Source: Candidatus Woesearchaeota archaeon (GTDB lineage Archaea; Nanobdellota; Nanobdellia; Woesearchaeales; SKIA01). Taken from it: a stretch of 64,000 nt of DNA. The stretch is from assembly GCA_046704725.1 (NCBI GenBank), contig JBJKRI010000003.1, positions 93,758 to 157,757 on the forward strand, read 5' to 3'. The notes beneath the pieces were generated by a model, which worked only from the letters and a program-made list of their open reading frames with translations, had not been told where the DNA came from and did not search any database. This document shows, piece by piece, positions 1 to 64,000 of the stretch. Every line of letters begins with the position of its first letter. Position 1 is the first letter of the stretch. Made by a program: the position numbers and the translations under genes.

Positions 1-244
1 GTTCGCGAGATCGGTGCAGATGTTCCGGAGTTCCTCTTTCGCGTCCTCGGAGACGCGCTCTGCCCCTGCACGCGTGATGATACGCTCCATCGCTGCCAGG
101 GGGATGCTGCGTGTTGCCATATCTCCCGTGAAGCCATCACGGTATTTAAGCCCTGTGCATGATGCCATCGCGTCCGGAATACCTTTTTTCCCACTGGACG
201 CGCACGAGGCGTCGCTTTAAGAACCACAAGACGGCTATGAACGC

Positions 245-433
245 ATGCTCACTGTCCAGTGCCCGTCGTGCGGCCACCAGCAGCGCACCCAGCCAAAGAA
301 CGTGATGCGCAGCGTCAAGCGCTGCGTCTACTGCGGGAAGTCCTTCAAGATACACTCAGGCGCGGACAGCCGTATCGTGCGTCCTGACGGTCGTTTCACC
401 AACCGCCAAGCTCGCGCGCCAGATCGATGCTGA
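245..433 (+). CDS. small zinc-ribbon protein (two CxxC pairs), hypothetical
   Basis: 62-aa ORF with CPSCG...CVYCG motifs; overlaps 3' end of opposite-strand gene by ~38 nt; no other support. Confidence 0.25.
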   Translation: MLTVQCPSCGHQQRTQPKNVMRSVKRCVYCGKSFKIHSGADSRIVRPDGRFTNRQARAPDRC

Positions 434-1085
434 CCGGCTTGTCCGCGCCGAGGAACTCCACGTATTTCGCATCAGGGTAGTGTTCGGCCTGCGCTCTGCG
501 CTGGAGGGTCAGGAATTCGATGAGCTTGCTGCCACGCAGTTGCGTCTGGCTCTTGTGGCAGTCCCACAGTTTTTGCATCGTGTCGAGTACAGAATCAACC
601 GGCACGGCGATCCGTGCTTCGCGCGAACCGACCATGTACCAGAGGATGCTGTGCGTCTTGTGCTTCTCGGCCGTCAGTTCAGACACGCCGAAGCGCGCGT
701 ACCGCGCGCCGTCCCGAACGAGCAATCCCATGATTCGGTGCTCGGGGTGCGCTCTTCCATCTAGCACGTCGCCCGACAGTCCCCACCAGTTGCTCAGGAT
801 AAGTTCGGGCTGTACGTCGCGGATGATCTGTGCCACCTGCAGCGTGTGCTTCCGGTCGTGCTCGAGCGAGGTGTCCGGCAGTCCCTGCCAGAGCAGTTTC
901 GCGCCGAGCAGTTCCGCCGCTGCTTCCTGTTCTTTCTTGCGCGTCTTCGTATCGCCGTAGCTGCCCGCGCTGCCGTCCGTCATGACTGCCATGACGAGCT
1001 CGTGACGTTTCGCGAGCAATGCCAATGTGCCGCCGAGGGCGAACTCCGCGTCGTCTGGATGTGCAGAGAATACAAGGATTCGCAT
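396..1085 (-). CDS. PIG-L/LmbE family N-acetylglucosaminyl deacetylase
   Basis: N-terminus MRILVFSAHPDDAEFALGGT...MTDGSAGS typical of LmbE/PIG-L fold; TATA-like gatttaagg ~25 nt upstream on minus strand. Confidence 0.75.
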   Translation of the reverse strand: MRILVFSAHPDDAEFALGGTLALLAKRHELVMAVMTDGSAGSYGDTKTRKKEQEAAAELLGAKLLWQGLPDTSLEHDRKHTLQVAQIIRDVQPELILSNWWGLSGDVLDGRAHPEHRIMGLLVRDGARYARFGVSELTAEKHKTHSILWYMVGSREARIAVPVDSVLDTMQKLWDCHKSQTQLRGSKLIEFLTLQRRAQAEHYPDAKYVEFLGADKPVSIDLARELGGW

Positions 1086-1252
1086 GGTGGTGCGAGGTTC
1101 TTCACTGATTTAAGGCCATCGTTCACCTTTCACCATATAGACAATAAATACAAACTTCCATAAGGAAAGAAATTGTGTCGGAGCCGACCTGCCGAAAGAG
1201 CGGAATTCCTGCGCGAGAAGCGGTGAGAAGCCAGTATCTGAATCCCGAAACC

Positions 1253-1260
1253 TTATAAAT
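1253..1260 (+). promoter_or_regulatory. TATA box for leaderless gyrA transcript
   Basis: ccTTATAAAT 20 nt upstream of gyrA ATG; same geometry recurs at many genes in window. Confidence 0.5.
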
Positions 1261-1280
1261 ACGCCCGCGTCACACAAACC

Positions 1281-3695
1281 ATGCCAGAAGAAGTCTCCGC
1301 GCGCGTCATCGAGGACGAGATGCGGGACGCCTACATGGCCTACGCGATGAGCGTGATTGTGGGCCGCGCACTGCCCCACGTGCGCGACGGGCTCAAGCCC
1401 GTCCATCGTCGGATCCTCTATGCCATGCTCGACATGGGCATGCGCCACAACCAACCCTACAAGAAGAGCGCGCGCATCGTCGGAGAGGTCCTCGGAAAGT
1501 ACCATCCCCACGGTGACTCCGCCGTCTACGACGCGGCCGTGCGCATGGTGCAGGACTTCAGCCTGCGATACCCATTGATTGACGGGCAAGGAAACTTCGG
1601 CAACATCGATGGCGACTCGCCAGCGGCGATGCGATACACCGAGACCCGTCTTGCCAAGATCAGCCAGGAACTCCTCAGCGACATCGACAAGGAGACCGTC
1701 GACTGGTCCGAGAACTTCGACGGAAGCCTCAAAGAACCGTGGGTGCTCCCCGGTCCCCTGCCCAACCTGCTCATCAACGGCTCTGCCGGCATCGCCGTCG
1801 GCATGGCCACCAACATGCCGCCGCACAACCTCACAGAGATCGCCGCCGCGCTCATCGCCTTCATCGACGATCCAGAACTGGATGTCTCCGAGCTCTTGGA
1901 GCTCGTCCCTGGCCCGGACTTCCCGACCGGCGGCATCATCTGCGGACGCTCCGGCATCCGCAGCGCCTACCAGACCGGACGCGGCAAGGTCGTCGTGCGC
2001 GGCGTCATCGAACGCGAAGAGAAGAAGGACCATGTCCGTCTCATCGTCACCGAGATCCCATACCAAGTCGTCAAGGCAGACCTCATCACCCAGATCGCTG
2101 ACCTCGTGCGCGACAAGCGCCTCGAGGGCATCAGCGACATCCGCGACGAGAGCGACCGCCGCGGCATGCGCGTCGTCCTCACCCTCAAGCGCGACGCGAA
2201 TCCCGACGTGGTGGAGAACCAGCTCTACAAGCACACACGATTGCAACAGACCTTCGGCGTCATCAACCTGGCCATCGTCGGGCAAGAGCCCAAGGTATTG
2301 AGCCTGCCCGAGCTCCTCGGCCATTACGTCGCGCACCGCACCGAGGTCGTCACGAGACGCACCGAGCACGACCTGCGTCAGGCGCAGGAGCGCGCCCACA
2401 TCCTCGAAGGCCTCCTGGTCGCCATCGAGCACCTCGACGCGGTCATCCCCCTCATCCGCAGGAGTGCGGACGCCGACGCCGCGAGGACCGCCCTCATCGA
2501 CCGCTACGACCTCACAGACGTCCAGGCGAACGCCATCCTCGACATGCGCTTGCAGCGGCTCACCGGCCTCGAGCGCGACAAGATCGAGACCGAGCACGCA
2601 GAGCTGCAAACGACCATCAAGGACCTCACAGACATCCTCGCCAAGCCCGAACGCATCAAGAACATCCTCAAGGAGGACCTCGAACGCCTCTCGGAGCAGT
2701 ACGGCGACGCGCGACGCACGCGGATCACCGACGCCGAGGAGGACATTGACATCGAGGACCTCATCGAGCCCGAGGACATGGTCGTCACCATCAGCCACTC
2801 CGGCTATGTCAAGCGCTTGTCCGTGAGCACGTATCAGGCCCAGCGCCGCGGCGGCGTGGGCATCATCGGCGCGACCACCAAGGACGACGATTTCGTCGAG
2901 CACCTCTTCGTGGCCAACACCCACAGCCACTTGCTCTTCTTCACGGACAAGGGGGAGGTCTACTGGAAGAAGGTCTATCATCTTCCTGAAGCGTCGCGCA
3001 CCGCGAAGGGAACCCCGTTGGTGAACATCCTCCAGCTCCGTCCCGATGAGCGCGTCAGCGCGGTCATCCCCGTCCACGACTTCTCCGAAGAGGGTTACCT
3101 CTTGTTCGCGACCAAGAACGGTACGGTCAAGAAGACGCCGCTCGCCGACTACAGCCGCCCGCGCCAAGGAGGTATCCACGCCATCGTCCTCGATGAGGGC
3201 GACGATCTGGTGCGCGTGGTTCGCACCTCCGGAGACGATGACATCCTCCTCGCGTCCTCTCGCGGGCAGGCCATCCGTTTCAACGAGAACGACGTGCGCT
3301 CCATGGGACGCGTCTCTCGCGGCGTCCGCGGCATGAAGCTGCGCTCCGACGACGAGGTCATCAGCATGTCGCTCGCAAGCGAAGGAGCGGACGTGCTCAC
3401 CCTCACAGAGCATGGGTACGGCAAGCGCACATCGATAGCTGAATACCCAAAGCAGGGTCGCGGTGGCTATGGCGTGCGCAACATCGTCACCGGCGGACGC
3501 AATGGCAAGGCCGTGTCCTGCCGTGTCGTCGACGGCTCCGACGACCTGTTGCTCATCAGCCAGAACGGCATCATCATCCGCACGCCCGCCAAGGATATCA
3601 GCCGCATCGGGCGCAGCACGCAGGGCGTGCGCGTCATGAAGCTGCGGTCTGGCGACAGCCTCGTGGCGGTCGCGAAGGTCGTCTCCGACGCATAA
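1281..3695 (+). CDS. gyrA: DNA gyrase subunit A
   Basis: 804 aa; [33 protein letters not shown] catalytic-Tyr region and C-terminal beta-pinwheel repeats; TATA ttataaat 20 nt upstream of ATG. Confidence 0.95.
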
Positions 3696-3726
3696 CTTTA
3701 TTATGCACGCGTGACCGGGATACCGT

Positions 3727-4506
3727 ATGGCAGAGGTGAGCGAAGCGCAAGCGCCGCAAGAGCAAGTCGCTGAACCCGATTCTCCGCAGGATACATCCGC
3801 CGCTGCACCAGAACCTCAAGCCCCTCCGGAACAGCCTCCTATCGAAGCGAAGGCCGACCAGGAGGAGGAGCAGGTGCAAGGCGCGGTCGCATCCGCGTCG
3901 GAACGTCCTGACGCCGAACAGGTCACGGAGGAGGACTGGCAGCAGGAAGCGAGGGAGCTCGAGAGCATCGCGCAAGAGCTCGACGCGCTCGCGCAGACCT
4001 GCGAGCAGGTCCTCGAGAAGACCGCGTCCCTCAAGGACCAGGATGCCGTGCAGGACCGGCTCTCAGAATACAGCGCGGACCTCATCCGATTGCCTCGCGC
4101 CATCCAGGCGCTCAATGACTTCCGCCGCTATCTCCCACGCATCAAGGAGCGATCCGACAAGACGCGCGCGGACCTCATCAAGCTGCGTGGCGGCGAGGAC
4201 GACGCGATCACCAGCGAGGAGGACCGACTGCTCACTTCGCTCTCCGGTATCAAGGACCACGTGATCGAGATTATCGCGTCTCTCGAATCGACATTGGAGA
4301 CGGTGCGCAGCGGCGCTGCCGCATTGCTTTCGCTCATCGGTTATCACCAGCCAGGTTTCTATGACTACGCCGTGCAGGCGTTGCGCGTCGTGCGCATCGA
4401 CATTGTTTCCGACGTGGTGCACAAGGAGGTCTTGCGCGTGCGTGCGCTCATCGAGGATATCGGTGCGCTCGCGAAACTGCAGGAGCACGCGCAGTCGTTG
4501 CAATGA
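3727..4506 (+). CDS. hypothetical acidic coiled-coil protein
   Basis: 259-aa ORF, Glu/Gln/Ala-rich N-terminus, TATA tttattat ~25 nt upstream. Confidence 0.5.
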   Translation: MAEVSEAQAPQEQVAEPDSPQDTSAAAPEPQAPPEQPPIEAKADQEEEQVQGAVASASERPDAEQVTEEDWQQEARELESIAQELDALAQTCEQVLEKTASLKDQDAVQDRLSEYSADLIRLPRAIQALNDFRRYLPRIKERSDKTRADLIKLRGGEDDAITSEEDRLLTSLSGIKDHVIEIIASLESTLETVRSGAAALLSLIGYHQPGFYDYAVQALRVVRIDIVSDVVHKEVLRVRALIEDIGALAKLQEHAQSLQ

Positions 4507-4982
4507 GCTTCGAGAACCTCCGGACGAAGGGATGGACCGACGCGGAGATCACGCACTTGCAGCAGCACTTCCATCCGCAAGCGGAGAATCGCACCGTGGT
4601 CGCGTTCGCGCTCATCCTGCTTCTCGCAGCCGCTGTCGGCGTGCCCTTCCTCTATGGATTGTTCGGCGGCGTGATGACCGAATCCATCTTCTGGACGGTG
4701 CTCCTCATCATCGGCGTCCCGCTCGGAGCCGTCTTCGGCGTGTTGCTCGTGGATATCGATCGGTTGACGCGCCAGCACCACATCCTCTTGCTCGTCGCCG
4801 TGCCCGTCGCCGCGGCGATCGGTGGCGCCGCGCTCATCGCGCAGGCCGAAGCGACGGTCCCCGGACTGGCGCCCCACAATGCTCTTATAGGGGGCCTTGT
4901 CTACGCGACCGCATTCATCGCGCCGTACGCGATACTGGTGAAGCGGGAATGGAACTCGAGGATTGGACGCTGGAGTACGTGA
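4503..4982 (+). CDS. hypothetical membrane protein (4 TM)
   Basis: hydrophobic helices; start overlaps upstream stop (ATGA). Confidence 0.45.
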   Translation: MSFENLRTKGWTDAEITHLQQHFHPQAENRTVVAFALILLLAAAVGVPFLYGLFGGVMTESIFWTVLLIIGVPLGAVFGVLLVDIDRLTRQHHILLLVAVPVAAAIGGAALIAQAEATVPGLAPHNALIGGLVYATAFIAPYAILVKREWNSRIGRWST

Positions 4983-5329
4983 AGGCGCGCAACGCCATGC
5001 GCCGCACCCTCAAGAGCCAGTCGAAGGATGGCGACGTCTTGACGTTCGTGCACAGCCACAAGACGCATCACTTCCTCATCGCTCCGGAACTGCACGTTCC
5101 GAAAGCGGAGGACTGGTACACCGTCGTCTGCCTCAACTCCAAGCGTAACGTTGACTTCCTGCTCGCGCACTGGGACGACCTCTGCCAGGACCGTCTCTCG
5201 ATCCTGTTCGTCAATCCCGCGCAGAACCAGTCATGGCAGGTCACGCCCAAGATGCATTCTCTCATCGCGGATCCCGACACTCTCGAGCAGGGCGTGCGCA
5301 CCATGGCCTCCGAAGTCCCGACCGCCTGA
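4949..5329 (+). CDS. hypothetical protein
   Basis: 126-aa ORF starting MELEDWTLEYVKARN inside a longer GC-artefact ORF. Confidence 0.35.
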   Translation: MELEDWTLEYVKARNAMRRTLKSQSKDGDVLTFVHSHKTHHFLIAPELHVPKAEDWYTVVCLNSKRNVDFLLAHWDDLCQDRLSILFVNPAQNQSWQVTPKMHSLIADPDTLEQGVRTMASEVPTA

Positions 5330-5569
5330 TGTTCCTGTATAAGAGGTGCTAGCATGTACAGGTCGTCGCGTAATCTCCTGCGCCGAGCCGTTTGGATCTC
5401 TGCACTTCATCAATCTTCTGTTGCGCCCAACGACCATGTTCCCAGACTCGCCTCATGTACACTTCTCCCTGCGACGGGAAAAGCCGCAGCTGCACGACAG
5501 GCTTGGGATCAAGAATCACATCGGAATCAGCGAGCAACGGATTGTGAGTGAGATGCTGATAGAGCTGGT

Positions 5570-5842
5570 TCATTCCTCGTCTTCCATGCCGGGCTGGCTC
5601 GGGATCGCGTTCTTGCTGATGATCACGATGTCGCCGATGGCCTTGACGAGCTGGTGGGGCACGATCACACCCTTGGCGTTGCCCAGTACTTTCTGGAGGA
5701 AGCTGCCGCGCGTCGCCTTGACGCGCCAGCCGAATATCTTGTTGTTCGTGAGGATGGATTCCTCCACGTCGCCGAAGTAGTCGCCTTCGTCCGTGAAGAC
5801 GCGCATGTCGTACGTCTCCGATATACGCTTCATCCGTAGCAT
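5570..5842 (-). CDS. PRC-barrel domain protein
   Basis: 90 aa; VFTDEGDYFGDVEESIL...GWRV pattern of archaeal PRC-barrel proteins; TATA catatttaaagg ~26 nt upstream. Confidence 0.6.
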   Translation of the reverse strand: MLRMKRISETYDMRVFTDEGDYFGDVEESILTNNKIFGWRVKATRGSFLQKVLGNAKGVIVPHQLVKAIGDIVIISKNAIPSQPGMEDEE

Positions 5843-5996
5843 TCTTCCACCTAAAGCCGATAAGTCGAGAATCCATATTTAAAGGTTGTGGCTCTGGAAG
5901 CGGCGAATCGCGCCTCTGACGGCCCGAGATTCCTCCAAGCCATAACCCTTATAAGGGAGCGGCCGCCGTATCCGACCCAGAGGTGAGTCTTTCCAC

Positions 5997-6257
5997 ATGG
6001 CAGTCGACATCCAGACCGTTACGCTCGCGATCATCCTCGGCACGTTGATGGCGATCGTCTACAGCTTGCGTATCCTCGTGCTTCTCGAACGGCGCATCGC
6101 GCGCATGGACCATCATCTCGAGCTCATGACCATGGCGGTCCTCAAGGATGAGAAGCAGCTCTTGACAGAGGAGACCACGATCGAGCGGCTCGTGAACAAG
6201 TCCAAGGGCCCCGCGAAGCGCGCGCGCAAGAGCAGCAAGAAGAAGTCCAAGAAGTGA
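5997..6257 (+). CDS. small membrane protein with Lys-rich tail
   Basis: 86 aa, one TM helix then KRARKSSKKKSKK tail; palindromic TATA cccttataaggg upstream. Confidence 0.4.
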   Translation: MAVDIQTVTLAIILGTLMAIVYSLRILVLLERRIARMDHHLELMTMAVLKDEKQLLTEETTIERLVNKSKGPAKRARKSSKKKSKK

Positions 6258-6261
6258 TTCA

Positions 6262-6891
6262 GTGATTCGTCACACGTCCTTCAAACACGGGTGGTTCTAC
6301 CACTATCGCGTCCATGAGGAGAAGCTCGCACGCCTTTCCAAGCCGTTTCCCGCATTGCAGCAGTACCTGCTCGGCGTGTTCGACGATTGTCCGGATGAGT
6401 ATTTCCAGAGCGGTCCGCGGGGCTCCAAGCTGCAGATGCCAATCAAGATTGAGCCGGTCCATGTCAAGAACCATGGGTTGTGCGCGATGACTGCATTCGC
6501 ATTGGAGAACGGACGCTTCAAGACAGCGCACAGCAACGTGCAGGTCGCTATGCTCGAGAACGACCACACGACCGTCGCCGTGGAGGTGCCTTTGTGGCTG
6601 CTCCCTGACGATCTCGACGGCTTTTCCGACGTCTTCGGTGAGGACCGTCCGTTGACCGGGCATATCGATGCATTGTCGGTCGACGACGACCGCATCTGGA
6701 TCTGGGACTACAAGCCCGGCGCGTCCAAGGAGCGCTACGCGCACGTGCAGACCTACATGTATGCTGTCATGCTCTCCACGCGCACCGGCATCCCCTTGGA
6801 GAATTTCCGCTGCGGATATTTCGATAAGGAGGACTGCTATGTCTTCTTGCCCGAGCGTCCGGAGCGGGTGCTGCCGATTATCGCCGGATGA
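6262..6891 (+). CDS. PD-(D/E)xK nuclease superfamily protein
   Basis: GHIDAL...IWIWDYKPG motif consistent with D...(D/E)xK core; Cas4/RecB-like fold; partner of Hjc locus. Confidence 0.4.
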   Translation: MIRHTSFKHGWFYHYRVHEEKLARLSKPFPALQQYLLGVFDDCPDEYFQSGPRGSKLQMPIKIEPVHVKNHGLCAMTAFALENGRFKTAHSNVQVAMLENDHTTVAVEVPLWLLPDDLDGFSDVFGEDRPLTGHIDALSVDDDRIWIWDYKPGASKERYAHVQTYMYAVMLSTRTGIPLENFRCGYFDKEDCYVFLPERPERVLPIIAG

Positions 6892-7279
6892 GTTGCTCGA
6901 AGTTGCGTCCGCGCTCCTGCGCATCCTTGTAGGGAAGCACATAATGCTTTCCCGACGACAATAACGTGTGCGCGGGAACGAAGTACCAGCCGCGCCGAAC
7001 GAACTTCACGCCGACCCAGGCTTCCGCGCCGAAGCGCTCTGCGAACGTTTGAAGATCGTTCACCTCTTGGTCCTTGAGGTATTGCCGGTCTCCCTTGCAG
7101 TACTTGGCCTCGACAGCGACGACGCGTCCGTCGTGGCCCGCGATGACATCAGGCACCTCGAGCGGCACCGATCCCGAGCCTGCTGCGCGCACGCCTCCCC
7201 AACCCGCGTCATAGAACAGGTGCAGGAGTTCGCGCTCGGCGGCCGAGCCGCGCGCTTTGGCCGTTCTTCGGGAGGGCAT
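6878..7279 (-). CDS. hjc: Holliday junction resolvase Hjc
   Basis: GSAAERELLHLFYDAGWGGVRAAGSG...PDVIAG...AVEAKY matches archaeal Hjc catalytic motifs. Confidence 0.75.
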   Translation of the reverse strand: MPSRRTAKARGSAAERELLHLFYDAGWGGVRAAGSGSVPLEVPDVIAGHDGRVVAVEAKYCKGDRQYLKDQEVNDLQTFAERFGAEAWVGVKFVRRGWYFVPAHTLLSSGKHYVLPYKDAQERGRNFEQLIRR

Positions 7280-7363
7280 GTGCCTTTCTCTCCCTCCTCA
7301 TTCATAAAGCTGGATGCTCTGTGTCCAGTGAAAGCGTGTGTACAGGCTCCCGAATCCTGGTGC

Positions 7364-8308
7364 CTAATCATCAATGTCGTCGAGTTCCTTCTCGACCTTT
7401 TCACGCGTGCGTTTGGCCTTCTTCATCGCGTCGTCGAGCGTGTCATCGTCTGAGATATCGTCGGGATTCGGTCCGTCGGGCCGTTCCTCAGGCTCGTCCT
7501 CGCCCGTTCGATCCTCTGGCGGTTCTTCATCCTCGGCCGGGGATTCCTCGGCCTTGGGACGCATATCCTCCATCTCCTTGGCGATGCGCTCGCGCGTCTT
7601 CTGGGATTTCTCGAGCACCTTCTCAAGGTCCTCGACGGCGACCTTCTTTCGCAGCTTGGCTCCCTTCTTAGACAGCTCCCTTCCGGTCGCCTCTGTCTCG
7701 CTGGTCTCCGGCTCGTCCACGTCGACAGCCCCTTCCTCCTCCTGCGGGTCGGCGAGCTTCTTCTCCAGGCGTTTCTGGGACAGCTCGATCTCCATCTCTT
7801 TTTGCCGGTGCGCTTCTTCCACCTCGCGGAAGACCTTGCGGATGTCCTCGCGGCCCTCGATGTCGAAGTACTCGAAGAACTTGTCCGTGATGCGCAACTG
7901 GTACGAGCGTCCCTGCGGCTCTTTTGCGACAAAACCACGTTCCACCAGCTCTTTGACATGCTCGTACGCCCCGCTGCCGCGGATAGCGATCAGGTCCGAT
8001 TGCAGCATGGGCGAGCGCCAGGCGATGACCGCGAGCGTCTCTAGGACGGGTCCGGACACTTCAGTGTCCGACACGATCTTCGAGACTAGATCCAGATACT
8101 CATCCTTGACGTGCAGCTTCCAGGCACCCTCGTCCTCGACCACGCGTAGCGCCGAATCCTCGGTGGCGTAGCGCTTCTGCAGCGCCTCGAGCGCCGCGCG
8201 CACCTTCTTGCCGTCCTTCTCGAGGAGCTGTGCGATGTGTGTGGTGTCCATGAAGCGCCCGGAGGCGAACAGGACGGCCTCTACTTCTTTTTCGAGCCGA
8301 GCGTCCAT
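7364..8308 (-). CDS. scpB: segregation and condensation protein B (ScpB) with long acidic C-terminal tail
   Basis: EAVLFASG...LETLAVIAWRSPMLQSDLIAIRG...ELVERGFV winged-helix ScpB signature; extra ~120-aa Glu/Lys-rich tail. Confidence 0.7.
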   Translation of the reverse strand: MDARLEKEVEAVLFASGRFMDTTHIAQLLEKDGKKVRAALEALQKRYATEDSALRVVEDEGAWKLHVKDEYLDLVSKIVSDTEVSGPVLETLAVIAWRSPMLQSDLIAIRGSGAYEHVKELVERGFVAKEPQGRSYQLRITDKFFEYFDIEGREDIRKVFREVEEAHRQKEMEIELSQKRLEKKLADPQEEEGAVDVDEPETSETEATGRELSKKGAKLRKKVAVEDLEKVLEKSQKTRERIAKEMEDMRPKAEESPAEDEEPPEDRTGEDEPEERPDGPNPDDISDDDTLDDAMKKAKRTREKVEKELDDIDD

Positions 8309-8952
8309 TTTTTCCCCTTCTTCGCGATGATCTTCTCCTCTGACATGGGCGCTAGCACGCGTTCCATATCCTCGGCGGAGGTGCCTGCGAGCCGTGCGAG
8401 CTCTTCGGCATCCTTCGGTCCGGAGGCGAGCAGGATCGTGACCATGTTACGCAGGAGGTTCATGATGCTCATCCCGAGATGGGAGATGCGCTGACGCTCC
8501 CCGCGGAGCGTCTGTTGCGTGTAGTGCAGCTGGCTGAGCAGGTCGTTGAACCAGTTCTGCAGGTCGAGATGCTTGATGACGAGCTCCGCGGGCTCGAGCA
8601 TCTCGATGGACGCCGGCGTGTAGTTGAACGCGAGCGACGTGAGCGTCTCGGGCGTCTCCACAGTCATTTCCACCTCAGCGAAGGCGCTGAAGAATCCAGG
8701 GTCCTCCTCGAGCTCGTTGGCCTTCTCCGAATGGATGTCCACGATGCCCAACGCCTTCTCGTCCACGATCTCCTTGAGAAATTTCTTGAGCGTCGTCTCG
8801 ACGTGCTCCTTGGGCGTTCCGACGATCTCGAACGTGACGAGCACGCGGAGGTGCCCTTCGCTGACGCGTTCCTTGGCGTCGTCCTCGCTGATGCGCATGA
8901 GCGTTGCACCGGGCTGCGCATTATAAAGATATTGCCCCGTGCGGGAGCACAA
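8281..8952 (-). CDS. hypothetical protein, possible kleisin-like ScpA partner
   Basis: immediately upstream of and overlapping scpB (operon position of scpA); C-terminal winged-helix-like EELARLAGTSAEDMERVL; no direct ScpA motif recognised. Confidence 0.3.
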   Translation of the reverse strand: MCSRTGQYLYNAQPGATLMRISEDDAKERVSEGHLRVLVTFEIVGTPKEHVETTLKKFLKEIVDEKALGIVDIHSEKANELEEDPGFFSAFAEVEMTVETPETLTSLAFNYTPASIEMLEPAELVIKHLDLQNWFNDLLSQLHYTQQTLRGERQRISHLGMSIMNLLRNMVTILLASGPKDAEELARLAGTSAEDMERVLAPMSEEKIIAKKGKKWTLGSKKK

Positions 8953-8999
8953 CCTTTAAATACGCCATATTCGGTTCAGGACAAAGAGGTGAGCGATAC

Positions 9000-9911
9000 G
9001 TGGGCTTTCTGAGCAAATTAGGGATAGGGCACAAGACAGAAGAGGATGACATTCCGCCTCCGCCACCCCTTCCCGGGACTCCGGACCGCGCGCCCGTCCA
9101 GACCAAGGACGTCGGTCCGCAGGCCAAACCTCCCAAGCTCGACGAGCCCAGCATGCCTCCTCCCGCGCCACCACCAAAGAGCATGCCTCCCCCGATGCCT
9201 GCGGCACCGAAAGAAGCTTCACCCAAGATTCCGCCTGCCAAGATACCAGCACAGTCAATGCCGCCCAAGCCCGACATGAAGGCTCCCAGCGCGCCGCCGC
9301 AGGCGAGCAAGCCGGCGCGCGCGGATGTGAGAAAGGCCTTCTCGGACATCCCGCCCATTACCGTGTCGGCCGAGAGGAAAGCGACCATCACGAACGACCA
9401 GGCGAAAGAGTTCGACGTGGACAAGTTCGTTCTCCCCGAGCATGAGGTCCAACGGGATATGCCTAAGCCGATACCACCCCGTCAATCGAGCACTGCGTCC
9501 GTGCAGCAGTCGTCAGCACCCCGCTCCGCTGCTCCTCTTCCGATGCATCCGCGCCCGCAACGACCGCTACCCCCGGACGCTTCGCACTCGGTGCTCGACC
9601 ATGAATCACCATTCCAGTCGCGCCCGCCCGCTCGTCCGTCCAGTCCAACCACACAGCATGTGGAGCCTCCAGCAGAGCCTCATCAGTCGGGCTTCGCCGG
9701 ACCCCTCTATGTGAATGTCGATACGTATCAGGGTATTCAGAAGGCGCTCAAGGACCTCGACAAGCAGATCACCGACGTGAGCGCGGACATGGAGGATATC
9801 AAGCGTCTCACGAACGATGAGGACAAGCAGTTCTCGGTCATCGTCTCCAAGCTCGAGAAGATCCAGGATGATATCCTGACGATCGACCAGGACCTGTTCG
9901 AGGAGAAATGA
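9000..9911 (+). CDS. proline-rich / coiled-coil protein
   Basis: GTG start after GAGGTGA RBS and TATA cctttaaata; N-terminal PPPPPLPG/PPPAPPPK tracts, C-terminal heptad coiled coil. Confidence 0.5.
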   Translation: MGFLSKLGIGHKTEEDDIPPPPPLPGTPDRAPVQTKDVGPQAKPPKLDEPSMPPPAPPPKSMPPPMPAAPKEASPKIPPAKIPAQSMPPKPDMKAPSAPPQASKPARADVRKAFSDIPPITVSAERKATITNDQAKEFDVDKFVLPEHEVQRDMPKPIPPRQSSTASVQQSSAPRSAAPLPMHPRPQRPLPPDASHSVLDHESPFQSRPPARPSSPTTQHVEPPAEPHQSGFAGPLYVNVDTYQGIQKALKDLDKQITDVSADMEDIKRLTNDEDKQFSVIVSKLEKIQDDILTIDQDLFEEK

Positions 9912-10120
9912 CAGCCATCTACGTAGAGATCAGGCAGTACCGTAGCGTGCTCGACAGTCAGGATACGCTCAAGAGCAAGCTCTTGGCCGCCAAGCGCGTG
10001 CTGCACGAGCTCCATGACATCCGCAACGAGGAGAACAAGGAGCTGCATCGTCTCGAGGCCCAGCTCAAGGAGATGCGCGGCCGTCTCGAGGGCGTCCGCA
10101 CGGAGTTGATGGACGAATGA
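9908..10120 (+). CDS. small coiled-coil protein
   Basis: 70 aa all-helical, ATGA overlap with upstream gene. Confidence 0.45.
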   Translation: MTAIYVEIRQYRSVLDSQDTLKSKLLAAKRVLHELHDIRNEENKELHRLEAQLKEMRGRLEGVRTELMDE

Positions 10121-10590
10121 CTGACGAACCGACCAGTTACTTCGTCGGATTGCACAAGCCGGGCAGCATGCGTAAGGACCTGCTCGAAGGAGCGAAGATC
10201 TCTGTCAACATCCTCAAATCGCAGTATCGGGTGCGCTCGTTGCGAGCGCGCAAGGTCGAGTTGCTCAGTACTCTCGCGAGCATGACGCGCGAACTATCGA
10301 CCTTGGTCGGATCCATACAGATGGACATGCCTGATCAGCAGCCTGACAAGATGCCCAAGGTTGTACGCGAATTGCAGCAACGGCGGGCCAAGGCAGCGGC
10401 GAAGGAGATGGCTGCCAAGCGGGCCGCGGCCAAGAAGGCGTCGAAGAAACCTTCGAAGAAATCCGCGAAGAAGACCCCGAAGAAGGCTGCGCCGAAGCCC
10501 ACTCCTAAACCAGCCCCTCGTCCTGTGGATGACATGGCGCATCTGGAGCAGAAGCTTGCTGACATCGAGAAGAAGCTTAATAAGCTGTGA
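10117..10590 (+). CDS. coiled-coil protein with histone-H1-like Lys/Ala/Pro-rich tail
   Basis: ATGA overlap; C-terminal AKKASKKPSKKSAKKTPKKAAPKPTPKPAP. Confidence 0.45.
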   Translation: MTDEPTSYFVGLHKPGSMRKDLLEGAKISVNILKSQYRVRSLRARKVELLSTLASMTRELSTLVGSIQMDMPDQQPDKMPKVVRELQQRRAKAAAKEMAAKRAAAKKASKKPSKKSAKKTPKKAAPKPTPKPAPRPVDDMAHLEQKLADIEKKLNKL

Positions 10591-10610
10591 GTTTTCCGTG
10601 CATTTTCCCT

Positions 10611-10713
10611 GTGGGGGTTCCCGAGTGGTCAAAGGGGCAGGACTCAAGCGTCGATTGTGACGGGGATATCCTGTAGCTGAGCGCTTTCGGGGGTTCGAAT
10701 CCCTCCCCCCACA
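10611..10713 (+). tRNA. tRNA-Leu (anticodon CAA) with 19-nt intron after position 37
   Basis: acceptor GTGGGGG/CCCCCAC, anticodon stem CAGGA/TCCTG, loop CTCAAG|intron 10649-10667|A, long variable arm, T-loop TTCGAAT, discriminator A. Confidence 0.8.
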
Positions 10714-10722
10714 TTTTTATGG
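10714..10722 (+). terminator. T-tract terminator after tRNA-Leu
   Basis: acaTTTTTAtgg immediately 3' of tRNA. Confidence 0.4.
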
Positions 10723-10724
10723 AT

Positions 10725-11765
10725 TCACGTGTTTCAGGTGTTCTCCGCCTTGAATTCGATAGATAAGTTTGCGATTTTCAGTGAAATTCTTGGATTGGTC
10801 TGATTTTCCGAATGTCGAGAATTCGTTATTCTCAGGATGCGTGCTTGAAGAATCGCATTTTTCGGATATATCTTGATTTTCGAATTATTGTGTTACAGGC
10901 TTTCAGATACGTGAATTCACTATTTCAGCCACTCAAGGGTTCTGAGCCCTTTGAGGACCTTTAAAATTATTAATTATTGCTTCTCAAAGCCTGAGGAACA
11001 TGAATTCACTCCTTTCAGCTTTCTCAATTCTGTGTGAATTCACTCATTTTTCGGACTGATCGTGCTGCTCCTCACGTGCCTGCAGCGGATCTTGCCTCTT
11101 CTGCTCGATATTCAGGTTACTGTTGGCGTTTCTGTTGTATTTTCTATATAGATATAAATATCATCTACTGAAATTGGATTCTAGAGCTACAGGCTTTGGG
11201 GGACGTGAATTGACGTGTTTACTGATTTTTTGAAATTTTCCGATTTTCTGTGATTTTCGAATTTAATTATAGCTTCTCAAAGGCTGAGGTGTACGAATTC
11301 TCGAGTTCCAATGTCTTTGAAACTGGCTGTTTTGGCTTCAGATCCCGTTCGTTTTGTGGAGTTGGATCCTTCATTTGTGCTATTTTTGGCCTCCGTCGCA
11401 CGCTCTATCTGTCGATTGTATCTTTTTTGATATTTTCTATAATGAAAATAATTGATTTTCCGCTTATTTTCGATCGATTTCTGTGTTTTTGATTCGTGCG
11501 ATATAGGCTTTGGGGGAAATGAATTCTCGAGTTTCGCTATTTTATGGTCTTAAGCTGGATATCTTGGTTTTCTGGCCACGATTCTCGCTTCCCAAAGCCC
11601 GAGGGGGATGAATTCTCGAGAATCAATGATTGAAAACTGGCTTTGTATTACCAAGTATGGAAATATCACACAAAAACCGGAAGATTTCCGGAATGCTTTA
11701 TAATAGATGGTTCCGGCGATGCTGCGATCCGACCCGAAAAATATAGAGTTAAATATTACTTAGTA
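10725..11765. repeat. AT-rich non-coding island with >=7 copies of degenerate ~25-nt motif AGGCTTTgrGGGAnnnTGAATTCnC
   Basis: ~40% GC versus ~60% flanks; no credible ORF; motif copies near 10893, 10985, 11035, 11192, 11272, 11505, 11597; also recurring gattttc and aaactggct elements. Confidence 0.6.
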
Positions 11766-11778
11766 CGACCAGATTGGT

Positions 11779-12042
11779 ATGAGAACTGTTTCTCTCAAGA
11801 TGGCGGACAGTATCCTAGATAGGATCGATGCCCACCTTGAGCGACACAACTTCACGACACGCACGGAATTCATACGGGAAGCCATCCGGGACAAGCTCCA
11901 AGAGCTCGAAAGTGATAGGTTCGAATCAGAAATCCGTAAATACTTCCGGCACCATTCTACCGAATTAGGCAAAGAAATCAACGATATCGAAAGCGACGTG
12001 TTCCGAGAGCTGGAGAACCGCTTCGGAAGACAGCGACGATAG
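11779..12042 (+). CDS. ribbon-helix-helix (CopG family) transcriptional regulator
   Basis: MADSILDRIDAHLERHNFTTRTEFIREAIRDKL RHH motif; TATA aaaatatag ~30 nt upstream. Confidence 0.65.
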   Translation: MRTVSLKMADSILDRIDAHLERHNFTTRTEFIREAIRDKLQELESDRFESEIRKYFRHHSTELGKEINDIESDVFRELENRFGRQRR

Positions 12043-12051
12043 GAGAATACC

Positions 12052-13380
12052 ATGACTCTTGAATTGACCGCCATAGGCGGATATAACGAAGTAGGAAGGC
12101 AGTCCACAGCCGTCAAAGTGGACAATGACGTCATCATCATCGATCTGGGATTGCACCTGGACCAGTACATCAAGTACACAGAGGACGAGGAGGAAGACAT
12201 CAACACGACCAGTTCGCGCGGCCTGCGAAAAGCGGGAGCGATCCCTGATTGGACGAGCATCCGCGACTGGAAAAAGGACGTGCGGGCGATCATCCTGACG
12301 CACGCGCACCTCGACCACGTCGGCGCCGTGCCGTATCTCGCGCGCATCTTCGGGTGCCCTATCTACGGTTCGCCGTTCACCATCGCGTTGCTTAAGCAGC
12401 TCATCGCGGACAAGGATATCGACGTCCCGAACACATTGATCCCTGTGGACAAGAAGGTGAAGATCACTGACAAGGTGACCGCCGAGTTCATCCACATGAC
12501 GCACAGCACTGCGGACAGCCGTTTCGTCGCGCTCCATACGCCGTACGGCGTCGTCTCGATCGACAACGACTACAAGCTCGACCCGCATCCCACGCTCGGC
12601 CACCCGCCCGACTACGCGCGCCTCGGAAAGCTCAAGGGCAATATCATCGCCCATGTCGGCGAGTGCCTGTATGTGCAGAACGCGACCAAGACCCCTTCGG
12701 AGGTCGTCGCCCGCCAGATGCTCGAGGACGTCTTGCTCACGCAGGACTTCAAGAACCGCACGGTCTTCGTTAGCACTTTCTCCAGCCACATCGCGCGTCT
12801 GCACACCCTCATGGAGATCGGCAAGGCCATGGGGCGCGAGGTGGTCTTCCTGGGACGCAGCATGAGCAAGTACCTCGCGGCGGCAGAAGAGGCGAAGATC
12901 CTCAAGACGCCCAAGCACGTCACGTTGCTCAAGTACGGCAGCCAGATACGGCGCTTCTTCAAGCAGCACCGCGACCTGTCATCGTACCTCGTCGTCTGCA
13001 CCGGGCACATGGGCGAGAAGAAAGCGGCCCTCACCAAGCTCGTCGAGGGCAAGTATCCCTTCCGGTTCAAGCCCGACGATGTCGTGGTCTTCAGCAGCCG
13101 CACCATACCCGTGCCGGGAATCATCGCTGACCGTGCCGACCTCCAGCGCAAGCTGCGCGGAGCGCAGGTGCGCATCTTCGACGAGGTCCACGTCTCGGGC
13201 CACGCCTCGCGCGAGGATATCCGTCGCCTCATCCAGCTCATCCGGCCCGAGCACCTCGTGCCGAACCATGGTGTCCCTGCCATGACGGAGAGCTACATCG
13301 CGCTCGCGCGCGAGCTCGGCTACGACCCCGACAAGATCCACAACCTGCGTGAGGGCGACCGCATCGTGCTCGCCAAGTAG
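12052..13380 (+). CDS. archaeal RNase J / beta-CASP metallo-beta-lactamase ribonuclease
   Basis: 442 aa; IIIDLG...ILTHAHLDHVGAVPYL MBL motif plus beta-CASP C-terminal region with HVSGHA. Confidence 0.75.
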   Translation: MTLELTAIGGYNEVGRQSTAVKVDNDVIIIDLGLHLDQYIKYTEDEEEDINTTSSRGLRKAGAIPDWTSIRDWKKDVRAIILTHAHLDHVGAVPYLARIFGCPIYGSPFTIALLKQLIADKDIDVPNTLIPVDKKVKITDKVTAEFIHMTHSTADSRFVALHTPYGVVSIDNDYKLDPHPTLGHPPDYARLGKLKGNIIAHVGECLYVQNATKTPSEVVARQMLEDVLLTQDFKNRTVFVSTFSSHIARLHTLMEIGKAMGREVVFLGRSMSKYLAAAEEAKILKTPKHVTLLKYGSQIRRFFKQHRDLSSYLVVCTGHMGEKKAALTKLVEGKYPFRFKPDDVVVFSSRTIPVPGIIADRADLQRKLRGAQVRIFDEVHVSGHASREDIRRLIQLIRPEHLVPNHGVPAMTESYIALARELGYDPDKIHNLREGDRIVLAK

Positions 13381-13439
13381 GCGTCGCCCTACTGGCGTAG
13401 TGAGGAGTCTTTTTTAAGCAGCGCCCGGCCTTCCGCTGC

Positions 13440-14399
13440 ATGACTGATTCCGAAGGGGTCTACTTCCTGCTCAAGCAGTACGATTCGCAATTGCAGGACG
13501 CCCTGCGCGCCCCCGTCCCGTCGGTCGAGTACCGCAATGTCCAGCGTGTGGTGGTGTGCGGCATGGGCGGCTCTGGTGTCGTCGGCGATTTCGTCAAGGC
13601 CCTTGTCGGCCGGGTCGTCGTCGAGGTCGTCAAGGGCTACTCCTTGCCGGATTGGGTGGGCCATCACGACCTGGTCGTCTGCGTCTCCTACAGCGGCAAC
13701 ACCGAGGAGACCTTGACGTGCTTCGCCGCGGCCCGCAAGCGCGGCGCATTGACTGTCGTGGTCACCAGCGGCGGCAAGCTCTTCTCACAGGCACGCGACG
13801 GTGCTGTGCCTGTCTGTCGCGTCCCTTCCGGCCTTCCGCCGCGTTTCGCTACCGTGCATATGCTCGTGCCGCTTCTCGGCGTCCTGCAGGAGCTCGCGAT
13901 CAGCGAGGCCGTCCAGGACATCCCCGGCAATGTCCTCGTGGACGAGAAGTTCTGCCGTTCTGTGGCCACGCGCCTGGTCGGCCACACCCCTCTTGTCTAT
14001 GCGAGCACGCAGAACATGGTGCTCTCCGAGAAGCTCAAGACCGATATCAACGAGAACGCCAAGGTCCCTGCCTTCTACAACGTCTTTCCCGAGGCCAACC
14101 ATAACGAGCTCAACAGCTACGAGCACATCACGCCGAACTACGCCGTGGTCTTCCTGCGCGACCCGCACGACAACGAGCGCGTCGTGCGGCGCATGGACGG
14201 CGCCAAGGGCATCCTGGAGGAACGACACGTCCGTGTCATCAATATCCCCTTGTCGGAGCGCTCCGTGGCCTACAAGCTCTTGCAGGGTAACCTCCAGGGC
14301 CTGCTCATCAGTTACTTCCTCGCCATGGCTTACGGTATCGATCCTGGCCCCGTCAACCTCATCGAACGCTTCAAGAAGACCATCGCCCAAGAGCGTTAG
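13440..14399 (+). CDS. bifunctional phosphoglucose/phosphomannose isomerase (SIS domain)
   Basis: VVVCGMGGSG...VSYSGNTEET SIS motifs, 319 aa. Confidence 0.6.
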   Translation: MTDSEGVYFLLKQYDSQLQDALRAPVPSVEYRNVQRVVVCGMGGSGVVGDFVKALVGRVVVEVVKGYSLPDWVGHHDLVVCVSYSGNTEETLTCFAAARKRGALTVVVTSGGKLFSQARDGAVPVCRVPSGLPPRFATVHMLVPLLGVLQELAISEAVQDIPGNVLVDEKFCRSVATRLVGHTPLVYASTQNMVLSEKLKTDINENAKVPAFYNVFPEANHNELNSYEHITPNYAVVFLRDPHDNERVVRRMDGAKGILEERHVRVINIPLSERSVAYKLLQGNLQGLLISYFLAMAYGIDPGPVNLIERFKKTIAQER

Positions 14400-14504
14400 G
14401 CACTATGATTCTGCGCTTCTGAGAGTCCCAGAGGGGCCGTTCCAAGGGTTCCAGCGACATAACGCTTATATAGACCCTGCGCCTGGCCCTATCCAGGAGA
14501 GACA

Positions 14505-15269
14505 ATGAAACTCACGCTCGCTGACGCACGATTGCTCAAGGACGCTGTGGCCATCATCTCAGAACTCGTGACCGAGGCCCGCTTCGGCCTGTCCAAGGAG
14601 GGTATGGAGCTCATCGCCCTGGATCCCGCGACCGTCGCGATGGTGAATTTCAAGCTGCTCGCGAGCGCCTTCTCCGAATTCAAGCTCGACGGCACCGAGG
14701 AGATCAGCCTCAACCTCATGAACCTCAAGCAGGTCCTGCGCCGCGCAGGACCCAGCGACAGTCTCGTCCTCGAGACCCAGGAGAACAAGCTCAAGATCGT
14801 CATCAAGGGCGCGTCAACGCGCACCTTCCACCTGCCCCTCATCGAAATGGACGAGGGACGCCGGCAGATCCCGAAGGTGGAGTACACCGCGACGGTCACC
14901 ACGACGAGCCAGCAATTGTCGGACGCCATCGACGACGCGGACATCGTGGCCGAGAGCGTCGCCTTCATCGCCAAGGACAAGCTCTTCACGGTGAATGCCG
15001 AGGGCGACCTGTCCAAGGTGAACATCGAGATTCCGCAGGACACGGACACGAAGATCGTGGTCGAGGAGAAGGTCGGGAAAGACAAGGTCGAGCAGCCCAT
15101 CAAGGCGCGCTACTCCATCGAGTACCTCAAGAAGATGGTGCAGGGCTCCAAGCTCGCCGACAAGGTCATGATCCAGTTCCGCACCGACCACCCGCTCCGC
15201 CTCGAGTACAAGGTCCTCAACAAGGTCCTGCTCGTCTTCATCCTCGCGCCCCGCGTCGAGAACGATTAG
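14505..15269 (+). CDS. pcn: DNA polymerase sliding clamp PCNA
   Basis: 254 aa; MKLTLADARLLKDAVAIISELVTEARF...LIALDPATVAMVNFKL; TATA cttatata 32 nt upstream. Confidence 0.85.
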   Translation: MKLTLADARLLKDAVAIISELVTEARFGLSKEGMELIALDPATVAMVNFKLLASAFSEFKLDGTEEISLNLMNLKQVLRRAGPSDSLVLETQENKLKIVIKGASTRTFHLPLIEMDEGRRQIPKVEYTATVTTTSQQLSDAIDDADIVAESVAFIAKDKLFTVNAEGDLSKVNIEIPQDTDTKIVVEEKVGKDKVEQPIKARYSIEYLKKMVQGSKLADKVMIQFRTDHPLRLEYKVLNKVLLVFILAPRVEND

Positions 15270-16003
15270 GACTGTTTCTGCAAGTCCTCGTGCTGCCCTT
15301 CTGTGGGCTGCCAGTGCAAGGGGCGGTTGAAGCTGTGCTCCTTGTCCCGTTTGAGGTCGCTGCCCGTCCACTCGTAGACGATGGGCTCGCCGAACGGCAA
15401 CTCGAGATGCGGGATGTCCTGGTCGCTGATGTTGTCGAGGTGCTTGATGATGGCGCGCAGGCTGTTGCCGTGCGCGGACACGATGACGTTCTTGCCTTCC
15501 TTGACCGCTCGCATGACCTGTCCGGTGAAGTAGGGCAGCACGCGTGCCGTGGTGTCCTTCAAAGACTCCCCATTGGGTGGCGGGACATCCCAGGAGCGGC
15601 GCCAGATATGCACTTGTTCGTCACCGAACTCCTCTCGCATCTTCTGCTTATCCTTTCCCTGCAGGTCGCCGTAGAAACGTTCGTTCAAAGCGTCGTCAGA
15701 GAAGATCGGGATCTCGTTGTCCTCGAACTGGTCAGGATGATTGGACCAGCCCTTGCGCTTGTCGCTCTCGTGCAAGAAGATGCCGGTCTTCATCTGCTTG
15801 GCGAGGATCGCGAGCAGAGTCTGGTGCGCGCGCACGAGCTTGCTCGTGAACGCGACGTCCAGGTCGAGCCCTTGCAATTCTTCGGCGGCGATCATCGCTT
15901 CGTAGATTCCCTTCTCCGTGAGGGGGACGTCCACCCAGCCGGTGAACTTGTTGGCGATGTTCCAGCGCGATTCTCCGTGACGGACGAGGATGAGAAAGCT
16001 CAT
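15266..16003 (-). CDS. gpmA: 2,3-bisphosphoglycerate-dependent phosphoglycerate mutase
   Basis: LILVRHGESRWNIANKFTGWVDVPLTEKG catalytic His motif. Confidence 0.85.
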   Translation of the reverse strand: MSFLILVRHGESRWNIANKFTGWVDVPLTEKGIYEAMIAAEELQGLDLDVAFTSKLVRAHQTLLAILAKQMKTGIFLHESDKRKGWSNHPDQFEDNEIPIFSDDALNERFYGDLQGKDKQKMREEFGDEQVHIWRRSWDVPPPNGESLKDTTARVLPYFTGQVMRAVKEGKNVIVSAHGNSLRAIIKHLDNISDQDIPHLELPFGEPIVYEWTGSDLKRDKEHSFNRPLHWQPTEGQHEDLQKQS

Positions 16004-16052
16004 AGGTTCTTTCCCGAGTGCTTCGCTCTTAAATGTTATGCGGGATGGAATC

Positions 16053-16599
16053 TTACCGGAGCCGCGGGATGCTGGTGTTCGCTACGCGCGCGAGCGCTTC
16101 GTGCGTGACGTCCGGACGATGCCGCACATTCGGCTCGTAGATGTCGTATGAGGGGTTGGTGAGTCCTGTCTGGCGCCACATCCTCTCTAGCTCGTCGCGG
16201 AAACCTTGCGAGAGGACGTAATCCAGTTGTGTTTCGGGGTGCTCCCACCAGAGCTTCAGGAATTCCTCTCCGGGCCGCGCTTCGTGCATCGCGTCGGGCT
16301 CGACGAGCAGCCGATAGACGGTGATGCGGACATCCTCGAAGAGTCGTTCGCGGACCAGCAGCGGGGCTGTCGAGAGAGGACGCACCGCTTCTTTCGGGAT
16401 GCTGGTCTCTTCGGAGAAATGCCGCCGGGCGAGTTCCGCGCTCCCTTGCATGGGAGCGATCTTTCCTGGGATGACCCATTCGTATGGATAGCGCGACGGC
16501 CGTCCGGCAACCTCGTTCCACGGCTTCCGCTGCCCGAGCAGCGTCTGCAAGCCCGTCGGTGTGTATGCTTGCCCGATGGCTGCCGTCAATTCCCGCATC
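16053..16599 (-). CDS. hypothetical protein
   Basis: 182-aa C-terminal portion (from MRELTAAIG) of a 489-aa GC-artefact ORF; does not overlap the dhs start at 16674. Confidence 0.35.
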
Positions 16600-16673
16600 T
16601 CGCTTCGGATGCTGCCCGTGCTTATCAGTCCTATGGAGGATTCCTTTTTATACGGCGGCCTGTTCCGGCCATC

Positions 16674-17672
16674 ATGACCGACGAATTCGTCTCTGAGGGC
16701 ACCGGACGGCTCAGCCACATGCCTGAGCCCACCACGACGCTCGACGACCATCCCGACGTCCACGGTTTCGACCTCGGCGAGGAATTGTCGGCTTCCGGTT
16801 TGCTCGACGCCATGGGCAGTATCGGTTTCCAGGCCACGCACTTGTCGCGAGCCCTCGAGGTCGTGAAAGCGATGCGCCGCGAGGGCGCCACCATCTTCTT
16901 CTCCTTCACAGGCAACATGGTCTCTTCCGGGGTGCGGGATCTCATCCGCTATCTCGTCGAGCACGAGTACGTCGACGCTCTTGTCACCAACGCCGGCGGC
17001 GTGGAGGAGGATATCATCAAGTGCTTCGCGCCTTTCAAGATCGGCTCGTTCACCGTTCCCGGCCATGTCCTGTTCGAGAAGGGCGTGCACCGCATCGGCA
17101 ACATCTTCGTGCCGACCGACCGCTACACCAAGCTCGACCAGTGGCTCACCCCGCGCATGGATTCCTATTTCGAACAACACAAGGTCGTTCGTCCATTGGA
17201 ATTGCTCAAGTGGGTCGGTCAGGAGCTCGATGACGACAGCAGCATCCTGACATGGGCGTCGCGCAACGACATCCCTGTCTTCTGTCCTGGCCTGCACGAC
17301 GGCAGCTTCGGGCAGTTGTTCTACTTCCGCACCCACAAGGACAAGGAGTTCGTCGTGGATATCGCGCGCGAGAACAAGGCGATGATTGAATTGGCGTTGG
17401 GAGCGGAGAAGACCGGCGCGATCATCCTCGGCGGTGGTATCAGCAAGCACTGGACATTGCTTGGAAACATCTTCAACGACGGATTGCAGTACGTGGTCTA
17501 TATCAACACGGGCATCGAGCATGACGGCAGCGACTCCGGAGCGGCGACCGAAGAGGCGGTGACCTGGTCCAAGATCCGTCCCGACGCCTTGGCGGTCAAG
17601 GTATGGTGCGACGCGACGATCGCCTTTCCGCTCTTGTGCGCGGGCTGGATGTCTTGGGAGCGCTCGCGATGA
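16674..17672 (+). CDS. dys: deoxyhypusine synthase
   Basis: 332 aa from MTDEFVSEGT; FFSFTGNMVSSGVRDLIRYLVEHEYVDALVTNAGGVEEDIIK conserved DHS core; TATA cctttttatacgg upstream. Confidence 0.85.
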   Translation: MTDEFVSEGTGRLSHMPEPTTTLDDHPDVHGFDLGEELSASGLLDAMGSIGFQATHLSRALEVVKAMRREGATIFFSFTGNMVSSGVRDLIRYLVEHEYVDALVTNAGGVEEDIIKCFAPFKIGSFTVPGHVLFEKGVHRIGNIFVPTDRYTKLDQWLTPRMDSYFEQHKVVRPLELLKWVGQELDDDSSILTWASRNDIPVFCPGLHDGSFGQLFYFRTHKDKEFVVDIARENKAMIELALGAEKTGAIILGGGISKHWTLLGNIFNDGLQYVVYINTGIEHDGSDSGAATEEAVTWSKIRPDALAVKVWCDATIAFPLLCAGWMSWERSR

Positions 17673-18154
17673 ACGTCGACGACGTCCCGCCGTCGGTCAG
17701 CGCGTTCTCGTCGCTTCCGCGTTTTCCGGACGGACGCATCGATTATTCCGGTTCGGACACCGCTCCGGTCCTCACGGCTTTCCTCTTTTTCGGCGACCAG
17801 CTCTTGCTGCTCAAGCGCAGCCAGAATGTCGGTGCCTACAAGGGTCTCTGGAATGGTGTCGGCGGCTATCTCGATGAGCAGGTCCCGCTACGCCAGAAGG
17901 TTCTCGAGGAGCTGCGTGAGGAGCTCTCGATTCCCGAGGAGCGAGTCGTCTCGATGAAGGCAGCAGAGCCGATGGACTTGCTCGACGCGGAGATCGGGCG
18001 TCGCTGGATCATCCATCCCGTCCGCGTGGACATTGACAGCAACGACTTCACCTTGGATGAGGAGCATACCGAGGCGCGTTGGATACGGCCCGAAGAGCTC
18101 GGAACCTTCGATTACGTGCTCGGTGCGGACACCGTGCTCCACAAACTCTTATGA
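17669..18154 (+). CDS. NUDIX hydrolase
   Basis: GGYLDEQVPLRQKVLEELREELSI Nudix box (GX5EX7REUXEEXGU-like). Confidence 0.7.
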   Translation: MNVDDVPPSVSAFSSLPRFPDGRIDYSGSDTAPVLTAFLFFGDQLLLLKRSQNVGAYKGLWNGVGGYLDEQVPLRQKVLEELREELSIPEERVVSMKAAEPMDLLDAEIGRRWIIHPVRVDIDSNDFTLDEEHTEARWIRPEELGTFDYVLGADTVLHKLL

Positions 18155-18157
18155 GTT

Positions 18158-18913
18158 TCAGGTCCGAAGTCCCCAGCCTTTCTTGAAGAGCCAGAAGTCC
18201 ACGGCGAGAAAAGCCGCGGCCATTCCTGACAAGATGATGATGCCGAGCCAGATGGGCGCTTCGGCAGTGCCGATCATGCTGTAGCGCACCCCGTTGACCA
18301 TGTAGAAGATGGGGTTGATGCGCGTGAATATCTGCAGTCCCTTTGGTATCGCTTGTATACTGTAGAACACGCCGCCCAGGAATACCAGCGGCGTGATGGC
18401 GAAGTTCATGAGGATGTTGAGCTGGTCATGCCGCTTCGCCCACAACCCGATGATGATGCCGAGGCCGGCGAAGCTGACCGTGGTGAGCAGGATGTGCACG
18501 ATGAGCAAGAACGGGTGCAGCGGGACGACGACCACGAACAGCAGGCTGATGACCCAGACTGCCACGCCGAGCGTGGCTCCCCGCACGATGCCGCCGATGA
18601 TGAAGCCGACGACCATCTCGCTGTATGACAGCGAGGAGAGCAGGACGTCGTTGATGTAGCCGAGCAAGCGTCCCATGTAGAGGCTTCCCGACGGGTTGCT
18701 GTAGCTGCCGATGACAAGCTGCATGAGGATGAGTCCCGGAAGCAGGAAGCGTAGGTACTCCGTGGGATTGCCTTGGCTGATGCGGCTTCCCAACGCGACA
18801 CCGAAGATGAGGAAATACAGGAGCGCCGATATCATCGGCGGGATGATGGTGTTGTTCGCGACCTCGAAAAAGCGTCCTGTCTCGTGCTTGACGAGCGTCC
18901 AGATGGCCCTCAT
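18158..18913 (-). CDS. ABC-2 type transporter permease
   Basis: six hydrophobic helices, start MRAIWTLVKHE overlapping ATPase stop (ATGA). Confidence 0.7.
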   Translation of the reverse strand: MRAIWTLVKHETGRFFEVANNTIIPPMISALLYFLIFGVALGSRISQGNPTEYLRFLLPGLILMQLVIGSYSNPSGSLYMGRLLGYINDVLLSSLSYSEMVVGFIIGGIVRGATLGVAVWVISLLFVVVVPLHPFLLIVHILLTTVSFAGLGIIIGLWAKRHDQLNILMNFAITPLVFLGGVFYSIQAIPKGLQIFTRINPIFYMVNGVRYSMIGTAEAPIWLGIIILSGMAAAFLAVDFWLFKKGWGLRT

Positions 18914-19806
18914 CGCTTCTTCCTCGTGAGCCGCAAGAAGACCTCTTCCAGCGATTGCCGCCTCGTGTCGATGCCCACGAGCTCTCCGGCATTCTGCAGC
19001 TCCTTGATGACTGCGGATTCGTCCTGTCCGGGCTCGATTTGCACCGTGAGCGTCTTGTCTTCGCGTGTCGCTCCTTTCACCGCTTTGGGCTTTTTCGCGT
19101 ATGTCGCGGTGATGGTCTTTCTCGCGAAGCGGTCGAGCAGTGCGGTCTTCTTCTCGACATGCAGGATGGTGCCGTCGTTGATGATCGCGACCGTGTCGCA
19201 CAGTTCCTGCGCCTCCTCGATGTAGTGCGTCGTCAGAAGGACGGTCAGGCCGTCGTCATTGAGGCCGCGGATCTGCTCCCACAATTCTTGCCGCGTCTCC
19301 ACGTCAAGGCCTGCTGTCGGCTCGTCGAGGATGAGTATCTCCGGTCCGTGTATGAGCGCTTTGGCGAGCTCGACACGGCGTTTCTGCCCGCCGCTGATCT
19401 CTCTTGGGGTTCGTTTCGCCAGCGAGGTGATGCCGAACCGCTTGAGGAGCTTCTTCGTTCGTTTCTCGGCTTCATCAGCAGGGATGCCGAAGTATCCCGC
19501 TTGGTAGACGAGCAGGTCGTGCACGGAGAAGAACGGGTCCATCTGCAGCTCCTGCTGAGACAGGCCGATGGCCCTTCGTGCTGCGCGATACTCTTGCTTG
19601 TTGTCGTGGCCGACCACGACGATCTTTCCTTTTGTCGGCTCTGTCAATCCGCAGATGCAGTGGATAAGCGTGGTCTTCCCCGCACCGTTTGGTCCGAGCA
19701 ATCCGAAGAAGCTGCCCTTGGGGATTTCGAGGTCGATCCCTTTGAGGGCGTGGACGTCCTTGTACGCTTTCTTGACGCCACGTATCTCTATCGCCGCAAC
19801 CATAGC
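18910..19806 (-). CDS. ABC transporter ATP-binding protein
   Basis: GLLGPNGAGKTT Walker A, LSGGQKRRVELA signature, ILILDEPTAGLD Walker B; TATA tttatatag ~25 nt upstream of MVAAIEIRG start. Confidence 0.8.
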   Translation of the reverse strand, partial: AMVAAIEIRGVKKAYKDVHALKGIDLEIPKGSFFGLLGPNGAGKTTLIHCICGLTEPTKGKIVVVGHDNKQEYRAARRAIGLSQQELQMDPFFSVHDLLVYQAGYFGIPADEAEKRTKKLLKRFGITSLAKRTPREISGGQKRRVELAKALIHGPEILILDEPTAGLDVETRQELWEQIRGLNDDGLTVLLTTHYIEEAQELCDTVAIINDGTILHVEKKTALLDRFARKTITATYAKKPKAVKGATREDKTLTVQIEPGQDESAVIKELQNAGELVGIDTRRQSLEEVFLRLTRKKR

Positions 19807-19917
19807 ATCCGCAACAGCAGGTCGTTTATATAGCTGCGTCTCTAGTATCACAGCACGGGCGTGCGTCCCGTTCACTCGCTGGAAAACTCTTTTAACGTTA
19901 CTCACGTTTCAACGATT

Positions 19918-20202
19918 ATGGCGAAATGCACGTTCCTCATGGATGAGCTGACCGTCGAGGTCGAGGATGGCTCTAAGCTTGTCGACGTCGCGCGCGACAG
20001 CGGCTCTTCCATCCCCTTCGGCTGCACGAACGGCTTGTGCGGCACCTGCCTTTCCACGATCCCTTCCGGCATGGAGAACCTGTCCGAGATGCAGAAGCAC
20101 GAGAAGGACACTTTGGAGATGTTCGGCGCCAACGACGGCGAGCACCGGTTGATCTGCCAGTGCCGCCTCCTGAAGGGCGATGTGTCCATCGATAATCCCT
20201 AA
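19918..20202 (+). CDS. 2Fe-2S ferredoxin
   Basis: CTNGLCGTC...CQC plant-type cysteine ligands. Confidence 0.7.
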   Translation: MAKCTFLMDELTVEVEDGSKLVDVARDSGSSIPFGCTNGLCGTCLSTIPSGMENLSEMQKHEKDTLEMFGANDGEHRLICQCRLLKGDVSIDNP

Positions 20203-20226
20203 ATAGGGGCCTTCTCTTCCTCTTCT

Positions 20227-20868
20227 ATGAAGCTGTTCGTCTGGGACCTGCATGGGGTGCTCGAGAAAGGGAACGACGATGCGGTCATCGTGATCTCGAA
20301 CGCTGTGCTTGAGCAGCACGGCTACACGAAGCGTTTCACCATGGCGGATTGCAAACGTCTCAACGGCAAGAAATGGTGGGAGTATTTCGCCGACCTGCTG
20401 CCCGAGGAATCGCACGAGCGCCATCTCGTTTTGCAGGAGGCGTGCTTCGCCTACGACAACGCGCATTTCGAGGAGCTGTTCACCAAGCACATCTTCCCGA
20501 ACGACCACGCGCTCCATGTGCTTCAGACGATCTCACGACAGCACGAGCAGATCCTCATCAGCAACACGAGACCCCGCGCCCTCGAGTTCTACTTGCAGCA
20601 TCTCGGTATCGGAGAGTATTTCGTCGCCGCGCTCGCCGTGGACGCGCACTCGAATCCTGGACGCACCAAGCCGCCCTTGCTCGCGCGGTACTTGGAGGAC
20701 AAGGACTACGACGCGATTGTCATCATCGGCGATTCAGCCAGCGACATGGATCTGCGGTCAGTTGCCGGTGGCAAGACGTATCTCTATTCCCGGCCGGAGA
20801 AGCAGCACCGTGAATGTGAGTCGGACGTGCGCATCACCGATCTGCGCGACGTGCTCAAGGAACTGTGA
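20227..20868 (+). CDS. HAD-superfamily hydrolase
   Basis: MKLFVWDLHGVL motif I DxHG variant, IIGDSASDMD motif IV. Confidence 0.6.
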   Translation: MKLFVWDLHGVLEKGNDDAVIVISNAVLEQHGYTKRFTMADCKRLNGKKWWEYFADLLPEESHERHLVLQEACFAYDNAHFEELFTKHIFPNDHALHVLQTISRQHEQILISNTRPRALEFYLQHLGIGEYFVAALAVDAHSNPGRTKPPLLARYLEDKDYDAIVIIGDSASDMDLRSVAGGKTYLYSRPEKQHRECESDVRITDLRDVLKEL

Positions 20869-20901
20869 ATGGTGCATTGATGGTGTTCCACAAGTCTTTC
20901 T

Positions 20902-21873
20902 CTATCGGAGCATCGCTTCGGGCACGGACACCTCTTTGTGCACGGAAAGGTGCATCTGCAGTTCGTAGTCGAGCAGTTCTTGCGCGAACGTGTCTCGCAG
21001 GTCCTGGAGCACGGTATTGAATTCCTGTCGCGTCCTCGTGTAGATGGTGAGCACGATGTTGTGCCGTCCGACCATGCGCGTGCAGTACGCGACCTCTGGC
21101 CGTGCGTTCGCCCACGCGGCCATCTTCTGTGTCGTCGCGTCGTTCATGCGTTCGAGCTGGAGCTCGACGTGGTATCCTTCGTATCCGAGGGCTTCGGGGT
21201 TGAGCAGGATGGTGTAGCTGTTGATGACGCTTCTCTCGAGCGCTTTGACGCGTTGACGGACGGTCTCAGGGGTCGTGCCGACACTCTCGGCGATATCGGT
21301 CGCTGGCGCGCGGCAGTCCTTCACGAGGATGCGCAGGATGCGCCTGTCCGTCTCATCGAGCGCTTGCGGCGTCCCGTGGAAGTGCACGATCCGCTCGGCG
21401 ACCGGCGCGTTCTTGTCGAGCAGCCCGAGCCGCGTGAACTTGTATTCTGTCGTGTACAACGAGAGGCGGTGCTCCTTGAGCGCGTCGCCCACGATATCCG
21501 TGATATCGCCGACCTGGTGGGCGAGGTCCTCGTTGCTGGTGTAGAAGACGTTGCAGGTGATGTCGAACGTGCCCGAGAGTTCCGCCACCCAGTTCGTGCG
21601 GTCGTGCGCGCAGAGCTGCGCGATGATCTCCGCGCGTCTCTGCTGCGTCGCGCCGCTGAGCTTGAGCATAACGCTCGCCACGCCTTGCGCGAACGCTCCT
21701 TGGTCGACGTGCGTGCGGTACGCGCCGATGACGCCCGCTTCCTCGCACTTTCCCATTGCGTAGCGCACCACGTCTCTGGAGACGGCGCAGCGCTTGGCGA
21801 GCGCGCTGATCGGGAGCCGCGCGTTCTCCAGCAGTGCGGCGAGGATCCGGCGGTCCTTCGCGTTTATTTCCAC
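20902..21873 (-). CDS. tandem Lrp/AsnC family transcriptional regulator (two HTH-AsnC units)
   Basis: two repeats of DRRILAALLENARLPISALAKRCAVS / DRRILRILVKDCRAPATDIAESVG HTH followed by RAM domains. Confidence 0.75.
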   Translation of the reverse strand: MEINAKDRRILAALLENARLPISALAKRCAVSRDVVRYAMGKCEEAGVIGAYRTHVDQGAFAQGVASVMLKLSGATQQRRAEIIAQLCAHDRTNWVAELSGTFDITCNVFYTSNEDLAHQVGDITDIVGDALKEHRLSLYTTEYKFTRLGLLDKNAPVAERIVHFHGTPQALDETDRRILRILVKDCRAPATDIAESVGTTPETVRQRVKALERSVINSYTILLNPEALGYEGYHVELQLERMNDATTQKMAAWANARPEVAYCTRMVGRHNIVLTIYTRTRQEFNTVLQDLRDTFAQELLDYELQMHLSVHKEVSVPEAMLR

Positions 21874-21909
21874 AATAGTTGGTACTGAATCGCTTGTATA
21901 TAGAGTATT

Positions 21910-23025
21910 GTGGAAAATATCAGGGATTGTTTTGTATATCGTAAAGTATGCTATTTGTTAGTGGTTACAATTCCTGTGTTGGATGCGGCCGCGCGGTACG
22001 CGAGCGGCCTGGATCTCTCGAAGACCGTGCTCATCGCATCGCAGCACGTGCTGGAGACGAACCGGACGCTCTTTGCGTACCTGCTGCGCGCGGGTCTGCA
22101 TCCGGAGAACACACACCTCATCGGGAAAGCCTACTCCGCGAACAATGCCGTCGCAAGACGCTTCGACGCGATGGGCATCGACACGCGCATCGTTCCGTTC
22201 GACAGCCACGAAGCCTATGCGCAGACGTTCGGGCGTGCGACGGGCCCGTTCCTCGACGATGTCCTCGAGCGGCATCCCGATGCGGAGCGCTACGTCATCC
22301 TCGAAGACGGAGGGCACCTGCTCTCGCGGATGAATGCTCGTCCGCAGCGCGCTCGGGCGGTCGGTGTCGAGCAGACCTCTTCGGGGCATCACCTGCTCGC
22401 AGGATTGGATCTCGGTTTCCCGGTCGTCAGCGTGGCGCGCTCGGACGCGAAGCTCCTGTACGAGAGCCCTTCGATCGCGAAATCCGCATTGGAAGCGACG
22501 AAGCGAGCCGTCGACACGGATGGTCGCGAGGTCTTGGTCATCGGTGGAGGGGCGATCGGTCAAGCGATCGCTGCCGAGCATCCGGGAAGCATCGTATACG
22601 ACATCTCCGACGCGGGGCTCTTGGAGGATATGCTCTCCTCGCACGACCTCATCTATGGCTGCACGGGAAAACCCTCTGTCCCGCGCGAGCTGCACGAGTA
22701 CATGCGAGCGGGCACTGTGCTCGCGAGCGTCTCCTCGCACGATTACGAGTTCGACGCCGTGGCGATGCGCCGGCAGCACGGACGCACCGACGACCCGCAC
22801 AAGCGGTACGTCACCAATGGGGTCGAGCTGCTCAACGCCGGCTTCCCGGTCAACTTCACCGGTGAGGAGAACAGCGTCCCGCTCGAGGATATCCAGCTCA
22901 CGCTCGGTCTGTTGTACGGCGGCGTCGCCCAAGCGACGCGCGAGCGCGTTCCGGGATTGCGGCCGTTGGACCCGCAGCTTCAGAGACGCTGTTTGCGCGT
23001 ATGGAGGGCTGATCATGGATACTGA
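21910..23025 (+). CDS. Rossmann-fold NAD-binding protein, adenosylhomocysteinase-like
   Basis: VLVIGGGAIGQAIAAE...DISDAGLLEDMLSSHDLIYGCTGKP resembles AdoHcyase NAD domain; true start probably GTG near 21960 after TATA ttgtatatcg. Confidence 0.35.
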   Translation: MENIRDCFVYRKVCYLLVVTIPVLDAAARYASGLDLSKTVLIASQHVLETNRTLFAYLLRAGLHPENTHLIGKAYSANNAVARRFDAMGIDTRIVPFDSHEAYAQTFGRATGPFLDDVLERHPDAERYVILEDGGHLLSRMNARPQRARAVGVEQTSSGHHLLAGLDLGFPVVSVARSDAKLLYESPSIAKSALEATKRAVDTDGREVLVIGGGAIGQAIAAEHPGSIVYDISDAGLLEDMLSSHDLIYGCTGKPSVPRELHEYMRAGTVLASVSSHDYEFDAVAMRRQHGRTDDPHKRYVTNGVELLNAGFPVNFTGEENSVPLEDIQLTLGLLYGGVAQATRERVPGLRPLDPQLQRRCLRVWRADHGY

Positions 23026-23104
23026 CTCGCTGCGGGAATTGTATGCGGAGTGGTCACGCTTCTACGATGTGGGGCGTAATTCCGCAGTCGTGCCGATACG
23101 GTCT

Positions 23105-23892
23105 TCACTGCGGTCTGCCGATTCCGCGCACCGCCTTCCTGAGTGCCGCTTGCGTCTCCCCATCCACTGCCAACACCCCTTCTTCTGCTTTCTCCCCTAT
23201 TTCTTTGCTCAACGGTATCCGGCAGATGAACGGCAGTCCCAATTCCTTGGCCACTTCTTCTGCCCCTCCTTGCCCGAACACGTCGCCGCTCATGTTCTCG
23301 ATCACCCCATAGACACGCACGCCGAGCTTCTTCGCCATGGCCGCCGCTCGCTTCAGGTCGCCGAGCGCCGAGCGCGACGGCGTGCTCACCAAGATGACGC
23401 CGGTGAGGTTCGCGACCTGCATCGCCGACAAGGGCACGTCCGACGTGCCCGGCGGAAAGTCGATGACCAGCGCGTCGAGCGCTCCCCAGTCCGTCTTCTC
23501 GATGAAGTCGGTGAGCAACCGGTGCTTGATGGGTCCGCGGATGATGAGTGGCTCTCCCTCGTCCTGCATGAAGCCCGTGCTCACGACCTTCACTCCCTCG
23601 TGCAGGATCGGCCGGAGTTTGCCGCTCTCGGTGACGTGCAGCTCGGCCTTCTCGTTCAGCGCTGTGGGGATGTTCGGGCAGTCCACGTCCGCATCCAAGA
23701 GCCCGACGCTCTTTCCCGCGTCCTGTAGCGCCAATGCGAGCTGCACGGACAAGAAGGTCTTTCCCACGCCGCCCTTTCCCGCGTGCACCCCGACGCGCAC
23801 CGGGATATCTTTCACGGATTCAAGCAATCGCTCCTTCTCCTGCGTGATCGGGTCCTTCTCGGCCTCGGGAGTGTATTGCGGCAGCGCCATGC
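23105..23892 (-). CDS. Mrp/NBP35 family iron-sulfur cluster carrier ATPase (ApbC)
   Basis: VGVHAGKGGVGKTFLSVQLALAL deviant Walker A, CPNIP..., start chosen at MALPQYTPEAEKD with TATA gcgatataagg upstream. Confidence 0.8.
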
Positions 23893-23965
23893 GTATCGGA
23901 ATTTCTAGCGCCTTATATCGCTTTTCGGGCGAAAGGCATATATTTCGCCCTTCGACCGTAGCGTC

Positions 23966-24682
23966 ATGACTCTTGATTCTGCTCTCGCGGAGTTCAAGCG
24001 TGCGGAGGACTGGCGCCAGCGCGTGGTCCAGCAGACCGTTAGTGAAGCGAGGATGCTTGAGGAGCGACGACGGAAGGCTGATGGGTATGCCGTAACATGC
24101 AAGCGGGAGGTCGAAAAAGAGCTTCTCAAACAGCCTGCGGGCGCTGGACGCGTCTTGTACTTCCATGCGACTGGGGAGCTCGCCGATGATGATACTGCAC
24201 AGGCATACGATATGATGATCCAGCGCGCGGCCATGCCGAACGACATGCTGTTGTTCGGTGTCCTTGGCCGTACTTTCGACGACTTATCTCTGGTGGCCGC
24301 GTATATCGCGAGGACCTCCGTCGATTTTCTCCGCACACCGTTCATCCTCCCGCCTGAGCGGACACGCGTCGTGTGTTACCGTCATTCGCGGCCGATGTTG
24401 AACGGGCTTTCTATACTGTTCGAGCGCAATCCACAGGTCTTCTCGAATATCGACACTACCGAAGTCTGTAAGTCGCGATTGCGTTTCTCCTATGTTCCCG
24501 GCAATCCACAATCGGAACGGCACTCGGATGTCGTCATCGGGAGAGGGGCTGTCGCGAGCTATCTCCTGGAGCATGGTCTTGGCAAGTATTTCAACCGCGC
24601 GTTCAAGGAACTGTTCCCGAAAGAGAGCGGAGGCTTCCGGGAGATGTTCAATGGTTTTCTCACTCTAGCCACCGGTCTCTAG
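23966..24682 (+). CDS. hypothetical protein
   Basis: 238-aa ORF, TATA gcatatattt 25 nt upstream. Confidence 0.4.
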   Translation: MTLDSALAEFKRAEDWRQRVVQQTVSEARMLEERRRKADGYAVTCKREVEKELLKQPAGAGRVLYFHATGELADDDTAQAYDMMIQRAAMPNDMLLFGVLGRTFDDLSLVAAYIARTSVDFLRTPFILPPERTRVVCYRHSRPMLNGLSILFERNPQVFSNIDTTEVCKSRLRFSYVPGNPQSERHSDVVIGRGAVASYLLEHGLGKYFNRAFKELFPKESGGFREMFNGFLTLATGL

Positions 24683-25335
24683 CGATTTGGCACATTGAAC
24701 GCTGACGGACAGATCTTCGACAATGCGCACTTCTCGCATTCGGGCTTCCGCGCGTGGCATACGGCGCGGCCATGCTGGATGAGCAGGTCGCCCCACTCCA
24801 GCCAGTACTCCTTCGGCAGGAGCCGCATCATTGTCCTCTCTCCGACGATCGCGTCCTTTTTCTCGATGAAGCCGAGGCGCATCGTCACGCGCTGGATGTG
24901 CGTGTCCATGACGATGCCGTGCCGCGCCCCCTTCCAGACCTGCAGCACGACGTTCGCCGTCTTCCGGCCGACGCCGGGCAGCGCGACGAGCTCTGACATC
25001 GTCTCGGGCACGCGACCGTCGTGCTCATCCACGACGGCTTTCGCGCATGCTTGCAGGTTCTTCGCCTTGCTCTTGTAGTATCCTGTGCTGTACACGAGCC
25101 GCTCGATCGCTTCTCGCGGAGCGCCCGCCACGGCTTTGGGCGTCGGATACGCCTTGAACAGCGCGGGAGTCACGCGATTGACGTTGTCGTCCGTGGTCTG
25201 CGCCGACAGCATGACCGCTACCAGCAATTCCCACGGTCTTTTCCAGCGCAGCTTGGTGCCGTGGATACTGTACTCGCGGGAGAGGATGCCGATGACGTCT
25301 TCCGCTCGCTTCCGCAAGGCTTTCTCGCTCGCCAC
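24679..25335 (-). CDS. nth: endonuclease III (HhH-GPD, 4Fe-4S)
   Basis: LPGVGRKTANVVL HhH motif, C-terminal CX6CX2CX5C cluster. Confidence 0.85.
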   Translation of the reverse strand: MASEKALRKRAEDVIGILSREYSIHGTKLRWKRPWELLVAVMLSAQTTDDNVNRVTPALFKAYPTPKAVAGAPREAIERLVYSTGYYKSKAKNLQACAKAVVDEHDGRVPETMSELVALPGVGRKTANVVLQVWKGARHGIVMDTHIQRVTMRLGFIEKKDAIVGERTMMRLLPKEYWLEWGDLLIQHGRAVCHARKPECEKCALSKICPSAFNVPNR

Positions 25336-25427
25336 CTACAGACCACCGCGCGTCCCTTTATCGGTGTTTCGCAATCCCTGGCAGTTTCGTGCAGAACGCT
25401 TTTATACGGCCACGATATGGCTTCTCT

Positions 25428-26033
25428 ATGACAGAGAAACTTCCGGATTTACCCTACGCCTACGACGCGCTCCAACCGTCCATCGACGAGAAGACGATGC
25501 ACCTGCATCACGACAAGCACCACGCAGGTTACGTCAAGAAGTACAACGCCGCAGTGGAAGGCACTCCGTTCGCGGACATGCCCGTCGATGCGGTGCTCGC
25601 CAAGCTCGACGAGGTGCCCGAGGATATCCGCACGGCCGTGCGCAACAACGGCGGCGGCGCTTCCAACCACGCCAAGTTCTGGCTGTGGATGACGCCCGAT
25701 AGCACGAGCCCCAAGGGCGATGTGCTCGACGCCATCCAGGAGGCTTTCGGCGGCTTCGAGGACTTCCAGGCAGCGTTCAAGAAGGCTGCATTGACACGTT
25801 TCGGCAGCGGATGGGCGTGGCTCGTCGTCAAGGACGGCAAGCTCTCCATCACGAGCACCCCGAACCAGGACACGCCGATCAGCCAGGGTCTGACGCCGAT
25901 CCTCGGTTTGGATGTCTGGGAGCACGCCTACTACATCCACTACGGCCCCGGACGCGGCGATTACATCGACGCGTGGTGGAACGTGGTGAACTGGGAGCAG
26001 GTGGCAAAGGACCTCGCCGCGGCGAAGAAGTAG
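25428..26033 (+). CDS. sod: Fe/Mn superoxide dismutase
   Basis: LPDLPYAYDALQPSIDEKTMHLHHDKHH...DVWEHAYY. Confidence 0.9.
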   Translation: MTEKLPDLPYAYDALQPSIDEKTMHLHHDKHHAGYVKKYNAAVEGTPFADMPVDAVLAKLDEVPEDIRTAVRNNGGGASNHAKFWLWMTPDSTSPKGDVLDAIQEAFGGFEDFQAAFKKAALTRFGSGWAWLVVKDGKLSITSTPNQDTPISQGLTPILGLDVWEHAYYIHYGPGRGDYIDAWWNVVNWEQVAKDLAAAKK

Positions 26034-26037
26034 TTGT

Positions 26038-26532
26038 TCAGGCCAGGTCCTCTCGCAGCAGGACGAAATGCCTGTAGCCCGACCCTTCCGAGTGGTAGGT
26101 GAAGCCGAGCCGCTTGATGAGCTCTTGGGAGCGGATGTTCTCCTCCTTCGCGCTCGCGACGATGTGCGTGAGGCGGAGTCTCCTGAAGGCCTCGCCGATG
26201 ACGAGCTCGAGCGCTTCTTGCGCGTAGCCGTTCCCCCAGTAGGCCCTCCCGAGCCATGTCCCGATGTCGGCGCGCCCGTTCCCGATGTTGAGCAATGACG
26301 CGACCCCGATCGGCCGTTCCGCGTGGATGACGTAGCTCGCGTCCGTCCCTGCCCTGAAGCGCTCGCGCACGTCGGCTATCCAGCCTGCCGTGTCCTCCGG
26401 TCCTTTGGGCTTGGGGATGTTGGTATGCTCGATGACCTCATCCTCTAGCAGCCCGTAGAGGTCCGCGGCGTCGCCGGGCCCCGGGAGAGCTAGCGTGATG
26501 CGCTTTCCATGGATGCGTTGGGGGAGTCTCAT
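26038..26532 (-). CDS. GNAT family N-acetyltransferase (RimL-like)
   Basis: WGNGYAQEALELVIGEAF acetyl-CoA binding motif. Confidence 0.65.
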   Translation of the reverse strand: MRLPQRIHGKRITLALPGPGDAADLYGLLEDEVIEHTNIPKPKGPEDTAGWIADVRERFRAGTDASYVIHAERPIGVASLLNIGNGRADIGTWLGRAYWGNGYAQEALELVIGEAFRRLRLTHIVASAKEENIRSQELIKRLGFTYHSEGSGYRHFVLLREDLA

Positions 26533-26553
26533 ACCGCCACACAGTCTGCAGGA

Positions 26554-27117
26554 TTAGGCAGAATCATTCTTATCCTCACGCGGAGCCACGAGATTTTTCA
26601 GGTACTTTTGAGGATTGAACCTGAATACTAATCCTTCCGCTCGTTCCGGCAACTCGCTGTAAAGCACTTCCACGAAGTCCGGTTCATGAGCGACATATTC
26701 ACGTTGTGCACCCGAACCCAAATGCCTCTTTATTAGATGCCGAATGTATTCATTCACGCTTTTCCTGAGCTCCATCGCATCAAGGATACAGAGAAGCAAT
26801 CCAGGATGGAGGGACAAGTCCCCCTGTGTGAACACATCTTGCGCAATCATCGTCTGTGGAGCGGGATCGTAACTTATCCTATCATCGAAGTCTTTCAACG
26901 GGCTGTTGAAGTATATCTTTAGAAGCCCTTGTGACCATGGTAGCTCGCCTTTGCGGAAAGCCGCGAGAAGGAAGTATTCGGCGAGGACAATGAACATGGC
27001 AGGAGAGTCTGCTTCCTTGCGTAACTGTGCAATGAGCTCTTCTTGTGGTGTTGGTGCCGATTGATACTGTTCATACAGCTCGTTCGCAACTCTGGTGATA
27101 TCGCCTTTGATTGTCAT
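26554..27117 (-). CDS. hypothetical protein
   Basis: 187-aa ORF, lower-GC codon usage. Confidence 0.4.
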   Translation of the reverse strand: MTIKGDITRVANELYEQYQSAPTPQEELIAQLRKEADSPAMFIVLAEYFLLAAFRKGELPWSQGLLKIYFNSPLKDFDDRISYDPAPQTMIAQDVFTQGDLSLHPGLLLCILDAMELRKSVNEYIRHLIKRHLGSGAQREYVAHEPDFVEVLYSELPERAEGLVFRFNPQKYLKNLVAPREDKNDSA

Positions 27118-27162
27118 GTTTCCTCCGATTCACATGAAAAGAGAAAGATAAATGCTTGCTCT

Positions 27163-27495
27163 CTAGAGGGGGAACAAGTCGATGTGATGGGCGTCTCCAA
27201 GGATGGTCCTGCGGCTCGAACCGACCACATCGTAGTTCAGATGAAAGTCGGGGTCTTGGCTCGCGTCGAAACGTTCTTGGAGGCGTCCATATCGCTCAAT
27301 CAACTGTCCTGGAGAGATCAACTCCGGAGCGGTGCGATTCATCCAGTCGTCTCCTGGAAGCGTCGGAGCAGCCCCTCCGGCCATGCCGCCGATGATGGGG
27401 TCGAATATGACTGGCTGTGGCGTGTACAGCGCGGTCGTTCCCATCCGGTACGCGTCTATGTGTGTCGGTGCTTGCAACAATTGTTCCAATGCCAT
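27163..27495 (-). CDS. hypothetical protein
   Basis: 110-aa ORF. Confidence 0.3.
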   Translation of the reverse strand: MALEQLLQAPTHIDAYRMGTTALYTPQPVIFDPIIGGMAGGAAPTLPGDDWMNRTAPELISPGQLIERYGRLQERFDASQDPDFHLNYDVVGSSRRTILGDAHHIDLFPL

Positions 27496-27684
27496 TTTGT
27501 GTTCTCCCTCCTGCAGAGCTCACGCTATGTTGGTCGTTCTCACGCCCGTTTCTCGCGGACGGTCTGCAGGAGTGTCAGTGTTGATGCGGTGACGTGTCGT
27601 GGGGTTCTGTCGATTCCGTCAGGTTTATTTCGAGTCTTGTCGCAGCGGCGAACGCTTTGGGTTGTGGTTTTTGGTTGTTCATAT

Positions 27685-29118
27685 CTACAGGTCAACAGAG
27701 GACATGGGCAGGCCATTGTCCGTGATTGTAGGCCCTGTCCCTGAGTTCCAGCGGGCTATGGGCGGCGGGTGTGCGTCGTTGGGATTCCAAGGCCCGGGTA
27801 ACGGTCTTGGCGATGGTCCGTTTAAGTCTGGAATCCAAAACAATAGCCTTGGTGGGACTGGCACTGGACCGTAGTATGGCTCTGGTATGATGAATTCGTT
27901 TGGGTGTGGTCTTGGTAGCCATGGATTGAACGGGTCTGGTGTTGGCTCTGGGTCTGGTCCGAATGGGTGTGGCCCGATGGGCGGCTCTGGGTCTGGTCCT
28001 GGGAATGGTGCTATGTATGGCCTGTAGTTAGGTACTGGCGTATACAGCGCGGCCTCATGGCCAAGGTACGCTTCGACGTCATCGCGTGTGAGGAGCTTCG
28101 TGCCTTCCCGTAGCGCTGCCGCTTGCGCGCGGAAGCTCTGTGTATAGCCGTCGGCCACGCGCTGCAGCGACGGCACGAGCTTGTCGCGGAACTCGCTGTT
28201 GCGCTGCGCGCTGCGTTCGTTCTGCGCGATGGCGTCCTCGGTGATGTCGGCGTCCAGCGCGCGTTCCCGAAGCCTTCCGAACGCGTTCTCCGGATCATAT
28301 ACAGCGCGTCCTTCGAAGAGCGTGGAGAGCGCGGCGATATCGAGGTTATCCACGTCAGCTTCCAGTTGCCGTGCGTTGTATTCCCCGACGTCGAGCCAAC
28401 CGGTGTTCCAGTTTCTCGGCGCTCCGTTATGCACGACGTAGAGGTCGAGGTCGTGGCCCGGAAGCTCGCTTCCGGAGACGACGACCATGGAGATGTCGCT
28501 GAATCGCGCGCCATAGACGTTCCGAAGCAACTGTACGACATCCTTGTCAGGCACCTCCACAGGGAATCCGAGCTGCCGCAGGAAGCCTTTCCTCGTGAGC
28601 GCTCCTTCCGTCTTCGCGGCGTACGCCCAGAGTTCTTGCGCTTCTTGCGGGATCGCATCGAGCTTCCGTCTCCAGGCGTCCCCGTTCCCGGTTGCGTCGC
28701 TCAGGAATCCTTCGGTCCAGAGGGCGAATCCCTCGTATGCCACGATGCGTGGCCCGGAAAGTCCGGTCTCCTCGCGACCTTTCCATTCTTGCAGGTACGC
28801 GTCGCCAGCTCCTTCCCGAGCGCGTTCGACCAGCGTCTTTCCGGAACTGCTGTGTTCGCAGAACAGTCCGTGCCCGAAGAGTTCGTGGAAGGCGTTCGGG
28901 ATTATCCTGGGGCTCGGACGGACGTATCCTTTGAGGACGGACGGCACGAAGAGGCCTTCGCCCGACAAGGTCAGATTGGGGAACGCTGCATGGTTCTGCT
29001 CCACGAACGCCTTCCACTGGGTCTCGTCGTATGGGGTGAGCGTGCTTTGTTCCACCTCGAACCCCAGCTCGGTCTTCGCGACCTGCTGGCCTTCCACCAA
29101 GGCGGTTTGAAGGTTCAA
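27685..29118 (-). CDS. hypothetical protein with nucleotidyltransferase-like GS...DxD motif and Pro-rich C-terminal tail
   Basis: VVSGSELPGHDLDLYVV resembles minimal pol-beta NTase motif; C-terminal PxP repeats (PGPDPEPPIGPHPFGPDPEPTPDP). Confidence 0.35.
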   Translation of the reverse strand: MNLQTALVEGQQVAKTELGFEVEQSTLTPYDETQWKAFVEQNHAAFPNLTLSGEGLFVPSVLKGYVRPSPRIIPNAFHELFGHGLFCEHSSSGKTLVERAREGAGDAYLQEWKGREETGLSGPRIVAYEGFALWTEGFLSDATGNGDAWRRKLDAIPQEAQELWAYAAKTEGALTRKGFLRQLGFPVEVPDKDVVQLLRNVYGARFSDISMVVVSGSELPGHDLDLYVVHNGAPRNWNTGWLDVGEYNARQLEADVDNLDIAALSTLFEGRAVYDPENAFGRLRERALDADITEDAIAQNERSAQRNSEFRDKLVPSLQRVADGYTQSFRAQAAALREGTKLLTRDDVEAYLGHEAALYTPVPNYRPYIAPFPGPDPEPPIGPHPFGPDPEPTPDPFNPWLPRPHPNEFIIPEPYYGPVPVPPRLLFWIPDLNGPSPRPLPGPWNPNDAHPPPIARWNSGTGPTITDNGLPMSSVDL

Positions 29119-29375
29119 TGTAATCCGTGGTATGTCATTGCCATCGTCGGTGCGATTATCGGGAGCTCGTTATAGGTCCTTCCTGGCGCTACGTGCCGTC
29201 CGGTGTTGTATGCGGTCGGGCACTCGACGCTTTGCGGTCTCCATTCTTTCTCCGGCGCTGGGACCGGGATCCATGCCGGCAGCTCGTCCGTCTGTCTCGG
29301 TGGCGGCAGTAGCGCAACGCCGACCTCTTCTATCGGATTCGTGAACGGTGTAGCGTACGGTTGTTGGGTGAACAT
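29115..29375 (-). CDS. small Pro-rich hypothetical protein
   Basis: 86 aa, ATGA overlap with downstream gene. Confidence 0.25.
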   Translation of the reverse strand: MFTQQPYATPFTNPIEEVGVALLPPPRQTDELPAWIPVPAPEKEWRPQSVECPTAYNTGRHVAPGRTYNELPIIAPTMAMTYHGLH

Positions 29376-29528
29376 CGTTTTTCGCTCTCCGGGGAAGCAG
29401 AGCTACAGCTACGCTGTTCCACTGGTGTGCCTACTCCCCCCACTCTCTTGGGTGTTGCAGTGACTTGGGGAAACTTAGATATAGACGTAATCACCATATT
29501 TTTATACGAGTACATACTATACATACTC

Positions 29529-30488
29529 ATGTCTCGCCGCAAGCTCGTCCGTTCGGGGAGCACGAGCTACACGCTCTCTATCCCCATAGATTGGGTGCGC
29601 AAGAACGGTCTGCAGGCCGGCGACGAGGTCGTCGTCACCGAATCGCCGCGCGGCGGCCTCCGCGTGGAGACCGGCGACTCCCCTCACACGACGGAGAAGA
29701 CCGTGTTGGATCTCGATGTGGACGAATTGAACGACGAGGAGATCGAGACGCGTCTCTTGCTCGCGTACATCCACGATGTGGATGCTATCAATATCAAGGG
29801 TTCGCAGCTCGGCCGGCGCATCCCGGCGTTGACGGCGATCTCCCAGAACCTGATAGGATTCGACATAATGGACCAGTCCGCCGACTACCTCAAGATCAAG
29901 GACTTCTTCCATCTCGATGATGAGACTCGGCCGCAAGCCATCATCCATAAGATGACGGTCATCAATCGGGCCGCGTTCGATGCCATCATCGCGGCTTTCA
30001 AGGAGGGCGCGGGAAAGGAGCTCCTCTACGATATCGAACAATACCGTGACCAGAACAAGAAGCTGTCGAGCGTGGCGCAAAAGAGCATGTTCACCCTGCT
30101 CGACGATCCGCAGCGGATGCGCGAGTTCCAGCTGGACGCCCTCCAGATCGTCAAGCTCACCATGCACACCCAGGCGTATAGGCGCATAGCGACGCGTCTC
30201 GCGCATCTGGCGCAGGCGCTCACATTTATCGATTACGGGACCGACGAGACGAAGGCCATTCAGCGACTGTTCAGGCGCACCCGGAACGACCACGACGAAT
30301 TGCTCGTCCTCATCGCCCACAGCGATCGGGAGGGGCTCATGCGTTTCCTCGTCGATTCGCGGCAGCACGAGCGTCGTTTCCGCGACGCGATCGTGCGCAC
30401 AGAGGACATGTTCCACGCGCGTGTTGTGGACTACATGCAAATCATCTACTCGAACCTTCAGGAAGCGGCCTTCACCGCCCTACTTTAG
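29529..30488 (+). CDS. AbrB/SpoVT-domain + PhoU-like regulator
   Basis: MSRRKLVRSGSTSYTLSIPIDWVRKNGLQAGDEVVV swapped-hairpin AbrB N-domain, helical PhoU-like remainder; TATA atatttttatacg 25 nt upstream. Confidence 0.55.
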   Translation: MSRRKLVRSGSTSYTLSIPIDWVRKNGLQAGDEVVVTESPRGGLRVETGDSPHTTEKTVLDLDVDELNDEEIETRLLLAYIHDVDAINIKGSQLGRRIPALTAISQNLIGFDIMDQSADYLKIKDFFHLDDETRPQAIIHKMTVINRAAFDAIIAAFKEGAGKELLYDIEQYRDQNKKLSSVAQKSMFTLLDDPQRMREFQLDALQIVKLTMHTQAYRRIATRLAHLAQALTFIDYGTDETKAIQRLFRRTRNDHDELLVLIAHSDREGLMRFLVDSRQHERRFRDAIVRTEDMFHARVVDYMQIIYSNLQEAAFTALL

Positions 30489-31502
30489 GCCCGTGTTCCC
30501 TGTGTTCACGATGAGTATCTTCTTGTGCTTGGGGATCTGGTCCCGCATCTGCAGCAGGAGCGCGAGCCCGGCGATTCCCGAGGGTTCGGCGGAAATCCCT
30601 TGTTGCGACGCGAGCTCCATCGCCTCGTCGATGAATTTCTCACGTACGACATAGACGTTGGAGTCGGGTCCGCAGAAGCCCGACAGCCGGTAGCACCGTA
30701 TCCATTGCTCCTCGAAGATGAGGAACGGGCGGTGCGGCGCGTATAGCTTGTCGGCCTTGCTCCGGGGGTCGTTGACGGTCGCGCCGATGAAGTTGCAGTG
30801 CTTGAGAGCGTCCGTCTTCCCGCTGAAGCGCGGGTCGTGGTGCACTGTGCTCACCTCGGCCTTGCTGATATTGAGGATGTTCTCGTACAGGTGTCCCGTC
30901 CCGAAGGGGATGAAGCAGTAGTCGGGCGACTGGTTGATGATCTCGTAGCTCATCCAGTCGTAGAAGCGCGTGTTCGGGTCGAGGCCCTCCGCGCTCGTGA
31001 CGTCGATGCCGTTCGGGTTGTCCGTGTATTCCAGGATCTCCTTCCAGGTCAACGCCTTGCGGGAGAGGTCGATGAAGTAGAGCTCGCAGCCGAGCTCTTC
31101 GAGCTTCTCGACGATGTCCTTCTTGAGGTTGAGGTCCACGAGGCACTTGAGCGGCGGTAGCCCGTATCTATCCAGCATGGTCTGTATGGCGATTCCGGCG
31201 GAACCGCTCGTGATGATGGAGAGTTGCGGCAGCTTCTCGTTGATGATGCCGTCCTTCTTGGCGATGAGGAAATCGCGGTAGGTCACGACCATCTCCCATG
31301 CGAGGCGGTCCTTGTGGGTTCCCGTCGGGTTCGTGCTCTCGTCCTTCAGCCAGATATCCGAGAAACCCGGTACTTTGATCCTCCGGGTCTGCGTCGAGGG
31401 GAATTGGGGATTGTCCGGCGGGAACTCCGGTTTGTGCGGGTCGTTCTCGCTCGCCACGTTGATGCTGTAGAGGATTTTCCTCTCCTTCTCGCTCAGCGGC
31501 AT
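30480..31502 (-). CDS. PLP-dependent fold-type II enzyme (threonine synthase/cysteine synthase-like)
   Basis: WLKDESTNPTGTHKDRLAWEMV lysine-PLP motif analogous to TGSFKDR. Confidence 0.55.
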   Translation of the reverse strand: MPLSEKERKILYSINVASENDPHKPEFPPDNPQFPSTQTRRIKVPGFSDIWLKDESTNPTGTHKDRLAWEMVVTYRDFLIAKKDGIINEKLPQLSIITSGSAGIAIQTMLDRYGLPPLKCLVDLNLKKDIVEKLEELGCELYFIDLSRKALTWKEILEYTDNPNGIDVTSAEGLDPNTRFYDWMSYEIINQSPDYCFIPFGTGHLYENILNISKAEVSTVHHDPRFSGKTDALKHCNFIGATVNDPRSKADKLYAPHRPFLIFEEQWIRCYRLSGFCGPDSNVYVVREKFIDEAMELASQQGISAEPSGIAGLALLLQMRDQIPKHKKILIVNTGNTGLK

Positions 31503-31613
31503 TCGTCGCGGGGCGGGAAAGGCGTTAATATGGATTCCGGTCGGCGTTCTGTCGCATTTCCAGCTTTGTCACATGCCGCAATACTTTTAAGCGACGTCGT
31601 CCTTCGGCCTCCC

Positions 31614-32195
31614 ATGCCAGAGGCCAAGACCGTCCCGCAGTTCGTCAATGCCGATATGAACATCGGCGAGGTGGTGATGCGGTATCCCGTCACCGCCGAG
31701 ATCATGCTCAGCTATGGCCTTCATTGCGTGGGCTGTCATGTCAACGCGTTCGAGTCCATCCGTCAGGGCGCTCTCGGCCACGGCGGCATGGATGACGAGG
31801 AGATTGTCGAGCTCGTGCAGGAGATGAACGAGGCTATCGCAGAGCGCGAGCAACTCTTCGATTCGGAGGCGCCGCTCATCGTGACGCGTCGCGCCATGGA
31901 GAAGATCGCTGAGTTCGCCAAGGACGAGAAGGAGAAGAACGATATGTTCTTGCGCGTCAAGGTATTGCCTGGCGGTTGTTCCGGCCTCACCTACGATCTC
32001 GACTGGGACCGTTCCGCCAAGGACGATGACGCTGTCATCAAGACGGACAACTATGACTTGCGTGTGGACCCGCAGAGCCTCGAGCTCATTCATGGCTCCG
32101 TCCTCGATTACGTTGACGGCCTGCGCGGCAGCGGTTTCAAGATCGACAACCCGAACGCGACCCAGCAGTGCGGTTGCGGCCAGTCTTTCTCGTAA
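31614..32195 (+). CDS. fusion of DUF1858 (hybrid-cluster-protein-associated redox disulfide) domain and IscA/HesB Fe-S assembly domain
   Basis: N-term YGLHCVGCHVNAFESIRQGALGHG, C-term VLPGGCSGLTYDLDWD...CGCGQSF. Confidence 0.6.
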   Translation: MPEAKTVPQFVNADMNIGEVVMRYPVTAEIMLSYGLHCVGCHVNAFESIRQGALGHGGMDDEEIVELVQEMNEAIAEREQLFDSEAPLIVTRRAMEKIAEFAKDEKEKNDMFLRVKVLPGGCSGLTYDLDWDRSAKDDDAVIKTDNYDLRVDPQSLELIHGSVLDYVDGLRGSGFKIDNPNATQQCGCGQSFS

Positions 32196-32226
32196 GCGTT
32201 AAATAGCTGTTCTCCGGCCTGATTCC

Positions 32227-32769
32227 ATGGGGGTTCCGGTGGATGTCCGTCCCGATGACGCTGCGTATTGGTTGCGCGCGTCCGATGGGTCCGATTTCTT
32301 GTTGTGGAGCCAGGCCAGACCTGCGCATTCGGTTCGCCGGGTGGCGTCTGTCTGGACGCCTCATGCTGATTTGATGCGTTTCTTCGGGGGGATAGATGCT
32401 TTTCTCCGGGGCGCTGAGGAGAAGCGGCTCTCTTGGGTATTCAATCTTCCTTATACAGCGTCGGCCGTGCATGATGATGGCACTTTTCGTGAGACGCCCC
32501 TCTGGACTGCGGACGGTCATCCGTATTCGTGTCGTTCCCTGTGCAAGAGTCTCCACATTCATTTGGATCGGCTCGTCCGGTTCAGCATCCAGGACAAGTG
32601 GGGGTCGTTGTCGCTCTCATCGATGGATGGTGCTTCGCCGTACCGTGTCTCGCCGGGGATGGTGAGCGTGCTATCAATCGAACGTCCCGATGCGTTGCCT
32701 GCGTTCGTGGAGGCGTCGACAGGATTGGAGCTTCTGAGCCTGGATTATCACTTCAGAGCGATCTATTGA
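32227..32769 (+). CDS. hypothetical protein
   Basis: 180-aa ORF. Confidence 0.3.
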   Translation: MGVPVDVRPDDAAYWLRASDGSDFLLWSQARPAHSVRRVASVWTPHADLMRFFGGIDAFLRGAEEKRLSWVFNLPYTASAVHDDGTFRETPLWTADGHPYSCRSLCKSLHIHLDRLVRFSIQDKWGSLSLSSMDGASPYRVSPGMVSVLSIERPDALPAFVEASTGLELLSLDYHFRAIY

Positions 32770-33481
32770 ATCGGGCGCTGCGAGCGTGGTGGAACAGGTA
32801 TTGCTGCAGCAGTCCCGCTTTCGGTCCGAGGGTCTCCTTGCTGATATCGTGCTCCGCGAAGACGCGTTTTATCCAGACGTCCTCCGGGCATGCTTCGTCG
32901 AAGCCGAGGCTGAAGAGCAGCACGCAGTCCGCGACTTTCGGGCCCACGCCGGGCAGTGTGCAGAGCTCTGCTTTCGCTTCCTCGTATGTCTTTGTCCGCA
33001 ATGAGTCGAGCCAATCGAGGTCGATATCCTTGAGCGTGGTGATGTAGGGCGCGCGATAGCCGAGCCCGAGCTTTCGCAGCTCGCTCTCCGTTCCTAGTTC
33101 GCTCGGCGTCGGGAAAGAATGGAATCCTTTCGTCAGTGGTTCTCCGAATGCGCGTGCGAGCGACACGCAGTTCTGCTGGATGCGTTTCTGGTGGTTGTTC
33201 TGGCTGATCACGAACGTGACCAGGCATTCCCATGGGTCCTGCCGGAGCACGCGCAGTCCTGGATGCGCGTCCAATGCTTCTTGCACGTATGGATGTGCGT
33301 GCTTCAGCACCGGTTGGTCGTGCCGGAAGAAGCGTTCGGCCCACTCTGCGTGCTCGCCTTTGACAGTGCCGTCGTTTCCCACGAACACGACGCGATCGCG
33401 GTGGCACAGCCACGCGCCGTCCTTCTCTAATCTGAACCGGAAGACCTGTCCCGAGGATAGCGTGTCGTGTAGCGAGAGCAT
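32753..33481 (-). CDS. ogg: 8-oxoguanine DNA glycosylase (Ogg, HhH-GPD)
   Basis: LSSGQVFRFRL N-terminal Ogg signature, LPGVGPKVADCVLLF HhH. Confidence 0.7.
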   Translation of the reverse strand: MLSLHDTLSSGQVFRFRLEKDGAWLCHRDRVVFVGNDGTVKGEHAEWAERFFRHDQPVLKHAHPYVQEALDAHPGLRVLRQDPWECLVTFVISQNNHQKRIQQNCVSLARAFGEPLTKGFHSFPTPSELGTESELRKLGLGYRAPYITTLKDIDLDWLDSLRTKTYEEAKAELCTLPGVGPKVADCVLLFSLGFDEACPEDVWIKRVFAEHDISKETLGPKAGLLQQYLFHHARSARFNRSL

Positions 33482-33503
33482 GCGCTGCGGAACGCGGTGT
33501 TCC

Positions 33504-33731
33504 TTATAGCGTTTGCTCGCGGGTCACGTCGACCAGGTGCATCCCTGCGTGCGCGTGCATGAGCACGGCTTCCGCCAGGCTGATCGTCTCGTGCCTTCCG
33601 ACCGGGTGCGCGTAGTACAGGTTCAGCACGTTGCCGTATGCCGCCACGCCGACGACTCCGGCGCACTGCTCGTACTGCGCGATATCCTCTTCTGCCAGTT
33701 CCATGTCGAAGACGAGTGTGTGCTGTTCCAT
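33504..33731 (-). CDS. small hypothetical protein
   Basis: 75-aa ORF. Confidence 0.3.
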   Translation of the reverse strand: MEQHTLVFDMELAEEDIAQYEQCAGVVGVAAYGNVLNLYYAHPVGRHETISLAEAVLMHAHAGMHLVDVTREQTL

Positions 33732-33899
33732 GCGGCGTTTCCTGCGGAAACCCCTATTTAATCATGTCCGCAAGACAACCTATTCATTGCGCTTACGGAA
33801 AAGAAACGACGCATAATTGTTTTCTTATGGAAAGGTAATATGGACAAGAATCGTTTTGCGCAAAGCTTCCGGGCACTGCCAAAGACCACGAGATGGTGG

Positions 33900-34730
33900 C
33901 TATCCTTCGTACTGCTTTTTCATAAGCAAGGCGTCCTCCTCGATCTTGGGGCTCTCGCTGATGACCCATCCCTTGATGCTGAAATCCTTCCAGGCGCGGA
34001 TGAGGTCCGGCAGGTTCATGTCGGAATCGCTGATGGGAAGATGGTTCCTCTCCCCCTTGGGGCCGTACTCGATTCCGGACATGTGGATGTGCATGCTGTG
34101 CAGCCCTTCCTTCCCGAGGTGCTTCTCGACCGTCTCCAGCGTCTTGCTGAACTCCTCGTAGGTGTTCTCTTCGCCGTTGCTTCTCGCGTGCAGGTGCGCG
34201 AAGTCCACGCACACCCCCACGCCGTCCAGTTCCTCTGCTAACTTGCATAGCTGCTCGACCGTGCCGAACTGGGTCGGCTTTCCCGTCGTCTCGGGACTGA
34301 TGCGGATCTTCACGCCGTCGTCGTGCAATGTCTTGGTGATTTTCTTCAACGCGTCTTTCACGACAGCATACACCTTCCCGGGATCCTGTCCGAGCAGGAA
34401 CGCGGGGTGGAACGTCACGCTCTTGCCCCCTGCCTGCGCGGTGCGGTACGCCGCCGACAATACGCGGTTGACGCTCGCCTCGCGCTTCTTCTCCTCCTTG
34501 CTGTTGAGATTGATGTAGTAGCTGCCGTGCGCGGTGAGGTGCACGTCCGCGTCCTTGGCAGCCTTCCGCACCTCGGCGGCCTTGTCCTCTTTGAGCCAGG
34601 TGCTGTGCACGAACTCCATCTCCATCACGCCGAGATCGTGCTCCTTGCACCAGTTGATCGCCGAGAGCACACCCTCCCCCTTCGTCGGTACGGGAAAGCC
34701 TCCCGGTCCGAAACGCAGCCTGTCCGTCAC
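33900..34730 (-). CDS. xylose-isomerase-like TIM-barrel protein (AP endonuclease family 2-like)
   Basis: 276 aa; HLTAHGSYYINLNS resembles Nfo HAPYLINLAS motif. Confidence 0.5.
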   Translation of the reverse strand: MTDRLRFGPGGFPVPTKGEGVLSAINWCKEHDLGVMEMEFVHSTWLKEDKAAEVRKAAKDADVHLTAHGSYYINLNSKEEKKREASVNRVLSAAYRTAQAGGKSVTFHPAFLLGQDPGKVYAVVKDALKKITKTLHDDGVKIRISPETTGKPTQFGTVEQLCKLAEELDGVGVCVDFAHLHARSNGEENTYEEFSKTLETVEKHLGKEGLHSMHIHMSGIEYGPKGERNHLPISDSDMNLPDLIRAWKDFSIKGWVISESPKIEEDALLMKKQYEG

Positions 34731-34810
34731 ATTCGGCCCATCATGCCTCCCTTTAAGGATGTTGCGGCAGGTATGCGAATATTCAAATAGGTGCTTAACA
34801 TGCTAGTGGC

Positions 34811-35224
34811 ATGCATCACCTCGACACGTACACACGAGCGGGGAATGCATTGACTGCTCGACCCCACGAGGATGGAAGGGATGGTCGCGCGGGAGCGGAT
34901 ATCGCCGATCTGGCGCGTATACTGGTGAATTCCGGGAAGCTGACCACTCTGGAAGGGGAGCGGCTCCAGGACGACGTCGCTTCTTACACGCATGCCGCTG
35001 GCAATGTCGTTCGGTTGTCAGAGAAACAGGCGCTTGTGGAAGAAAGCGGGTTGCGTCACAAGATCAACTCGGTTCTCCTCGCTGTATATACCCACCAGTT
35101 TTTCATGTACGGCGAACGTGTGCAAGAGTGGCGGAAGCGTATCGGTTACGAGGTCGAGCATCATGGATATGAGCGTATAGGGGATCTCGTCCGTCCTCTG
35201 CTTGCCGAACCTATCCCTCGTTGA
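34811..35224 (+). CDS. hypothetical protein
   Basis: 137-aa ORF. Confidence 0.3.
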   Translation: MHHLDTYTRAGNALTARPHEDGRDGRAGADIADLARILVNSGKLTTLEGERLQDDVASYTHAAGNVVRLSEKQALVEESGLRHKINSVLLAVYTHQFFMYGERVQEWRKRIGYEVEHHGYERIGDLVRPLLAEPIPR

Positions 35225-35468
35225 TCTCCTCGATATGGATGATGAAGACGGGGCACACCTCGGCCGCTTCCTGGTTCTCGGGCAGTTCCGACTCGTCGAT
35301 CACGTCCTTGACCGGGTCGGCCAGGCCGTCCTCGGTCTCGAGCGTCCAGTTGTCCGTGACCGCGGCGCACGCTCCGCACGCGATGCAGTTCGGTCGGTCG
35401 TGGAGGACGCGGAACTTCTTGCCCATGCCTCTTGTATCCAGCGGCTGTTTATATTGGTGCGCCCGCAA
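35211..35468 (-). CDS. small 4Fe-4S ferredoxin-like protein
   Basis: CIACGACAAV...C pattern, 85 aa. Confidence 0.5.
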   Translation of the reverse strand: MRAHQYKQPLDTRGMGKKFRVLHDRPNCIACGACAAVTDNWTLETEDGLADPVKDVIDESELPENQEAAEVCPVFIIHIEEINEG

Positions 35469-35497
35469 CCTATTTCAATCCGGCGAGCGCTGTTCCT

Positions 35498-36004
35498 GTC
35501 ATGTGGTGGTGGCTGCTCATCCTCGTCGCGCTTTACGTGCTCTTGTTCTTCGTCATCGTTCCATTAGTGGTGCCGTTCATGCGAAAGGAGCCGCTCCCCG
35601 CGCGCATCCCAAAACAGCTCGAGGACGCCATCGCGCAGATGGAGTCGCAGTCGAAGACGCCCTATGAGTACATCAAGCAGTGCTCGCATTACTTGCTCTC
35701 ACAGAACCACGGCGGCCGTTTCGCGACGGTCATCCGCGTCCAATCCCTGTTCGAGCGAGATGTACGGACCCTGCTCTCGCGGCGTGGCTTCATGCACTGC
35801 ACCCAGCTCAACCACTTGATGCGTATCCTGCTCGTGCGTTCCAAGTTCTTCACGGACGATGATATCCGATTGCAACACACTTTCGTGAACTTCAACATCC
35901 ATCAGTATCTCCAGGTGCGCGTGGCCGGGCAATGGTACGACGTGGATCTCGCCGGGGATTGGATGGGCGTCCCCCTCGGCAGGCACGCGTGGGGCTTCCG
36001 CTAG
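35498..36004 (+). CDS. hypothetical membrane-anchored protein
   Basis: N-terminal TM MWWWLLILVALYVLLFFVIVPLVVPF. Confidence 0.35.
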   Translation, partial: VMWWWLLILVALYVLLFFVIVPLVVPFMRKEPLPARIPKQLEDAIAQMESQSKTPYEYIKQCSHYLLSQNHGGRFATVIRVQSLFERDVRTLLSRRGFMHCTQLNHLMRILLVRSKFFTDDDIRLQHTFVNFNIHQYLQVRVAGQWYDVDLAGDWMGVPLGRHAWGFR

Positions 36005-36036
36005 CATTTAAATACCGGTTCGCCCGGGAAACAGGC

Positions 36037-36720
36037 ATGAAAGAGGTGAGCCGCGTCGGCGATGGCATTAGGGAATTCGTCTTCGGGGCGAACGACGGCA
36101 CCGTCAGCACGTTCGGCATCCTCGCAGGGCTTGTCGGGGCGAACCTCGCCGGTCCGGTCATCGCGCTTGTCGGCGTCATCCAGATGTTCGCCGCCGGATT
36201 GTCGATGGGCCTCGGCGCGTACATCAGCACGAAGAGCCAGAACGAATACTACGCAGAGGCCGAGTCCGAGGAGAAGCGCTACATCGACGAGCATCCTCGC
36301 CGAGAGAAGAAGCGCGTGCGGGACATCCTCGCCGAGCGCGGGCTCGAGGGAGAAACGTTGAAGGACGCGACCAAGACCCTCACGCACGACCGCACGGGCT
36401 GGCTCCACTTCCTCGTCGAGGAGCGTTTCGGCATCTCGGCGACGAGCTATCCGCACCCGGTCTTCGCCGCCTCTGTCATGTTCCTCGCGTTCCTCGTCGC
36501 CGGATTGTTCCCCGTCTTCCCGTTCTTCGTGGCGCCGCCGGGCGTCGCGCTCGTCTGGTCCGCCACCTTGAGCCTGATCATCCTGTTCGCCGTCGGCGCG
36601 GCCAAGACCCGTTTCACCAAGCGCAACTGGTTCGTCTCCGGTTTCGAGAACCTCATGATCGGCGCGATCACGGGCGTGACCGGATTTGTCGTCGGCTCCC
36701 TCGTCCAGGGCTTCCTCTAG
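36037..36720 (+). CDS. VIT1/CCC1 family iron/manganese transporter
   Basis: GANDGTVSTFGILAGLVGANL and acidic loop EYYAEAESEEKRYIDEHP. Confidence 0.7.
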   Translation: MKEVSRVGDGIREFVFGANDGTVSTFGILAGLVGANLAGPVIALVGVIQMFAAGLSMGLGAYISTKSQNEYYAEAESEEKRYIDEHPRREKKRVRDILAERGLEGETLKDATKTLTHDRTGWLHFLVEERFGISATSYPHPVFAASVMFLAFLVAGLFPVFPFFVAPPGVALVWSATLSLIILFAVGAAKTRFTKRNWFVSGFENLMIGAITGVTGFVVGSLVQGFL

Positions 36721-37076
36721 GCGCGCGCTTGCTCGGCGAGCCGGGACATCCGGCTCTCGATCTCGAACGCCAATGCGTCGAGCGTGCTCTTGAGCGCTTC
36801 CACCGCTCCGAAGCTCGTGTCGTCTGCGTAGTAGCGTCCGTTGTCTGTCGTCAGCAGCGCCCGCCAATGATACTCTCCCATGCCGCGCATCTGCGCCTTG
36901 TGCTTGTCGACGTCAAGGTGCAGGTACATCTGCGCGAAATACCGTCCGAGCCGTCTCGAGAAGCTCTCTACTTCGGATACCACCAGATTGCGCTCCCGCC
37001 TGTCAAGACGACCTTGATGCGCGATGTCCATCGAAAAACCCTGCTCTGCAGAACCAGCCATGCTGTCCACCTCCAC
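36717..37076 (-). CDS. hypothetical protein, weak S30AE/HPF-like (ribosome hibernation factor) pattern
   Basis: LLTTDNGRYYADDTSFGAVEALKSTLDALAFEIESRM resembles [32 protein letters not shown] of RaiA/HPF. Confidence 0.2.
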   Translation of the reverse strand: MEVDSMAGSAEQGFSMDIAHQGRLDRRERNLVVSEVESFSRRLGRYFAQMYLHLDVDKHKAQMRGMGEYHWRALLTTDNGRYYADDTSFGAVEALKSTLDALAFEIESRMSRLAEQARA

Positions 37077-37119
37077 AAGAGCCCTATGGCACGCTCGTAT
37101 AAGTACTTAGTGGAGGATT

Positions 37120-37800
37120 CTACTGCAGCGCTTGCTTGAACTGCGCGTAGGTGCGGTAGTTGACTTCCTTGCCGTCCAGATAGAAGGTCGGGGTGCCCGT
37201 CACGTTGTATTTGTTGCCGAGCGCGACGTCTTTCGCGACTGTCACCTGCATCTGCCTGTTGTTCAGGCAGGCATCGAACTTCTGCGTGTCCAGGCCGAGC
37301 CCTTTCGCGTAGGCGAACAGGTCCTGCTTGGCGAGGTTCGCTTGGTGCGCGTACAGGATGTCATGGTAGGCCCAGAAGCGTCCTTGCGCGCGGGCGCACT
37401 CAGCCGCTTCGGCCGCTGTCTGCGAGAAGGCGTGTATCTGCGTGAGCGGGAACTCGATGAACGTCACGTTCACGTCGAAGTCGTGCTGCACGGCCTTGAT
37501 GACCGGCGCGACCTCGCCGCAGTACGGGCACTGGAAGTCGCCGAACTCCATGAGCTGGTGAGTGGCGTTCGGCTTGGCAACCTGCGCGTCCGTGTAGTTG
37601 TACATGGAGTAGTCGATGGCGGAGGATTGGTTGCCGGTGACGACCAGGATGATGACGAGCACCGCGAGTGCTCCGAGGATGTACCAGAACAGGTTGCTCG
37701 ACTTCTTGGTCTGCTTCTTCGCCATGCTTTCCAGCAGCGAGGCACCATATATATGCGTTGTCCTTCGCCTGTGTAGCATCCCGGCAGAGTTAAAAGCCAT
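37120..37800 (-). CDS. DsbA-like thiol:disulfide oxidoreductase (membrane-anchored)
   Basis: N-terminal TM then FQCPYCGE thioredoxin CxxC. Confidence 0.7.
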   Translation of the reverse strand: MAFNSAGMLHRRRTTHIYGASLLESMAKKQTKKSSNLFWYILGALAVLVIILVVTGNQSSAIDYSMYNYTDAQVAKPNATHQLMEFGDFQCPYCGEVAPVIKAVQHDFDVNVTFIEFPLTQIHAFSQTAAEAAECARAQGRFWAYHDILYAHQANLAKQDLFAYAKGLGLDTQKFDACLNNRQMQVTVAKDVALGNKYNVTGTPTFYLDGKEVNYRTYAQFKQALQ

Positions 37801-37817
37801 GTGTCCTCTTTCTTCTC

Positions 37818-38708
37818 GTGGAACTCACCGCAGAGCAGAGACAGTCGATCGAGGCACAGAAGCAGAACTGTCTGTTCTGCCAGATCGCCGCGGGTTCCAT
37901 ACCTGCGAAGAAGGTGTATGAGGACGATACGCTGCTGGGCGTCCTCGACATCAATCCAGCGAGCAAGGGGCACGTCCTCGTGCTTCCGAAAGAGCATTAT
38001 CCCATCCTCCCGCTCATGCCGCCCGAGGTCTTCACCCATCTGTTCCGCACGGTGGCCGATATCAGCCATTACTTGCGCAAGGCGATGGTGGTCCCTATCT
38101 CCTCGGTATTTGTCGCGAACGGGCCGGCTGCGGGCCAGCAGTCTAACCATTTCCTCGTCCATCTCATCCCGTCCGACAAGCGGCTCGCGAAGTTCGCGTT
38201 GCCCGAGAACGCTCCGGGCGCCGAGCAAGACCAACTGGCGCAGATGCTGCGCGCGAACCTGCCGCGCATGCTCGGTCCTGCCGCGGGGCGTTTCCCCGTC
38301 GCGAAGCAGCCCGAGACGCCTTCTCCGGGAGAGCTCGCAGAACTCATCGCGCAGAACCCCGAGTTCCGCCAGATGCTCATCGAAAAACCCGAGGCTGTCC
38401 TCGCTGGCCTCGATGAGAATCCATCCCTCAAGCCGCTCTTCGACGGCGTCGACGTCCATGAGTTGAGCGCGCGGCTCAAGGCGCAGGACGCTGGCGAGGG
38501 GCCGAAGGCTCCCGCGATCCCCCGCGCTGTCGATATCTCCGACGATGACTTGCGCTCGTTTATCGACGGCAACGAGAAGCTCCGCCAGTACCTGCTCGAG
38601 GATATCGATACGCTCAAGCGGGCCATCGAGGCGCAGCCCAACCTGCAACGCTTCTTCGAGGACACCACGCCCGAGGCCGTGCGCGAGCGGTACGGAGGCG
38701 CTTCATGA
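37818..38708 (+). CDS. HIT-family protein with degenerate triad and long C-terminal extension
   Basis: CLFCQIAAGSIPAKKVYEDD...GHVLVLPKEH...SNHFLVHLIP (middle His of HxHxH replaced by Leu). Confidence 0.55.
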   Translation: MELTAEQRQSIEAQKQNCLFCQIAAGSIPAKKVYEDDTLLGVLDINPASKGHVLVLPKEHYPILPLMPPEVFTHLFRTVADISHYLRKAMVVPISSVFVANGPAAGQQSNHFLVHLIPSDKRLAKFALPENAPGAEQDQLAQMLRANLPRMLGPAAGRFPVAKQPETPSPGELAELIAQNPEFRQMLIEKPEAVLAGLDENPSLKPLFDGVDVHELSARLKAQDAGEGPKAPAIPRAVDISDDDLRSFIDGNEKLRQYLLEDIDTLKRAIEAQPNLQRFFEDTTPEAVRERYGGAS

Positions 38709-39178
38709 ACGTCTATGAGGACGGCGCGCTCGTCGTCAGCCTTCCCGAGAAGCCCGCCGTGCCCGGCCACGTCGTCGTCACGCCCGTGCAAGAGGCGTCC
38801 CACCTGCGTGACCTTCCTCCCGAGGTGGTCGAGCACTTGTTCACCGTCGCCTCCTTGACGGCCACGGCATTGTTCGAGGGTCTCGGCGCGCAGGGCACGA
38901 ACATCCTGTGCGTGGAGGGCGACGGCCAGGTGCATATCGATGTCCTGGCGCGGTCGCAGGACGACGGGCTCGACCTATTCTGGGAGCCCAAGCGCGCGGA
39001 CCCTGCTGATCTGGATGCCGTCGCGTCCCAGGTGAAAGAGCAGTTGTGGTACGTCGGCAAGGAAGAGCGTACCGAGGACAAGGAGGCCGTCGCCGAGGAG
39101 GTGCAAAAGACCAAGGAGGAGGTCGATGCCTCGCCCGAGGACAACTATAAGGTACGTCAGCTCTTCCGCACGCCGTAA
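38705..39178 (+). CDS. HIT-like protein (paralog, altered triad)
   Basis: GHVVVTPVQEASHLRDLPPEVVEHLF parallels upstream gene; QVHIDVL in triad position. Confidence 0.45.
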   Translation: MNVYEDGALVVSLPEKPAVPGHVVVTPVQEASHLRDLPPEVVEHLFTVASLTATALFEGLGAQGTNILCVEGDGQVHIDVLARSQDDGLDLFWEPKRADPADLDAVASQVKEQLWYVGKEERTEDKEAVAEEVQKTKEEVDASPEDNYKVRQLFRTP

Positions 39179-39210
39179 GGCTTAAGATTCTTGTTGCGGT
39201 CCAATGCTGC

Positions 39211-39771
39211 ATGCCTGTCGATTATCTCTCGCTCATCAGCAAGCACACCTCCGGCGAGGATCCCCGCACGGTCCCTGCGTTCATCATCCATTCCGCGCTC
39301 GTCACCAAGAAAGCCCTCGACGTCGCTTCCTCGTTCTTGGAGCGTCATTCCGACGCGAAGATAGACCTACGGTTGCTCGAGGAGATGGGCATGCTCCACG
39401 ACATCGGTATTTTCCGGGTCGAGGAGCCGATGCTCTTCACGCATGGCCCGCAGCCGTACCTGTCCCACCTCACCCGCGGCCGCGAGATCCTCGAGGAGGA
39501 AGGCCTTCCGGTCCATGCCCGCGCGGCCATCGCGCATTCCGGCATCCCTAAGTCGCATGTCGTGGAGAAGGAGTTGCCGCTCGAGCACGTCGATCACTTG
39601 CCCAAGACCTCGGAGGAGGAGCTGCTGTACCTGGCGGACCAGTTCTTCACCAAGCGTTTCAGCCAATTGTTCCAGGAGCGGTCGCTCGAGCAGACGCGTT
39701 CCTACGTCGAGAAGCACGGGAAGGACCGCCTTGCTTTCTTCGATTCTCTCTGGAAGAAGTGGTCGTCCTAG
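39211..39771 (+). CDS. HD-domain phosphohydrolase
   Basis: LHDIG...H...D metal-binding HD pattern. Confidence 0.55.
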   Translation: MPVDYLSLISKHTSGEDPRTVPAFIIHSALVTKKALDVASSFLERHSDAKIDLRLLEEMGMLHDIGIFRVEEPMLFTHGPQPYLSHLTRGREILEEEGLPVHARAAIAHSGIPKSHVVEKELPLEHVDHLPKTSEEELLYLADQFFTKRFSQLFQERSLEQTRSYVEKHGKDRLAFFDSLWKKWSS

Positions 39772-40451
39772 AGGTGCTTGAGGATATCTCTGAGGTCGGT
39801 CACGCTGTGGGTCGCGGCTTTCTGCAGCTCTGCGTGTCCCTTGAAGGCGAACGATAGTCCGACGTGCTTGGCGATGGCCACGTCGTTCTTGCCGTCGCCG
39901 CAGAACGCGCACTCCGCTACCTCCACATTGTATTCGTTGCGGAGCAATTCCACGAAATCCACTTTCGCGTGCAGGTCCGAGGGCAGGATGTTCCAGTACC
40001 CGATGGTTCCGTCGTCGTTCCAGAGGTGTTTCACGCTCGCGAGCGCGTGCGGGATGCGTAGCTCCTTCTGCGCTTTCCCCGCCTGTTCGAAGAAGCCTCC
40101 GCTGATGATGGCGGGCACGATTCCGCGCGCGTGCAGCCCTTCGAGCAGTTCGTGCGCTCCGTTTCCGTACGGCATCTCCTCGATGAGTTGCCGGAAGCGC
40201 GTCTTTGTCAGGCCGTATTTCTGGTGGACGTGCAGGCTCGCTTCGCACCAGTCGCCGTAGTTGCGGAAGCCCCCTTCCTCCCACTTGCGTACGAGCGCTC
40301 GGTCTTCTTCGATAGCTCCTGGCCCGAGCGCGTGCGGGATGCGCAGCCACAAGGAGTCCCCGTGCTCGGGGTCCGCTCTCGCGCTGTCCTCTCGGAACAG
40401 CGTGTTGTCCATGTCGAGGAAGAAGAGCTTGATGGTCATAGGGCGAAGCAT
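39768..40451 (-). CDS. HAD-superfamily phosphatase (phosphoserine phosphatase-like)
   Basis: LFFLDMDNTLF motif I, CGDGKNDV motif IV. Confidence 0.65.
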   Translation of the reverse strand: MLRPMTIKLFFLDMDNTLFREDSARADPEHGDSLWLRIPHALGPGAIEEDRALVRKWEEGGFRNYGDWCEASLHVHQKYGLTKTRFRQLIEEMPYGNGAHELLEGLHARGIVPAIISGGFFEQAGKAQKELRIPHALASVKHLWNDDGTIGYWNILPSDLHAKVDFVELLRNEYNVEVAECAFCGDGKNDVAIAKHVGLSFAFKGHAELQKAATHSVTDLRDILKHL

Positions 40452-40520
40452 CAGGAGGTGGTATTTACGCTTTCGGGCCGCAACCCTTTAAAAGCGGCTG
40501 GCGCTTCCGTTGCTTGTTAC

Positions 40521-40592
40521 GGCGGTTGTAGTGTAACGGTAACATGGGAGACTGTGGATCTCCAGTAGAGGGTTCGACTCCCTCCTTCCGCC
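40521..40592 (+). tRNA. tRNA-His (anticodon GTG) with G-1 and C73; acceptor stem contains two U-U mismatches
   Basis: G-1, GCGGTTG...CTTCCGC, D-arm GTGT/ACAT, anticodon stem GGAGA/TCTCC loop CTGTGGA, T-arm GAGGG TTCGACT CCCTC, discriminator C. Confidence 0.6.
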
Positions 40593-40593
40593 C

Positions 40594-41136
40594 GTGGAGA
40601 TCCATTTCCTGACGGGCAACCAGCACAAGCTCGAGGAGGCGCGCGGTATCCTGCAAGGGCATGACGTCCGTTCCATGAGGATCGACCTGCCGGAGCTCCA
40701 GAGCCTCGACCCGCAGGAGATCGTCGAGGCCAAGCTCTCCGCGGCGGACGCGCACCTCCATGGAAAGCCCTATTTCGTCGAGGACGTCTCGTTCTGGGTC
40801 GGCGACACGGGTTTTCCGGGTCCCTTATTCAAGTTCATGTATTCCGCGCTCGGCAGGGAGGGCGTCGTGCGTTTCGCGCGCGCCTTCGGCCAGGAGACCG
40901 CTCGGGCGGTCTGCACCATCGGCTTGCGGCTGCCCGGAAGGGATCCCGCGTACTTCACCGGTGAGGTCGTCGGTCGCATCGTCGATCCGCGCGGCGATTC
41001 TGGTTTCGGCTTCGACCCGATATTCGTTCCGGACGGCAGCGAGCTGACCTGGGCGGAGATGGGCTCAAAGCTCAAGAGCGAGGATAGTCATCGTTCGCGG
41101 GCGCTTGAGCAGATGGTCGCGTATCTCGGCTCTTGA
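40594..41136 (+). CDS. non-canonical purine NTP pyrophosphatase (Ham1/RdgB)
   Basis: MEIHFLTGNQHKLEEARGIL; GTG start 1 nt after tRNA-His 3' end. Confidence 0.8.
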   Translation: MEIHFLTGNQHKLEEARGILQGHDVRSMRIDLPELQSLDPQEIVEAKLSAADAHLHGKPYFVEDVSFWVGDTGFPGPLFKFMYSALGREGVVRFARAFGQETARAVCTIGLRLPGRDPAYFTGEVVGRIVDPRGDSGFGFDPIFVPDGSELTWAEMGSKLKSEDSHRSRALEQMVAYLGS

Positions 41137-41494
41137 TGATATTCTCGATCGCTTCTGAGATAGTATCGCTAAGCAGTCTGCTATCATATCTGCGTTCGCC
41201 TGCGCGATATTCCGCAACTTCTCCATGGATTACGGCATACCCCATCATAATGACTCCGATGCCGGCCCCGAACTCAGCACCTGCCGCAATAGGAAAACCG
41301 CCTGCAAGCGTGTGCGCGTGCTGAATAACTTCGGGGGTGATATGCGTCGCTGCGCTGTATAGTGCGTCCCGGATGTCATGCGCTTGCTGCAGAAATCCGT
41401 AGATTCGCGTCGTTCCATCCACTGCCAAGTATGCGCCGACACCAGCATTTATTGCTGAAGATAATACTGCTGCCTTTGAGAATAGTCTTGACAT
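41072..41494 (-). CDS. hypothetical protein
   Basis: 140-aa ORF with Gly/Ala-rich core; TATA cattaataaatg upstream; 65-nt convergent overlap with ham1. Confidence 0.3.
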   Translation of the reverse strand: MSRLFSKAAVLSSAINAGVGAYLAVDGTTRIYGFLQQAHDIRDALYSAATHITPEVIQHAHTLAGGFPIAAGAEFGAGIGVIMMGYAVIHGEVAEYRAGERRYDSRLLSDTISEAIENIIKSRDTRPSAQAPANDDYPRS

Positions 41495-41707
41495 ATTTGT
41501 GTAGACACCCCTCCATTAATAAATGTGTCTATTTTACTCACTCATAAGTAGTATTTTAAGCAATTATTTGAATCATTTGCGGCGTTGCGCCCTGTGCAAG
41601 AAATTCCATACCTTTTTAAAGCGTCTCGGATTCGCCCCGGTATCACGCCCGAGTGCAAGCGTCTGAGGGCGGCCGAAAAGGCATTTCTTGCGCTCGATAC
41701 GATACAC

Positions 41708-42148
41708 ATGGCAGAGAACGCAGACTTCAGGCACATCGTCCGCATCGCCAACACAGACTTGGCGGGCGAGAAGAAGATAGTGGACGCCCTGCGCAAGATC
41801 AAGGGCGTCAGCTTCATGTTCGCCAGCGCCGTGTGCACGGCGGCGGGCGTCGACAAGAACGGCCGCATGGGCGACATCAAGGACGCCGACATCAAGAAGC
41901 TCCAGGCGGTCCTCGAGCAGCCCGTCAGTGCGGGCATCCCCGCGTGGATGCTCAACAGGCGCAAGGACTACGAGACCGGCGCGAACAAGCACCTGGTCGT
42001 CAACGACCTCTCCTTCACGCACGACAACGACCTCAAGCGGCTCAAGAAGATCCGTTCCTACCGCGGTGTGCGCCACCAGCACGGCCTGCCCGTGCGCGGA
42101 CAGCGCACCCGCTCCAATTTCCGAAAGAACAAGGGGAAGAAGAGATAG
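41708..42148 (+). CDS. rps13: 30S ribosomal protein S13
   Basis: MAENADFRHIVRIANTDLAGEKKIVDALRKIKGV. Confidence 0.9.
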   Translation: MAENADFRHIVRIANTDLAGEKKIVDALRKIKGVSFMFASAVCTAAGVDKNGRMGDIKDADIKKLQAVLEQPVSAGIPAWMLNRRKDYETGANKHLVVNDLSFTHDNDLKRLKKIRSYRGVRHQHGLPVRGQRTRSNFRKNKGKKR

Positions 42149-42760
42149 ATGGGAGACATCAAGCGCATCCGGAAGAAGTACGAGACCCCGCGCCATCCGT
42201 GGAACCGCGAGCGCATCGACGCCGAGCGCGTCCAGAAGCGTGACTATGGACTGCGAAACAAGAAGGAGATCTGGAAGTTCGAATCCCTCCTGAAGGGGTT
42301 CAAGGACCAGATTAAGGCATTCCCCTCCATGGAGCCCGCGCAAGCGCAGTTCCAGGAGCAGAAGCTGCGCGAGCGCCTCAAGCGATTGGGCATCGTCACC
42401 GACGACACCCCGCTCGGAGAGGTCCTCGGTTACGGCGTCGAGGTCATGCTCGACAGGCGGTTGCAGACCATCGTCTTCAAGCGCGGTCTCGCCCGCACGC
42501 CCAAGCAGGCGCGCCAGCTCATCAGCCACGAGCACATCACCGTGGGCGAGCGCACCGTGAACGCCCCGAGCTATATCGTGACCAAGGACGAGGAGTCCAC
42601 CATCGCGTTCCATCCGTCCAGCCCGCTCTTCCGTGACGACCATCCCGAGCGGATGCAGCCCGAGGAGCAGCGTGCGCACCGCAAGAAGCACGTGCAAGCG
42701 GACGAGGATCCGCAGCCGGAGGTCGTCGAACTGACCGAGGAGGACAAGGACATTGAGTAG
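42149..42760 (+). CDS. rps4: 30S ribosomal protein S4
   Basis: [23 protein letters not shown]... Confidence 0.9.
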
Positions 42761-43151
42761 GGACAATGAGCGCTGGGGCATCTGCCACATCTACGCCAGC
42801 TACAACAATACCATCATCCATATCACGGACATCACCGGGGCGGAGACGATCGCTCTTGCCAGCGGCGGGCAGGTCGTCAAGCAGCACCGCCTGGAGAGCA
42901 GCCCGACAGCGGCGATGACGGCGGCCAAGAAGGCCGGCGAGATCGCGAAAGAGGCGGGCATCAACGCCTTGCATGTCAAGGTCCGCGCGCCGGGAGGCCA
43001 CAACGGCCCCTCGAACCCCGGTCCCGGCTCCCAGCCGGCCGTCCGGTCGTTGTCGCGCATGGGTTTCCGCATCGGCCTGATCGAGGACGTCACGCCGGTG
43101 CCGCATGACGGTTGCCGCAAGAAGGGCGGTCGTCGGGGGAGGCGAGTATGA
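42753..43151 (+). CDS. rps11: 30S ribosomal protein S11
   Basis: [27 protein letters not shown]. Confidence 0.9.
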
Positions 43152-43933
43152 ACATGGAGAAGCTCTTCGAGGACGGTAATGTGCTCGCTTTGCACATCAC
43201 GGGCGTCCTGCCCGCGTACATCAACACGCTGCGTCGTTACATGGCCAGCCGCGTGCCGACCATGGCGATCGACAGCGTGGAGTTCAAGAGCAACAACAGC
43301 ATCCTGTACGACGAGATGGTCGCGCACCGTCTCGGATTGCTCCCCCTCACCACCGACCTGGAGACCTATCGCCTTCCCAAGGAGGAATGGATCGAGCCCA
43401 CGGGCGATCCCCGCGTCGAGGTCCAGCTCTCGTTGAAGGTGCCGAAGGTCAAGTCAGAGACCGTGGTCCGCGCCAAGGATCTCTCGACCAAGGACAAGAA
43501 GATCGTGCCGGTCTACCCTGACATGCCGATCGTCAAGCTCATGGAAGGACAGGACATCGAGCTCGTCGCGACCGCTCGCCTCGGTATCGGGGAGGGGCAC
43601 GCGAAGTGGAGCCCCGGTCACGTCTGGTACCGCCATTTCCCGCATATCGCCATCAAGAAGCAGCCCAAGGACCCCAAGGCACTGGTTGAGCGCTTCCCCG
43701 GCGTGTTCGAGGTCAAGGGCGGCAAGCTCGCGCTCACCAAGGACGCCGCGTACCGGATGCCCGACATGGATATCGCCGACGACGGGATCGAGGTCTCGTT
43801 CGCCGACGACGACTACATCCTCACGGTCGAGAGTTGGGGACAGCTCACGCCCAAGGAGATAGTGAATCAAGCGTTCAGTGCGTACGACGACCAGCTCGAC
43901 GAGTTCGCCAAGCTGGTGAAGGAGATCAAATGA
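43148..43933 (+). CDS. rpoD: DNA-directed RNA polymerase subunit D (Rpo3)
   Basis: [26 protein letters not shown] dimerisation motif; ATGA overlap with S11. Confidence 0.8.
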
Positions 43934-44015
43934 GGGTGTGCCGGAGTGGTCAAACGGGCACGCTTGAGGGGCGTGTGGCTTAGTGCCTGCGAGGGTTCGA
44001 ACCCCTTCACCCTCA
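43932..44015 (+). tRNA. tRNA-Leu (anticodon GAG)
   Basis: acceptor GAGGGTG/CACCCTC, anticodon stem CACGC/GCGTG loop TTGAGGG, long variable arm, T-loop TTCGAAC, discriminator A. Confidence 0.8.
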
Positions 44016-44031
44016 GACAACGGAGACAACG

Positions 44032-44361
44032 ATGAACCAAAAACGGATGCGCCTCATCCAAGAGGCACAAAAGCAGGGCAGCGCGTTCTGGACGCGTGTG
44101 GCCGACGACCTCGCCAAGCCTGGCAGGAATCGGCGCCACGTGAACCTCTCGCGATTGTCGCGCGCGACCAAGGACGGCGAGACCGTCATCGTCCCGGGCA
44201 AGGTGCTCGGTGATGGTGAAGTGGCCCATACCTTCACGGTCGCTGCGTTCGACTTCAGCGAGAGCGCCCGCGTCAAGCTGTCCGCGGCTAAGTGCACCGC
44301 CATGACCATCGAGGAGTTCCTCAAGAAGCATCCCAAGGGCGCGGGGAGGATCATCGGATGA
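44032..44361 (+). CDS. rpl18e: 50S ribosomal protein L18e
   Basis: archaeal/eukaryal-specific L18e; RVADDLAKPGRNRRHVNLSRLSRATKDGETVIVPGKVLG. Confidence 0.85.
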   Translation: MNQKRMRLIQEAQKQGSAFWTRVADDLAKPGRNRRHVNLSRLSRATKDGETVIVPGKVLGDGEVAHTFTVAAFDFSESARVKLSAAKCTAMTIEEFLKKHPKGAGRIIG

Positions 44362-44759
44362 TCATCGACGCGACCGGCCTGAAGGTCGGACGGCTCTCGA
44401 CGGTCGTCGCGAAGGCGGCGCTCTCCGGAGAGAAGGTGGATATCATCAATGTCGAGCGCGCGGTCTTCACTGGCAGCAAGGACGACCTCGTCAAGAAATA
44501 CATGCAGCGCCATTCCCGTGGCGGTCCGCACTGGGGACCGTTCTACCCGCGCATGCCCGACCGCCTGGTCCGGCGCATCATCAGGGGCATGCTCCCCTAC
44601 AAGACGCCGCGCGGACGCGACGCGTTCAAGCGCGTCATGTGCTACATCGGCAATCCCAAGGACGAGAAGGGCGTGTCTATCGAGGACGCGCACATTGGCG
44701 AGACCATGCAGTACGTCACCGTCAAGGAATTGTGCAATCTCATCGGAGGCAGACAATGA
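44358..44759 (+). CDS. rpl13: 50S ribosomal protein L13
   Basis: MIIDATGLKVGRLSTVVAKAAL. Confidence 0.85.
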   Translation: MIIDATGLKVGRLSTVVAKAALSGEKVDIINVERAVFTGSKDDLVKKYMQRHSRGGPHWGPFYPRMPDRLVRRIIRGMLPYKTPRGRDAFKRVMCYIGNPKDEKGVSIEDAHIGETMQYVTVKELCNLIGGRQ

Positions 44760-45151
44760 AGCAGATCATCACGACCGGCAAGCGTAAGAGCGCTGTCGCA
44801 ACGGCCAAGCTCACCGCGGGCACGGGCAAGGTGCTCGTCAATCACATTCCCGTGGAATCCGCGGGCGCGCGTCTCTACGTATTGCGTATGCGCGAGCCGC
44901 TCATCCTCGCTGGCGATGTCGTCAACAAGGTGGACATCAGCGTCACTACGCACGGCGGCGGAATGGCCGCGCAGGCCGACGCCGTCCGTCTCGCGATCGC
45001 GAAAGCCTTGGCCCAGCACAAGAAAGCGCTCGAACAGGTCTTCTTGGACTACGACCGTACCTTGCTGGTCGCCGACGTGCGTCGCAAGGAGCCGCGAAAG
45101 CCCAACACGCGCGGGCATGCGAGATCAAAACGGCAGAAATCCTATCGGTAG
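44756..45151 (+). CDS. rps9: 30S ribosomal protein S9
   Basis: MKQIITTGKRKSAVATAKL...C-terminal RRKEPRKPNTRGHARSKRQKSYR. Confidence 0.9.
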   Translation: MKQIITTGKRKSAVATAKLTAGTGKVLVNHIPVESAGARLYVLRMREPLILAGDVVNKVDISVTTHGGGMAAQADAVRLAIAKALAQHKKALEQVFLDYDRTLLVADVRRKEPRKPNTRGHARSKRQKSYR

Positions 45152-45163
45152 GGATTCTGGCGC

Positions 45164-45685
45164 TTGCCATCTCTTTCGCAATTCCTCTCTCGCCGGATAG
45201 ATTTTTCCGGAACGTCATGCGAACGGCACATGAATGGTGAAGACCATCCGTATCGCATGAGAAGTCAACGACGCCATAAGGTGGCAGGCATCGGCAAGCT
45301 CGTCGGCATCGGCATGGTCTTCATGGCCGGCGCGTACGCGCAGAAGTGTGGGAGCGTCACAACGAAGGTCAGCACGGCGTATCATGGTGCGGTCTCGAGC
45401 ATCAGTCAGGAGTTCCATGGTGGCACCCCCGTCGCGGCCGAGGATTTCGTCAACGCGCTCAAGCACGACAAGCATCCGGTGCGGTACAGTAACCAGATAC
45501 TCGGCGCTGTCGTCGCCGGCGCAACAGCGCTCGACAATCAGGACCGTGCGCAAGCAGCGTCCGCGCTCATCGGCATGACGCCCGACAGCATCGCCTACGA
45601 AGTGATCTCGCAGCGCATGCACGCGCTGTCCGGGAACTATCGCTTGCGCATGCTCGCTGACGCGGCGAAAGACGCGATCAGGTGA
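45164..45685 (+). CDS. hypothetical protein
   Basis: ORF after T5 tract; start uncertain (possibly 45230 MNGED). Confidence 0.3.
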   Translation: MPSLSQFLSRRIDFSGTSCERHMNGEDHPYRMRSQRRHKVAGIGKLVGIGMVFMAGAYAQKCGSVTTKVSTAYHGAVSSISQEFHGGTPVAAEDFVNALKHDKHPVRYSNQILGAVVAGATALDNQDRAQAASALIGMTPDSIAYEVISQRMHALSGNYRLRMLADAAKDAIR

Positions 45686-46121
45686 TCGCGGCGAGCACGT
45701 CCTTCTCGGTCTTTCCGGGCTTGTGCTTCCACTGCTTGACGATCTTCCCGTCAGCAATCAGGAAGGTCGTGCGCTCGATGCCCATGTACGACTTGCCCAT
45801 GAACGAGCGCTTCTTCCACACGCCATACTTCTCGGCAACCTTGTGCTCGGGGTCGGCGAGCATCGTGAACGGGAAGCTGTACTTGTCGCGGAAGTCGCAG
45901 ACCGCGGACAACGGGTCCGGGCTGACTCCCCAGACCATCGCTCCGGCCTCGATGAATTTCGGATAAAGCTCCTTGAACTCCTTCGCTTCGATCGTGCATC
46001 CGGGCGTGTTCGCTTTGGGATAGAAATAGAGCACCACGGTGCCTTTCTTCGGGAGCGTGACTTTCTCGTCCTCTGTGTCTATCAGCGTGAATGTCGGTGC
46101 GTTCTCCATACTCGAGCGCAA
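45678..46121 (-). CDS. bcp: thiol peroxidase Bcp (peroxiredoxin)
   Basis: YFYPKANTPGCTIEAKEF peroxidatic Cys motif. Confidence 0.8.
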   Translation of the reverse strand: MRSSMENAPTFTLIDTEDEKVTLPKKGTVVLYFYPKANTPGCTIEAKEFKELYPKFIEAGAMVWGVSPDPLSAVCDFRDKYSFPFTMLADPEHKVAEKYGVWKKRSFMGKSYMGIERTTFLIADGKIVKQWKHKPGKTEKDVLAAIT

Positions 46122-46232
46122 TGCAGCGGCTTACTTATCGTTTTCGGGCGTGCACCACTACAATACACTGTATCACCGTCCTTGAATGATTGATAACGTA
46201 AGCGTTAAAAGGGGTCGGTCTCGTCTCTGACT

Positions 46233-47624
46233 GTGAAAGGGAAGTTCTCTGCGGGCGTGAAACGCTTCCTGCACGACAACGTCTACATCAACAAGGTCCC
46301 GTCGTACGGGAACACCATCTTCTATTCCTTCGGGATGATCCTCATCACCTTGTTCTTGTTCCTCGGCGTGACCGGGATATTGCTCGCGTTCGCCGGATCG
46401 TCGTGGTGGCTGTCCAGCGGCATCGGCACCTACGTGCGCAGCGTGCACATGTGGGCCGCACAGGCCTTCCTGCTCTTCTTGCTGCTCCACCTGCTCGTCA
46501 CTTTCTCCACATCTGCATTCAAGCACAAGAAGGTCGTCTGGCTCGTCGGCGTCGCGATGTTCTTCTTGTTCATCATCCAGACCGAGTTCGGCTACACGAT
46601 ACGAAATGACTTCTCGTCGCAGTGGCGCGCCCTCCAGGGAGCGGACTTCTGGAACGGCAACATCCTGGGACATCTCGTCAATCCGTTGAACTACTCGCAG
46701 GCCTTCTTCATCCACATCCTGCTCATCCCGCTCGTTCTCGTCATCGCGGTCATCATCCACTACGGCATCGTCCGGGCGAAAGGCCTCTCCAAGCCCTACA
46801 AGAAGGGCATCAAGTACAAGATGGTCGAGGCGAACCACAAGGTTCTCTACATCCGCGCGCTCATCATCATCGCCGTCGTGCTGCTGCTCGGTTTCATCCT
46901 GCCGTCGCCGACGATGCCGCAAGCGACCCTCAAGCAGGTCTCGACCCAGAGCCCGTCCGCCTTCGCGCATACGGTGATCGAGGAATACACGCATGCATCG
47001 GACACCGCGATGTACGATGACACCATCGACCCATATACGTTCGACACCAGGACTGTCTTCGTGACCGACCCGTACAAGGCCTATATCAAGTCGAGCGGGA
47101 AAAAAGACCGTTTGTCGCAGTTCGAGGCGGCTCCCCTCAAGGCGCAGGGAACGTACCTCAACACCGCGGCAAGCTATTTCAAGGCGAACGGTTCGCTCGA
47201 CGAGTCCAATTCTAATCCCATGATATCCGTGGCGAGCTCGCTCACGATCATGGCGCAGAGCGGCTTGTACGGCGCAGAGCTCAGGACAGACCTGCCGCAG
47301 GACAATCCGACGATCGCCTACCGCATGCTGTCCGACACGGGATACATGGACGCGAAGGCGAACACCCTCGGCCTGAGCCTGGAGAACTACGGGATGCTCA
47401 AGGACGAGAAGGGCGGTGGGATATTCCCGCCGAACTCGTGGTGGATGGCGCCCATCAACCTGCTCGACAACACCGTGCTCAAGAACGATCCTAACCAGGA
47501 CCGTGACAACGCCGAGGTCGTCGGTATCCTCCTGCTCTTGCTCGCGACGCTCCCGTGGTTGCCGTTCGTGCGCGAGATCCCCGATAAGCTGCGCTTGTAC
47601 CTGCTCTTCTGGCGGAAGGGGTGA
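46233..47624 (+). CDS. cytochrome b-like di-haem membrane protein fused to large extracytoplasmic C-terminal domain
   Basis: helix B SVHMWAAQAFLLFLLLHLL (His x13 His) and helix D FIHILLIPLVLVIAVIIHYG His pair; ~230-aa hydrophilic domain then terminal TM. Confidence 0.4.
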   Translation: MKGKFSAGVKRFLHDNVYINKVPSYGNTIFYSFGMILITLFLFLGVTGILLAFAGSSWWLSSGIGTYVRSVHMWAAQAFLLFLLLHLLVTFSTSAFKHKKVVWLVGVAMFFLFIIQTEFGYTIRNDFSSQWRALQGADFWNGNILGHLVNPLNYSQAFFIHILLIPLVLVIAVIIHYGIVRAKGLSKPYKKGIKYKMVEANHKVLYIRALIIIAVVLLLGFILPSPTMPQATLKQVSTQSPSAFAHTVIEEYTHASDTAMYDDTIDPYTFDTRTVFVTDPYKAYIKSSGKKDRLSQFEAAPLKAQGTYLNTAASYFKANGSLDESNSNPMISVASSLTIMAQSGLYGAELRTDLPQDNPTIAYRMLSDTGYMDAKANTLGLSLENYGMLKDEKGGGIFPPNSWWMAPINLLDNTVLKNDPNQDRDNAEVVGILLLLLATLPWLPFVREIPDKLRLYLLFWRKG

Positions 47625-47627
47625 GCG

Positions 47628-48716
47628 TTACTTCTTGCGCTTCTCGGCGATCCGTTCGTGCGCGACTTTCATGCACGCTTCGCGCGCCGTGCACTTCTCT
47701 TTCTCGATGATGTCCCACACGTCCTTCACGTTCCGCTTGATGATGCGTTCGATCTCTCCGAAGACCTCTTCGTGCGTTCCTCCGACGTGCTCGATGTAGC
47801 TGCTGATCACACCGCCAGCGTTCGCGAGGATGTCCGGGATGTTCTGCACGCCCCGTCCTTCCAAAGTCTTCTCTACCTCGTCGGGTATGGGCAGGTTCGC
47901 TCCTTGGCTGATGAGTTTCGCGCGCACTTTCTTCTGGTTGTCGGCGGTGATGACGTTCTTCTGCGCCGCTGGCACGAGGATGTCGCATTCCGCGTAGAGC
48001 ACCCACATCGAGTCGCGCTTCTCGTGCTCGGGATAGTCTTTCAACGGTTTTCGCTGTTCTTTCCACAGTCGCAGCTTGTGCGCGTCCATGCCCTCGGGAT
48101 CAACCAGTGTGCAGCTGCTGTCCGACGCGGCCACCAATCGCGCCCCGTCTTTCTGCATGAATTCGGCGGCCCACGAGCCCACGTTGCCATAGCCCTGGAT
48201 CGCCACGTCCTTTCCGGCGAGCGTGTCCTTTGAGCGGCCGAGCAGTTCTCGCACGCTGATGTACACGCCGTGTCCCGTCGAGCCGAGCTCGTGCGGTATG
48301 CCCCCCAGGTCTGCGGGCTTTCCGGTCACCGCTTGCGGCCCGATCTCCTCGGCGATCCACCGCATCTCGCGCTCGGCCATGTTCATGTCGGGCGCTGCCA
48401 CGTATTTCGTCGGTGCGACGATGTTGATGGCGTGCGCGAAGGCGCGCACGATCCCTTCTTTCTCCTGCGCGGTGAGCTTCTTGGCGTCGGCGATGATGCC
48501 GCTCTTCCCCCCGCCGAAGGGCAGGTCCGCCAAGGCGTTCTTGAGCGTCATGGCGCGCGCCAGGCCGCAGACCTCTTCTTCGTCCACGGTCGGCGTCATG
48601 CGGATGCCTCCTTTGGCCGGTCCGCGCACGGTGCTGTCCAGGACGGTGATGCCGCGCATCCCTGTCTTGGGGTCGTATACTTTCAGGATGGTCTCTGGTC
48701 CGAGGTCGTCGTACAT
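47628..48716 (-). CDS. Glu/Leu/Phe/Val dehydrogenase family amino-acid dehydrogenase
   Basis: KGGIRMTP...LPFGGGKSGI...GYGNVGS motifs; 362 aa (leucine-DH-like size); TATA ccttatatatt 25 nt upstream. Confidence 0.8.
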   Translation of the reverse strand: MYDDLGPETILKVYDPKTGMRGITVLDSTVRGPAKGGIRMTPTVDEEEVCGLARAMTLKNALADLPFGGGKSGIIADAKKLTAQEKEGIVRAFAHAINIVAPTKYVAAPDMNMAEREMRWIAEEIGPQAVTGKPADLGGIPHELGSTGHGVYISVRELLGRSKDTLAGKDVAIQGYGNVGSWAAEFMQKDGARLVAASDSSCTLVDPEGMDAHKLRLWKEQRKPLKDYPEHEKRDSMWVLYAECDILVPAAQKNVITADNQKKVRAKLISQGANLPIPDEVEKTLEGRGVQNIPDILANAGGVISSYIEHVGGTHEEVFGEIERIIKRNVKDVWDIIEKEKCTAREACMKVAHERIAEKRKK

Positions 48717-48800
48717 GTCCTGCTCCCAACCGCGCTCCCCTTATATATTTCGTGCATGAATCGCAAGGCTTCTGTATTGCGCGTAGAAAGTTATTTGAAT

Positions 48801-48820
48801 GAGTAAGATATTTCTTACTC
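48801..48820 (+). promoter_or_regulatory. 20-bp palindrome GAGTAAGATATTTCTTACTC (putative antitoxin operator)
   Basis: perfect 8-bp inverted arms immediately upstream of AbrB-type antitoxin start. Confidence 0.4.
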
Positions 48821-48821
48821 T

Positions 48822-49091
48822 GTGGCTTCTGTGGATATCACCCGCCTGTCGAGCAAAGGACAGATCGTCATCCCCAAGGATCTGAGAGAGGGGTTCGAGA
48901 CGGGCGAACGGCTGCTCGTCATCCGGAAAGGGGAGGACCTGCTCATCAAGCGCGCGTCGACAGTCCCGGAACGTTTCCTCGACGACCTGGAATTCGCGGT
49001 CCGTACGGAAAAAGCGTTACGGGAATACGAGCGGCATCCACGTAAATCGCTTTCGCCCGAGAAGTTCCTGAGGGAACTCGATACGTGGTAG
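48822..49091 (+). CDS. AbrB/SpoVT-family antitoxin
   Basis: MASVDITRLSSKGQIVIPKDLREGF swapped-hairpin. Confidence 0.65.
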   Translation: MASVDITRLSSKGQIVIPKDLREGFETGERLLVIRKGEDLLIKRASTVPERFLDDLEFAVRTEKALREYERHPRKSLSPEKFLRELDTW

Positions 49092-49342
49092 AAGTAGGAT
49101 ACACTGATCGCTTCAGGATTGTCCTGATGAAATGCGACAGGCGTTCCAAAACACAGATACGAAAACGTATGCGAAAAGTGCTCGAGAATCCTCTCGTCGG
49201 CAAGCCGATGCGCTACGGGCGCAAGGGGACGCGCGAGGTGTACGTCGGCTCATACCGTCTCTCCTATCTCGTGCTTGATGGTGGATTGCGCATTATCTTC
49301 GCCGATATCTACCACAAAGACGAGCAACGGAAAGATTCTTGA
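49085..49342 (+). CDS. RelE/ParE-family type II toxin
   Basis: 85 aa basic protein, overlaps antitoxin by 7 nt; RIVLMKCDRRSKTQIRKRMRKVLENP...YRLSYLV. Confidence 0.55.
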   Translation: MVEVGYTDRFRIVLMKCDRRSKTQIRKRMRKVLENPLVGKPMRYGRKGTREVYVGSYRLSYLVLDGGLRIIFADIYHKDEQRKDS

Positions 49343-49364
49343 AGGTTGGCGCGCCTGCCCTCGC

Positions 49365-49622
49365 ATGCACTCTGTCGTCGTCTACGTCCGGTCCGCTGAT
49401 CCCTATAGCGTCCGGCTCATCGAGTTCTTGCGGCGGAAGGGCGTCAGGCCCTTGGTCAAGCACGTCTCGGATGAAGATCCGGACACCTACTTGGAGATGG
49501 TCGAGAGGACGGGGGAGTCCGAGCCCCCGCAGCTCCTCATCGATGGCGAGCACGTCGGTGATTACGAGCGGGTCACGAGCCTCGACCTGCAGGGAAAGTT
49601 CGACGAGCTCCTCGAGGACTAA
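49365..49622 (+). CDS. glutaredoxin-like protein (monothiol or degenerate active site)
   Basis: VVVYVRSADPYSVRLIEFL...PQLLIDGEHVGDYERV glutaredoxin fold, no CxxC at the active-site position. Confidence 0.5.
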   Translation: MHSVVVYVRSADPYSVRLIEFLRRKGVRPLVKHVSDEDPDTYLEMVERTGESEPPQLLIDGEHVGDYERVTSLDLQGKFDELLED

Positions 49623-49660
49623 GCACAACCTTTTTCAAGGCGCGACGGGTCGCTCTTCTT

Positions 49661-50587
49661 ATGCCTGATCTCGATATCATCATCATCGGCGGCGGTCCCG
49701 GCGGCCTCGCGGCAGCGCTGTACGCCAAGCGCTATGACATGCGCGTCAAGGTCATCATGGGGGAGCCCGGCGGATTGCTCACCACGACCCATATCGTGGA
49801 GAACTATCCCGGCATCCTGCCCATGTCTGGCCCGGACATGATGGACGTCTTCTTGGAGCAGATGAAGCGCTTCGAGGTGGATATGGCGACCGAGTGGGTC
49901 AAGACCATCAAGAAGACCGGCGACGGATTCGAGGTCTGCACGGACGAGAAGTGCCACACGTCCAAGTCAGTCATCCTGGCCACGGGCAGCAAGCACCGCG
50001 CGCTCGACGTCCCCGGTGAGAAGGAGTACCAGACCAAGGGCGTATCGTACTGCGCGACCTGCGACGGCTTCTTCTTCAGGGACCAGGTCATCACCGTCGT
50101 CGGTGGCGGCGACTCCGCGGCGAAAGAGGCTCTCCTGCTCGCGGACTACGGTTCTCACGTGTACGTCATCGCGCGCTCCACGCTCAAGGGAGAGCCCATC
50201 AACAACCGTCGCGTGCGCGAGCATCCGAAGATCACGGTCATCGAGGGGACTGTCGTCACCGAGGTCCATGGCGACGGCGAGAAGGTCACGAGCGTCACGC
50301 TCTCTAAGGAGTTCGAGGGATCCAAGATGCTCGAGACCGCGGGGCTGTTCATCGCTATCGGGCACCTTCCGCAGACCGAGCTCGCCAAGCAGCTCGACGT
50401 CAAGCTCAATGCGCGTGGGGAGATCGAGATTGACCGGACCTCCCGCACGTCCCTCTCGCTCTTCTACGCTGCGGGGGACTGCACCGACACTGTCTGGAAG
50501 CAGGCCATCATCAGTGCGGCGGAGGGCTCGCAGGCTGCCAACAGCGCTTACGAGGATATCACGAAACGTTCGGTCAAGCCGAAATAG
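49661..50587 (+). CDS. trxB: thioredoxin-disulfide reductase
   Basis: IIIGGGPGGLAAALYA FAD motif, CATCDGFFF redox-active CxxC, VVGGGDSAAKEAL NADPH motif. Confidence 0.85.
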   Translation: MPDLDIIIIGGGPGGLAAALYAKRYDMRVKVIMGEPGGLLTTTHIVENYPGILPMSGPDMMDVFLEQMKRFEVDMATEWVKTIKKTGDGFEVCTDEKCHTSKSVILATGSKHRALDVPGEKEYQTKGVSYCATCDGFFFRDQVITVVGGGDSAAKEALLLADYGSHVYVIARSTLKGEPINNRRVREHPKITVIEGTVVTEVHGDGEKVTSVTLSKEFEGSKMLETAGLFIAIGHLPQTELAKQLDVKLNARGEIEIDRTSRTSLSLFYAAGDCTDTVWKQAIISAAEGSQAANSAYEDITKRSVKPK

Positions 50588-50649
50588 GTCTGCCGTCACT
50601 GCGCAGAAGAGCAAAAGCTTTAAGACTCCTGCTTTCGGAATGCCCTGTA

Positions 50650-51201
50650 ATGGCGAGAATGCCTTCACGTTCGAACGTCTGGATTATCCTCGGTGTTGTG
50701 CTCGTTGTGCTCGCTGTGGTGTTGCTGGTGAATAATCTCGAATCTTCTACCTCCAGCACGGTGACGACCAGTCCGGATGGCACGCTCGCGGGCGGACAGC
50801 AGCAGACGACCCCATCACAATCACCGTCCGCCGCGACCGGCGCGGTCACGTACCAGATTGATGCGTCCGGCGTCAGCGACCTCGCGGGCGTGCAGCTCAC
50901 GCTCACTTATGATCCTTCTGTCGTGCAGTACGTGAACGCGACCCCCGGTCCCTTCCTCGGCACGGGCAAGGATATCTTCTACCCGACATCCACTATCCAG
51001 ACCGCTCCCGGGCTCGTGCGTGACCTCGTCCTCGTGCGGCTCGCCAAGCAGGGCGTCTCCGGTGGCGGGACGGTCTTCTACGTGCATTTCAAGCGCGTGT
51101 CCACGGGCGATCCGAACATCCATATCTCGGATGCCCTGGTCGCCAACTCTCAGGCGCAGAAGCTGCCTTCCGCGGATATCCGCGGGCAGCTCGTCGGCTG
51201 A
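50650..51201 (+). CDS. secreted cohesin-like domain protein
   Basis: signal/TM anchor, Ser/Thr linker, LTLTYDPSVVQYV..FYVHFKRVSTG beta-sandwich pattern. Confidence 0.4.
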   Translation: MARMPSRSNVWIILGVVLVVLAVVLLVNNLESSTSSTVTTSPDGTLAGGQQQTTPSQSPSAATGAVTYQIDASGVSDLAGVQLTLTYDPSVVQYVNATPGPFLGTGKDIFYPTSTIQTAPGLVRDLVLVRLAKQGVSGGGTVFYVHFKRVSTGDPNIHISDALVANSQAQKLPSADIRGQLVG

Positions 51202-51237
51202 GGATACCTTTAAAAAAGGCGCCCGATTCGCACCCCT

Positions 51238-51432
51238 ATGATCGTTCCGATACGCTGCATGAGCTGCGGAAAGCCCATCGCCCACCTCTGGGATGAGTTC
51301 AAGGAGCGTTCCAAGGCCCAGGACGCGGGTAAGGTGCTCGACGACCTCGGTCTGACGCGCTATTGCTGCAGGGCCCAGATGCTCGGTCACGTCGACCTCA
51401 TCGATACGGCCGCCCGCTTCAAGCGATTCTGA
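51238..51432 (+). CDS. rpoN: DNA-directed RNA polymerase subunit N (Rpo10)
   Basis: PIRCMSCGKPIAHLWDEF...RYCCR zinc-binding Rpb10 fold; TATA ctttaaaaaagg upstream. Confidence 0.8.
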   Translation: MIVPIRCMSCGKPIAHLWDEFKERSKAQDAGKVLDDLGLTRYCCRAQMLGHVDLIDTAARFKRF

Positions 51433-51466
51433 AAGCCTTATTAGGGAGGACTCTCCCGTACGGTGC

Positions 51467-51994
51467 ATGGAAGACGACGACGTGCGCAGGTTCCTCAAGA
51501 ACACCTTTCCAGAGCTGTTGCGGATCACCCGCGAATACATCAATGAGCTCGATGCGATGAAGGAGCTCTTGCCGGAGGGCCATGAGTCGCAGCTCGAGGA
51601 TGCGCCCAATGCGGTGGTCTTGTTCGCCCAGCATTGGGAGAACGCCCGGGAGCTCAGGGATTCCTTGCGATCAATGGGTGATCTCGATGGATTCTTCGAT
51701 GCCCTCGTGAAGAAATATCGCTACCTGACGCAGGGGACTCCCATGTTCGCGGCGTTCAAACTCCTTCGCGACAAGCAAGACGACAACGCAAAAAGGCTCT
51801 CCCTAATCGTTGATGGGTGGATCGAGACTGTCCGCGGTGGTGGGGTCATGGAGGTCCCGATTCCAGGAAACTGTAGGGAGGAACTCTCTCAGCTCCAAAA
51901 GATTGCGAATGCCTTTAACACGTCGCTGCACGCTTTCATGGATGACGTCATCTTTCGGCTGGCGAATCCTTCCAAGACCTTCGGCCCCGCATGA
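51467..51994 (+). CDS. hypothetical protein
   Basis: 175-aa ORF. Confidence 0.35.
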   Translation: MEDDDVRRFLKNTFPELLRITREYINELDAMKELLPEGHESQLEDAPNAVVLFAQHWENARELRDSLRSMGDLDGFFDALVKKYRYLTQGTPMFAAFKLLRDKQDDNAKRLSLIVDGWIETVRGGGVMEVPIPGNCREELSQLQKIANAFNTSLHAFMDDVIFRLANPSKTFGPA

Positions 51995-52050
51995 AATGAG
52001 CTTTGTTGTCGAACGCGATGTTTTTTAAGAGCGTTTCCTGTCCTCGCCGC

Positions 52051-55000
52051 ATGGATTTCGTCGCGATCGCCGCAAAATGGCAGGAACGCTGGGAAAAAGA
52101 CGCTATATTCGCCGCAAAAGAGGTTAAAGACGGCCTATACGTCCTGGAGATGTTCCCCTATCCCAGCGGGACCATGCACATGGGGCACGTGCGCAACTAC
52201 AGCATCGGCGACGCCCTGGCGCGCTTCCGCTGGATGCAAGGCCATAGCGTCCTGCATCCCATGGGCTTCGACAGCTTCGGCCTGCCCGCCGAGAACGCCG
52301 CCATCAAGCAGAAGGCGGACCCCCGCGCGTGGACCGAGAAGAACATCGCGCACATCACCGAGCAGTTCAAGCGCCTCGGATTGTCGTACGATTGGTCGCG
52401 CACGCTCGCGACCCACACGCCCGAGTACTATCGCTGGAACCAATGGCTCTTCCTCGCGTTCCTCGAGAGAGGCCTCGCCTACCGCAAGGAGGCTCCGGTC
52501 AATTGGTGTCCGAGCTGCCAGACCGTGCTCGCGAACGAGCAGGTCATCGACGGCAAGTGCTGGCGCTGTGGAAGCGAGGTGGAGACGCGCAATCTCAAGC
52601 AATGGTTCTTCCGCATCACGTCCTACGCCGAGGAGCTCCTCGCTGACCTCGGCACGCTCGGGGAGTGGCCCGAGCGCGTGCGCACCATGCAGCGCAATTG
52701 GATCGGCAAGTCCACCGGCGCGCGCGTGAGCTTTCCCGCCAAGGACGGCGCGGTCGAGGTGTTCACCACGCGTCCGGACACGTTGTATGGCGTGACCTAT
52801 CTTGTGCTCTCGCCCGAGCATCCGCTCGTCGCTCGCTTCACCGTCAAGCAGAAGGAGAATGAGGTGCAGGCCTACATCGCCGCCGCCAAGAAGAAGACTT
52901 CCATCGAGCGCACGGCGGAAGGAAAAGAGAAGACCGGTGTCTTCACGGGCGGCTCTGTCACGCACCCCCTCACCGGGAAGGAGATCCCTGTCTGGGTCGC
53001 TGATTACGTCCTGATGGATTACGGCACCGGAGCGGTGATGGGCGTTCCCGCGCACGACCAGCGCGACTACGACTTCGCCTCCAAGTACGGCATCCCCATC
53101 GTTCCCGTCGTGAAGCCCGAGGACGGCAAGATGCCGACGGACCGTGCCTTCGTCGCCGAGGGCACGCTCATCAACAGCGAGGATCTCGACGGCCTGTCCA
53201 CCGACAAGGCCATCGCCGCTGTCGCAAAGCGCTTGGCAAGCGACGGTCTCGGCCGGGCCGAGACCCAGTATCGCCTGCGCGACTGGCTGGTCAGCAGGCA
53301 GCGATACTGGGGAACGCCGATACCCATCGTCTACTGCGAGGAATGCGCGAAGCACGATGTCTTCATGTTCCACGGCTGGGAGGACGGCAAGGACGCCGGC
53401 TTCTTCCCTGCGATGCGCGAGCACCTCTCATCCCTCGGCCACCGGCCGCATGCGGAGAGCTTCCCGGGAACTGACGCACCTGATTTCGACGTCTGGTTCG
53501 AGAAAGCGGACGGCATGCTCGATGGGCATGATAGGCCGACCGTCATCGGGCATTCCATGGGCGGCCTGCTCTCCCTCAAGCTCGCCGAGAAGCATCCATT
53601 GCGGCGGCTCGTGCTCGTCGCTCCCGTCGGCCACCGGCCATCGGAGGCGTACTTCACGCAATACAAGGATAAGCTCTCCGAGGAGGACCTCGCTGTCTAT
53701 CGCGCCTATCAGGACCGCCCTTTGGACGTCGCTGCCATCAAGGGCAATGTGTCGGACATCACGTTCGTCTTCGGCGGCAAGGACCCTTGGATAACGACGG
53801 AGATCCGCGAGAAGTACCGTGCCGAGTTCGGCGATGTCGCGCATTTCATCGATCTGCCTTTTATGGGGCACATGTCCGAGAGCGAGGGCGTCAAGCGCGT
53901 GCCCGAGCTCGAGGCCTTGTTCGTGCAAGAGGCCGCCGCGGTCCCCGTCCCCGAGAAGGACCTGCCCATCCTGCTCCCGACGGACGTCTCGTTCTCCGGC
54001 GAGGGAAATCCCATCGCGACGAGCAAGAGCTTCGTCGAGACGACCTGCCCGAGGTGCGGCAAGCCCGCGCGACGCGAGACGGACACGATGGATACCTTCG
54101 TGGACAGCAGCTGGTACTACCTGCGCTATTGCGATCCGCACAACGGCGAGCGCATCTTCGATAATGATAAGGCGGACGCCTGGATGCCTGTCGACCAGTA
54201 CATCGGCGGCATCGAGCACGCCATCCTCCACCTGCTCTATAGCCGTTTCATCACCAAAGCGACGCGCGACATGGGACTGCATTCCGTGGACGAGCCGTTC
54301 GTGCGTCTCATGACGCAAGGCATGGTCCTCAAGGACGGCGAGAAGATGTCCAAGAGCGTCGGCAATGTCGTCGACCCCTTGCCGCTCATCGACAGGTACG
54401 GTCCGGATACCGTGCGTGCCTTCATCCTCTCTGCATCCTTGCCGGAGAAGGAGATGGAGTGGTCCGACGAGGGTGTCGCGGGTGCGCACCGCTGGCTGCG
54501 CCGCGTCGAGGCGCTCTTCGAGAAACAGCAAGAGCGTAGGGAGCGGACCAGTGCTGATGCGTACTTGCGTAGCGCGGTGCATCGCACCATCAAGGACGTG
54601 ACCGCGCAGTTCGAGGGCATGCGCTTCTCCCACGCGATCAATTCGCTCATGGAGCTCACCGGCGCCATGGCGCGCTACGCCAAGAACGGCGTCCATCCGG
54701 ACGTGTGGTCCGAGGCGACAGAGGCGCTGCTCAAGATGGTCGCTCCGATCGCGCCGCACCTGGCCGAGGAGATCTGGCACCGCAACCATGATGATTACAT
54801 CAGCCTCGCGTCATGGCCTGTCGCGGACGAGTCCGCCATCGACCGTGCGGCGGAGGCCGGAAGGGACCTTGCCGATCGCACGCGCGATGACCTGCGCGAA
54901 GTCCTCTCTATCGTCGACCTCTCGCCGAAAGAAGCGGTATTGTTCGTTCCCGCCGATTGGAAGTACGCTTTCGTCTCCGCGCTCAAGGACGCATTGGAGG

Positions 55001-55281
55001 GGTCTTCTGATGCCGGAGCGATCCTCAAGGAGCTGATGAAGACCGATCTCAAGCGCCACGGGAAGGAGATCTCTAGGCTCGTCCCGCGCTTCGTCAAGGA
55101 CCGCTCCAAGCTTCCCGCGCACCTGCTCTCTAGGGAGGAGGAGGCGGGCGCCTTGTCGGAGGCGGCTTCCGCATTGGGCACGGAGTTCGGCCTGAAAGTG
55201 ACGGTGTTGGCGGAAGAGAAGGCGAAGGACGCGAAGGCTTCGCAGGCCTTGCCTGGCAAGCCTGCCATACTTCTACGATGA
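52051..55281 (+). CDS. leuS: leucyl-tRNA synthetase (bacterial type) with inserted alpha/beta-hydrolase domain
   Basis: [41 protein letters not shown]1 editing region; ~195-aa YdeN/RBBP9-like serine hydrolase module (FMFHGW...GHSMGG...) between CEEC and CPRCG zinc-knuckle halves; TATA ttttttaaga 21 nt upstream of [10 protein letters not shown] start. Confidence 0.9.
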
Positions 55282-55928
55282 TATCCGTCCGGCCGTACAA
55301 GGATTCCGACCGTTCCGCCGTGCGACGCATCCACTTCGATACCTGGCTTGTCGGAAGGTCGTTGCGTATGGTCGGCGCGAGCCGGGAGCGCGTCGACGCG
55401 TTCATCAACCCGTACATCACGCGTTGGAAAGAGCATGCTTTTGTCGCCGTGGACGGAAAGCGTGTGGTCGGCTACGTCGTCGGAGCGTTTCCCGGGGAGG
55501 AGCAGGGCAACAACGACCATGTCAGGATCGTCTTGCGCAATGTGCTGTCCTGGCCCGTCCTCTCGAAGGGCGACAGGCGTTTCTGGGGCTGGCAGCTACG
55601 CATCATGCTGTACCTGATGACGCACCCCGGAACGGACGTCCTTGCTGTCAAACCACCGAGGGACGCCGCTCACCTGCACGTCAATCTCGCGAAGGACGCG
55701 CGCGGCAAAGGTATCGGTAAGAAACTGCTCGAGACGTTCTTTTCGCATCTGCGAAAGAACAGTATCAAGAAGGTCTTCGCACAGAGCTGGGGCACGCGCA
55801 TCAATGACACGAGTGGTTTCTGGCGCAAGATGGGCTTTCGCTTGGCAGCGCATGCGAAGACGCGCTTCTGGAAGGAGTATTTCCCCGAAGAGAGTGTTGA
55901 ACTGACGATGTGGGTGAAGAAGCCATAG
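55278..55928 (+). CDS. GNAT family N-acetyltransferase
   Basis: [14 protein letters not shown] motif A. Confidence 0.6.
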
Positions 55929-55935
55929 AGAATTT

Positions 55936-56391
55936 CTACGCGGACTTTGCACGTTGCCGGTATGCTGCTGCGGTGACCGGCTGGATATGTGCTTCTTCGA
56001 GTTGCTCGACCACCTCTGCGAGCTGGCTCTCTATCCATCGTTTCCCGCTCCCGAGCATGCCTGTCTCTGTCCCCATCAGTTCGGTCTCTGATCGATAGAC
56101 GCTCCGCGTGAATGCTCCTTCCTTGAAATGCTGCCATTTGTCTCCTCGTGGCAGTGACCCGTCGTGCACGAGTGCGATGGACACCTGCAACAGCCCGTAA
56201 CTCTTTCCTTTCGTTGTTCCGGCCGGGTTGTATGTGCGCAGATGGGCCCAGAGGACGAACGGATCCTCTCGGGCGAGCTTCGTCAATCCGCTCTTCCCCC
56301 AGCTCTGACGGCCTGACAATCCCGGAATCGGTCTGTCGGCGGATTTCACCAGATAATGATGTTGTGGTGCCACTTCGGGCGGGATGTGCAT
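55936..56391 (-). CDS. hypothetical protein
   Basis: 151-aa ORF; TATA gggaatatatacc ~25 nt upstream. Confidence 0.35.
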   Translation of the reverse strand: MHIPPEVAPQHHYLVKSADRPIPGLSGRQSWGKSGLTKLAREDPFVLWAHLRTYNPAGTTKGKSYGLLQVSIALVHDGSLPRGDKWQHFKEGAFTRSVYRSETELMGTETGMLGSGKRWIESQLAEVVEQLEEAHIQPVTAAAYRQRAKSA

Positions 56392-56429
56392 GGCGCTGTA
56401 GAGCAGAGGGGGTATATATTCCCTACGTT

Positions 56430-56710
56430 AGAGGGACGAGAATGCGTGCCCGGGGGTGGACCGCGCCGGCATGCGCAGCTGACCCTGCGGGTCCCTCCCC
56501 CACGCGACCCGCGATACAGGCGTGCGGGCGCTGAGGTCTGCTCCATTCCTGGCCTGAACCGGTTCACGCCAACGCACCTCACCGAGGACGTGGGATCGAC
56601 GGTCGCCGCAGGACTGCGCGTGACGGGTATAGCCGCCCCCCGGGCTTCGGCCCCGGATGAGGACGGTTCTCCGGTGACAGGGCACGCCCGGCGCCCCAGC
56701 CTAGCAGGGG
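56430..56710 (-). ncRNA. ffs: signal recognition particle RNA (7S/SRP RNA)
   Basis: ORF-free ~72% GC block; minus-strand TATA catttataagtg (56725-56736) ~25 nt upstream; 5' region GCCCUGUCACCGGAGAACCG matches archaeal Alu-domain CUGUAACCGGAAACC; helix-8-like CAGGCCAGGAAUGGAGCAGACC matches conserved CAGGUCCGGAAGGAAGCAGC; long 5'/3' terminal complementarity. Confidence 0.55.
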
Positions 56711-56741
56711 GAAGAACGGCCTGTCACTTATAAATGCGGCG

Positions 56742-57722
56742 CTATGGCAGCACGCCCGTCACGATCACGTTGCGCGTGTACAGGTCTCCTGTATCCCCCT
56801 GGATGACGCAGACGTTCTCTGTCGTGTTGCGGATGATGAGGTTCTGCGAGCCTGAGAGCGGTATCTGGTTGGCCTCCTCGTGCGGTGTGCCTTCCAGGTA
56901 GAGGTCTCCCGTGTCCGTGATCCACGCGGTATCGCCATTCGCGGTGTGCACGGTGAAAGCGTTGCCCGGCGCGGGTCCCGTGGCGTTGACGTGGATGTCT
57001 CCCGCGAGCAATACGCGCCCGTGCTTGTCGAAGAGCGCGACCAGTCGCCCGTTGTGGTCGGTGATATTCAGGTGTCCGGTCTGCGAGATGCAGTAGCCGA
57101 CGTGGCACATGTCTCCCGCTGCGCAGTCGCTGTCGACGTGGCAGTCGCTCGGGATGTTCACGTGCTGGTACGCGCCGGCGGTGTTGTTGATGGTCGTGTT
57201 GATGGTCCCGTTCGTGGGGGTCTGGGGCGTGTTGATGAGCTGCGGCGAGACGTAGTGGATGCTGGAGAGGGTGAAGTTGCCTCCGGTCACGCTGACCTGC
57301 AGGTAGAACGGCCCTTCCATCGTCTGGTTGCAGGTCTGGTCGCACTCCTGATCGAGGATGTGCGTGTACGTCAGGTTCGTCCCGGTGCCCAGCCGCACGA
57401 CCGTCCCGCCCTTGTTGAGCAGGAAGCTCGCGTTGCTCGGCGTCGCGGGAGCGGTGTAGCTCGCAACGTGCCACGAGCCGTTCGGCCCGACGAGCTGGAC
57501 ATTCACGCTGCCGCTTCCCGTGTAGCGTCCGTCGAGCGTGAGGCTGGTCAACTGGTTCGGCAGTGTCAACGGCACGACTCCAGAACCCGTCAGGTTGATG
57601 TTGAGGTTCTGCGTCTGCTCACCGACCGCGACCGAGAAGCCGCTGATGCCGGTGTTCGCGAACAATGCGAATGTCGCGACGATGCCGAGGAGGAATCCGG
57701 AGAGGATGAGCTTCTGGTTCAT
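56742..57722 (-). CDS. secreted Thr/Asn-rich beta-rich surface protein
   Basis: N-terminal TM/signal, many NxT/S sequons, Cys-rich segment; ATGA-coupled to upstream tail-fibre-like gene. Confidence 0.45.
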   Translation of the reverse strand: MNQKLILSGFLLGIVATFALFANTGISGFSVAVGEQTQNLNINLTGSGVVPLTLPNQLTSLTLDGRYTGSGSVNVQLVGPNGSWHVASYTAPATPSNASFLLNKGGTVVRLGTGTNLTYTHILDQECDQTCNQTMEGPFYLQVSVTGGNFTLSSIHYVSPQLINTPQTPTNGTINTTINNTAGAYQHVNIPSDCHVDSDCAAGDMCHVGYCISQTGHLNITDHNGRLVALFDKHGRVLLAGDIHVNATGPAPGNAFTVHTANGDTAWITDTGDLYLEGTPHEEANQIPLSGSQNLIIRNTTENVCVIQGDTGDLYTRNVIVTGVLP

Positions 57723-59683
57723 TGCAATGTCACCACCAGTCCTTGCGCGGAGTTCGTCACCGTGCCTCCGCTGAGCTGCACGGGCGCGTTGTAGTATTCC
57801 GGCTGGATGAGTACCTCGATGGTCGAGTCGCTCGTCGCTGGTTGCAATGCACGTCCGATCACTTCACCGCTCGCTGTCGCTTTGGCGCCCACGCCCGGCG
57901 TGGAGGAGATGCCGATGCGGTCGCCGATGCTGATGTTACCATTCACTGTGGAGACGCGCATATAAGCCTTTCCGGTCGTCGCGACCGGGTAGCCGCCGCT
58001 CTGCGCGGGTCCTGTCACGATGCCGATGATCGGGTCGTCGGTGTTGTTGGCCTTGACGACGTCGCCGGCGTTCGTGGTGTCGAGCGCGACCAGGTCGCCT
58101 CCCGAGAGCAGTTCTGTGGAGTTGTACAGGTCCGTCGCGGACGCGACGCCGATCGGCTTGCCTTTCTGGAGGCTGTCGATCTCGGCCTGCTGTTGCTGCA
58201 ATGCCTTCACGATGGTCGGCACCATCGCCGTGTAGCTCACTGCCAGGTGGCCGTCGGGGGATGTCGCGACCGCTTCTGGTATCGTCGTTTGCACGTTCTG
58301 CGCGAGGAAGCCGTGCTGCACGCCTGCCTTGGGGCGGTCCTTCCAGCTGAAGTCCACCACGTTGAGCCCCTGGATGCGGGTGAGCCCGTTGATTCCTGAG
58401 TTCTGTATGCCGGTCTTGAGGCGCTGGTCGCTTACTGTATAGAGCTGGAATGTGCCGTTGTTGGCGATGTAGCCGACCTGCGTCCCGTTCGCTGTCAGCG
58501 CGTTGAGATAGTACGTCGTTCCGCTGCCGTTGTATGCTCCTGCGCTGATCTGTATGCCGTAGCGGTTGCTGTTGTTGCCGTCGTTCTTGAAGTACGCGGC
58601 GTATCCGCTCGGCGCGTTCACGTTCACGCTGATGTTGCCGCGCGTGAACAAGGCACCGTTATGCTCGATGTAGAAGCTCGTGTCCCTGTTGCTGCTGTTG
58701 GTTCCGTTGCCGATGATGAATGCCTGGTCGCCCGCGACGTAGCTGTTCCCGGTTCCCTGCAGCGTGTTGTATCGTCCGATGACCGCCTGCGCGTAGCCCT
58801 GTGCTGTCAAGCCGAGGCCTCCTGGCACCGAGCTGTAGTATCCGCTTGCCGTGTTGGCGTTCCCGCCGAGTATCGTGCCGTAGTATCCGCTTGCCGTGTT
58901 CCCGGAACCGCCGCCGACGAAAGCGTCCTGTCCGGCGGTGTTGCCTGACCCGCCTGCGACGACTGCGTAATCATTGTTCGCCAGGTTCTGGTTCCCACCG
59001 CCGATGAACGTCTCGTAGCCGGTCGCATTGTTCTTGTTGCCTCCCGCGACGGTGCTTGTCACGCCGCTCGCGATGTTCTGGCTGCCTCCGCCGATCGATG
59101 CTCCGGCATTGCTCGCGGTGTTCTGGTATCCCCCGCTGACTGTGCTCTGCGCGGCGCTCGCGGTGTTGCGCATGCCGCCGCCCACGACGCTCTGGTTGCC
59201 GCTCGCTACTTGTGTGGCGCCGTTCCGGTCGGTCTGCAGGTCCACCGCGTTGGCTCCGCGAGCGTTGCCGCCGCTGCTGACGATGCTGCCGTTTATCGTG
59301 AGCACGCCGTTCACGAACAGTGCTGTGGTGGGGCTCGAGGTGTTGATGCCGACAAAGCTGTTCGTGTTGTCCACGAAGAACGCTCCCGCGCTCAGGTTGT
59401 TCGCGCTGCTAACGAGACTGACCAGCGCGCTCGTGTTCGTCCAGCCGCCTCCCGAGCCGCCGCCGCTCGGCCAGGTCGTCTGGCAGGACCCTGCCAGGCA
59501 GATCCGTGTGGTCGCATTGAGGGTGCCGTCGATGGTCACATTGCTCGGGAAGATGAAGTTGCCCGCGGCGAACGTCCCGCCGCCGATCTCGCTCGCGCTG
59601 TGCCCGGGGTTCGGCGTGTACGCCATGGCGAGCGGCAAGAGCAGCAATACCAGGAGGATGAGTGGTTTACGCATGCTTCTCAC
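57719..59683 (-). CDS. tail-fibre-like surface protein with internal peptidase S74 intramolecular chaperone domain
   Basis: signal peptide; GNTASG/GGNQN pentapeptide-like repeats; SDQRLKTGIQ...GLNVVDFSWKD...HGFLAQNVQTTIPEAV...YTAMVPTIVKALQQQQAEIDSLQ matches S74 (SDxRxK autocleavage and helical tail); ~145 aa extra after chaperone. Confidence 0.65.
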   Translation of the reverse strand: MRSMRKPLILLVLLLLPLAMAYTPNPGHSASEIGGGTFAAGNFIFPSNVTIDGTLNATTRICLAGSCQTTWPSGGGSGGGWTNTSALVSLVSSANNLSAGAFFVDNTNSFVGINTSSPTTALFVNGVLTINGSIVSSGGNARGANAVDLQTDRNGATQVASGNQSVVGGGMRNTASAAQSTVSGGYQNTASNAGASIGGGSQNIASGVTSTVAGGNKNNATGYETFIGGGNQNLANNDYAVVAGGSGNTAGQDAFVGGGSGNTASGYYGTILGGNANTASGYYSSVPGGLGLTAQGYAQAVIGRYNTLQGTGNSYVAGDQAFIIGNGTNSSNRDTSFYIEHNGALFTRGNISVNVNAPSGYAAYFKNDGNNSNRYGIQISAGAYNGSGTTYYLNALTANGTQVGYIANNGTFQLYTVSDQRLKTGIQNSGINGLTRIQGLNVVDFSWKDRPKAGVQHGFLAQNVQTTIPEAVATSPDGHLAVSYTAMVPTIVKALQQQQAEIDSLQKGKPIGVASATDLYNSTELLSGGDLVALDTTNAGDVVKANNTDDPIIGIVTGPAQSGGYPVATTGKAYMRVSTVNGNISIGDRIGISSTPGVGAKATASGEVIGRALQPATSDSTIEVLIQPEYYNAPVQLSGGTVTNSAQGLVVTLQ

Positions 59684-59962
59684 CTCCCTTGTCCGGCGTG
59701 ATGACGCGCAAGAAGACGTTCCCTTCGAGGTCCTCGACGAAGCGGAATTCCGTGCCGGGTTCCCATCCCTTGTCCCGCACGAGGTCTACTGGGATCGTCA
59801 GTTTGTACTGCCCATTATTCTCGACGAGCTTGACCACGGGACAGCAGTACTTAATAAATACTGCTTTTATACTTTTCTATGGATGAATAAATACTGAAAT
59901 AGTACTGGAACTGATCGTTCAATAGATTTATGTATCGTCATATCCGCTGGATGGACGGGAGG

Positions 59963-60739
59963 ATGGCACACATCGCATTTCTTGGGACGGGCGGGGACGC
60001 CTATACCGTCGCGCGGCAGGTCCGTGGCGCCGGAGGCATCATCATCGAGCTCGAAGGCCAGCAATTCCACCTCGACCCCGGCCCCGGAAGCCTTCCTATG
60101 GCAAAACAGATGGGCATCGACCTGCGCAAGAACGTCGCGTTGCTCATCACGCACGCGCACCTCAACCACGCGGGCGACGCGAACGCCGTCCTGTCCGCTA
60201 TGAGCTACGGCGGCATGGACCCGCACGGCGTGCTCATCGCGTCAGAGAGCGTCATGAGCGGCGCTCCGGGAATCTCCAAAGCGATCTCCTCGTTCCACAT
60301 GCGCTGCGCGGAACGCGCATTGTCCCTCGTGGGAGTCCCCCGGGTGGGGATCAACACAGTGAATGTCAACATCCTGCCCGCAGTGCACAACGACCCGACC
60401 GCCGTCGGCTTCCAGCTCGTCGCGGGCAAGGACCGCATCTCCTACACGGGCGACACGGGATTGACGCGCGAGGTCATCGAGGCCCATCGCGGCGCGACCG
60501 TGCTCATCGCGTGCATGCCCCTTCCCGCGGAAGAGCACTCCGCCACGCTCCTCAACGTCGAGGACGTCATCGAGCTCGCCAACGAGATCGGGCCGCGCAC
60601 GCTGATCGTCACGCACTTCGGCCACCAGCTCCTCAAACAGGACGTGCGCGCGATCGGCCGCGACATCAGCAAGCGCGTCAAGGCCCATGTCATCATGGCC
60701 GAGGACGGCCTGACGCTCGACTCCAAGACCTATCGCTGA
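59963..60739 (+). CDS. MBL-fold metallo-hydrolase
   Basis: LITHAHLNHAGD HxHxDH motif; start at MAHIAFLGTGG. Confidence 0.65.
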   Translation: MAHIAFLGTGGDAYTVARQVRGAGGIIIELEGQQFHLDPGPGSLPMAKQMGIDLRKNVALLITHAHLNHAGDANAVLSAMSYGGMDPHGVLIASESVMSGAPGISKAISSFHMRCAERALSLVGVPRVGINTVNVNILPAVHNDPTAVGFQLVAGKDRISYTGDTGLTREVIEAHRGATVLIACMPLPAEEHSATLLNVEDVIELANEIGPRTLIVTHFGHQLLKQDVRAIGRDISKRVKAHVIMAEDGLTLDSKTYR

Positions 60740-60778
60740 ATGCGAGGGAATAAATAGGGTCGTCCTCGATATACACGG

Positions 60779-61819
60779 ATGCGATTGTGGTGGCTGGCGA
60801 TCCTCGCCGTGATAGTTGTAGCCGTCGTGCTACTCGTCCGTCCCGGAACGCCGTCTTCAGCGCGGCAGAATCTCCCGGTACGCACGCCAGGAGCGCGCAC
60901 TCCGAACAATACGCTCCAGGGCAGCAGCGCTCCCACGAATCCTCCTTCACAGACGAACACGACACCGAGCGCCCCGAAGACCACCACCGCAACAACGCTT
61001 ACGGACACCATCAACGTGCACGCGATACCGTTGGGCGACGGCAAGGTCTCGAGCGCGCCCAAGCAAGGATACGTCTATTCCTGCGCCCAGACCTTCCGCA
61101 CGGGCGGCGCCCAGCACGACGGCAACTGGATACACGGCGACACGTGGGACCTCACGCAGAAGCTCTCGGTGCAGGGCGCGCTGCATTGGCCCAACGCGCA
61201 GTTCACCGTCACCACACAAGGCGACCGTCGAATCATCACGGGAAACGGATTGCCCGTGGATTCGATAACTGGCAATTTCCCCATCAGTCCCAGCGACCCG
61301 GCGTACCAGATCGACCGCAACCCGAACACCGTCACTCCCTACAATCTCTCCCTCTCGCTGCCACTGGACCCGCAAGCGGCGGCGCAGCCGTCGTGCGTCC
61401 CCATGGGCATGGTCGGCGTCTCCCTCAACGGCGTCGCGATCTTCAACGCCCTCGACGCCGCGGGACGCGACGCGGTCGCCCACGAGGTGCAGGACGCCTG
61501 TTCGGGTCATCCGCAGGAAGCGGGCATCTATCACTACCATGGTCCCAGCCCGTGCATGCCCGGCGTCAACAAGAGCCTCACGCTCGTCGGCTACGCCCTG
61601 GACGGCTACGGCATCTACAGCATGTACGACGCCAACGGCACGGAGATCACCGATTCGCAGCTGGACGCGTGCCACGGCGTGACTTCTGTCGTCCCCTGGG
61701 ACGGCAAGATGGTCAGGATGTACCACTACGTGCTCACGCGCGAATATCCCTATACGATCGGTTGCTTCCACGGGACGCCCGTGCATGTCGGGGGGCCGCA
61801 GAAGCCCCCGCGTCCCTAG
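60779..61819 (+). CDS. secreted YHYH-domain protein
   Basis: TM anchor, Thr/Pro linker, conserved GIYHYHG and VRMYHYV motifs. Confidence 0.55.
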   Translation: MRLWWLAILAVIVVAVVLLVRPGTPSSARQNLPVRTPGARTPNNTLQGSSAPTNPPSQTNTTPSAPKTTTATTLTDTINVHAIPLGDGKVSSAPKQGYVYSCAQTFRTGGAQHDGNWIHGDTWDLTQKLSVQGALHWPNAQFTVTTQGDRRIITGNGLPVDSITGNFPISPSDPAYQIDRNPNTVTPYNLSLSLPLDPQAAAQPSCVPMGMVGVSLNGVAIFNALDAAGRDAVAHEVQDACSGHPQEAGIYHYHGPSPCMPGVNKSLTLVGYALDGYGIYSMYDANGTEITDSQLDACHGVTSVVPWDGKMVRMYHYVLTREYPYTIGCFHGTPVHVGGPQKPPRP

Positions 61820-62712
61820 AGCCCGAGCGCGAGCAGGCCGAAGAGCGCCGCGTATCCAACGAAACAGCCCGCTCCCAGGAACGGCATCGCCGGGTAGAAC
61901 CGGTCCTCTTTCGCGAACACGAACAGCCCGATAAGCGACAGCGTCGCAAACACGACGATGACGCCCGACAATCCCAACGCGGCGAGCTTGGAGTAGCCGT
62001 TGCGGATGAGGTCCTGGAGCACCGCGCTCATGAATATCAGGGGAAAAGCGATGTCCCCGCCGCCGAGCACCGCTGTCCGTCCTGATTCGGACTTCCTGGG
62101 CTTGCTCGATACAGGCGGAGGCGCGCCAGTCAGGCGGACCTTCTTCTGCTTCTTGTCGTACGGCACGAGCAGGCCAGCGAAGAGCTGGCTCTGCGTCTGG
62201 AACTCTGCCATGCGCACCATATGCTTGCTGCGCCAGACCGCGTACATGTCGTAGACTGCGATAAGGACAAGGACGCCGGCCGCTATGGGCACTGTCAGCG
62301 GCAGCCCTTGGGCGATGATGACCGCGATTCCCGCATACACGAGGATCTCCGTGACATTGTGCACGATGAGGTTCGGCTTGAAGATCTTCCACGCCGTGAG
62401 CCCCAGTGATAAGATGATCGCGACAATCCACGGCATGATCACATTGAGCGAATAGGTCATGGACAGCCAGACCGCGAGGAAGAACCAGAGCTTCCACACC
62501 TTGTAGAGCCGGAACCGGATGAGCGCGAGAAGGACTATCGTCCCGATGAGCACCCCGATGACCAGCACGCTCGCTCCTTGCGCGGCTTGCCCTGTGGAAA
62601 CCGTCGGTGGACCTGCCGGAGGCGTTGCGAGCGCGATGAGGCCGAGACCCACGAGCTGCGCGACCACGAAGAACGCGACGAGCAGCATCGTGACCACGGC
62701 GGTGTGCTTCAT
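61816..62712 (-). CDS. presenilin/signal-peptide-peptidase family (A22) GxGD intramembrane aspartyl protease homolog
   Basis: polytopic; AVYDMYAVW (YD motif) and LGGGDIAFPLI (GxGD motif) in consecutive TM helices, PAMPF near C-terminus (PAL-like). Confidence 0.5.
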   Translation of the reverse strand: MKHTAVVTMLLVAFFVVAQLVGLGLIALATPPAGPPTVSTGQAAQGASVLVIGVLIGTIVLLALIRFRLYKVWKLWFFLAVWLSMTYSLNVIMPWIVAIILSLGLTAWKIFKPNLIVHNVTEILVYAGIAVIIAQGLPLTVPIAAGVLVLIAVYDMYAVWRSKHMVRMAEFQTQSQLFAGLLVPYDKKQKKVRLTGAPPPVSSKPRKSESGRTAVLGGGDIAFPLIFMSAVLQDLIRNGYSKLAALGLSGVIVVFATLSLIGLFVFAKEDRFYPAMPFLGAGCFVGYAALFGLLALGL

Positions 62713-62748
62713 GCGAAGGCTTCTCCCTAGCGGCTTAAAAGAGTATCG

Positions 62749-63996
62749 CTACCAGCCGGGATCCTGGTCCCAGGCCTTGATCTGGCCCCAATAATAGGAC
62801 ATGGCGTGGTCGGGTCCCTGGTTGAGGTTCCTTCCGAGGGCGAGGCCGATGATCTTCGTGTTCGGGCCGGTGTTGAAATTCTCGCGGTCGAAGATGAGCG
62901 TGTTGTCTATCCAGAACTTGACGACCCCTGTCCCGTTGCCGAGCTTCCAGAAGACGCGGTAGCGATGCCATTGTCCGTCGTAATACGCGTGGCTCGAGGG
63001 GGCAGGCTCCACGAGGAGTCCTGGGTCGGAGGGCTTTCCCGGACCGTTGTAGTAGAGCGCGATGCCTTCATTCTCCGGAGCGCCCACGGCGAAGTTGTCT
63101 CCGGCCTGCCCGATCTTGGCTTCGAACCTGCTGCTCACGTCCGGCGCGCCGAATAGCCACTTAAGATCCGGATTGCTCTGGCAGCCCCACGATGACGGGG
63201 CGACCGTCGTGAAGTCCGTCGGGAATCTCGCGTACCATTCCACCCAGACTTGCGTGACTGTGTGTGGGAAGACGAGGTTGTCTCCGAGCATGTAGTCCGT
63301 GCATCGACTGCTGCTGTTCGTCCTGTTCTCGAATGTGTATCGCACTGATTGTGTGAGCGTCCCGTATCCTGTCGTCTTGTCGAGATGGATATCCTGTGGG
63401 TTCCAGTATTCGCTGTTGTAGATGCCGCGCGGGTCGGACAGCAGGTCTGCGGTGCTCGTGTATTCGCTGAAATTCTCGACGAAGAATGGCTGCACGCTCG
63501 TCCCTCCACCTGTTCCTCCTCCGGAGCTTGTTGCGACGGAGAAGCTGATCGGGTAATCGGTGGTGTCGTTGTTTCCTGCTGTGTCTTGGCATTTCACGTA
63601 GTAGTTGTATGATTGTCCGTCTGAGAGCCCCGACACGGTTGTCGAGTGCATTGTTCCTCCGGTGTTCGAGAACGTGTTCGCCATATTCGCGTATGCGGTG
63701 TTGGCTGTTGTGCTGTACTTGCATGTCGCGTTCTCGTTCGTCGTTACTGACATGGTGGTGCTCGTCGTTCCCGAAGCGAGCGGGCTCGATGGCGAACTAC
63801 CGCTGATGACTGGAGGTGTGGTGTCCGGTTTGGGTATCCAGGCGGTCCAGTTATCGAAGTCAATGTTCCCGTTCTGCGCCGGTGACCCGAGCCAGCCGTT
63901 CCCGAACACGTCCCAGTGGTCTACGGGCAGGTAGAATTGCGACATGTCGGCGGGGTCGACGTGGTCCACGCTGTCTTCGAGGAGCGCTCCGTCCAC
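62749..63996 (-). CDS. secreted protein with Ser/Thr-rich linker, Ig/FN3-like and concanavalin-like C-terminal domain (N-terminus may lie beyond window)
   Basis: TPPVISGSSPSSPLASGTTSTT linker; C-terminal WHRYRVFWKLGNGTGVVKFWIDNTLIF resembles ConA-like lectin/glucanase jelly roll. Confidence 0.4.
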   Translation of the reverse strand: MDGALLEDSVDHVDPADMSQFYLPVDHWDVFGNGWLGSPAQNGNIDFDNWTAWIPKPDTTPPVISGSSPSSPLASGTTSTTMSVTTNENATCKYSTTANTAYANMANTFSNTGGTMHSTTVSGLSDGQSYNYYVKCQDTAGNNDTTDYPISFSVATSSGGGTGGGTSVQPFFVENFSEYTSTADLLSDPRGIYNSEYWNPQDIHLDKTTGYGTLTQSVRYTFENRTNSSSRCTDYMLGDNLVFPHTVTQVWVEWYARFPTDFTTVAPSSWGCQSNPDLKWLFGAPDVSSRFEAKIGQAGDNFAVGAPENEGIALYYNGPGKPSDPGLLVEPAPSSHAYYDGQWHRYRVFWKLGNGTGVVKFWIDNTLIFDRENFNTGPNTKIIGLALGRNLNQGPDHAMSYYWGQIKAWDQDPGW

Positions 63997-64000
63997 CCAG

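Follow-up and report, generated by a model that had tools for sequence, protein, structure and literature searches.

An AT-rich, gene-free island of about 1 kb lies between a tRNA-Leu gene and a small ribbon-helix-helix (RHH) protein gene in the window, i.e., the whole 64-kb stretch of archaeal DNA that was analyzed, and the question it raises is what such a piece of repeat-bearing DNA is for. Ten loci bear on it, that of the window (W) and those of nine relatives (L002-L010), which together represent a small Woesearchaeota-like (DPANN) clade. Our tentative answer, to which we would give a probability of roughly 40%, is that a sequence-specific DNA-binding protein occupies an array of sites in the island, which would most likely be a replication origin of the chromosome, either the only one or one of several.

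GC content is 60.2% (0.602) across the window and 39.1% (0.391) in the island (positions 10725-11765 likewise give 0.391), and nowhere else in the 64 kb does a 500-bp window have less than 0.47 GC. Five ORFs of 44-80 aa can be drawn in it, with a GC3 of 0.30-0.44 as against 0.67-0.91 for the real genes of the window, and tblastn gave no credible match in the relatives for any of the five; a coding reading was thus rejected, GC3 being low and the translation not conserved. To the left, the tRNA-Leu gene carries an intron, because of which ARAGORN misses it, and its anticodon (CAA) and long variable arm were read by eye. Rfam matches place the same tRNA at the same position in L003, L007, L008, and L009, and the conserved tRNA 3' end is present in all ten loci. 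Three claims of the first-pass annotation, which had been made from the letters alone, are therefore borne out, i.e., a GC drop from about 60% to 40%, no ORF of coding-like composition, and a genuine tRNA-Leu directly upstream (Rfam). Over its full length the island is rich in G+T on the + strand in 10/10 loci, and in these islands oligo-T runs (T5+) stand against oligo-A runs (A5+) at 127 to 35. Promoters were scored with a BRE/TATA matrix learned from 31 genes of the window, and the features of the island and its borders are listed in Table 1.

Table 1 Positions of the island, its repeats and its bordering features in the window
Feature	Position	Strand	Evidence
BRE/TATA promoter of tRNA-Leu (left boundary)	10566..10583	+	14.0 bits; 27 nt 5' of tRNA
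tRNA-Leu with intron	10611..10713	+	Rfam RF00005, 42.7 bits
AT-rich gene-free island	10716..11778	n/a	1063 bp
Two weak degenerate copies by the tRNA (GGATTCACGTG; ...CCTTGAATTCG)	10720..10760	+	nhmmer E 1.4, 9.2; aligned as partial unit u0
Single inverted copy, tRNA-proximal edge	10808..10836	-	nhmmer E 0.058; inverted repeats I1, I3
Copy A1, anchor GAATTC at 10913	10883..10930	+	nhmmer 10892-10922, E 0.0023
Copy B1, anchor 11002, 89 bp after A1	10972..11019	+	nhmmer 10981-11018, E 0.0006; exact pattern match
Extra half-motif GTGTGAATTCACTCATTT	11031..11049	+	repeat D5, 93% identical to B1 core
AT-rich palindromic element 1 (TTTTCTATATAGATATAAATAT), candidate unwinding element	11137..11161	.	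repeat families D9, D12
Copy A2, anchor 11207	11177..11224	+	nhmmer 11187-11221, E 0.0066; pattern match, 1 mismatch
Copy B2, anchor 11295, 88 bp after A2	11265..11312	+	nhmmer 11274-11310, E 0.0013; pattern match
AT-rich element 2 (TATTTTCTATAATGAAAATAAT)	11431..11452	.	D9, 77% identical to element 1
Copy A3, anchor 11521	11491..11538	+	nhmmer 11502-11536, E 0.00032; exact pattern match
Copy B3, anchor 11610, 89 bp after A3, palindrome GAATTCTCGAGAATC inside	11580..11627	+	nhmmer 11590-11625, E 0.0013; pattern match
Palindrome AAGATTTCCGGAATGCTT	11681..11698	.	inverted repeat I18
RHH gene promoter (right boundary)	11737..11756	+	13.9 bits with window promoter matrix
RHH protein gene	11779..12042	+	Pfam RHH_1, E 1.9e-5

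The island of the window holds six clear same-strand copies of a ~48-bp motif, one inverted copy and two weak ones, and the motif is absent elsewhere in the 64 kb. A profile HMM (nhmmer) recovers the six + copies with E values of 3e-4 to 7e-3, and its sole match in the window outside the island lies at position 145 with E = 6. The two patterns by which the repeats had initially been described gave two and three matches with up to three mismatches, all in the island, where 0.02 and 0.00 were expected, and the initial count of at least seven copies was about right. Copies extend from -30 to +17 around the anchor, an extent set by a profile of 45 copies, and successive anchors are 89, 205, 88, 226, and 89 bp apart, i.e., the six copies form three pairs within three degenerate tandem units of ~300 bp. 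The spacing had been called too irregular for CRISPR, which is correct, but it is not simply irregular, given this paired arrangement. Every copy contains a near-palindromic AAAGSCTTT box, the AT-rich boxes of the conserved block recur about every 10 bp (at about -28, -18, -9, +2, and +12), and the block includes dyads or 10-bp direct half-sites (CTCGAGAATT CTCGAGAATT; CACGTCGAAT TCACGTGAAT) as well as GAATTC-type dyads. Boxes and dyads phased at ~10 bp are usual where a protein contacts its DNA on a single helix face. The sub-motifs noticed alongside the repeats are also real: gattttc(c/g), counted as TTTTC(C/G), occurs nine times in the island (8.5 per kb vs 0.7 per kb outside), and aaactggct twice, each time ~25 nt past a B-type copy. 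TATA-like AT runs are present as described at 10961-10978 and 11259-11271. The promoter matrix scored no motif copy. A derivation of the motif from the 3' half of the tRNA-Leu, plausible by eye (GGCTTT-N7-TCGAAT), was discarded after shuffle controls (mean z -0.1).

Palindromic, very AT-rich words accompany the repeats. Those of the TCTATATAGA type number one to four in most islands and lie mostly between pairs, and element 1 of the window is one that resembles the RHH promoter (D12, 88%). Words of the types TATAGAA, TTCTATA, TATGGAA, and TTCCATA reach a density of 1.67 per kb in the ten islands, compared with 0.14 per kb outside, and by reading of the sequences they sit upstream of a pair, before its first copy. 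An enrichment of TTCCG/TTTCCG words is confined to some of the islands.

All ten loci share the order ScpB, MJ0538-family gene, three small genes (fewer called in L008), intron-bearing tRNA-Leu, island, (RHH), RNase J, and PCNA, at RNase J identities of 62-91%. The islands measure 0.8-1.6 kb, are AT-rich and gene-free with a GC content 6-19 points under their surroundings, and every one of them contains repeats. A homologous, lineage-specific motif of ~48 bp was mapped in 4-12 copies in seven of the ten loci (W and six of the nine relatives), the largest array being that of L005; single-sequence nhmmer is too insensitive for the AT-rich L002, L007, and L010, the repeats of which were shown by repeat search, and the iterated motif HMM drifted to the L004/L005 subtype. 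The islands account for 7% of the 164,780 bases searched, and they contain all matches to the motif profile with E <= 0.1. The significant copies are oriented almost uniformly, 42 on the + strand and one or two on the - strand (the second being the copy of the window with E 0.058), and the two inverted copies (10836-10808 in W; 3627-3603 in L004, E 0.012) are located at the tRNA edge and not around the AT-richest elements.

Identity between 48-mers of the motif is 0.52-0.66 within a genome and 0.43-0.50 between distant genomes, compared with 0.27-0.30 for random 48-mers of the same islands, and being above random it indicates that the copies are homologous and evolve in a lineage-specific manner. 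Iterons and origin recognition boxes (ORBs) likewise evolve lineage-specifically alongside their binding proteins. The spacing within pairs is kept, whereas the sequence between copies is not: it amounts to 88-89 bp in W, 68 or 88 bp in L003, 74-78 bp (once 88 bp) in L004 and L005, 76-78 bp in L008 and L009, and 67 and 99 bp in L006. Pairs with anchors 67-99 bp apart thus recur every ~190-315 bp, the gap between paired copies is mostly 27-42 bp, and the short distances alternate with long ones of 137-426 bp. Even L008 and L009, with RNase J 91% identical, have islands in which alignment is limited to the motif blocks, AT element and RHH promoter (the last compared where its sequence is present, in L007 and L009), which argues for selection on short sites and their positions and not on long transcripts. 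In a more distant genome (L011, RNase J 47% identical) an rRNA operon instead of the island stands upstream of RNase J-PCNA, and a search for further arrays by the two-copy pattern in one metagenome collection (to which the sample of L003 does not belong) returned 34 unrelated loci, none of them with the extended motif or RNase J. Since ten related, uncultivated archaea retain the repeats at one and the same position, the comparison indicates that the island is a real, functional DNA element that is vertically inherited.

The repeats are homologous, confined to the island and conserved in position, and RNA, coding and mobile signals are absent; that a protein binds them and that the island works as an origin is what we infer. 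Archaeal origins are long AT-rich intergenic regions that carry several conserved repeats together with an unwinding element, and their repeats differ between genera in number, orientation, sequence, and spacing (PMC5333045; PMC4010727). Similar to the oriC regions of Pyrococcus, Sulfolobus (oriC1 and oriC2), and haloarchaea, the island is AT-rich and intergenic, has lineage-specific repeats of a few tens of bp and very AT-rich segments that could unwind, and is found near replication genes (PMC5333045; PMC4010727). Genes with replication and chromosome functions (GyrA, Hjc, ScpB, PCNA) are indeed numerous around the island in the window, and the searches for an alternative identity (Rfam, RNA folding, promoter, coding, plasmid, phage, and virus) were all negative. 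As an origin the island might operate as follows: the ~48-bp repeats, with their ~10-bp AT boxes and GAATTC-type dyads, would bind a protein on one helix face, the three to six pairs of copies over ~1 kb would arrange it into an ordered array, and the AT-rich palindromic elements of the TCTATATAGA type would permit duplex opening and helicase loading. The binder would presumably be an initiator of the Orc1/Cdc6 type that is encoded elsewhere and co-evolves with the repeats.

Several observations count against an origin. Adjacency of the initiator gene is a usual hallmark of archaeal origins, and in the characterized ones the unwinding element is flanked by ORBs in inverted orientation (PMC3528665). 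The island, in contrast, adjoins neither orc1/cdc6 nor whiP and lacks a canonical ORB core: Pfam and NCBIfam scans of the 42 larger ORFs of the window found no orc1/cdc6 or other AAA+ initiator from -11 kb to +52 kb, and there is none within ~5 kb in the nine relatives, where the called genes of L003-L010 were examined. The canonical mini-ORB core, which we take to be of the TTCCA-N-TGGAAAC type, gave 36 matches with up to three mismatches in the window (32.8 expected), of which one, with three mismatches, lies in the island. Nearly all copies point one way (42 vs 1-2), the copies form pairs of fixed spacing in tandem units of 190-315 bp, and no GC3-skew switch is apparent at the island within the window (t = 0.5). 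Skew is lower in the left than in the right flank in nine of the ten loci, a difference confounded by gene orientation, and archaeal skews are often weak. A directional process, such as transcription or a fork passing one way, would fit the G+T-rich + strand and the excess of T runs better than a symmetric origin. The first-pass proposal of ORB-like initiator sites with an unwinding element is thus the best fit as far as architecture and conservation in ten genomes are concerned, and falls short in the missing orc1/cdc6 and ORB core, the near absence of inverted copies and the lack of an apparent skew switch.

A more specific form of the origin reading, possible though doubtful, is that of a chromosome-maintenance element of undescribed type, i.e., an origin (or an origin combined with a centromere) that is unlinked to orc1/cdc6, is built from oriented pairs of ~48-bp repeats and palindromic TCTATATAGA-type elements, is conserved throughout this DPANN clade, and would be bound by an initiator or another protein of non-ORB specificity. 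Under that reading, the G+T-rich strand and the single orientation might reflect unidirectional or transcription-assisted opening. DPANN archaea are mostly uncultivated, and a literature search found no paper describing a mapped origin in them.

Transcription offers another, rather unlikely explanation, namely that tandem units (TATA-like AT element, motif, oligo-T) give rise to ncRNAs of ~50-90 nt, or that the whole island is read into one repeat-bearing RNA serving as a protein sponge. Nearly all copies are oriented like the flanking genes, and both the G+T richness of the + strand in all loci, as expected of a non-template strand, and the excess of T5+ over A5+ runs agree with this. Oligo-T is found at +6 to +50 in 25 of 45 copies (17.1 +/- 3.2 by random placement, P = 0.016), with a cluster at +16 to +19 (a T6 run at +19 follows copy A2); moreover, by reading, a pair has a TCTATATAGA-type element upstream of its first copy, oligo-T follows 11 of 13 such copies within 36 nt, and element 1 of the window is similar to the RHH promoter, as given above. 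The T-run excess is accounted for by base-composition skew alone. The matrix that finds the promoters of tRNA-Leu and RHH (14.0 and 13.9 bits) finds no copies, and a promoter array was rejected: no motif copy reaches 9 bits, where real promoters score 11-14, and upstream of the 45 copies in seven genomes there is no preferred promoter offset. Folding of the three A-B units gave z-scores relative to shuffles of -1.9, +0.3, and +0.2 for the + strand and of -2.5, -0.2, and -1.1 for the - strand, the structure differing from unit to unit, and the dyad would form a stem of only 5-6 bp, A-U-rich and not kept in all copies. In Rfam 15 the tRNA alone matches, both at gathering thresholds and at E <= 1, the next best being Fibrobacter-1 with 19.3 bits against a gathering score of 77.9, and outside the ~48-bp block there is no conservation even in close relatives.

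Two further RNA candidates were tried and set aside. A long-range stem between A and B copies (AGGCTTTGGGG with CCCAAAGCC) forms only in unit 3 of the window and is not kept in L003-L005, the apparent A-B complementarity being due to the near-palindromic AAAGSCTTT box in each copy; C/D-box sRNAs and split-tRNA halves showed no box C/D or T-loop by inspection and no match to tRNA models. What the initial idea of small promoter or ncRNA units retains is the orientation, the T-rich strand and the oligo-T excess, while promoter scores, folding, Rfam, and conservation go against it, and its support is weak at best.

It is unlikely that the island is instead a centromere-like or chromosome-organizing array, i.e., that a partition, condensin-loading or nucleoid protein occupies its repeats and builds up a large nucleoprotein complex for segregation or folding, the adjacent RHH protein or products of the conserved upstream ScpB-linked cluster being candidates. 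The centromeres of plasmids F (sopC) and R1 (parC) consist of same-orientation, dyad-containing repeats, as is typical of plasmid centromeres. Like plasmid iterons and centromeres (F sopC, R1 parC, and those of the P1 and RK2 types), the island has direct one-way repeats with a dyad, an AT-rich segment, and downstream of it a small gene for an RHH-type regulator with a palindromic operator, and its AT boxes phased at 10 bp would suit DNA wrapping or bending. Unlike those arrays, which are contiguous at 11-43 bp, its repeats are dispersed with 67-426 bp between anchors, no rep or par ATPase gene is adjacent, and it is chromosomal, vertically inherited and without a plasmid match. The linkage of ScpB and the MJ0538-family gene in all loci also favors a centromere, as does the small gene, presumably RHH, directly downstream of the island in 8/10 loci, for which a match to the RHH family is recorded in W and weakly in L007 and L009. 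None is called in L002 and L005, however, and their arrays are intact, that of L005 being the largest.

A further archaeal parallel would be SegB, an RHH protein with 13-bp sites that are mostly intragenic and chromosome-wide (PMC12284271). Alike are the RHH gene beside palindromic sites and, in the low-GC relatives, the palindrome AGAGCTCT in the left part of the motif, which is reminiscent of the AGA-S-TCT core of SegB sites (PMC12284271). Otherwise the two differ: there is no segA and no SegA/ParA-type ATPase adjacent (the sole ParA-like gene of the window, 11 kb off, is of the NUBPL/Mrp type), the motif appears to depart from TCTAGA-S-TCTAGA, and the SegB sites of Sulfolobales are scattered, mostly intragenic, and not arrayed (PMC12284271). 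The RHH gene has its own palindromic operator, which is unlike the motif, its protein shows no similarity to SegB in comparison with PDB, and PDB sequence searches with the RHH, HhH, and MJ0538-family proteins gave nothing decisive.

A regulatory role is quite improbable, be it as a cluster of operators or upstream activating sites for a transcription factor acting on the RHH-RNase J-PCNA genes or as a sink for an initiator or regulator, comparable to the ORB-rich cluster repressing oriC2 in Haloarcula. Conservation is best in the last unit (AT element, two copies, ~110-125 bp, RHH promoter), which in W, L003, L004, and L006-L010 is found directly upstream of the RHH promoter, and the RHH protein has weak matches, below cut-offs, to NikR-N, CdrS, and aCcr1, of which CdrS and aCcr1 are cell-cycle regulators (PMC9976878). 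ORB clusters with a negative role are documented, and the one downstream of oriC2 in Haloarcula hispanica resembles the island in being a cluster of initiator-type sites distinct from the place of unwinding (PMC4010727). Unlike here, it adjoins an origin and a cdc6 gene and has ORB sequences. Moreover, there are six to thirteen sites over 1-1.5 kb, the nearest 130 bp and the farthest more than 1000 bp upstream of the promoter, and L005, in which no RHH gene is called, not only retains the array but has the largest one. We know of no archaeal promoter that uses that many sites.

The idea that the island is the decayed remnant of elements integrated at the tRNA-Leu (att debris) or a degenerate CRISPR-like mini-array is highly improbable: the 3' side of a tRNA gene is a classic integration site, L006 does have a small insertion there (the tRNA 3' end partially duplicated, plus a DUF4202 gene), and pairs of partly palindromic ~48-bp repeats, similar in length to those of CRISPR arrays and with unrelated sequence in gaps of 27-42 bp, superficially look like repeat-spacer-repeat, but the same island and architecture, with positionally homologous copies, are found in 10/10 loci across the given range of RNase J identity, the repeats are only 0.52-0.66 identical with alternating short and long spacing, no integrase, transposase or cas gene is among the 42 larger ORFs of the window or the called genes of the relatives, plasmid and phage BLAST and two viral scans gave 0 matches, and the motif is unlike the 3' half of its own tRNA (1 of 46 copies at p <= 0.05), so that the integrated remnant proposed in the first pass is not borne out.

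Prediction of archaeal origins leans almost wholly on orc1/cdc6 adjacency and ORB-like motifs. An island with neither orc1/cdc6 nor ORBs, yet with selection at the level of individual sites in ten genomes, would either widen the range of archaeal origins or represent a kind of chromosomal protein-binding array that is new (centromere, condensin-loading or titration site). In either case the 48-bp motif would provide a DNA bait for its binder, and the island a positional marker for coverage-based replication analysis in metagenomes.

The first-pass annotation had described an AT-rich, ORF-free island directly after a tRNA-Leu gene, and this description is right, because GC content drops to 39.1% (window, 60.2%), the five ORFs present (44-80 aa) have GC3 values of 0.30-0.44 as against 0.67-0.91 in real genes, and no conserved translation of them was found in relatives. 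Throughout the 64 kb, 500-bp windows below 47% GC occur in the island only; two milder dips (0.49-0.53) are seen elsewhere. The repeats reported there are also present, but their supposedly irregular spacing resolves into three degenerate tandem units of ca. 300 bp plus a partial one (repeat family D1, spacings 294/314; D2, 293/315), with a pair of motif copies spaced 88-89 bp in each unit. Within a pair, the first copy (A) reads ACAGGCTTTGGGGGA-NN-TGAATTC and the second (B) CTTCTCAAAGCCTGAGG-N4-TGAATTCTCGAG; they are variants of one motif, and their apparent complementarity is due to a near-palindromic AAAGSCTTT box common to both. A profile HMM found six plus-strand copies, one inverted copy and two weak ones, and neither pattern matching nor the HMM revealed comparable copies elsewhere in the window. 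Units 2 and 3 start with very AT-rich, partly palindromic elements (core TTCTATATAGA).

Based on its RNase J protein, the organism belongs to a small clade (17 proteins 62-75% identical, next relatives ca. 50%), in which named matches are Candidatus Woesearchaeota or Nanoarchaeota (DPANN). We retrieved nine clade loci (L002-L010) and compared them together with the window's own (W); RNase J is 62-91% identical among the ten and genomic GC varies between 36 and 60%. All ten share one gene order, i.e., ScpB and an MJ0538-family gene (both minus strand), three small plus-strand genes (fewer called in L008), intron-bearing tRNA-Leu, a gap, RNase J and PCNA. The gene-free gap spans 0.8-1.6 kb and lies 6-19 GC points under its surroundings. 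A small gene between gap and RNase J was called in eight loci, an RHH gene by Pfam in W and with a weak RHH_8 match in L007 and L009. Without exception, the island is accompanied in these loci by the cluster upstream of the tRNA; within the cluster, the MJ0538-family protein has a C-terminal winged-helix-like region, and the small proteins are one proline-rich, one 70-aa coiled coil and one HhH/coiled coil with a basic linker. The tRNA-Leu gene contains an intron (103 nt gene length in the window, 118-130 nt in relatives), and such genes were reported by Rfam and missed by ARAGORN. Visual inspection of the window's copy gave CAA as anticodon and showed a long variable arm. An alpha/beta-hydrolase (Ser_hydrolase/Abhydrolase) domain is inserted at residues ~455-640 of the window's leucyl-tRNA synthetase (1092 aa), which also has the usual domains for editing and anticodon binding. 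In L006, an extra DUF4202 gene directly after the tRNA is flanked by a partial copy of the tRNA 3' end (gtgcgaatccctcttcccaca) and looks like a small insertion separate from the repeat island. In L011, a Woesearchaeon related more distantly (RNase J 47% identical), the island is absent and a 16S-23S operon is arranged head-to-head with RNase J-PCNA; the island is thus a feature of the studied clade.

Coordinates of features in the window and in compared loci
Feature	Locus	Position	Strand	Remark
Upstream cluster	window	6878-10590		ScpB to tRNA-proximal small genes
tRNA-Leu	window	10611-10713	+	Rfam tRNA, 42.7 bits; missed by ARAGORN
Island	window	10716-11778		
Inverted motif copy	window	10836-10808	-	tRNA-proximal edge; profile HMM
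AT-rich elements	window	11137-11161, 11431-11452		start units 2 and 3
RHH gene	window	11779-12042		Pfam RHH_1
RNase J-like gene	window	12052-13380		next after RHH gene
Milder GC dips	window	26501-27500, 41001-41500		
Palindrome TTTCCTGCGGAAAC	window	33737-33751		
Leucyl-tRNA synthetase	window	52003-55281		
Intron-bearing tRNA-Leu	L003	3745-3874		
Intron-bearing tRNA-Leu	L007	3438-3557		
Intron-bearing tRNA-Leu	L008	3438-3555		
Intron-bearing tRNA-Leu	L009	3397-3516		
DUF4202 gene	L006	3300-3923	-	
rRNA operon region	L011	4887-9765		731-kb contig; in the island's place
Tandem array	L013	3898-5111		Ga0116183_1001175
Borderline HMM match	L013	6582-6616		E 0.0058; outside array

Same-strand repeats are found in every one of the ten islands, and in seven of them 4-12 copies could be mapped. 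The motif takes a different form in each lineage: (CTCGA)GAATTCTCGAG in W and L003, GTGCWCGTYGAATTCACGTGAATTGG in L004 and L005, and TAGAGCTCTTGAAGAGTGTTAATTCGTACAATTAGGTACT in L008 and L009. Further variants in L002, L007 and L010 come from repeat finding and not from the HMM. Alignment of 45 copies anchored on GAATTC gives a conserved block from about -30 to +17 (AATTnTnnnnTTAnAAGnTnTGTnnAnnnTGAATTCnCGnGATTnGG), with AT-rich boxes roughly every 10 bp (-28, -18, -9, +2, +12) and dyads or 10-bp direct half-sites. Identity among motif 48-mers is 0.52-0.66 for copies of one genome and 0.43-0.50 for copies of distant genomes, as against 0.27-0.30 for random 48-mers from the same islands. All HMM matches at E <= 0.1 in 164,780 bases fall inside islands (7% of bases), 42 of them on the plus strand and 1-2 on the minus strand, and GAATTC density (W and L003-L006) is 2-10 per kb inside and 0-0.4 per kb outside. 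The copies are paired, the pairs recurring every ~190-315 bp, with within-pair spacings of 88, 68 and 88 bp in L003, 74-78 (once 88) bp in L004/L005, 76-78 bp in L008/L009 and 67 and 99 bp in L006. Words of the TATAGAA/TTCTATA type sit upstream of the first copy and are ca. 12 times denser in islands (1.67 vs 0.14 per kb). When L008 is compared with L009 (RNase J 91% identical), alignment of the islands is confined to the motif blocks and the AT element, the spacers having diverged; selection thus acts on short sites and their positions. The RHH promoter is alignable between L007 and L009, where that sequence was included. An unrelated metagenome contig without RNase J (L013, 34% GC) contains a tandem array (period ~140 bp) in which GAATTCTCGAG-N60-90-AATTCTCGAG matches 19 times; the motif HMM gave only one borderline match on this contig, outside the array.

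The RHH protein next to the island shows weak, sub-threshold matches to CdrS (E 5.6e-4) and aCcr1 (E 1.4e-3), both cell-division or cell-cycle regulators, and to NikR-N. Its gene has a palindrome of its own, AATACnTAGTATT, between TATA box and ATG, where aCcr1 boxes have also been described (PMC9976878); this suggests that the protein autoregulates and does not itself bind the main repeats.

By the published definition, an archaeal origin is an AT-rich unwinding element flanked by several conserved repeats, which differ between genera in number, orientation, sequence and spacing (PMC5333045, PMC4010727). This definition suits the island. Its architecture is like that of archaeal origins and, less closely, that of plasmid iteron or centromere arrays; the island falls outside canonical ORB (origin recognition box) origins, CRISPR arrays, known RNAs and integrated elements. 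We consider that the array and its AT-rich elements may be a replication origin whose initiator would be encoded elsewhere, at a probability of roughly 40%. Site-level conservation in ten genomes and the surrounding GyrA, Hjc, ScpB and PCNA genes speak for this reading. Against it, the usual criteria are an adjacent initiator gene and inverted ORBs (PMC3528665); orc1/cdc6 was found neither at -11 to +52 kb (larger window ORFs scanned) nor within ~5 kb in relatives, the canonical mini-ORB core is not enriched, nearly all copies share one orientation, and no GC3-skew switch was detected at the island (regression on gene orientation and side, t = 0.5). In each of the ten loci, the island plus strand has an excess of G+T (keto skew +0.08 to +0.29; 127 T5+ vs 35 A5+ runs), a uniform asymmetry expected of a non-template or always-leading strand and not of a symmetric origin. 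The window's best ORB-core-like match, a palindrome between the TATA box and start of a small minus-strand gene, looks like an ordinary operator.

The single orientation, the strand asymmetry and a modest excess of oligo-T after the copies (25 of 45, as against 17.1 +/- 3.2 in random placements, P = 0.016, with a cluster at +16..+19) would also suit small transcription units, which we regard as unlikely. Somewhat harder to credit is a centromere-like or chromosome-organising array: the RHH gene adjoins the island, ScpB is linked and the AGAGCTCT box of low-GC relatives recalls the AGA-S-TCT core of SegB sites (PMC12284271), but SegA is absent, the RHH gene was not called in L002 and L005 and no similarity to SegB was found. 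A cluster serving regulation or titration is improbable. Least credible by far is integration debris or a CRISPR-like array: against a mobile element stands the lack of integrase, transposase, cas, rep and par genes among 42 larger window ORFs scanned and the relatives' called genes, and of any match in plasmids, phages and viral contigs, and against a CRISPR array stand repeats only 52-66% identical, alternating spacings and no cas in the scanned ORFs.

Three further candidates were rejected. A known or structured RNA is ruled out, as no Rfam family matched the island even at E <= 1 and folds of the three A-B units were not consistently superior to those of shuffles, whichever strand was used, with predicted structures differing among the units. 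A promoter array is likewise ruled out, given that a BRE/TATA matrix learned from 31 window genes (cGAAA/cATAA + CTTTAWATA) recovers the flanking tRNA-Leu (14.0 bits) and RHH (13.9 bits) promoters and none of the motif copies, with no preferred offset upstream of the 45. Promoters are very regular upstream of ~30 window genes (e.g., 1281, 14505, 47628-48716), and the consensus ends 20-24 nt (about 22) before the start codon, thus mRNAs would be mostly leaderless. A tRNA-derived or att sequence is ruled out because the motif has no significant similarity to the 3' half of tRNA-Leu from the same genome (mean z -0.1).

Returning to the repeats themselves, we regard as well supported the prediction that they are DNA-level binding sites for a sequence-specific protein, paired along a single helix face and kept by selection in this DPANN clade.

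Follow-up and report, generated by a model that had tools for sequence, protein, structure and literature searches.

The start codon of a ham1 gene lies one base past the discriminator of a tRNA-His gene on the same strand, and the acceptor stem of that tRNA holds two adjacent T-T oppositions. How can ham1 be expressed from such a position, and can the tRNA itself be a working one? A preliminary description of the stretch of DNA analyzed here (the window, 64,000 nucleotides) proposed that RNase Z cleavage of a tRNA-mRNA co-transcript would leave ham1 leaderless. It also proposed that the weakened stem might mark a regulatory or degenerate tRNA, or else a sequence error.

The source of the window is archaeal, as indicated by an archaeal SRP RNA on the minus strand at 56443-56706 in an Rfam scan, and its GC content is about 60%. 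The highest identity of its ribosomal protein S13 is 68% among species-representative genomes (GTDB) and 73% among metagenomic proteins; the closest species-representative matches are all labelled Woesearchaeota/Nanoarchaeota. On these grounds, the lineage is a sparsely sampled, GC-rich, Woesearchaeota-like DPANN one. Around the junction, a HAD-family gene on the minus strand precedes the tRNA, and ham1 is followed by a 140-aa ORF, again on the minus strand, that overlaps the final 65 nt of ham1 and has its own TATA box 29 nt upstream. The likely leaderless start of the HAD gene is the ATG at 40439 (MTIKLFFLDMDN...), with TAAATA at 40467-40462, 28 nt upstream. Searches within the fetched loci that started from the HAD, HD, HIT, and 140-aa neighbors, meant to find closer relatives, brought up distant HIT matches only.

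Table 1. Features at and around the tRNA-His-ham1 junction, in window positions.
Feature	Position	Strand	Basis or remark
HAD-family hydrolase gene, divergent	39768..40439	-	ORF list, Pfam HAD families
TATA box TTTAAAA of the tRNA-His transcription unit	40487..40493	+	Sequence and window distance rule
tRNA-His(GUG), G-1 to discriminator C73	40521..40592	+	ARAGORN, Rfam, fold, synteny
U5, U6: 5' side of tandem U-U mismatch	40526..40527	+	Sequence, Rfam pair flags
tRNA arm of 10-nt perfect inverted repeat, TGGATCTCCA	40555..40564	+	Repeat search; U35-A44
U67, U68: 3' side of tandem U-U mismatch	40586..40587	+	Sequence, Rfam pair flags
Spacer C between discriminator and start codon	40593..40593	+	Sequence
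ham1 (ITPase / non-canonical purine NTP pyrophosphatase), 180 aa, GTG start	40594..41136	+	ORF list, Pfam
ham1 arm of inverted repeat, TGGAGATCCA	40595..40604	+	Coding nt 2-11, two start-codon bases included
140-aa ORF, function unassigned, convergent	41072..41494	-	ORF list, Pfam search
Ribosomal protein S13	41708..42148	+	Heads S13-S4-S11-RpoD-tRNA-Leu-L18e-L13 cluster
tRNA-Leu(GAG) in S13-S4-S11-RpoD-L18e-L13 cluster	43931-44016		Also in 30 related loci

The start of ham1 and its position behind tRNA-His

The proposed layout depends on ham1 truly starting at the junction. The GTG at 40594-40596, one base past C73, is the first ATG, GTG, or TTG after an in-frame TAA at 40540-40542. The Pfam family PF01725 (Ham1p_like) matches the protein with 116.7 bits from residue 3 to residue 176, covering profile positions 1-185 of 186, and ten Ham1 homologues start at the same alignment column, with the pattern M-x-[IL]-x-F-x-TGN. 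All 29 columns that are invariant among these ten and the window protein are kept, including T7, G8, N9, K12, E15, E34, and D64. A start at the next in-frame ATG (40675) would lose the conserved TGNxxK motif. By the first start after the stop, the domain reaching to residue 3, and the homologue alignment, the GTG at 40594 is the true ham1 start, and the preliminary description had placed both it and the discriminator correctly.

In the five closest Ham1 homologues (54-60% identity), ham1 is operon-internal and overlaps the upstream ORF by 4 nt, and no tRNA stands upstream of any of the five in the sequence available. Where the flanks suffice, the context of the closest homologues is CDC48-PKD-hyp-Ham1-hyp-GatD, a cluster that was sought in the window and is absent from it. 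Because the closest homologues are operon-internal and their cluster is missing here, the position of ham1 behind tRNA-His is derived. In current data the junction is unique, known from one lineage, and so conservation and covariation cannot be called upon to support the arrangement.

The tRNA-His gene and its acceptor stem among relatives

The cloverleaf, the GTG anticodon, and the G-1/C73 pair reported in the preliminary description all stand. ARAGORN calls a tRNA-His(gtg) at 40522-40593, and Rfam RF00005 scores 55.5 bits at 40522-40592, well over its gathering score of 29; neither finds a second tRNA-His within the 64-kb window. An encoded G-1 (40521) lies opposite discriminator C73 (40592), the identity feature of tRNA-His. 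The 5' acceptor strand is GCGGTTG (40522-40528) and the 3' strand, C66-C72, is CTTCCGC (40585-40591). The 7-bp stem is not fully paired: Rfam flags two non-canonical pairs only, 5-68 and 6-67, each T opposite T, exactly where they had been described. An acceptor register shifted by 3 nt pairs 5 of 7 positions and is no improvement over the standard one. Elsewhere the gene is regular, with a 7-nt D-loop, a 4-nt variable loop, and all of U8, A14, G18 G19, U33, and the T-loop TTCRA kept. CCA is absent from the gene sequence. Folded in isolation, the RNA has the cloverleaf as its minimum free energy structure at -21.9 kcal/mol; versions with both pairs restored reach -26.9 and -26.5 kcal/mol, so that the native stem is about 5 kcal/mol weaker. 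The TATA box begins 34 nt before G-1, a spacing that recurs for the TTAATAA of the window's other tRNA (10611). Applying to it the 27-31 nt that separate TATA boxes from leaderless starts in the window (see below), we predict a transcription start at about 40514-40519 and a 5' leader of 2-7 nt.

We compared the tRNA with its counterparts in 80 Woesearchaeota loci collected via S13, from which the tRNA-Leu comparison was also drawn (loci are numbered with the prefix L). At least 10 of the 80 have a tRNA-His as the immediate upstream neighbor of the S13-S4-S11-RpoD-tRNA-Leu-L18e cluster, and further ones have it a few kb upstream. Among the fetched loci, the gene order most like that of the window is in L099 (S13 68% identical), DsbA(-)-HIT-HIT-HD-tRNA-His-x-S13-S4-S11-RpoD-tRNA-Leu-L18e-L13-S9, and the window has the same order, with the HAD gene placed before the tRNA and with ham1 and the 140-aa ORF behind it. 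By synteny, then, the window tRNA-His is orthologous to those of L099 and L096.

The alignment used for mismatches holds 22 distinct intron-less tRNA-His genes from the S13 loci. Standard pairs fill 98.3% of the pair cells of the cloverleaf, and compensatory changes occur at 15 of its 22 pairs, a level reached by no shuffled control. The conserved loop positions named above are invariant columns, and G-1:C73 is present in 21 of the 22 genes. Of eight non-standard cells, six fall at 6-67 (window, L096, L099, L053) or at 5-68 (window, L035), two pairs that otherwise covary. L096 and L097 (both with an S13 73% identical to that of the window and with the same tRNA-His sequence) and L099, which are the closest relatives among the fetched loci, have the acceptor GCGGATG/CTTCCGC, with a regular A5-U68 pair next to a U6-U67 mismatch. 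All three, which come from different samples, match the window along the whole 3' strand. L053 carries the U6-U67 mismatch as well. On this distribution, U6-U67 is a trait shared across the diverged clade of the window rather than a sign of decay, and the window-specific event is A5->U5 only.

The scores and the wider searches fill in this picture. Fully paired relatives score 58-64 bits in Rfam, placing the window tRNA 3-8 bits below them, with L035 at 53.9 and L053 at 51.4 bits. JGI metagenomes gave no match to a stringent DNA pattern built on the tRNA core; a looser clade pattern gave three tRNA-His genes only, all fully paired. The 30 tRNA-Leu genes compared from these loci, most of them in other genomes, have no acceptor mismatch; the counts are small, and the contrast with tRNA-His is suggestive only.

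Could this gene be a decaying or redundant copy, with a canonical tRNA-His elsewhere doing the decoding? Two uncompensated mismatches in one stem and a score a few bits under that of fully paired relatives would fit such decay. But the gene occupies the orthologous, syntenic tRNA-His slot, one of its two mismatches is common to L096, L097, and L099 and is also found in L053, its remaining stems and conserved loop positions are intact, and its TATA box sits at a tRNA-typical distance. Genomes of DPANN size normally have one tRNA-His gene. We therefore regard a degenerate or pseudo-tRNA, as the preliminary description had suggested, as quite improbable. Nor does its suggestion of a sequence error fare well. 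Nothing beyond the unusual nature of U-U oppositions speaks for an error in sequencing or assembly, which would have to have struck two separate bases. The Logan assembly of run SRR31309759 (L001), an independent one, is 100% identical over 301 nt spanning the tRNA-His and the ham1 junction, and the same 3' strand and U6-U67 recur in L096, L097, and L099 from their different samples. An error is thus hardly credible.

In a tRNA-His that is likely to be functional, the mismatches are probably tolerated by virtue of their place in an 8-bp helix: the five pairs above them, from G-1:C73 to G4:C69, are all G:C, and G7:C66 stands below. Non-Watson-Crick oppositions likewise persist in tRNAs of mitochondria and reduced symbiont genomes; here they do so in an essential and probably single-copy tRNA of an organism that has a small genome and probably lives with a host. 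Unlike in those tRNAs, a single tRNA species is affected, at two neighboring acceptor pairs, and diverged relatives have retained one of the two mismatches. Held across diverged Woesearchaeota and doubled here, U6-U67 may mark a spot in the 8-bp tRNA-His acceptor helix where pairing is dispensable, a point of relevance to the recognition of this stem by RNase P, tRNase Z, and HisRS. For annotation, such mismatched tRNAs should not be flagged as pseudogenes.

Expression signals at ham1 and known parallels

To place ham1 among the genes of the window, we mapped TATA-like hexamers relative to the start codons of ORFs 90 codons or longer. Measured from the first base of the hexamer, they peak 27-31 nt before the start codon, with 34 counts vs 0-2 per position on either side. 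The peak comprises 28 ORF starts, about 24 of them those of convincing genes, and several are GTG starts. This distance means that the first genes in the window are leaderless. Operon-internal genes have GGAGG-like motifs, as seen for S4, RpoD (GGGGGAGG), L18e (GGAG), and the second HIT gene (GGAGG).

The ham1 gene has neither type of signal. There is no TATA-like hexamer 25-32 nt before its start at 40594, as a leaderless gene with its own promoter has, and there is neither a Shine-Dalgarno motif (GGAGG-type, 4-10 nt upstream) nor an overlap with an upstream ORF, as in an internal cistron. The 16 nt upstream of ham1, CTCCCTCCTTCCGCCC, are the pyrimidine-only 3' part of tRNA-His. No T-run follows tRNA-His in the window; the ham1 reading frame follows directly. 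In most relatives outside the clade of the window, the discriminator is followed by C, a T-run, and then the S13 promoter (CTTTT...TTTAAATA), and the window's own intron-containing tRNA at 10611-10713 has TTTTT directly after it. The tRNA-His genes of L096 and L099 are also without a clear T-run, so that the lack of a terminator is not peculiar to a tRNA with ham1 behind it. In L099, the gene after tRNA-His has a TATA-like TTATAC about 26 nt before its called start. What the window presents is the layout of tRNA punctuation: a tRNA on the same strand, a 1-nt spacer, no T-run, and no TATA before ham1.

Because ham1 lacks both a TATA box and a Shine-Dalgarno motif and no T-run stands behind tRNA-His, co-transcription is the best explanation. 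We consider it rather likely that tRNA-His is a functional ortholog and that ham1 is co-transcribed from its promoter and freed by tRNase Z as a leaderless mRNA. The history would be one in which a clade-inherited U6-U67 mismatch was joined by a newer, uncompensated A5->U5 giving the second U-U, and in which ham1 moved from an operon-internal position to the spot behind tRNA-His, taking the place of the usual oligo-T terminator. Transcription from the tRNA-His TATA box would then yield a tRNA-mRNA precursor. Placing the cut by the known behavior of archaeal tRNase Z, cleavage after C73 would give an mRNA beginning C-GUG, with a leader of 0-1 nt; alternatively, a cut one base later would leave C74 on the tRNA and an mRNA beginning GUG. 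Since CCA is not encoded, a working tRNA-His requires endonucleolytic 3' cleavage at the junction. In form, the released ham1 mRNA would match the leaderless mRNAs that predominate here, and ribosomes adapted to leaderless mRNAs would use it. The RNase Z proposal of the preliminary description is in this way backed strongly, though indirectly, by the leaderless-dominated genome and the lack of TATA, Shine-Dalgarno, and T-run signals; co-transcription, the position of the cut, and translation of the cleaved product are steps that we infer. Counting against the proposal, the two acceptor mismatches could slow tRNase Z, a 5'-monophosphate and a GUG start probably lower the stability or efficiency of the ham1 mRNA, and the computed fold of the precursor favors a helix other than the cloverleaf (see below). 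We did not identify a tRNase Z gene within the window.

The nearest likeness is to mitochondria. Ojala, Montoya, and Attardi are said to have described in 1981 the tRNA punctuation by which RNase P and ELAC2/RNase Z reportedly release leaderless mitochondrial mRNAs. As there, the tRNA at ham1 abuts a start codon that has neither a promoter nor a ribosome-binding site of its own, a leaderless 5' end would arise through tRNA 3' processing, and the translation system of the cell already uses leaderless mRNAs. Unlike the genome-wide polycistronic scheme of mitochondria, ham1 represents one junction on an archaeal chromosome of free-living type, its 3' end is not defined by a tRNA, and its processing is that predicted above. 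If 5'-end mapping confirms the prediction, tRNA 3' processing on an archaeal chromosome would create a translatable leaderless mRNA, and the logic of mitochondrial punctuation would have arisen independently in a DPANN archaeon. A relocated gene would have gained expression by docking onto a tRNA unit in a cell whose ribosomes prefer leaderless mRNAs.

Archaea offer precedents for the co-transcription and for the RNase Z cut. In T. kodakarensis, dRNA-seq found tRNA-Lys (TKt03) co-transcribed within the 159-nt 5'-UTR of TK0306 (PMC4247193). As predicted for ham1, an archaeal tRNA and a downstream protein gene share one promoter there, but TKt03 is embedded in an extended leader and TK0306 has a leadered mRNA, whereas the ham1 spacer is a single base and its product would be leaderless. 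In N. equitans, the C/D sRNA of a tRNA-sRNA dicistron owes its 5' end to RNase Z (PMC3491384). In both cases a tRNA 3' cut sets, or for ham1 would set, the 5' end of the downstream RNA, and both fall in the broad DPANN/Nanoarchaeota lineage; the partner in N. equitans, however, is a small non-coding RNA, whereas translation of the ham1 mRNA would hinge on the 5' end so formed. The window itself offers a comparison in tRNA-Leu and L18e. As proposed for ham1, this tRNA is co-transcribed with protein genes, with spacers of 9-20 nt before L18e in many loci. In contrast to ham1, L18e of the window keeps a GGAG Shine-Dalgarno motif 5 nt before its ATG, and the tRNA-Leu/L18e arrangement is ancient and conserved, unlike the junction at ham1, which only the lineage of the window has. 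A keyword search of the open-access literature for prokaryotic leaderless mRNAs made by RNase Z returned only mitochondrial, plant, tRNA-sRNA, and T. kodakarensis cases. Co-transcription of tRNA and mRNA is thus already known, and a single-base junction from tRNA to start codon is a variant of it seen in one genome. Gene callers should allow a start codon one base past a tRNA.

Complementarity at the ham1 start and other routes to translation

The start of ham1 is complementary to the tRNA in front of it. The two arms of the perfect inverted repeat (Table 1) pair the anticodon loop and the 3' strand of the anticodon stem with the first codons of ham1. A complementarity of 10 nt to tRNA-His is reached by about 0.1% (about 1 in 1000) of the 30-nt stretches of the window. 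In RNAfold, the minimum free energy structure of the precursor uses the helix between the anticodon arm and the ham1 start, which is 4-6 kcal/mol better than the cloverleaf; with a repaired acceptor stem the advantage falls to 2-4 kcal/mol. For the precursor folds as a whole, z-scores lie close to 0. Codons E2 and H4, which give rise to the ham1 arm, are specific to this genome, homologues having K, R, or N at position 2 and L or T at position 4.

Two other accounts concern the expression of ham1. The ham1 frame might be translated without processing, by ribosomes that start internally on the co-transcript in the Shine-Dalgarno-independent manner of haloarchaea, which are known for initiation on leadered mRNAs that lack such a motif, or it might be transcribed from its own weak, non-TATA promoter inside the tRNA gene, as a primary leaderless mRNA. 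The sequence of the junction cannot tell these routes from cleavage, and tRNase Z might be held up by the mismatches and by the other fold predicted for the precursor. Yet 28 other starts in the window have the TATA-like hexamer that ham1 lacks, and on an uncut precursor the start codon would lie one base from the acceptor helix with no Shine-Dalgarno motif to help. The 3' cut that tRNA-His needs for function must in any case happen at this junction. Overall, we think these routes unlikely, with some chance left to them. The complementarity suggests a more elaborate possibility, in which the precursor is a bistable switch between a cloverleaf that is processed, leaving ham1 translatable, and a 10-11-bp helix that is left unprocessed with the start hidden. 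The rarity of a 10/10 inverted repeat (empirical frequency about 0.001), the presence of its helix in the minimum free energy fold, the tilt of about 2 kcal/mol that the mismatches give toward that helix, and the restriction of the complementarity-creating E2 and H4 codons to the window genome all speak for it. The observation was post hoc, however, and the overall z-scores are near zero. In co-transcriptional folding the cloverleaf would form before the helix, computed energies are a poor guide for tRNAs when tertiary contacts and modifications are left out, and a single lineage offers no covariation. We consider such a switch improbable. If it did operate, maturation of tRNA-His would gate an enzyme that sanitizes the nucleotide pool, a regulated form of prokaryotic tRNA punctuation. 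Cleavage of the precursor by tRNase Z into tRNA-His and a leaderless ham1 mRNA remains the reading that we prefer.

As a separate observation, a local hairpin at 40590-40617 has a z-score of -2.8.

Leader signals at gene starts

The genome carries a strong leaderless signature. Across the whole window, 28 ORF starts have a TATA-like hexamer that begins 27-31 nt upstream, and those preceded in this way include GTG starts on both strands (see table). Shine-Dalgarno (SD) motifs of the GGAGG type, in contrast to these TATA-preceded starts, were found at operon-internal genes of the window. Upstream of the ATG of the ribosomal protein gene S13 at 41708, we found a TATA-like TTTTAA at about 41554 (interval 41554-41710), which places the predicted transcription start near 41585 and therefore gives S13 a predicted leader of about 125 nt. 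A leader of this length differs from most genes in the window. An ORF of 140 amino acids with its own TATA box converges on ham1, the ITPase gene, and covers its last 65 nt. A Pfam search with this ORF returned no match, and it is uncalled by the gene caller applied to Logan contig L001, the independent assembly.

Features in the window and in related loci (L-numbers)
Feature	Locus	Position	Strand	Remarks
Example TATA-preceded starts	window	1281, 13440, 16674, 25428, 52051
GTG starts, TATA-preceded	window	21873; 37818; 46233	-; +; +
Intron-containing tRNA	window	10611-10713		long variable arm; Rfam 42.7 bits; missed by ARAGORN
28-nt hairpin	window	40590-40617		GCCCGUGGAGA-UCCA-UUUCC-UG-ACGGGC; -13.4 kcal/mol, z = -2.8
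140-aa ORF	window	41072-41494	-	TATA box 29 nt upstream
tRNA-Leu GAG	window	43931-44016		shares 43931-43933 with RpoD stop codon
Archaeal SRP RNA	window	56443-56706	-	Rfam 98.5 bits, barely above threshold of 96.5
Archaeal RNase P RNA	L035	4058-4335
Archaeal RNase P RNA	L005	7285-7670
Archaeal RNase P RNA	L087	7926-8285
tRNA-His	L070	10740-10825		minus-strand coordinates; A at -1, T at position 73, intron
tRNA-His	L085	830-903	-	G-1 opposite T73
tRNA-His	L086	1592-1664		no T-run 3'; ATG of 425-codon ORF about 12 nt downstream

Predicted RNA pairing across the tRNA-His/ham1 junction

The hairpin at the junction covers the final bases of tRNA-His, the GUG start and ham1 codons 2-8. A perfect 10-nt inverted repeat also spans the junction, joining 40555-40564 in the tRNA-His anticodon arm (U35-A44) to 40595-40604 (ham1 nucleotides 2-11), with an empirical frequency of about 0.001. 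In the minimum-free-energy fold predicted by RNAfold for the proposed tRNA-His-ham1 precursor, the helix formed by this repeat replaces the cloverleaf.

tRNA genes within transcription units

The ATG of L18e lies 15 nt past tRNA-Leu GAG and is preceded by a GGAG SD motif. The same order, tRNA-Leu then L18e, recurs in about 30 related loci, with spacers of 9-20 nt in many, and tRNAs within mRNAs are therefore routine in the clade. Among the relatives, the tRNA-His of L086 and the 425-codon ORF that follows it may constitute a further tRNA-mRNA co-transcript, one whose leader would be short. tRNA-His identity elements differ between relatives (L070, L085), and in several Woesearchaeota loci the tRNA-His gene is interrupted by an intron after position 37/38 (L021, L022, L026, L051, L070). 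Some of these intron-containing genes are mislabeled by ARAGORN, for example as tRNA-Tyr(ata) in L051 and as tRNA-??? in L026. The intron-containing tRNA of the window, probably tRNA-Leu(CAA), is followed by TTTTT and lies at the border of a low-GC (47%) region, 10001-12000.

SRP RNA and RNase P RNA

Compared with the Rfam model, the SRP RNA is missing a stretch of 40 nt and has no 5'/3' closing helix. For RNase P RNA, no match above the Rfam threshold was obtained across the 64-kb window; the RNase P RNA genes of the three relatives are separated from tRNA-His by a few kb.

What the first reader, a model, noticed from the sequence alone, without database searches (positions are those of the whole stretch)
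53350..53935. Alpha/beta serine-hydrolase domain inserted into the zinc knuckle of leucyl-tRNA synthetase
The LeuRS reading frame is continuous over 1092 codons. Between the two Cys pairs of the zinc knuckle (CEEC ... CPRCG) about 195 residues form a recognisable YdeN/RBBP9-like alpha/beta hydrolase. The nucleophile elbow GHSMGG sits after an FMFHGW strand and Asp and His candidates follow; nothing else in the window looks like this module. In characterised bacterial LeuRS this linker is only about a dozen residues. It is not an intein: there is no Cys/Ser-1 ... HN boundary and the segment has no endonuclease-like fold. A catalytic hydrolase embedded between the editing and synthetic domains could be an extra proofreading or deacylation activity, or an unrelated moonlighting function. 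I am not aware of such a fusion being described.
Basis: partly seen in the sequence, partly recalled or inferred. Interest (0 to 1): 0.85.

Follow-up and report, generated by a model that had tools for sequence, protein, structure and literature searches.

The report
Serine hydrolase domain inserted in LeuRS
The leucyl-tRNA synthetase gene of this small-genome (DPANN) archaeon carries an intact RBBP9/YdeN-type serine hydrolase inserted in frame into a zinc hairpin; the same module turns up repeatedly in LeuRS and other translation proteins of ultra-small archaea and bacteria, and no paper I could find describes it.

Summary
The LeuRS ORF (52003-55281; likely start 52051) is continuous. Against T. 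thermophilus LeuRS it shows a clean 196-aa insertion (53350-53937) right after the first Cys pair of the second zinc motif (Zn2). The insert passes the Pfam Ser_hydrolase threshold. Its model (pLDDT 96) matches YdeN and RBBP9 best, and the HG/Ser518/Asp594/His623 catalytic residues are intact.

It is not an artefact, an intein or a frameshifted gene. GC3 matches the host gene, and the same architecture occurs in many independent assemblies.

It is not unique. Among the 150 best 50%-identity cluster representatives of the module, 34 are LeuRSs, from both DPANN archaea and CPR bacteria. They carry it at three different sites, in or next to the CP1 editing domain. Close relatives are fused to uL22, eS19 and FtsY. 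Some of these LeuRSs also carry NUDIX, Ham1 or GNAT inserts.

CP1 editing motifs stay intact, so the module does not replace proofreading.

Best reading: an autonomous, active hydrolase tethered to LeuRS, probably acting on alpha-aminoacyl esters or amides. Its substrate is unknown.

I rate it a new variant of a known kind, of moderately high interest.

The parts
52051..55281 (+). leuS coding sequence (1076 aa plus stop). The open frame begins at TTG 52003, but homologues and the NCBI protein start at [10 protein letters not shown].
52177..52188 (+). HMGH, the HIGH signature of the class I synthetic site
   Evidence: conserved in the A2 alignment
52507..52569 (+). First zinc knuckle (ZN1 / CP1 hairpin), CPSC...CWRC
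   Evidence: naming from PMC9424281 and PMC13454842
52693..53235 (+). CP1 editing domain (Pfam PF13603, aa 231-411) with intact TTRPDT (52765-52782) and [15 protein letters not shown] (53023-53067)
53335..53346 (+). First Cys pair of the second zinc motif (Zn2), CEEC (C445, C448), equivalent to Tth C439/C442
53350..53937 (+). Inserted YdeN/RBBP9-type alpha/beta serine hydrolase module (aa 450-645 of the 1092-aa frame, or 434-629 of the 1076-aa protein)
   Evidence: Pfam PF06821, 40 bits. PDB profile hits to RBBP9 (1.7e-11) and YdeN (2.4e-10). AF2 pLDDT 96. Foldseek top hits 1uxo and 2qs9, TM 0.79-0.86.
53371..53376 (+). HG dipeptide (His457-Gly458), the oxyanion-hole motif after strand beta1
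   Evidence: His invariant, Gly at least 90% conserved in A3; His also invariant in A4
53554..53556 (+). Catalytic Ser518 in the GHSMGG nucleophile elbow
53782..53784 (+). Catalytic Asp594 in GGKDPW
53869..53871 (+). Catalytic His623 in GHMSESEG
53938..54057 (+). Rest of Zn2: the conserved [14 protein letters not shown] segment through the second Cys pair CPRC (C682, C685; 54046-54057), equivalent to Tth 444-487
54343..54357 (+). KMSKS loop. The leucine-specific domain that precedes it in Thermus and E. coli is absent.
54556..55278 (+). Anticodon-binding domain (Pfam aa 852-976) followed by an archaeal-type C-terminal domain ending ...PGKPAILLR
   Evidence: PRK12300 and TIGR00395 match aa 727/770-1091; P. 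horikoshii 1wz2 residues 638-966
55278..55928 (+). Downstream GNAT acetyltransferase gene. Its ATG overlaps the leuS TGA (ATGA). It is possibly co-translated; whether it belongs to the system is uncertain.

Best explanation
The window encodes the LeuRS of a DPANN (Woesearchaeota/Nanoarchaeota-like) archaeon. A complete small alpha/beta serine hydrolase gene of the YdeN/RBBP9 family (Pfam PF06821), minus its start and stop codons, has been inserted in frame at the tip of the first knuckle of the Zn2 zinc hairpin, about 30 residues after the exit from the CP1 editing domain.

Shown:
- The module folds as an autonomous domain and keeps its HG/Ser/Asp/His catalytic residues.
- It evolves as slowly as the synthetase around it.
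- The host keeps every LeuRS signature: HIGH, KMSKS, both zinc motifs and the CP1 editing residues.
- The window is one example of a recurrent architecture. Ser_hydrolase modules from several subfamilies have been captured by LeuRS at three sites: the CP1 entry hairpin, a loop inside CP1, and Zn2. This occurs in both DPANN archaea and CPR/Patescibacteria.
- The window's own tight subfamily is found mostly as fusions, to LeuRS, uL22, eS19 and FtsY.

Inferred: the protein is a bifunctional enzyme, a normal editing-competent LeuRS plus an active hydrolase held on short linkers next to CP1. By analogy with RBBP9, the best-studied family member, the hydrolase most plausibly attacks alpha-aminoacyl carbonyls (esters or amides). 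RBBP9 forms an aminoacyl-Ser intermediate, needs a free alpha-amine, and removes N-terminal residues. I read the module as a housekeeping activity tethered to, and co-expressed with, the translation apparatus. I do not read it as a replacement for CP1 proofreading. The actual substrate is unknown.
For: - Insertion geometry: phmmer against 1h3n gives a gapless break between Tth 443 and 444. DPANN LeuRS relatives read C-x-x-C-G-(T/M)VPVPE at this point with no insert.
- Identity of the module: PF06821 at 40 bits against a cut-off of 22. A profile search of the PDB puts RBBP9 and YdeN on top. The AF2 domain model has pLDDT 96 and pTM 0.92. Foldseek finds YdeN at TM 0.82/0.86 and RBBP9 at 0.79/0.85.
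- Catalytic competence: H8, S69, D145 and H174 are invariant in alignments of 23 and 109 relatives. In 34 LeuRS-embedded copies Ser is kept in 34 and Asp in 33. His aligns in 25, and in 8 of the other 9 a His is visible at the equivalent position by eye; the ninth (P0201) is cut off by the end of the protein.
- Selection: window versus P0005 identity is 52.6% in the insert and 52-55% in the host parts. GC3 is 0.82 in the insert and 0.83-0.86 in the host.
- Host intact: the window deviates at only 11 of 267 columns that are at least 90% conserved, none in a catalytic motif. TTRxDT and GTG..HDxRD are kept in nearly all full-length fused LeuRSs. The full-length AF2 model has pLDDT 90.4 and matches Tth, E. 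coli and N. gonorrhoeae LeuRS.
- Recurrence: 34 of the 150 best cluster representatives are LeuRSs, with the module at three host positions. Named examples are Nanoarchaeota, Ca. Portnoybacteria (UniRef100_A0A1G2FBJ3) and Ca. Dojkabacteria. Among GTDB species representatives that carry the tight subfamily, 4 have it in LeuRS, 2 in FtsY and 1 free-standing. Fusions to uL22, eS19 and FtsY are confirmed. The window module is 46-49% identical to those fused copies and only about 25% to other LeuRS inserts, which implies several independent captures.
- Chemistry of the family: RBBP9 is an aminopeptidase that requires a free alpha-amine (PMC8866121). It is also reported as a valacyclovir (valyl-ester) activating enzyme (Shenoy et al. 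2020, as cited in PMC7730578).
Against: - No activity was measured, and B. subtilis YdeN itself has no known substrate.
- The lid region between beta6 and the following helices is about 12 residues longer than in RBBP9. The RBBP9 alpha-amine ligands (Ser76, Glu108) are not clearly conserved: the window has GHSMGG, with Met in place of Ser76. Transferring the substrate class from RBBP9 is therefore weak.
- I could not obtain model coordinates. The position of Ser518 relative to the synthetic site, the CP1 site and the tRNA CCA path is unknown.
- LeuRS and IleRS in these lineages also host NUDIX, Ham1, GNAT and His_Phos domains. The preference for LeuRS could therefore reflect permissive loops rather than a functional link.
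- Free-standing relatives have mixed neighbours: rpsP-trmD, ileS, rpoB, a DEAD helicase, or nothing telling.
- Insert-bearing DPANN LeuRSs are not each other's closest relatives. The evolutionary history (repeated gain, loss or transfer) is unresolved.
Confidence: 0.7

Rival explanations
1. Third hydrolytic site for LeuRS quality control. The hydrolase deacylates mischarged or damaged aminoacyl-tRNALeu, or destroys non-cognate aminoacyl-adenylate or homocysteine thiolactone released by the synthetic site. It would work in cis alongside CP1.
For: - The chemistry fits. An aminoacyl-tRNA is an alpha-amino acid ester, and RBBP9 handles alpha-aminoacyl substrates with a free amine and a valyl ester prodrug.
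- All three insertion sites lie in or next to CP1 in the sequence.
- LeuRS is by far the commonest host, at 34 of about 49 fused representatives.
- Linkers are only about 3-7 residues, which suggests a fixed pose rather than a loose tether.
Against: - CP1 motifs are intact wherever they can be read, so nothing needs replacing.
- The nearest relatives of the window module sit on uL22, eS19 and FtsY, or stand free, where tRNALeu is not the obvious substrate.
- Only 3 of the 120 nearest DPANN LeuRSs carry a hydrolase.
- The module has no similarity to known deacylases such as YbaK, AlaX, DTD or Pth.
- The geometry is untested.
Confidence: 0.15
2. Unrelated housekeeping enzyme parked in a permissive loop. 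In ultra-reduced genomes, small enzymes (Ser hydrolase, NUDIX, Ham1, GNAT, His phosphatase) become fused into large essential proteins. The only gains are co-expression and genome compaction, with no mechanistic link to leucylation or translation.
For: - The same LeuRS sites also host NUDIX (P0132, P0135, P0141, P0177), Ham1 (P0143, P0151) and GNAT (P0149).
- An IleRS carries a His_Phos_1 insert, and NCBIfam has an 'ileS_w_GNAT' model.
- The hydrolase is also fused to NUDIX alone and to a PBP1.
- The family is a very common free-standing protein of about 185 aa in Patescibacteria.
Against: - Outside NUDIX and PBP1, the partners of the window's tight subfamily are all translation or protein-targeting proteins (LeuRS, uL22, eS19, FtsY). 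Only about 2 of its 16 clusters are free-standing.
- Repeated independent captures by LeuRS, and not by the structurally similar IleRS or ValRS, are hard to explain by permissiveness alone.
Confidence: 0.3
3. Artefact: a chimeric assembly, a frameshifted separate gene, or an intein or other mobile insertion that is removed before the protein functions.
For: The window's exact protein is known from a single NCBI contig. The patchy distribution among close LeuRS relatives is the sort of pattern that mobile elements produce.
Against: - The frame is continuous, and both flanks align in register to LeuRS.
- GC3 is uniform across the gene.
- The same junction is found in independent assemblies from NCBI, JGI, ENA and Logan. 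P0125 alone has four NCBI accessions. See also P0005 and L012, L015, L016 and L017.
- There are no splice-junction residues (the insert starts at K450; A645|A646 at its end) and no Hint or homing-endonuclease hit.
- No direct repeats flank the boundaries.
Confidence: 0.02

Closest known systems
Human RBBP9 and B. subtilis YdeN (Pfam PF06821 Ser_hydrolase; PDB 2qs9/7oex, 1uxo)
   Same: Both are minimal lid-less alpha/beta hydrolases of about 190 aa with the same strand order and an HG...GxSxG...D...H arrangement. They are the best sequence hits and the best fold hits. RBBP9 acts on alpha-aminoacyl substrates.
   Different: Identity is only 15-19%. The region after beta6 is about 12 residues longer, and the RBBP9 alpha-amine ligands are not clearly kept. 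Here the domain is not free-standing but embedded inside another enzyme.
CP1 editing domain of class Ia aminoacyl-tRNA synthetases
   Same: It is a hydrolytic domain inserted into the Rossmann-fold body of LeuRS through two short connections. This is the classic example of 'insert a hydrolase into a synthetase' (PMC13114784).
   Different: CP1 has a different fold and a threonine-rich, non-serine-nucleophile mechanism. It is universal in LeuRS, IleRS and ValRS and has a proven tRNA-deacylating role. The module here is sporadic, uses a Ser-Asp-His triad, and has no demonstrated tRNA link.
Isoleucyl-tRNA synthetase with an N-acetyltransferase domain (NCBIfam NF040702 ileS_w_GNAT), and the CPR LeuRS/IleRS carrying NUDIX, Ham1, GNAT or His_Phos inserts seen here
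   Same: These are class Ia synthetases of uncultivated lineages that carry an extra small enzyme domain.
   Different: The inserted enzyme family differs. None of these has a published mechanism that I could find.
Free-standing trans-editing and deacylase factors (YbaK/ProX, AlaX, DTD, Pth)
   Same: The reaction class proposed in the proofreading rival: hydrolysis of an aminoacyl- or peptidyl-tRNA ester.
   Different: There is no sequence or fold relationship, and those factors are not alpha/beta hydrolases.

Membership tests
Pfam PF06821 Ser_hydrolase (YdeN/RBBP9) | Profile score above the curated gathering threshold, with near full-length coverage | tested here: met
   40.0 bits against a cut-off of 22; profile positions 3-170 of 172
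Pfam PF06821 Ser_hydrolase (YdeN/RBBP9) | Minimal alpha/beta-hydrolase fold closest to YdeN/RBBP9 | tested here: met
   AF2 pLDDT 96. Foldseek gives 1uxo at TM 0.82/0.86 and 2qs9/7oex at 0.79/0.85, clearly ahead of other esterases.
Pfam PF06821 Ser_hydrolase (YdeN/RBBP9) | Ser-Asp-His triad plus the HG oxyanion motif | tested here: met
   H457, S518, D594 and H623 are present and invariant in relatives
Pfam PF06821 Ser_hydrolase (YdeN/RBBP9) | Serine hydrolase activity and substrate | not testable with these tools
   This needs enzyme assays or activity-based probes
Bacterial-type leucyl-tRNA synthetase (TIGR00396) | Equivalog model score above the cut-off | tested here: met
   965 bits against 548.4
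Bacterial-type leucyl-tRNA synthetase (TIGR00396) | HIGH and KMSKS signatures; CP1 placed after ZN1, with the editing residues | tested here: met
   HMGH, KMSKS, TTRPDT and [15 protein letters not shown] are present
Bacterial-type leucyl-tRNA synthetase (TIGR00396) | Leucine-specific domain and bacterial C-terminal domain | tested here: not met
   Tth residues about 580-636 have no counterpart. The C-terminus matches archaeal LeuRS models and P. horikoshii 1wz2. This is typical of the DPANN LeuRS clade.
Intein / Hint domain | Cys, Ser or Thr as the first residue, C-terminal His-Asn followed by Cys/Ser/Thr, and a Hint fold | tested here: not met
   The insert starts at K450 (preceded by A449) and ends ...QEAA645, followed by A646. 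There is no Hint, intein or LAGLIDADG hit, and the fold is an alpha/beta hydrolase.
Known aminoacyl-/peptidyl-tRNA hydrolases (YbaK, AlaX, DTD, Pth) | Sequence or fold homology to one of these families | tested here: not met
   No such Pfam or NCBIfam hit, and none among the Foldseek PDB matches listed

The most novel reading that the evidence does not exclude
The YdeN/RBBP9-like hydrolase is a previously unrecognised translation-associated factor of CPR bacteria and DPANN archaea. It would be an alpha-aminoacyl ester/amide hydrolase: a third editing or deacylation site, an aminoacyl-ester or thiolactone scavenger, or a nascent-chain or peptide aminopeptidase that feeds or polices charging. 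Selection would have welded it repeatedly onto LeuRS (at three sites around CP1), uL22, eS19 and FtsY. That would also give a first physiological role to the orphan YdeN/RBBP9 family.
Probability: 0.25. Interest if true: 0.9.

Novelty: new variant of a known kind. Interest (0 to 1): 0.66.

Why it matters
aaRSs are textbook modular enzymes, and every hydrolytic domain found inside them so far (CP1, INS, the N2/AlaX type) serves fidelity. A catalytically intact Ser-Asp-His hydrolase has been captured repeatedly and independently by LeuRS, at three sites bracketing the editing domain, in two domains of life. Its closest relatives are fused to ribosomal proteins and the SRP receptor. This suggests one of two things. 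Either there is a new quality-control or housekeeping activity coupled to translation, or there is a general rule that ultra-small genomes graft 'housecleaning' enzymes (Ser hydrolase, NUDIX, Ham1, GNAT) onto class Ia synthetases. Either outcome is directly testable with recombinant protein. It could also supply the first physiological substrate for the YdeN/RBBP9 family.

Tried and rejected
- Assembly chimera or frameshift: rejected. The frame is continuous, GC3 is uniform, and the same junction appears in independent assemblies.
- Intein or mobile DNA element: rejected. There are no splice residues, no Hint or HEN hit, and no boundary repeats.
- Hydrolase compensating for a decayed CP1: rejected. 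The editing motifs are intact.
- Specific link between the downstream GNAT gene and the GNAT insert of P0149: only generic GNAT similarity (21% identity, E 0.007), so no inference is drawn.
- Gene-neighbourhood support from free-standing homologues: mixed and inconclusive.
- In the full-length AF2 alignment the free-standing hydrolases were misaligned, which lowered pLDDT in the insert to 59-92. A second, domain-only model fixed this.
- Model coordinates are not exposed by the tools, so no distance from Ser518 to the active sites could be computed.
- The afdb50 fold library was unavailable.
- Literature searches for any description of LeuRS-hydrolase or LeuRS-NUDIX architectures found nothing relevant. 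The library does not cover most subscription journals.
Full report
**1. What is in the sequence**

The + strand carries one uninterrupted reading frame, 52003-55281 (1092 codons). Homologues and the deposited NCBI protein (P0004, 1076 aa, 100% identical) start at ATG 52051.

The protein is a bacterial-type LeuRS. TIGR00396 scores 965 bits against a cut-off of 548. Pfam finds tRNA-synt_1, the LeuRS editing domain PF13603 (aa 231-411) and Anticodon_1.

Its best database relatives are LeuRSs of Woesearchaeota, Nanoarchaeota and other DPANN archaea. The window also encodes deoxyhypusine synthase, an archaeal/eukaryotic marker.

**2. The insertion**

A phmmer alignment to T. thermophilus LeuRS (1h3n) splits cleanly. 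Query 21-449 matches Tth 8-443, and query 646-777 matches Tth 444-579. Residues 450-645 (nt 53350-53937) are therefore extra.

The insertion lies right after CEEC-A (C445/C448, equivalent to Tth C439/C442). It comes before [10 protein letters not shown]...CPRC (C682/C685, equivalent to Tth C484/C487). This is the second zinc module, called 'Zn2' in the N. gonorrhoeae LeuRS work (PMC9424281). It is distinct from the ZN/ZN1 switch studied in E. coli (PMC13454842).

Insert-less DPANN LeuRSs read C-x-x-C-G-(T/M)-VPVPE at this point. The statement that the normal linker is 'about a dozen residues' is not: the linker is about 41 residues in Thermus.

**3. What the insert is**

- Alone, it hits Pfam PF06821 (Ser_hydrolase) at 40 bits (cut-off 22, E 4.9e-10) over nearly the whole profile. 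Generic Abhydrolase families also hit.
- A profile of the insert and three relatives finds human RBBP9 (E 1.7e-11) and B. subtilis YdeN (2.4e-10) as the best solved structures.
- With a 109-sequence alignment, AlphaFold gives pLDDT 96.0 and pTM 0.92.
- Foldseek ranks YdeN (TM 0.82/0.86) and RBBP9 (0.79/0.85) first.
- The HG motif (His457), Ser518 (GHSMGG), Asp594 (GGKDPW) and His623 (GHMSESEG) are invariant across relatives.

**4. It is not an artefact, an intein or a separate gene**

- GC3 is 0.82 in the insert and 0.83-0.86 in the flanks.
- There is no start, stop or frameshift.
- The insert begins with Lys and ends at Ala645, followed by Ala646. There is no Hint or endonuclease signal, and no flanking repeats.
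- The same junction occurs in P0005 (Logan assembly) and in P0125 (Nanoarchaeota; four NCBI accessions plus JGI, ENA and Logan).
- It also occurs in GTDB species representatives L012, L015 and L016 (DPANN) and L017 (Ca. Falkowbacteria).

**5. Selection**

Between the window and P0005, the insert is 52.6% identical and the host parts 52-55%. The module is therefore as constrained as the synthetase itself.

The host deviates at only 11 of 267 highly conserved LeuRS columns, none in HIGH, KMSKS, TTRPDT or HDQRD. The full-length AF2 model (pLDDT 90.4) superposes on Thermus, E. coli and Neisseria LeuRS.

**6. The wider pattern (the main new result)**

An exhaustive HMM search of 1.84 billion cluster representatives found 2162 relatives at E ≤ 1e-3, and 18 at E ≤ 1e-30.

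Of the 150 best, 34 are LeuRSs with the module inside them. They fall at three host positions:

- Site A: the Zn2 knuckle. This is the window's site and the commonest.
- Site B: the hairpin that enters CP1, just before FTTRPDT. Examples are P0059, P0132 and P0141; P0141 has two tandem copies.
- Site C: a loop inside CP1. Examples are P0153, P0177, P0198 and P0266.

Hosts include LeuRSs with the DPANN-type C-terminus and LeuRSs with the bacterial ...KLVNIV C-terminus. Named examples are Nanoarchaeota, Ca. Portnoybacteria (UniRef100_A0A1G2FBJ3) and Ca. Dojkabacteria.

In the 34 LeuRS-embedded module copies examined, Ser is kept in 34 and Asp in 33. His aligns in 25; in 8 of the other 9 a His is visible at the equivalent position by eye, and the ninth (P0201) is cut off by the end of the protein. 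CP1 editing motifs are also kept.

The window's own tight subfamily (40-50% identity) consists of 16 clusters, of which only about two are free-standing. The rest sit in:

- LeuRS site A or site B.
- The N-terminal region of FtsY (P0126, P0128, P0129, L011, L014).
- Ribosomal protein uL22, within an L23-L2-S19-[hydrolase-L22] operon (P0001, P0127).
- Ribosomal protein eS19 (P0134).

These are documented.

Other LeuRS inserts are only about 25% identical to the window's module, which implies several independent captures. Insert-bearing DPANN LeuRSs are closer to insert-less ones (59-63%) than to each other (51-56%), so the distribution is patchy. More distant family members are very common free-standing proteins of about 185 aa in Patescibacteria.

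**7. LeuRS as a hub**

Several of these LeuRSs also carry other small enzyme domains:

- NUDIX: P0132, P0135, P0141, P0177.
- Ham1-like: P0143, P0151.
- GNAT: P0149.

These are shown. One free-standing hydrolase lies 3 nt upstream of an IleRS that carries a histidine-phosphatase insert. In the window, a GNAT gene overlaps the leuS stop codon (ATGA). It shows only generic similarity to the GNAT insert of P0149.

**8. How it most likely works**

Shown: the protein combines an intact, editing-competent LeuRS with an intact serine hydrolase. The hydrolase is joined by very short linkers: beta1 starts 3 residues into the insert, and the last helix ends at the junction.

Inferred: the hydrolase is active and works as an autonomous module. 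Its chemistry is probably hydrolysis of alpha-aminoacyl esters or amides. This rests on RBBP9, which is an aminopeptidase that needs a free alpha-amine (PMC8866121) and is reported to activate valacyclovir (cited in PMC7730578).

The fusion partners point to the translation apparatus in general rather than to tRNALeu in particular. Because CP1 is intact, I rank the readings as follows:

- Tethered housekeeping aminoacyl-hydrolase: best explanation.
- No functional link, simply parked in a permissive loop: 0.3.
- Third proofreading site: 0.15.

These are rough, non-exclusive ratings, not a partition of probability. The 0.7 given for the best explanation is mainly confidence in the parts marked 'shown' above (a real, intact, recurrent hydrolase module in a functional LeuRS); which of the functional readings is right remains open.

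I could not compute where Ser518 sits relative to the active sites, because model coordinates are not exposed by the tools.

**9. Novelty**

Domain insertion into aaRSs is a known theme (PMC13114784), and the architecture already sits in public databases under automatic names. I found no paper describing a LeuRS-alpha/beta-hydrolase architecture or its recurrence. I rate it a new variant of a known kind, with moderately high interest.

Noticed in passing
L001 699-3899 (P0059); also P0132, P0141, P0153, P0177, P0198, P0266: Other LeuRSs carry Ser_hydrolase modules at two further sites: the hairpin entering CP1, and a loop inside CP1. P0141 has two tandem copies, the second with GQSLG in place of GHSLG.
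   Followed up: partly
P0132, P0135, P0141, P0177 (NUDIX); P0143, P0151 (Ham1p_like); P0149 (GNAT); L010 4558-8034 (IleRS with His_Phos_1): Class Ia synthetases of CPR bacteria carry additional inserted small enzymes, often together with the hydrolase. LeuRS looks like an insertion hub for 'housecleaning' domains.
   Followed up: partly
L007 1659-2732 (P0001); P0127; P0134; P0126/P0128/P0129; L011; L014: The same hydrolase subfamily is fused N-terminally to ribosomal protein uL22 (inside the L23-L2-S19 operon), C-terminally to eS19, and into the acidic N-terminal region of FtsY. P0128 additionally carries a histidine phosphatase domain.
   Followed up: partly
window 54300-55281: This LeuRS and its DPANN relatives are hybrids: a bacterial-type core with CP1 placed after ZN1, no leucine-specific domain, and an archaeal-type C-terminal domain (matches to P. 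horikoshii 1wz2 and TIGR00395).
   Followed up: partly
window 55278-55928 (+): A GNAT acetyltransferase gene whose ATG overlaps the leuS stop codon (ATGA), which suggests translational coupling. Its best NCBIfam resemblance is a weak match to RimI.
   Followed up: partly
window 57719-59683 (-) and 56742-57722 (-): A 654-aa protein with a Peptidase_S74 (endosialidase chaperone, tail-fibre-like) domain, followed by a 326-aa protein with no Pfam hit. This may be a surface or phage-derived adhesin pair.
   Followed up: no
window 16206-17672 (+): The deoxyhypusine synthase domain occupies aa 199-479 of a 488-aa open frame. The roughly 198-aa N-terminal stretch may be an over-extended ORF call or another fusion.
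   Followed up: no
window 50650-51201 (+): A small protein with a signal-anchor-like N-terminus and a cohesin domain, two genes upstream of leuS. This is unusual for an archaeon with a small genome.
   Followed up: no
window 43931-44016 (+): tRNA-Leu(GAG), a cognate substrate of this LeuRS, lies 8 kb upstream. tRNA-His(GTG) is at 40522-40593.
   Followed up: no
L002 7799-8409: In the P0005 contig, leuS is followed by a PIN/VapB toxin-antitoxin pair and preceded by an L13-S9-RpoN cluster. There is no conserved synteny with the window.
   Followed up: no
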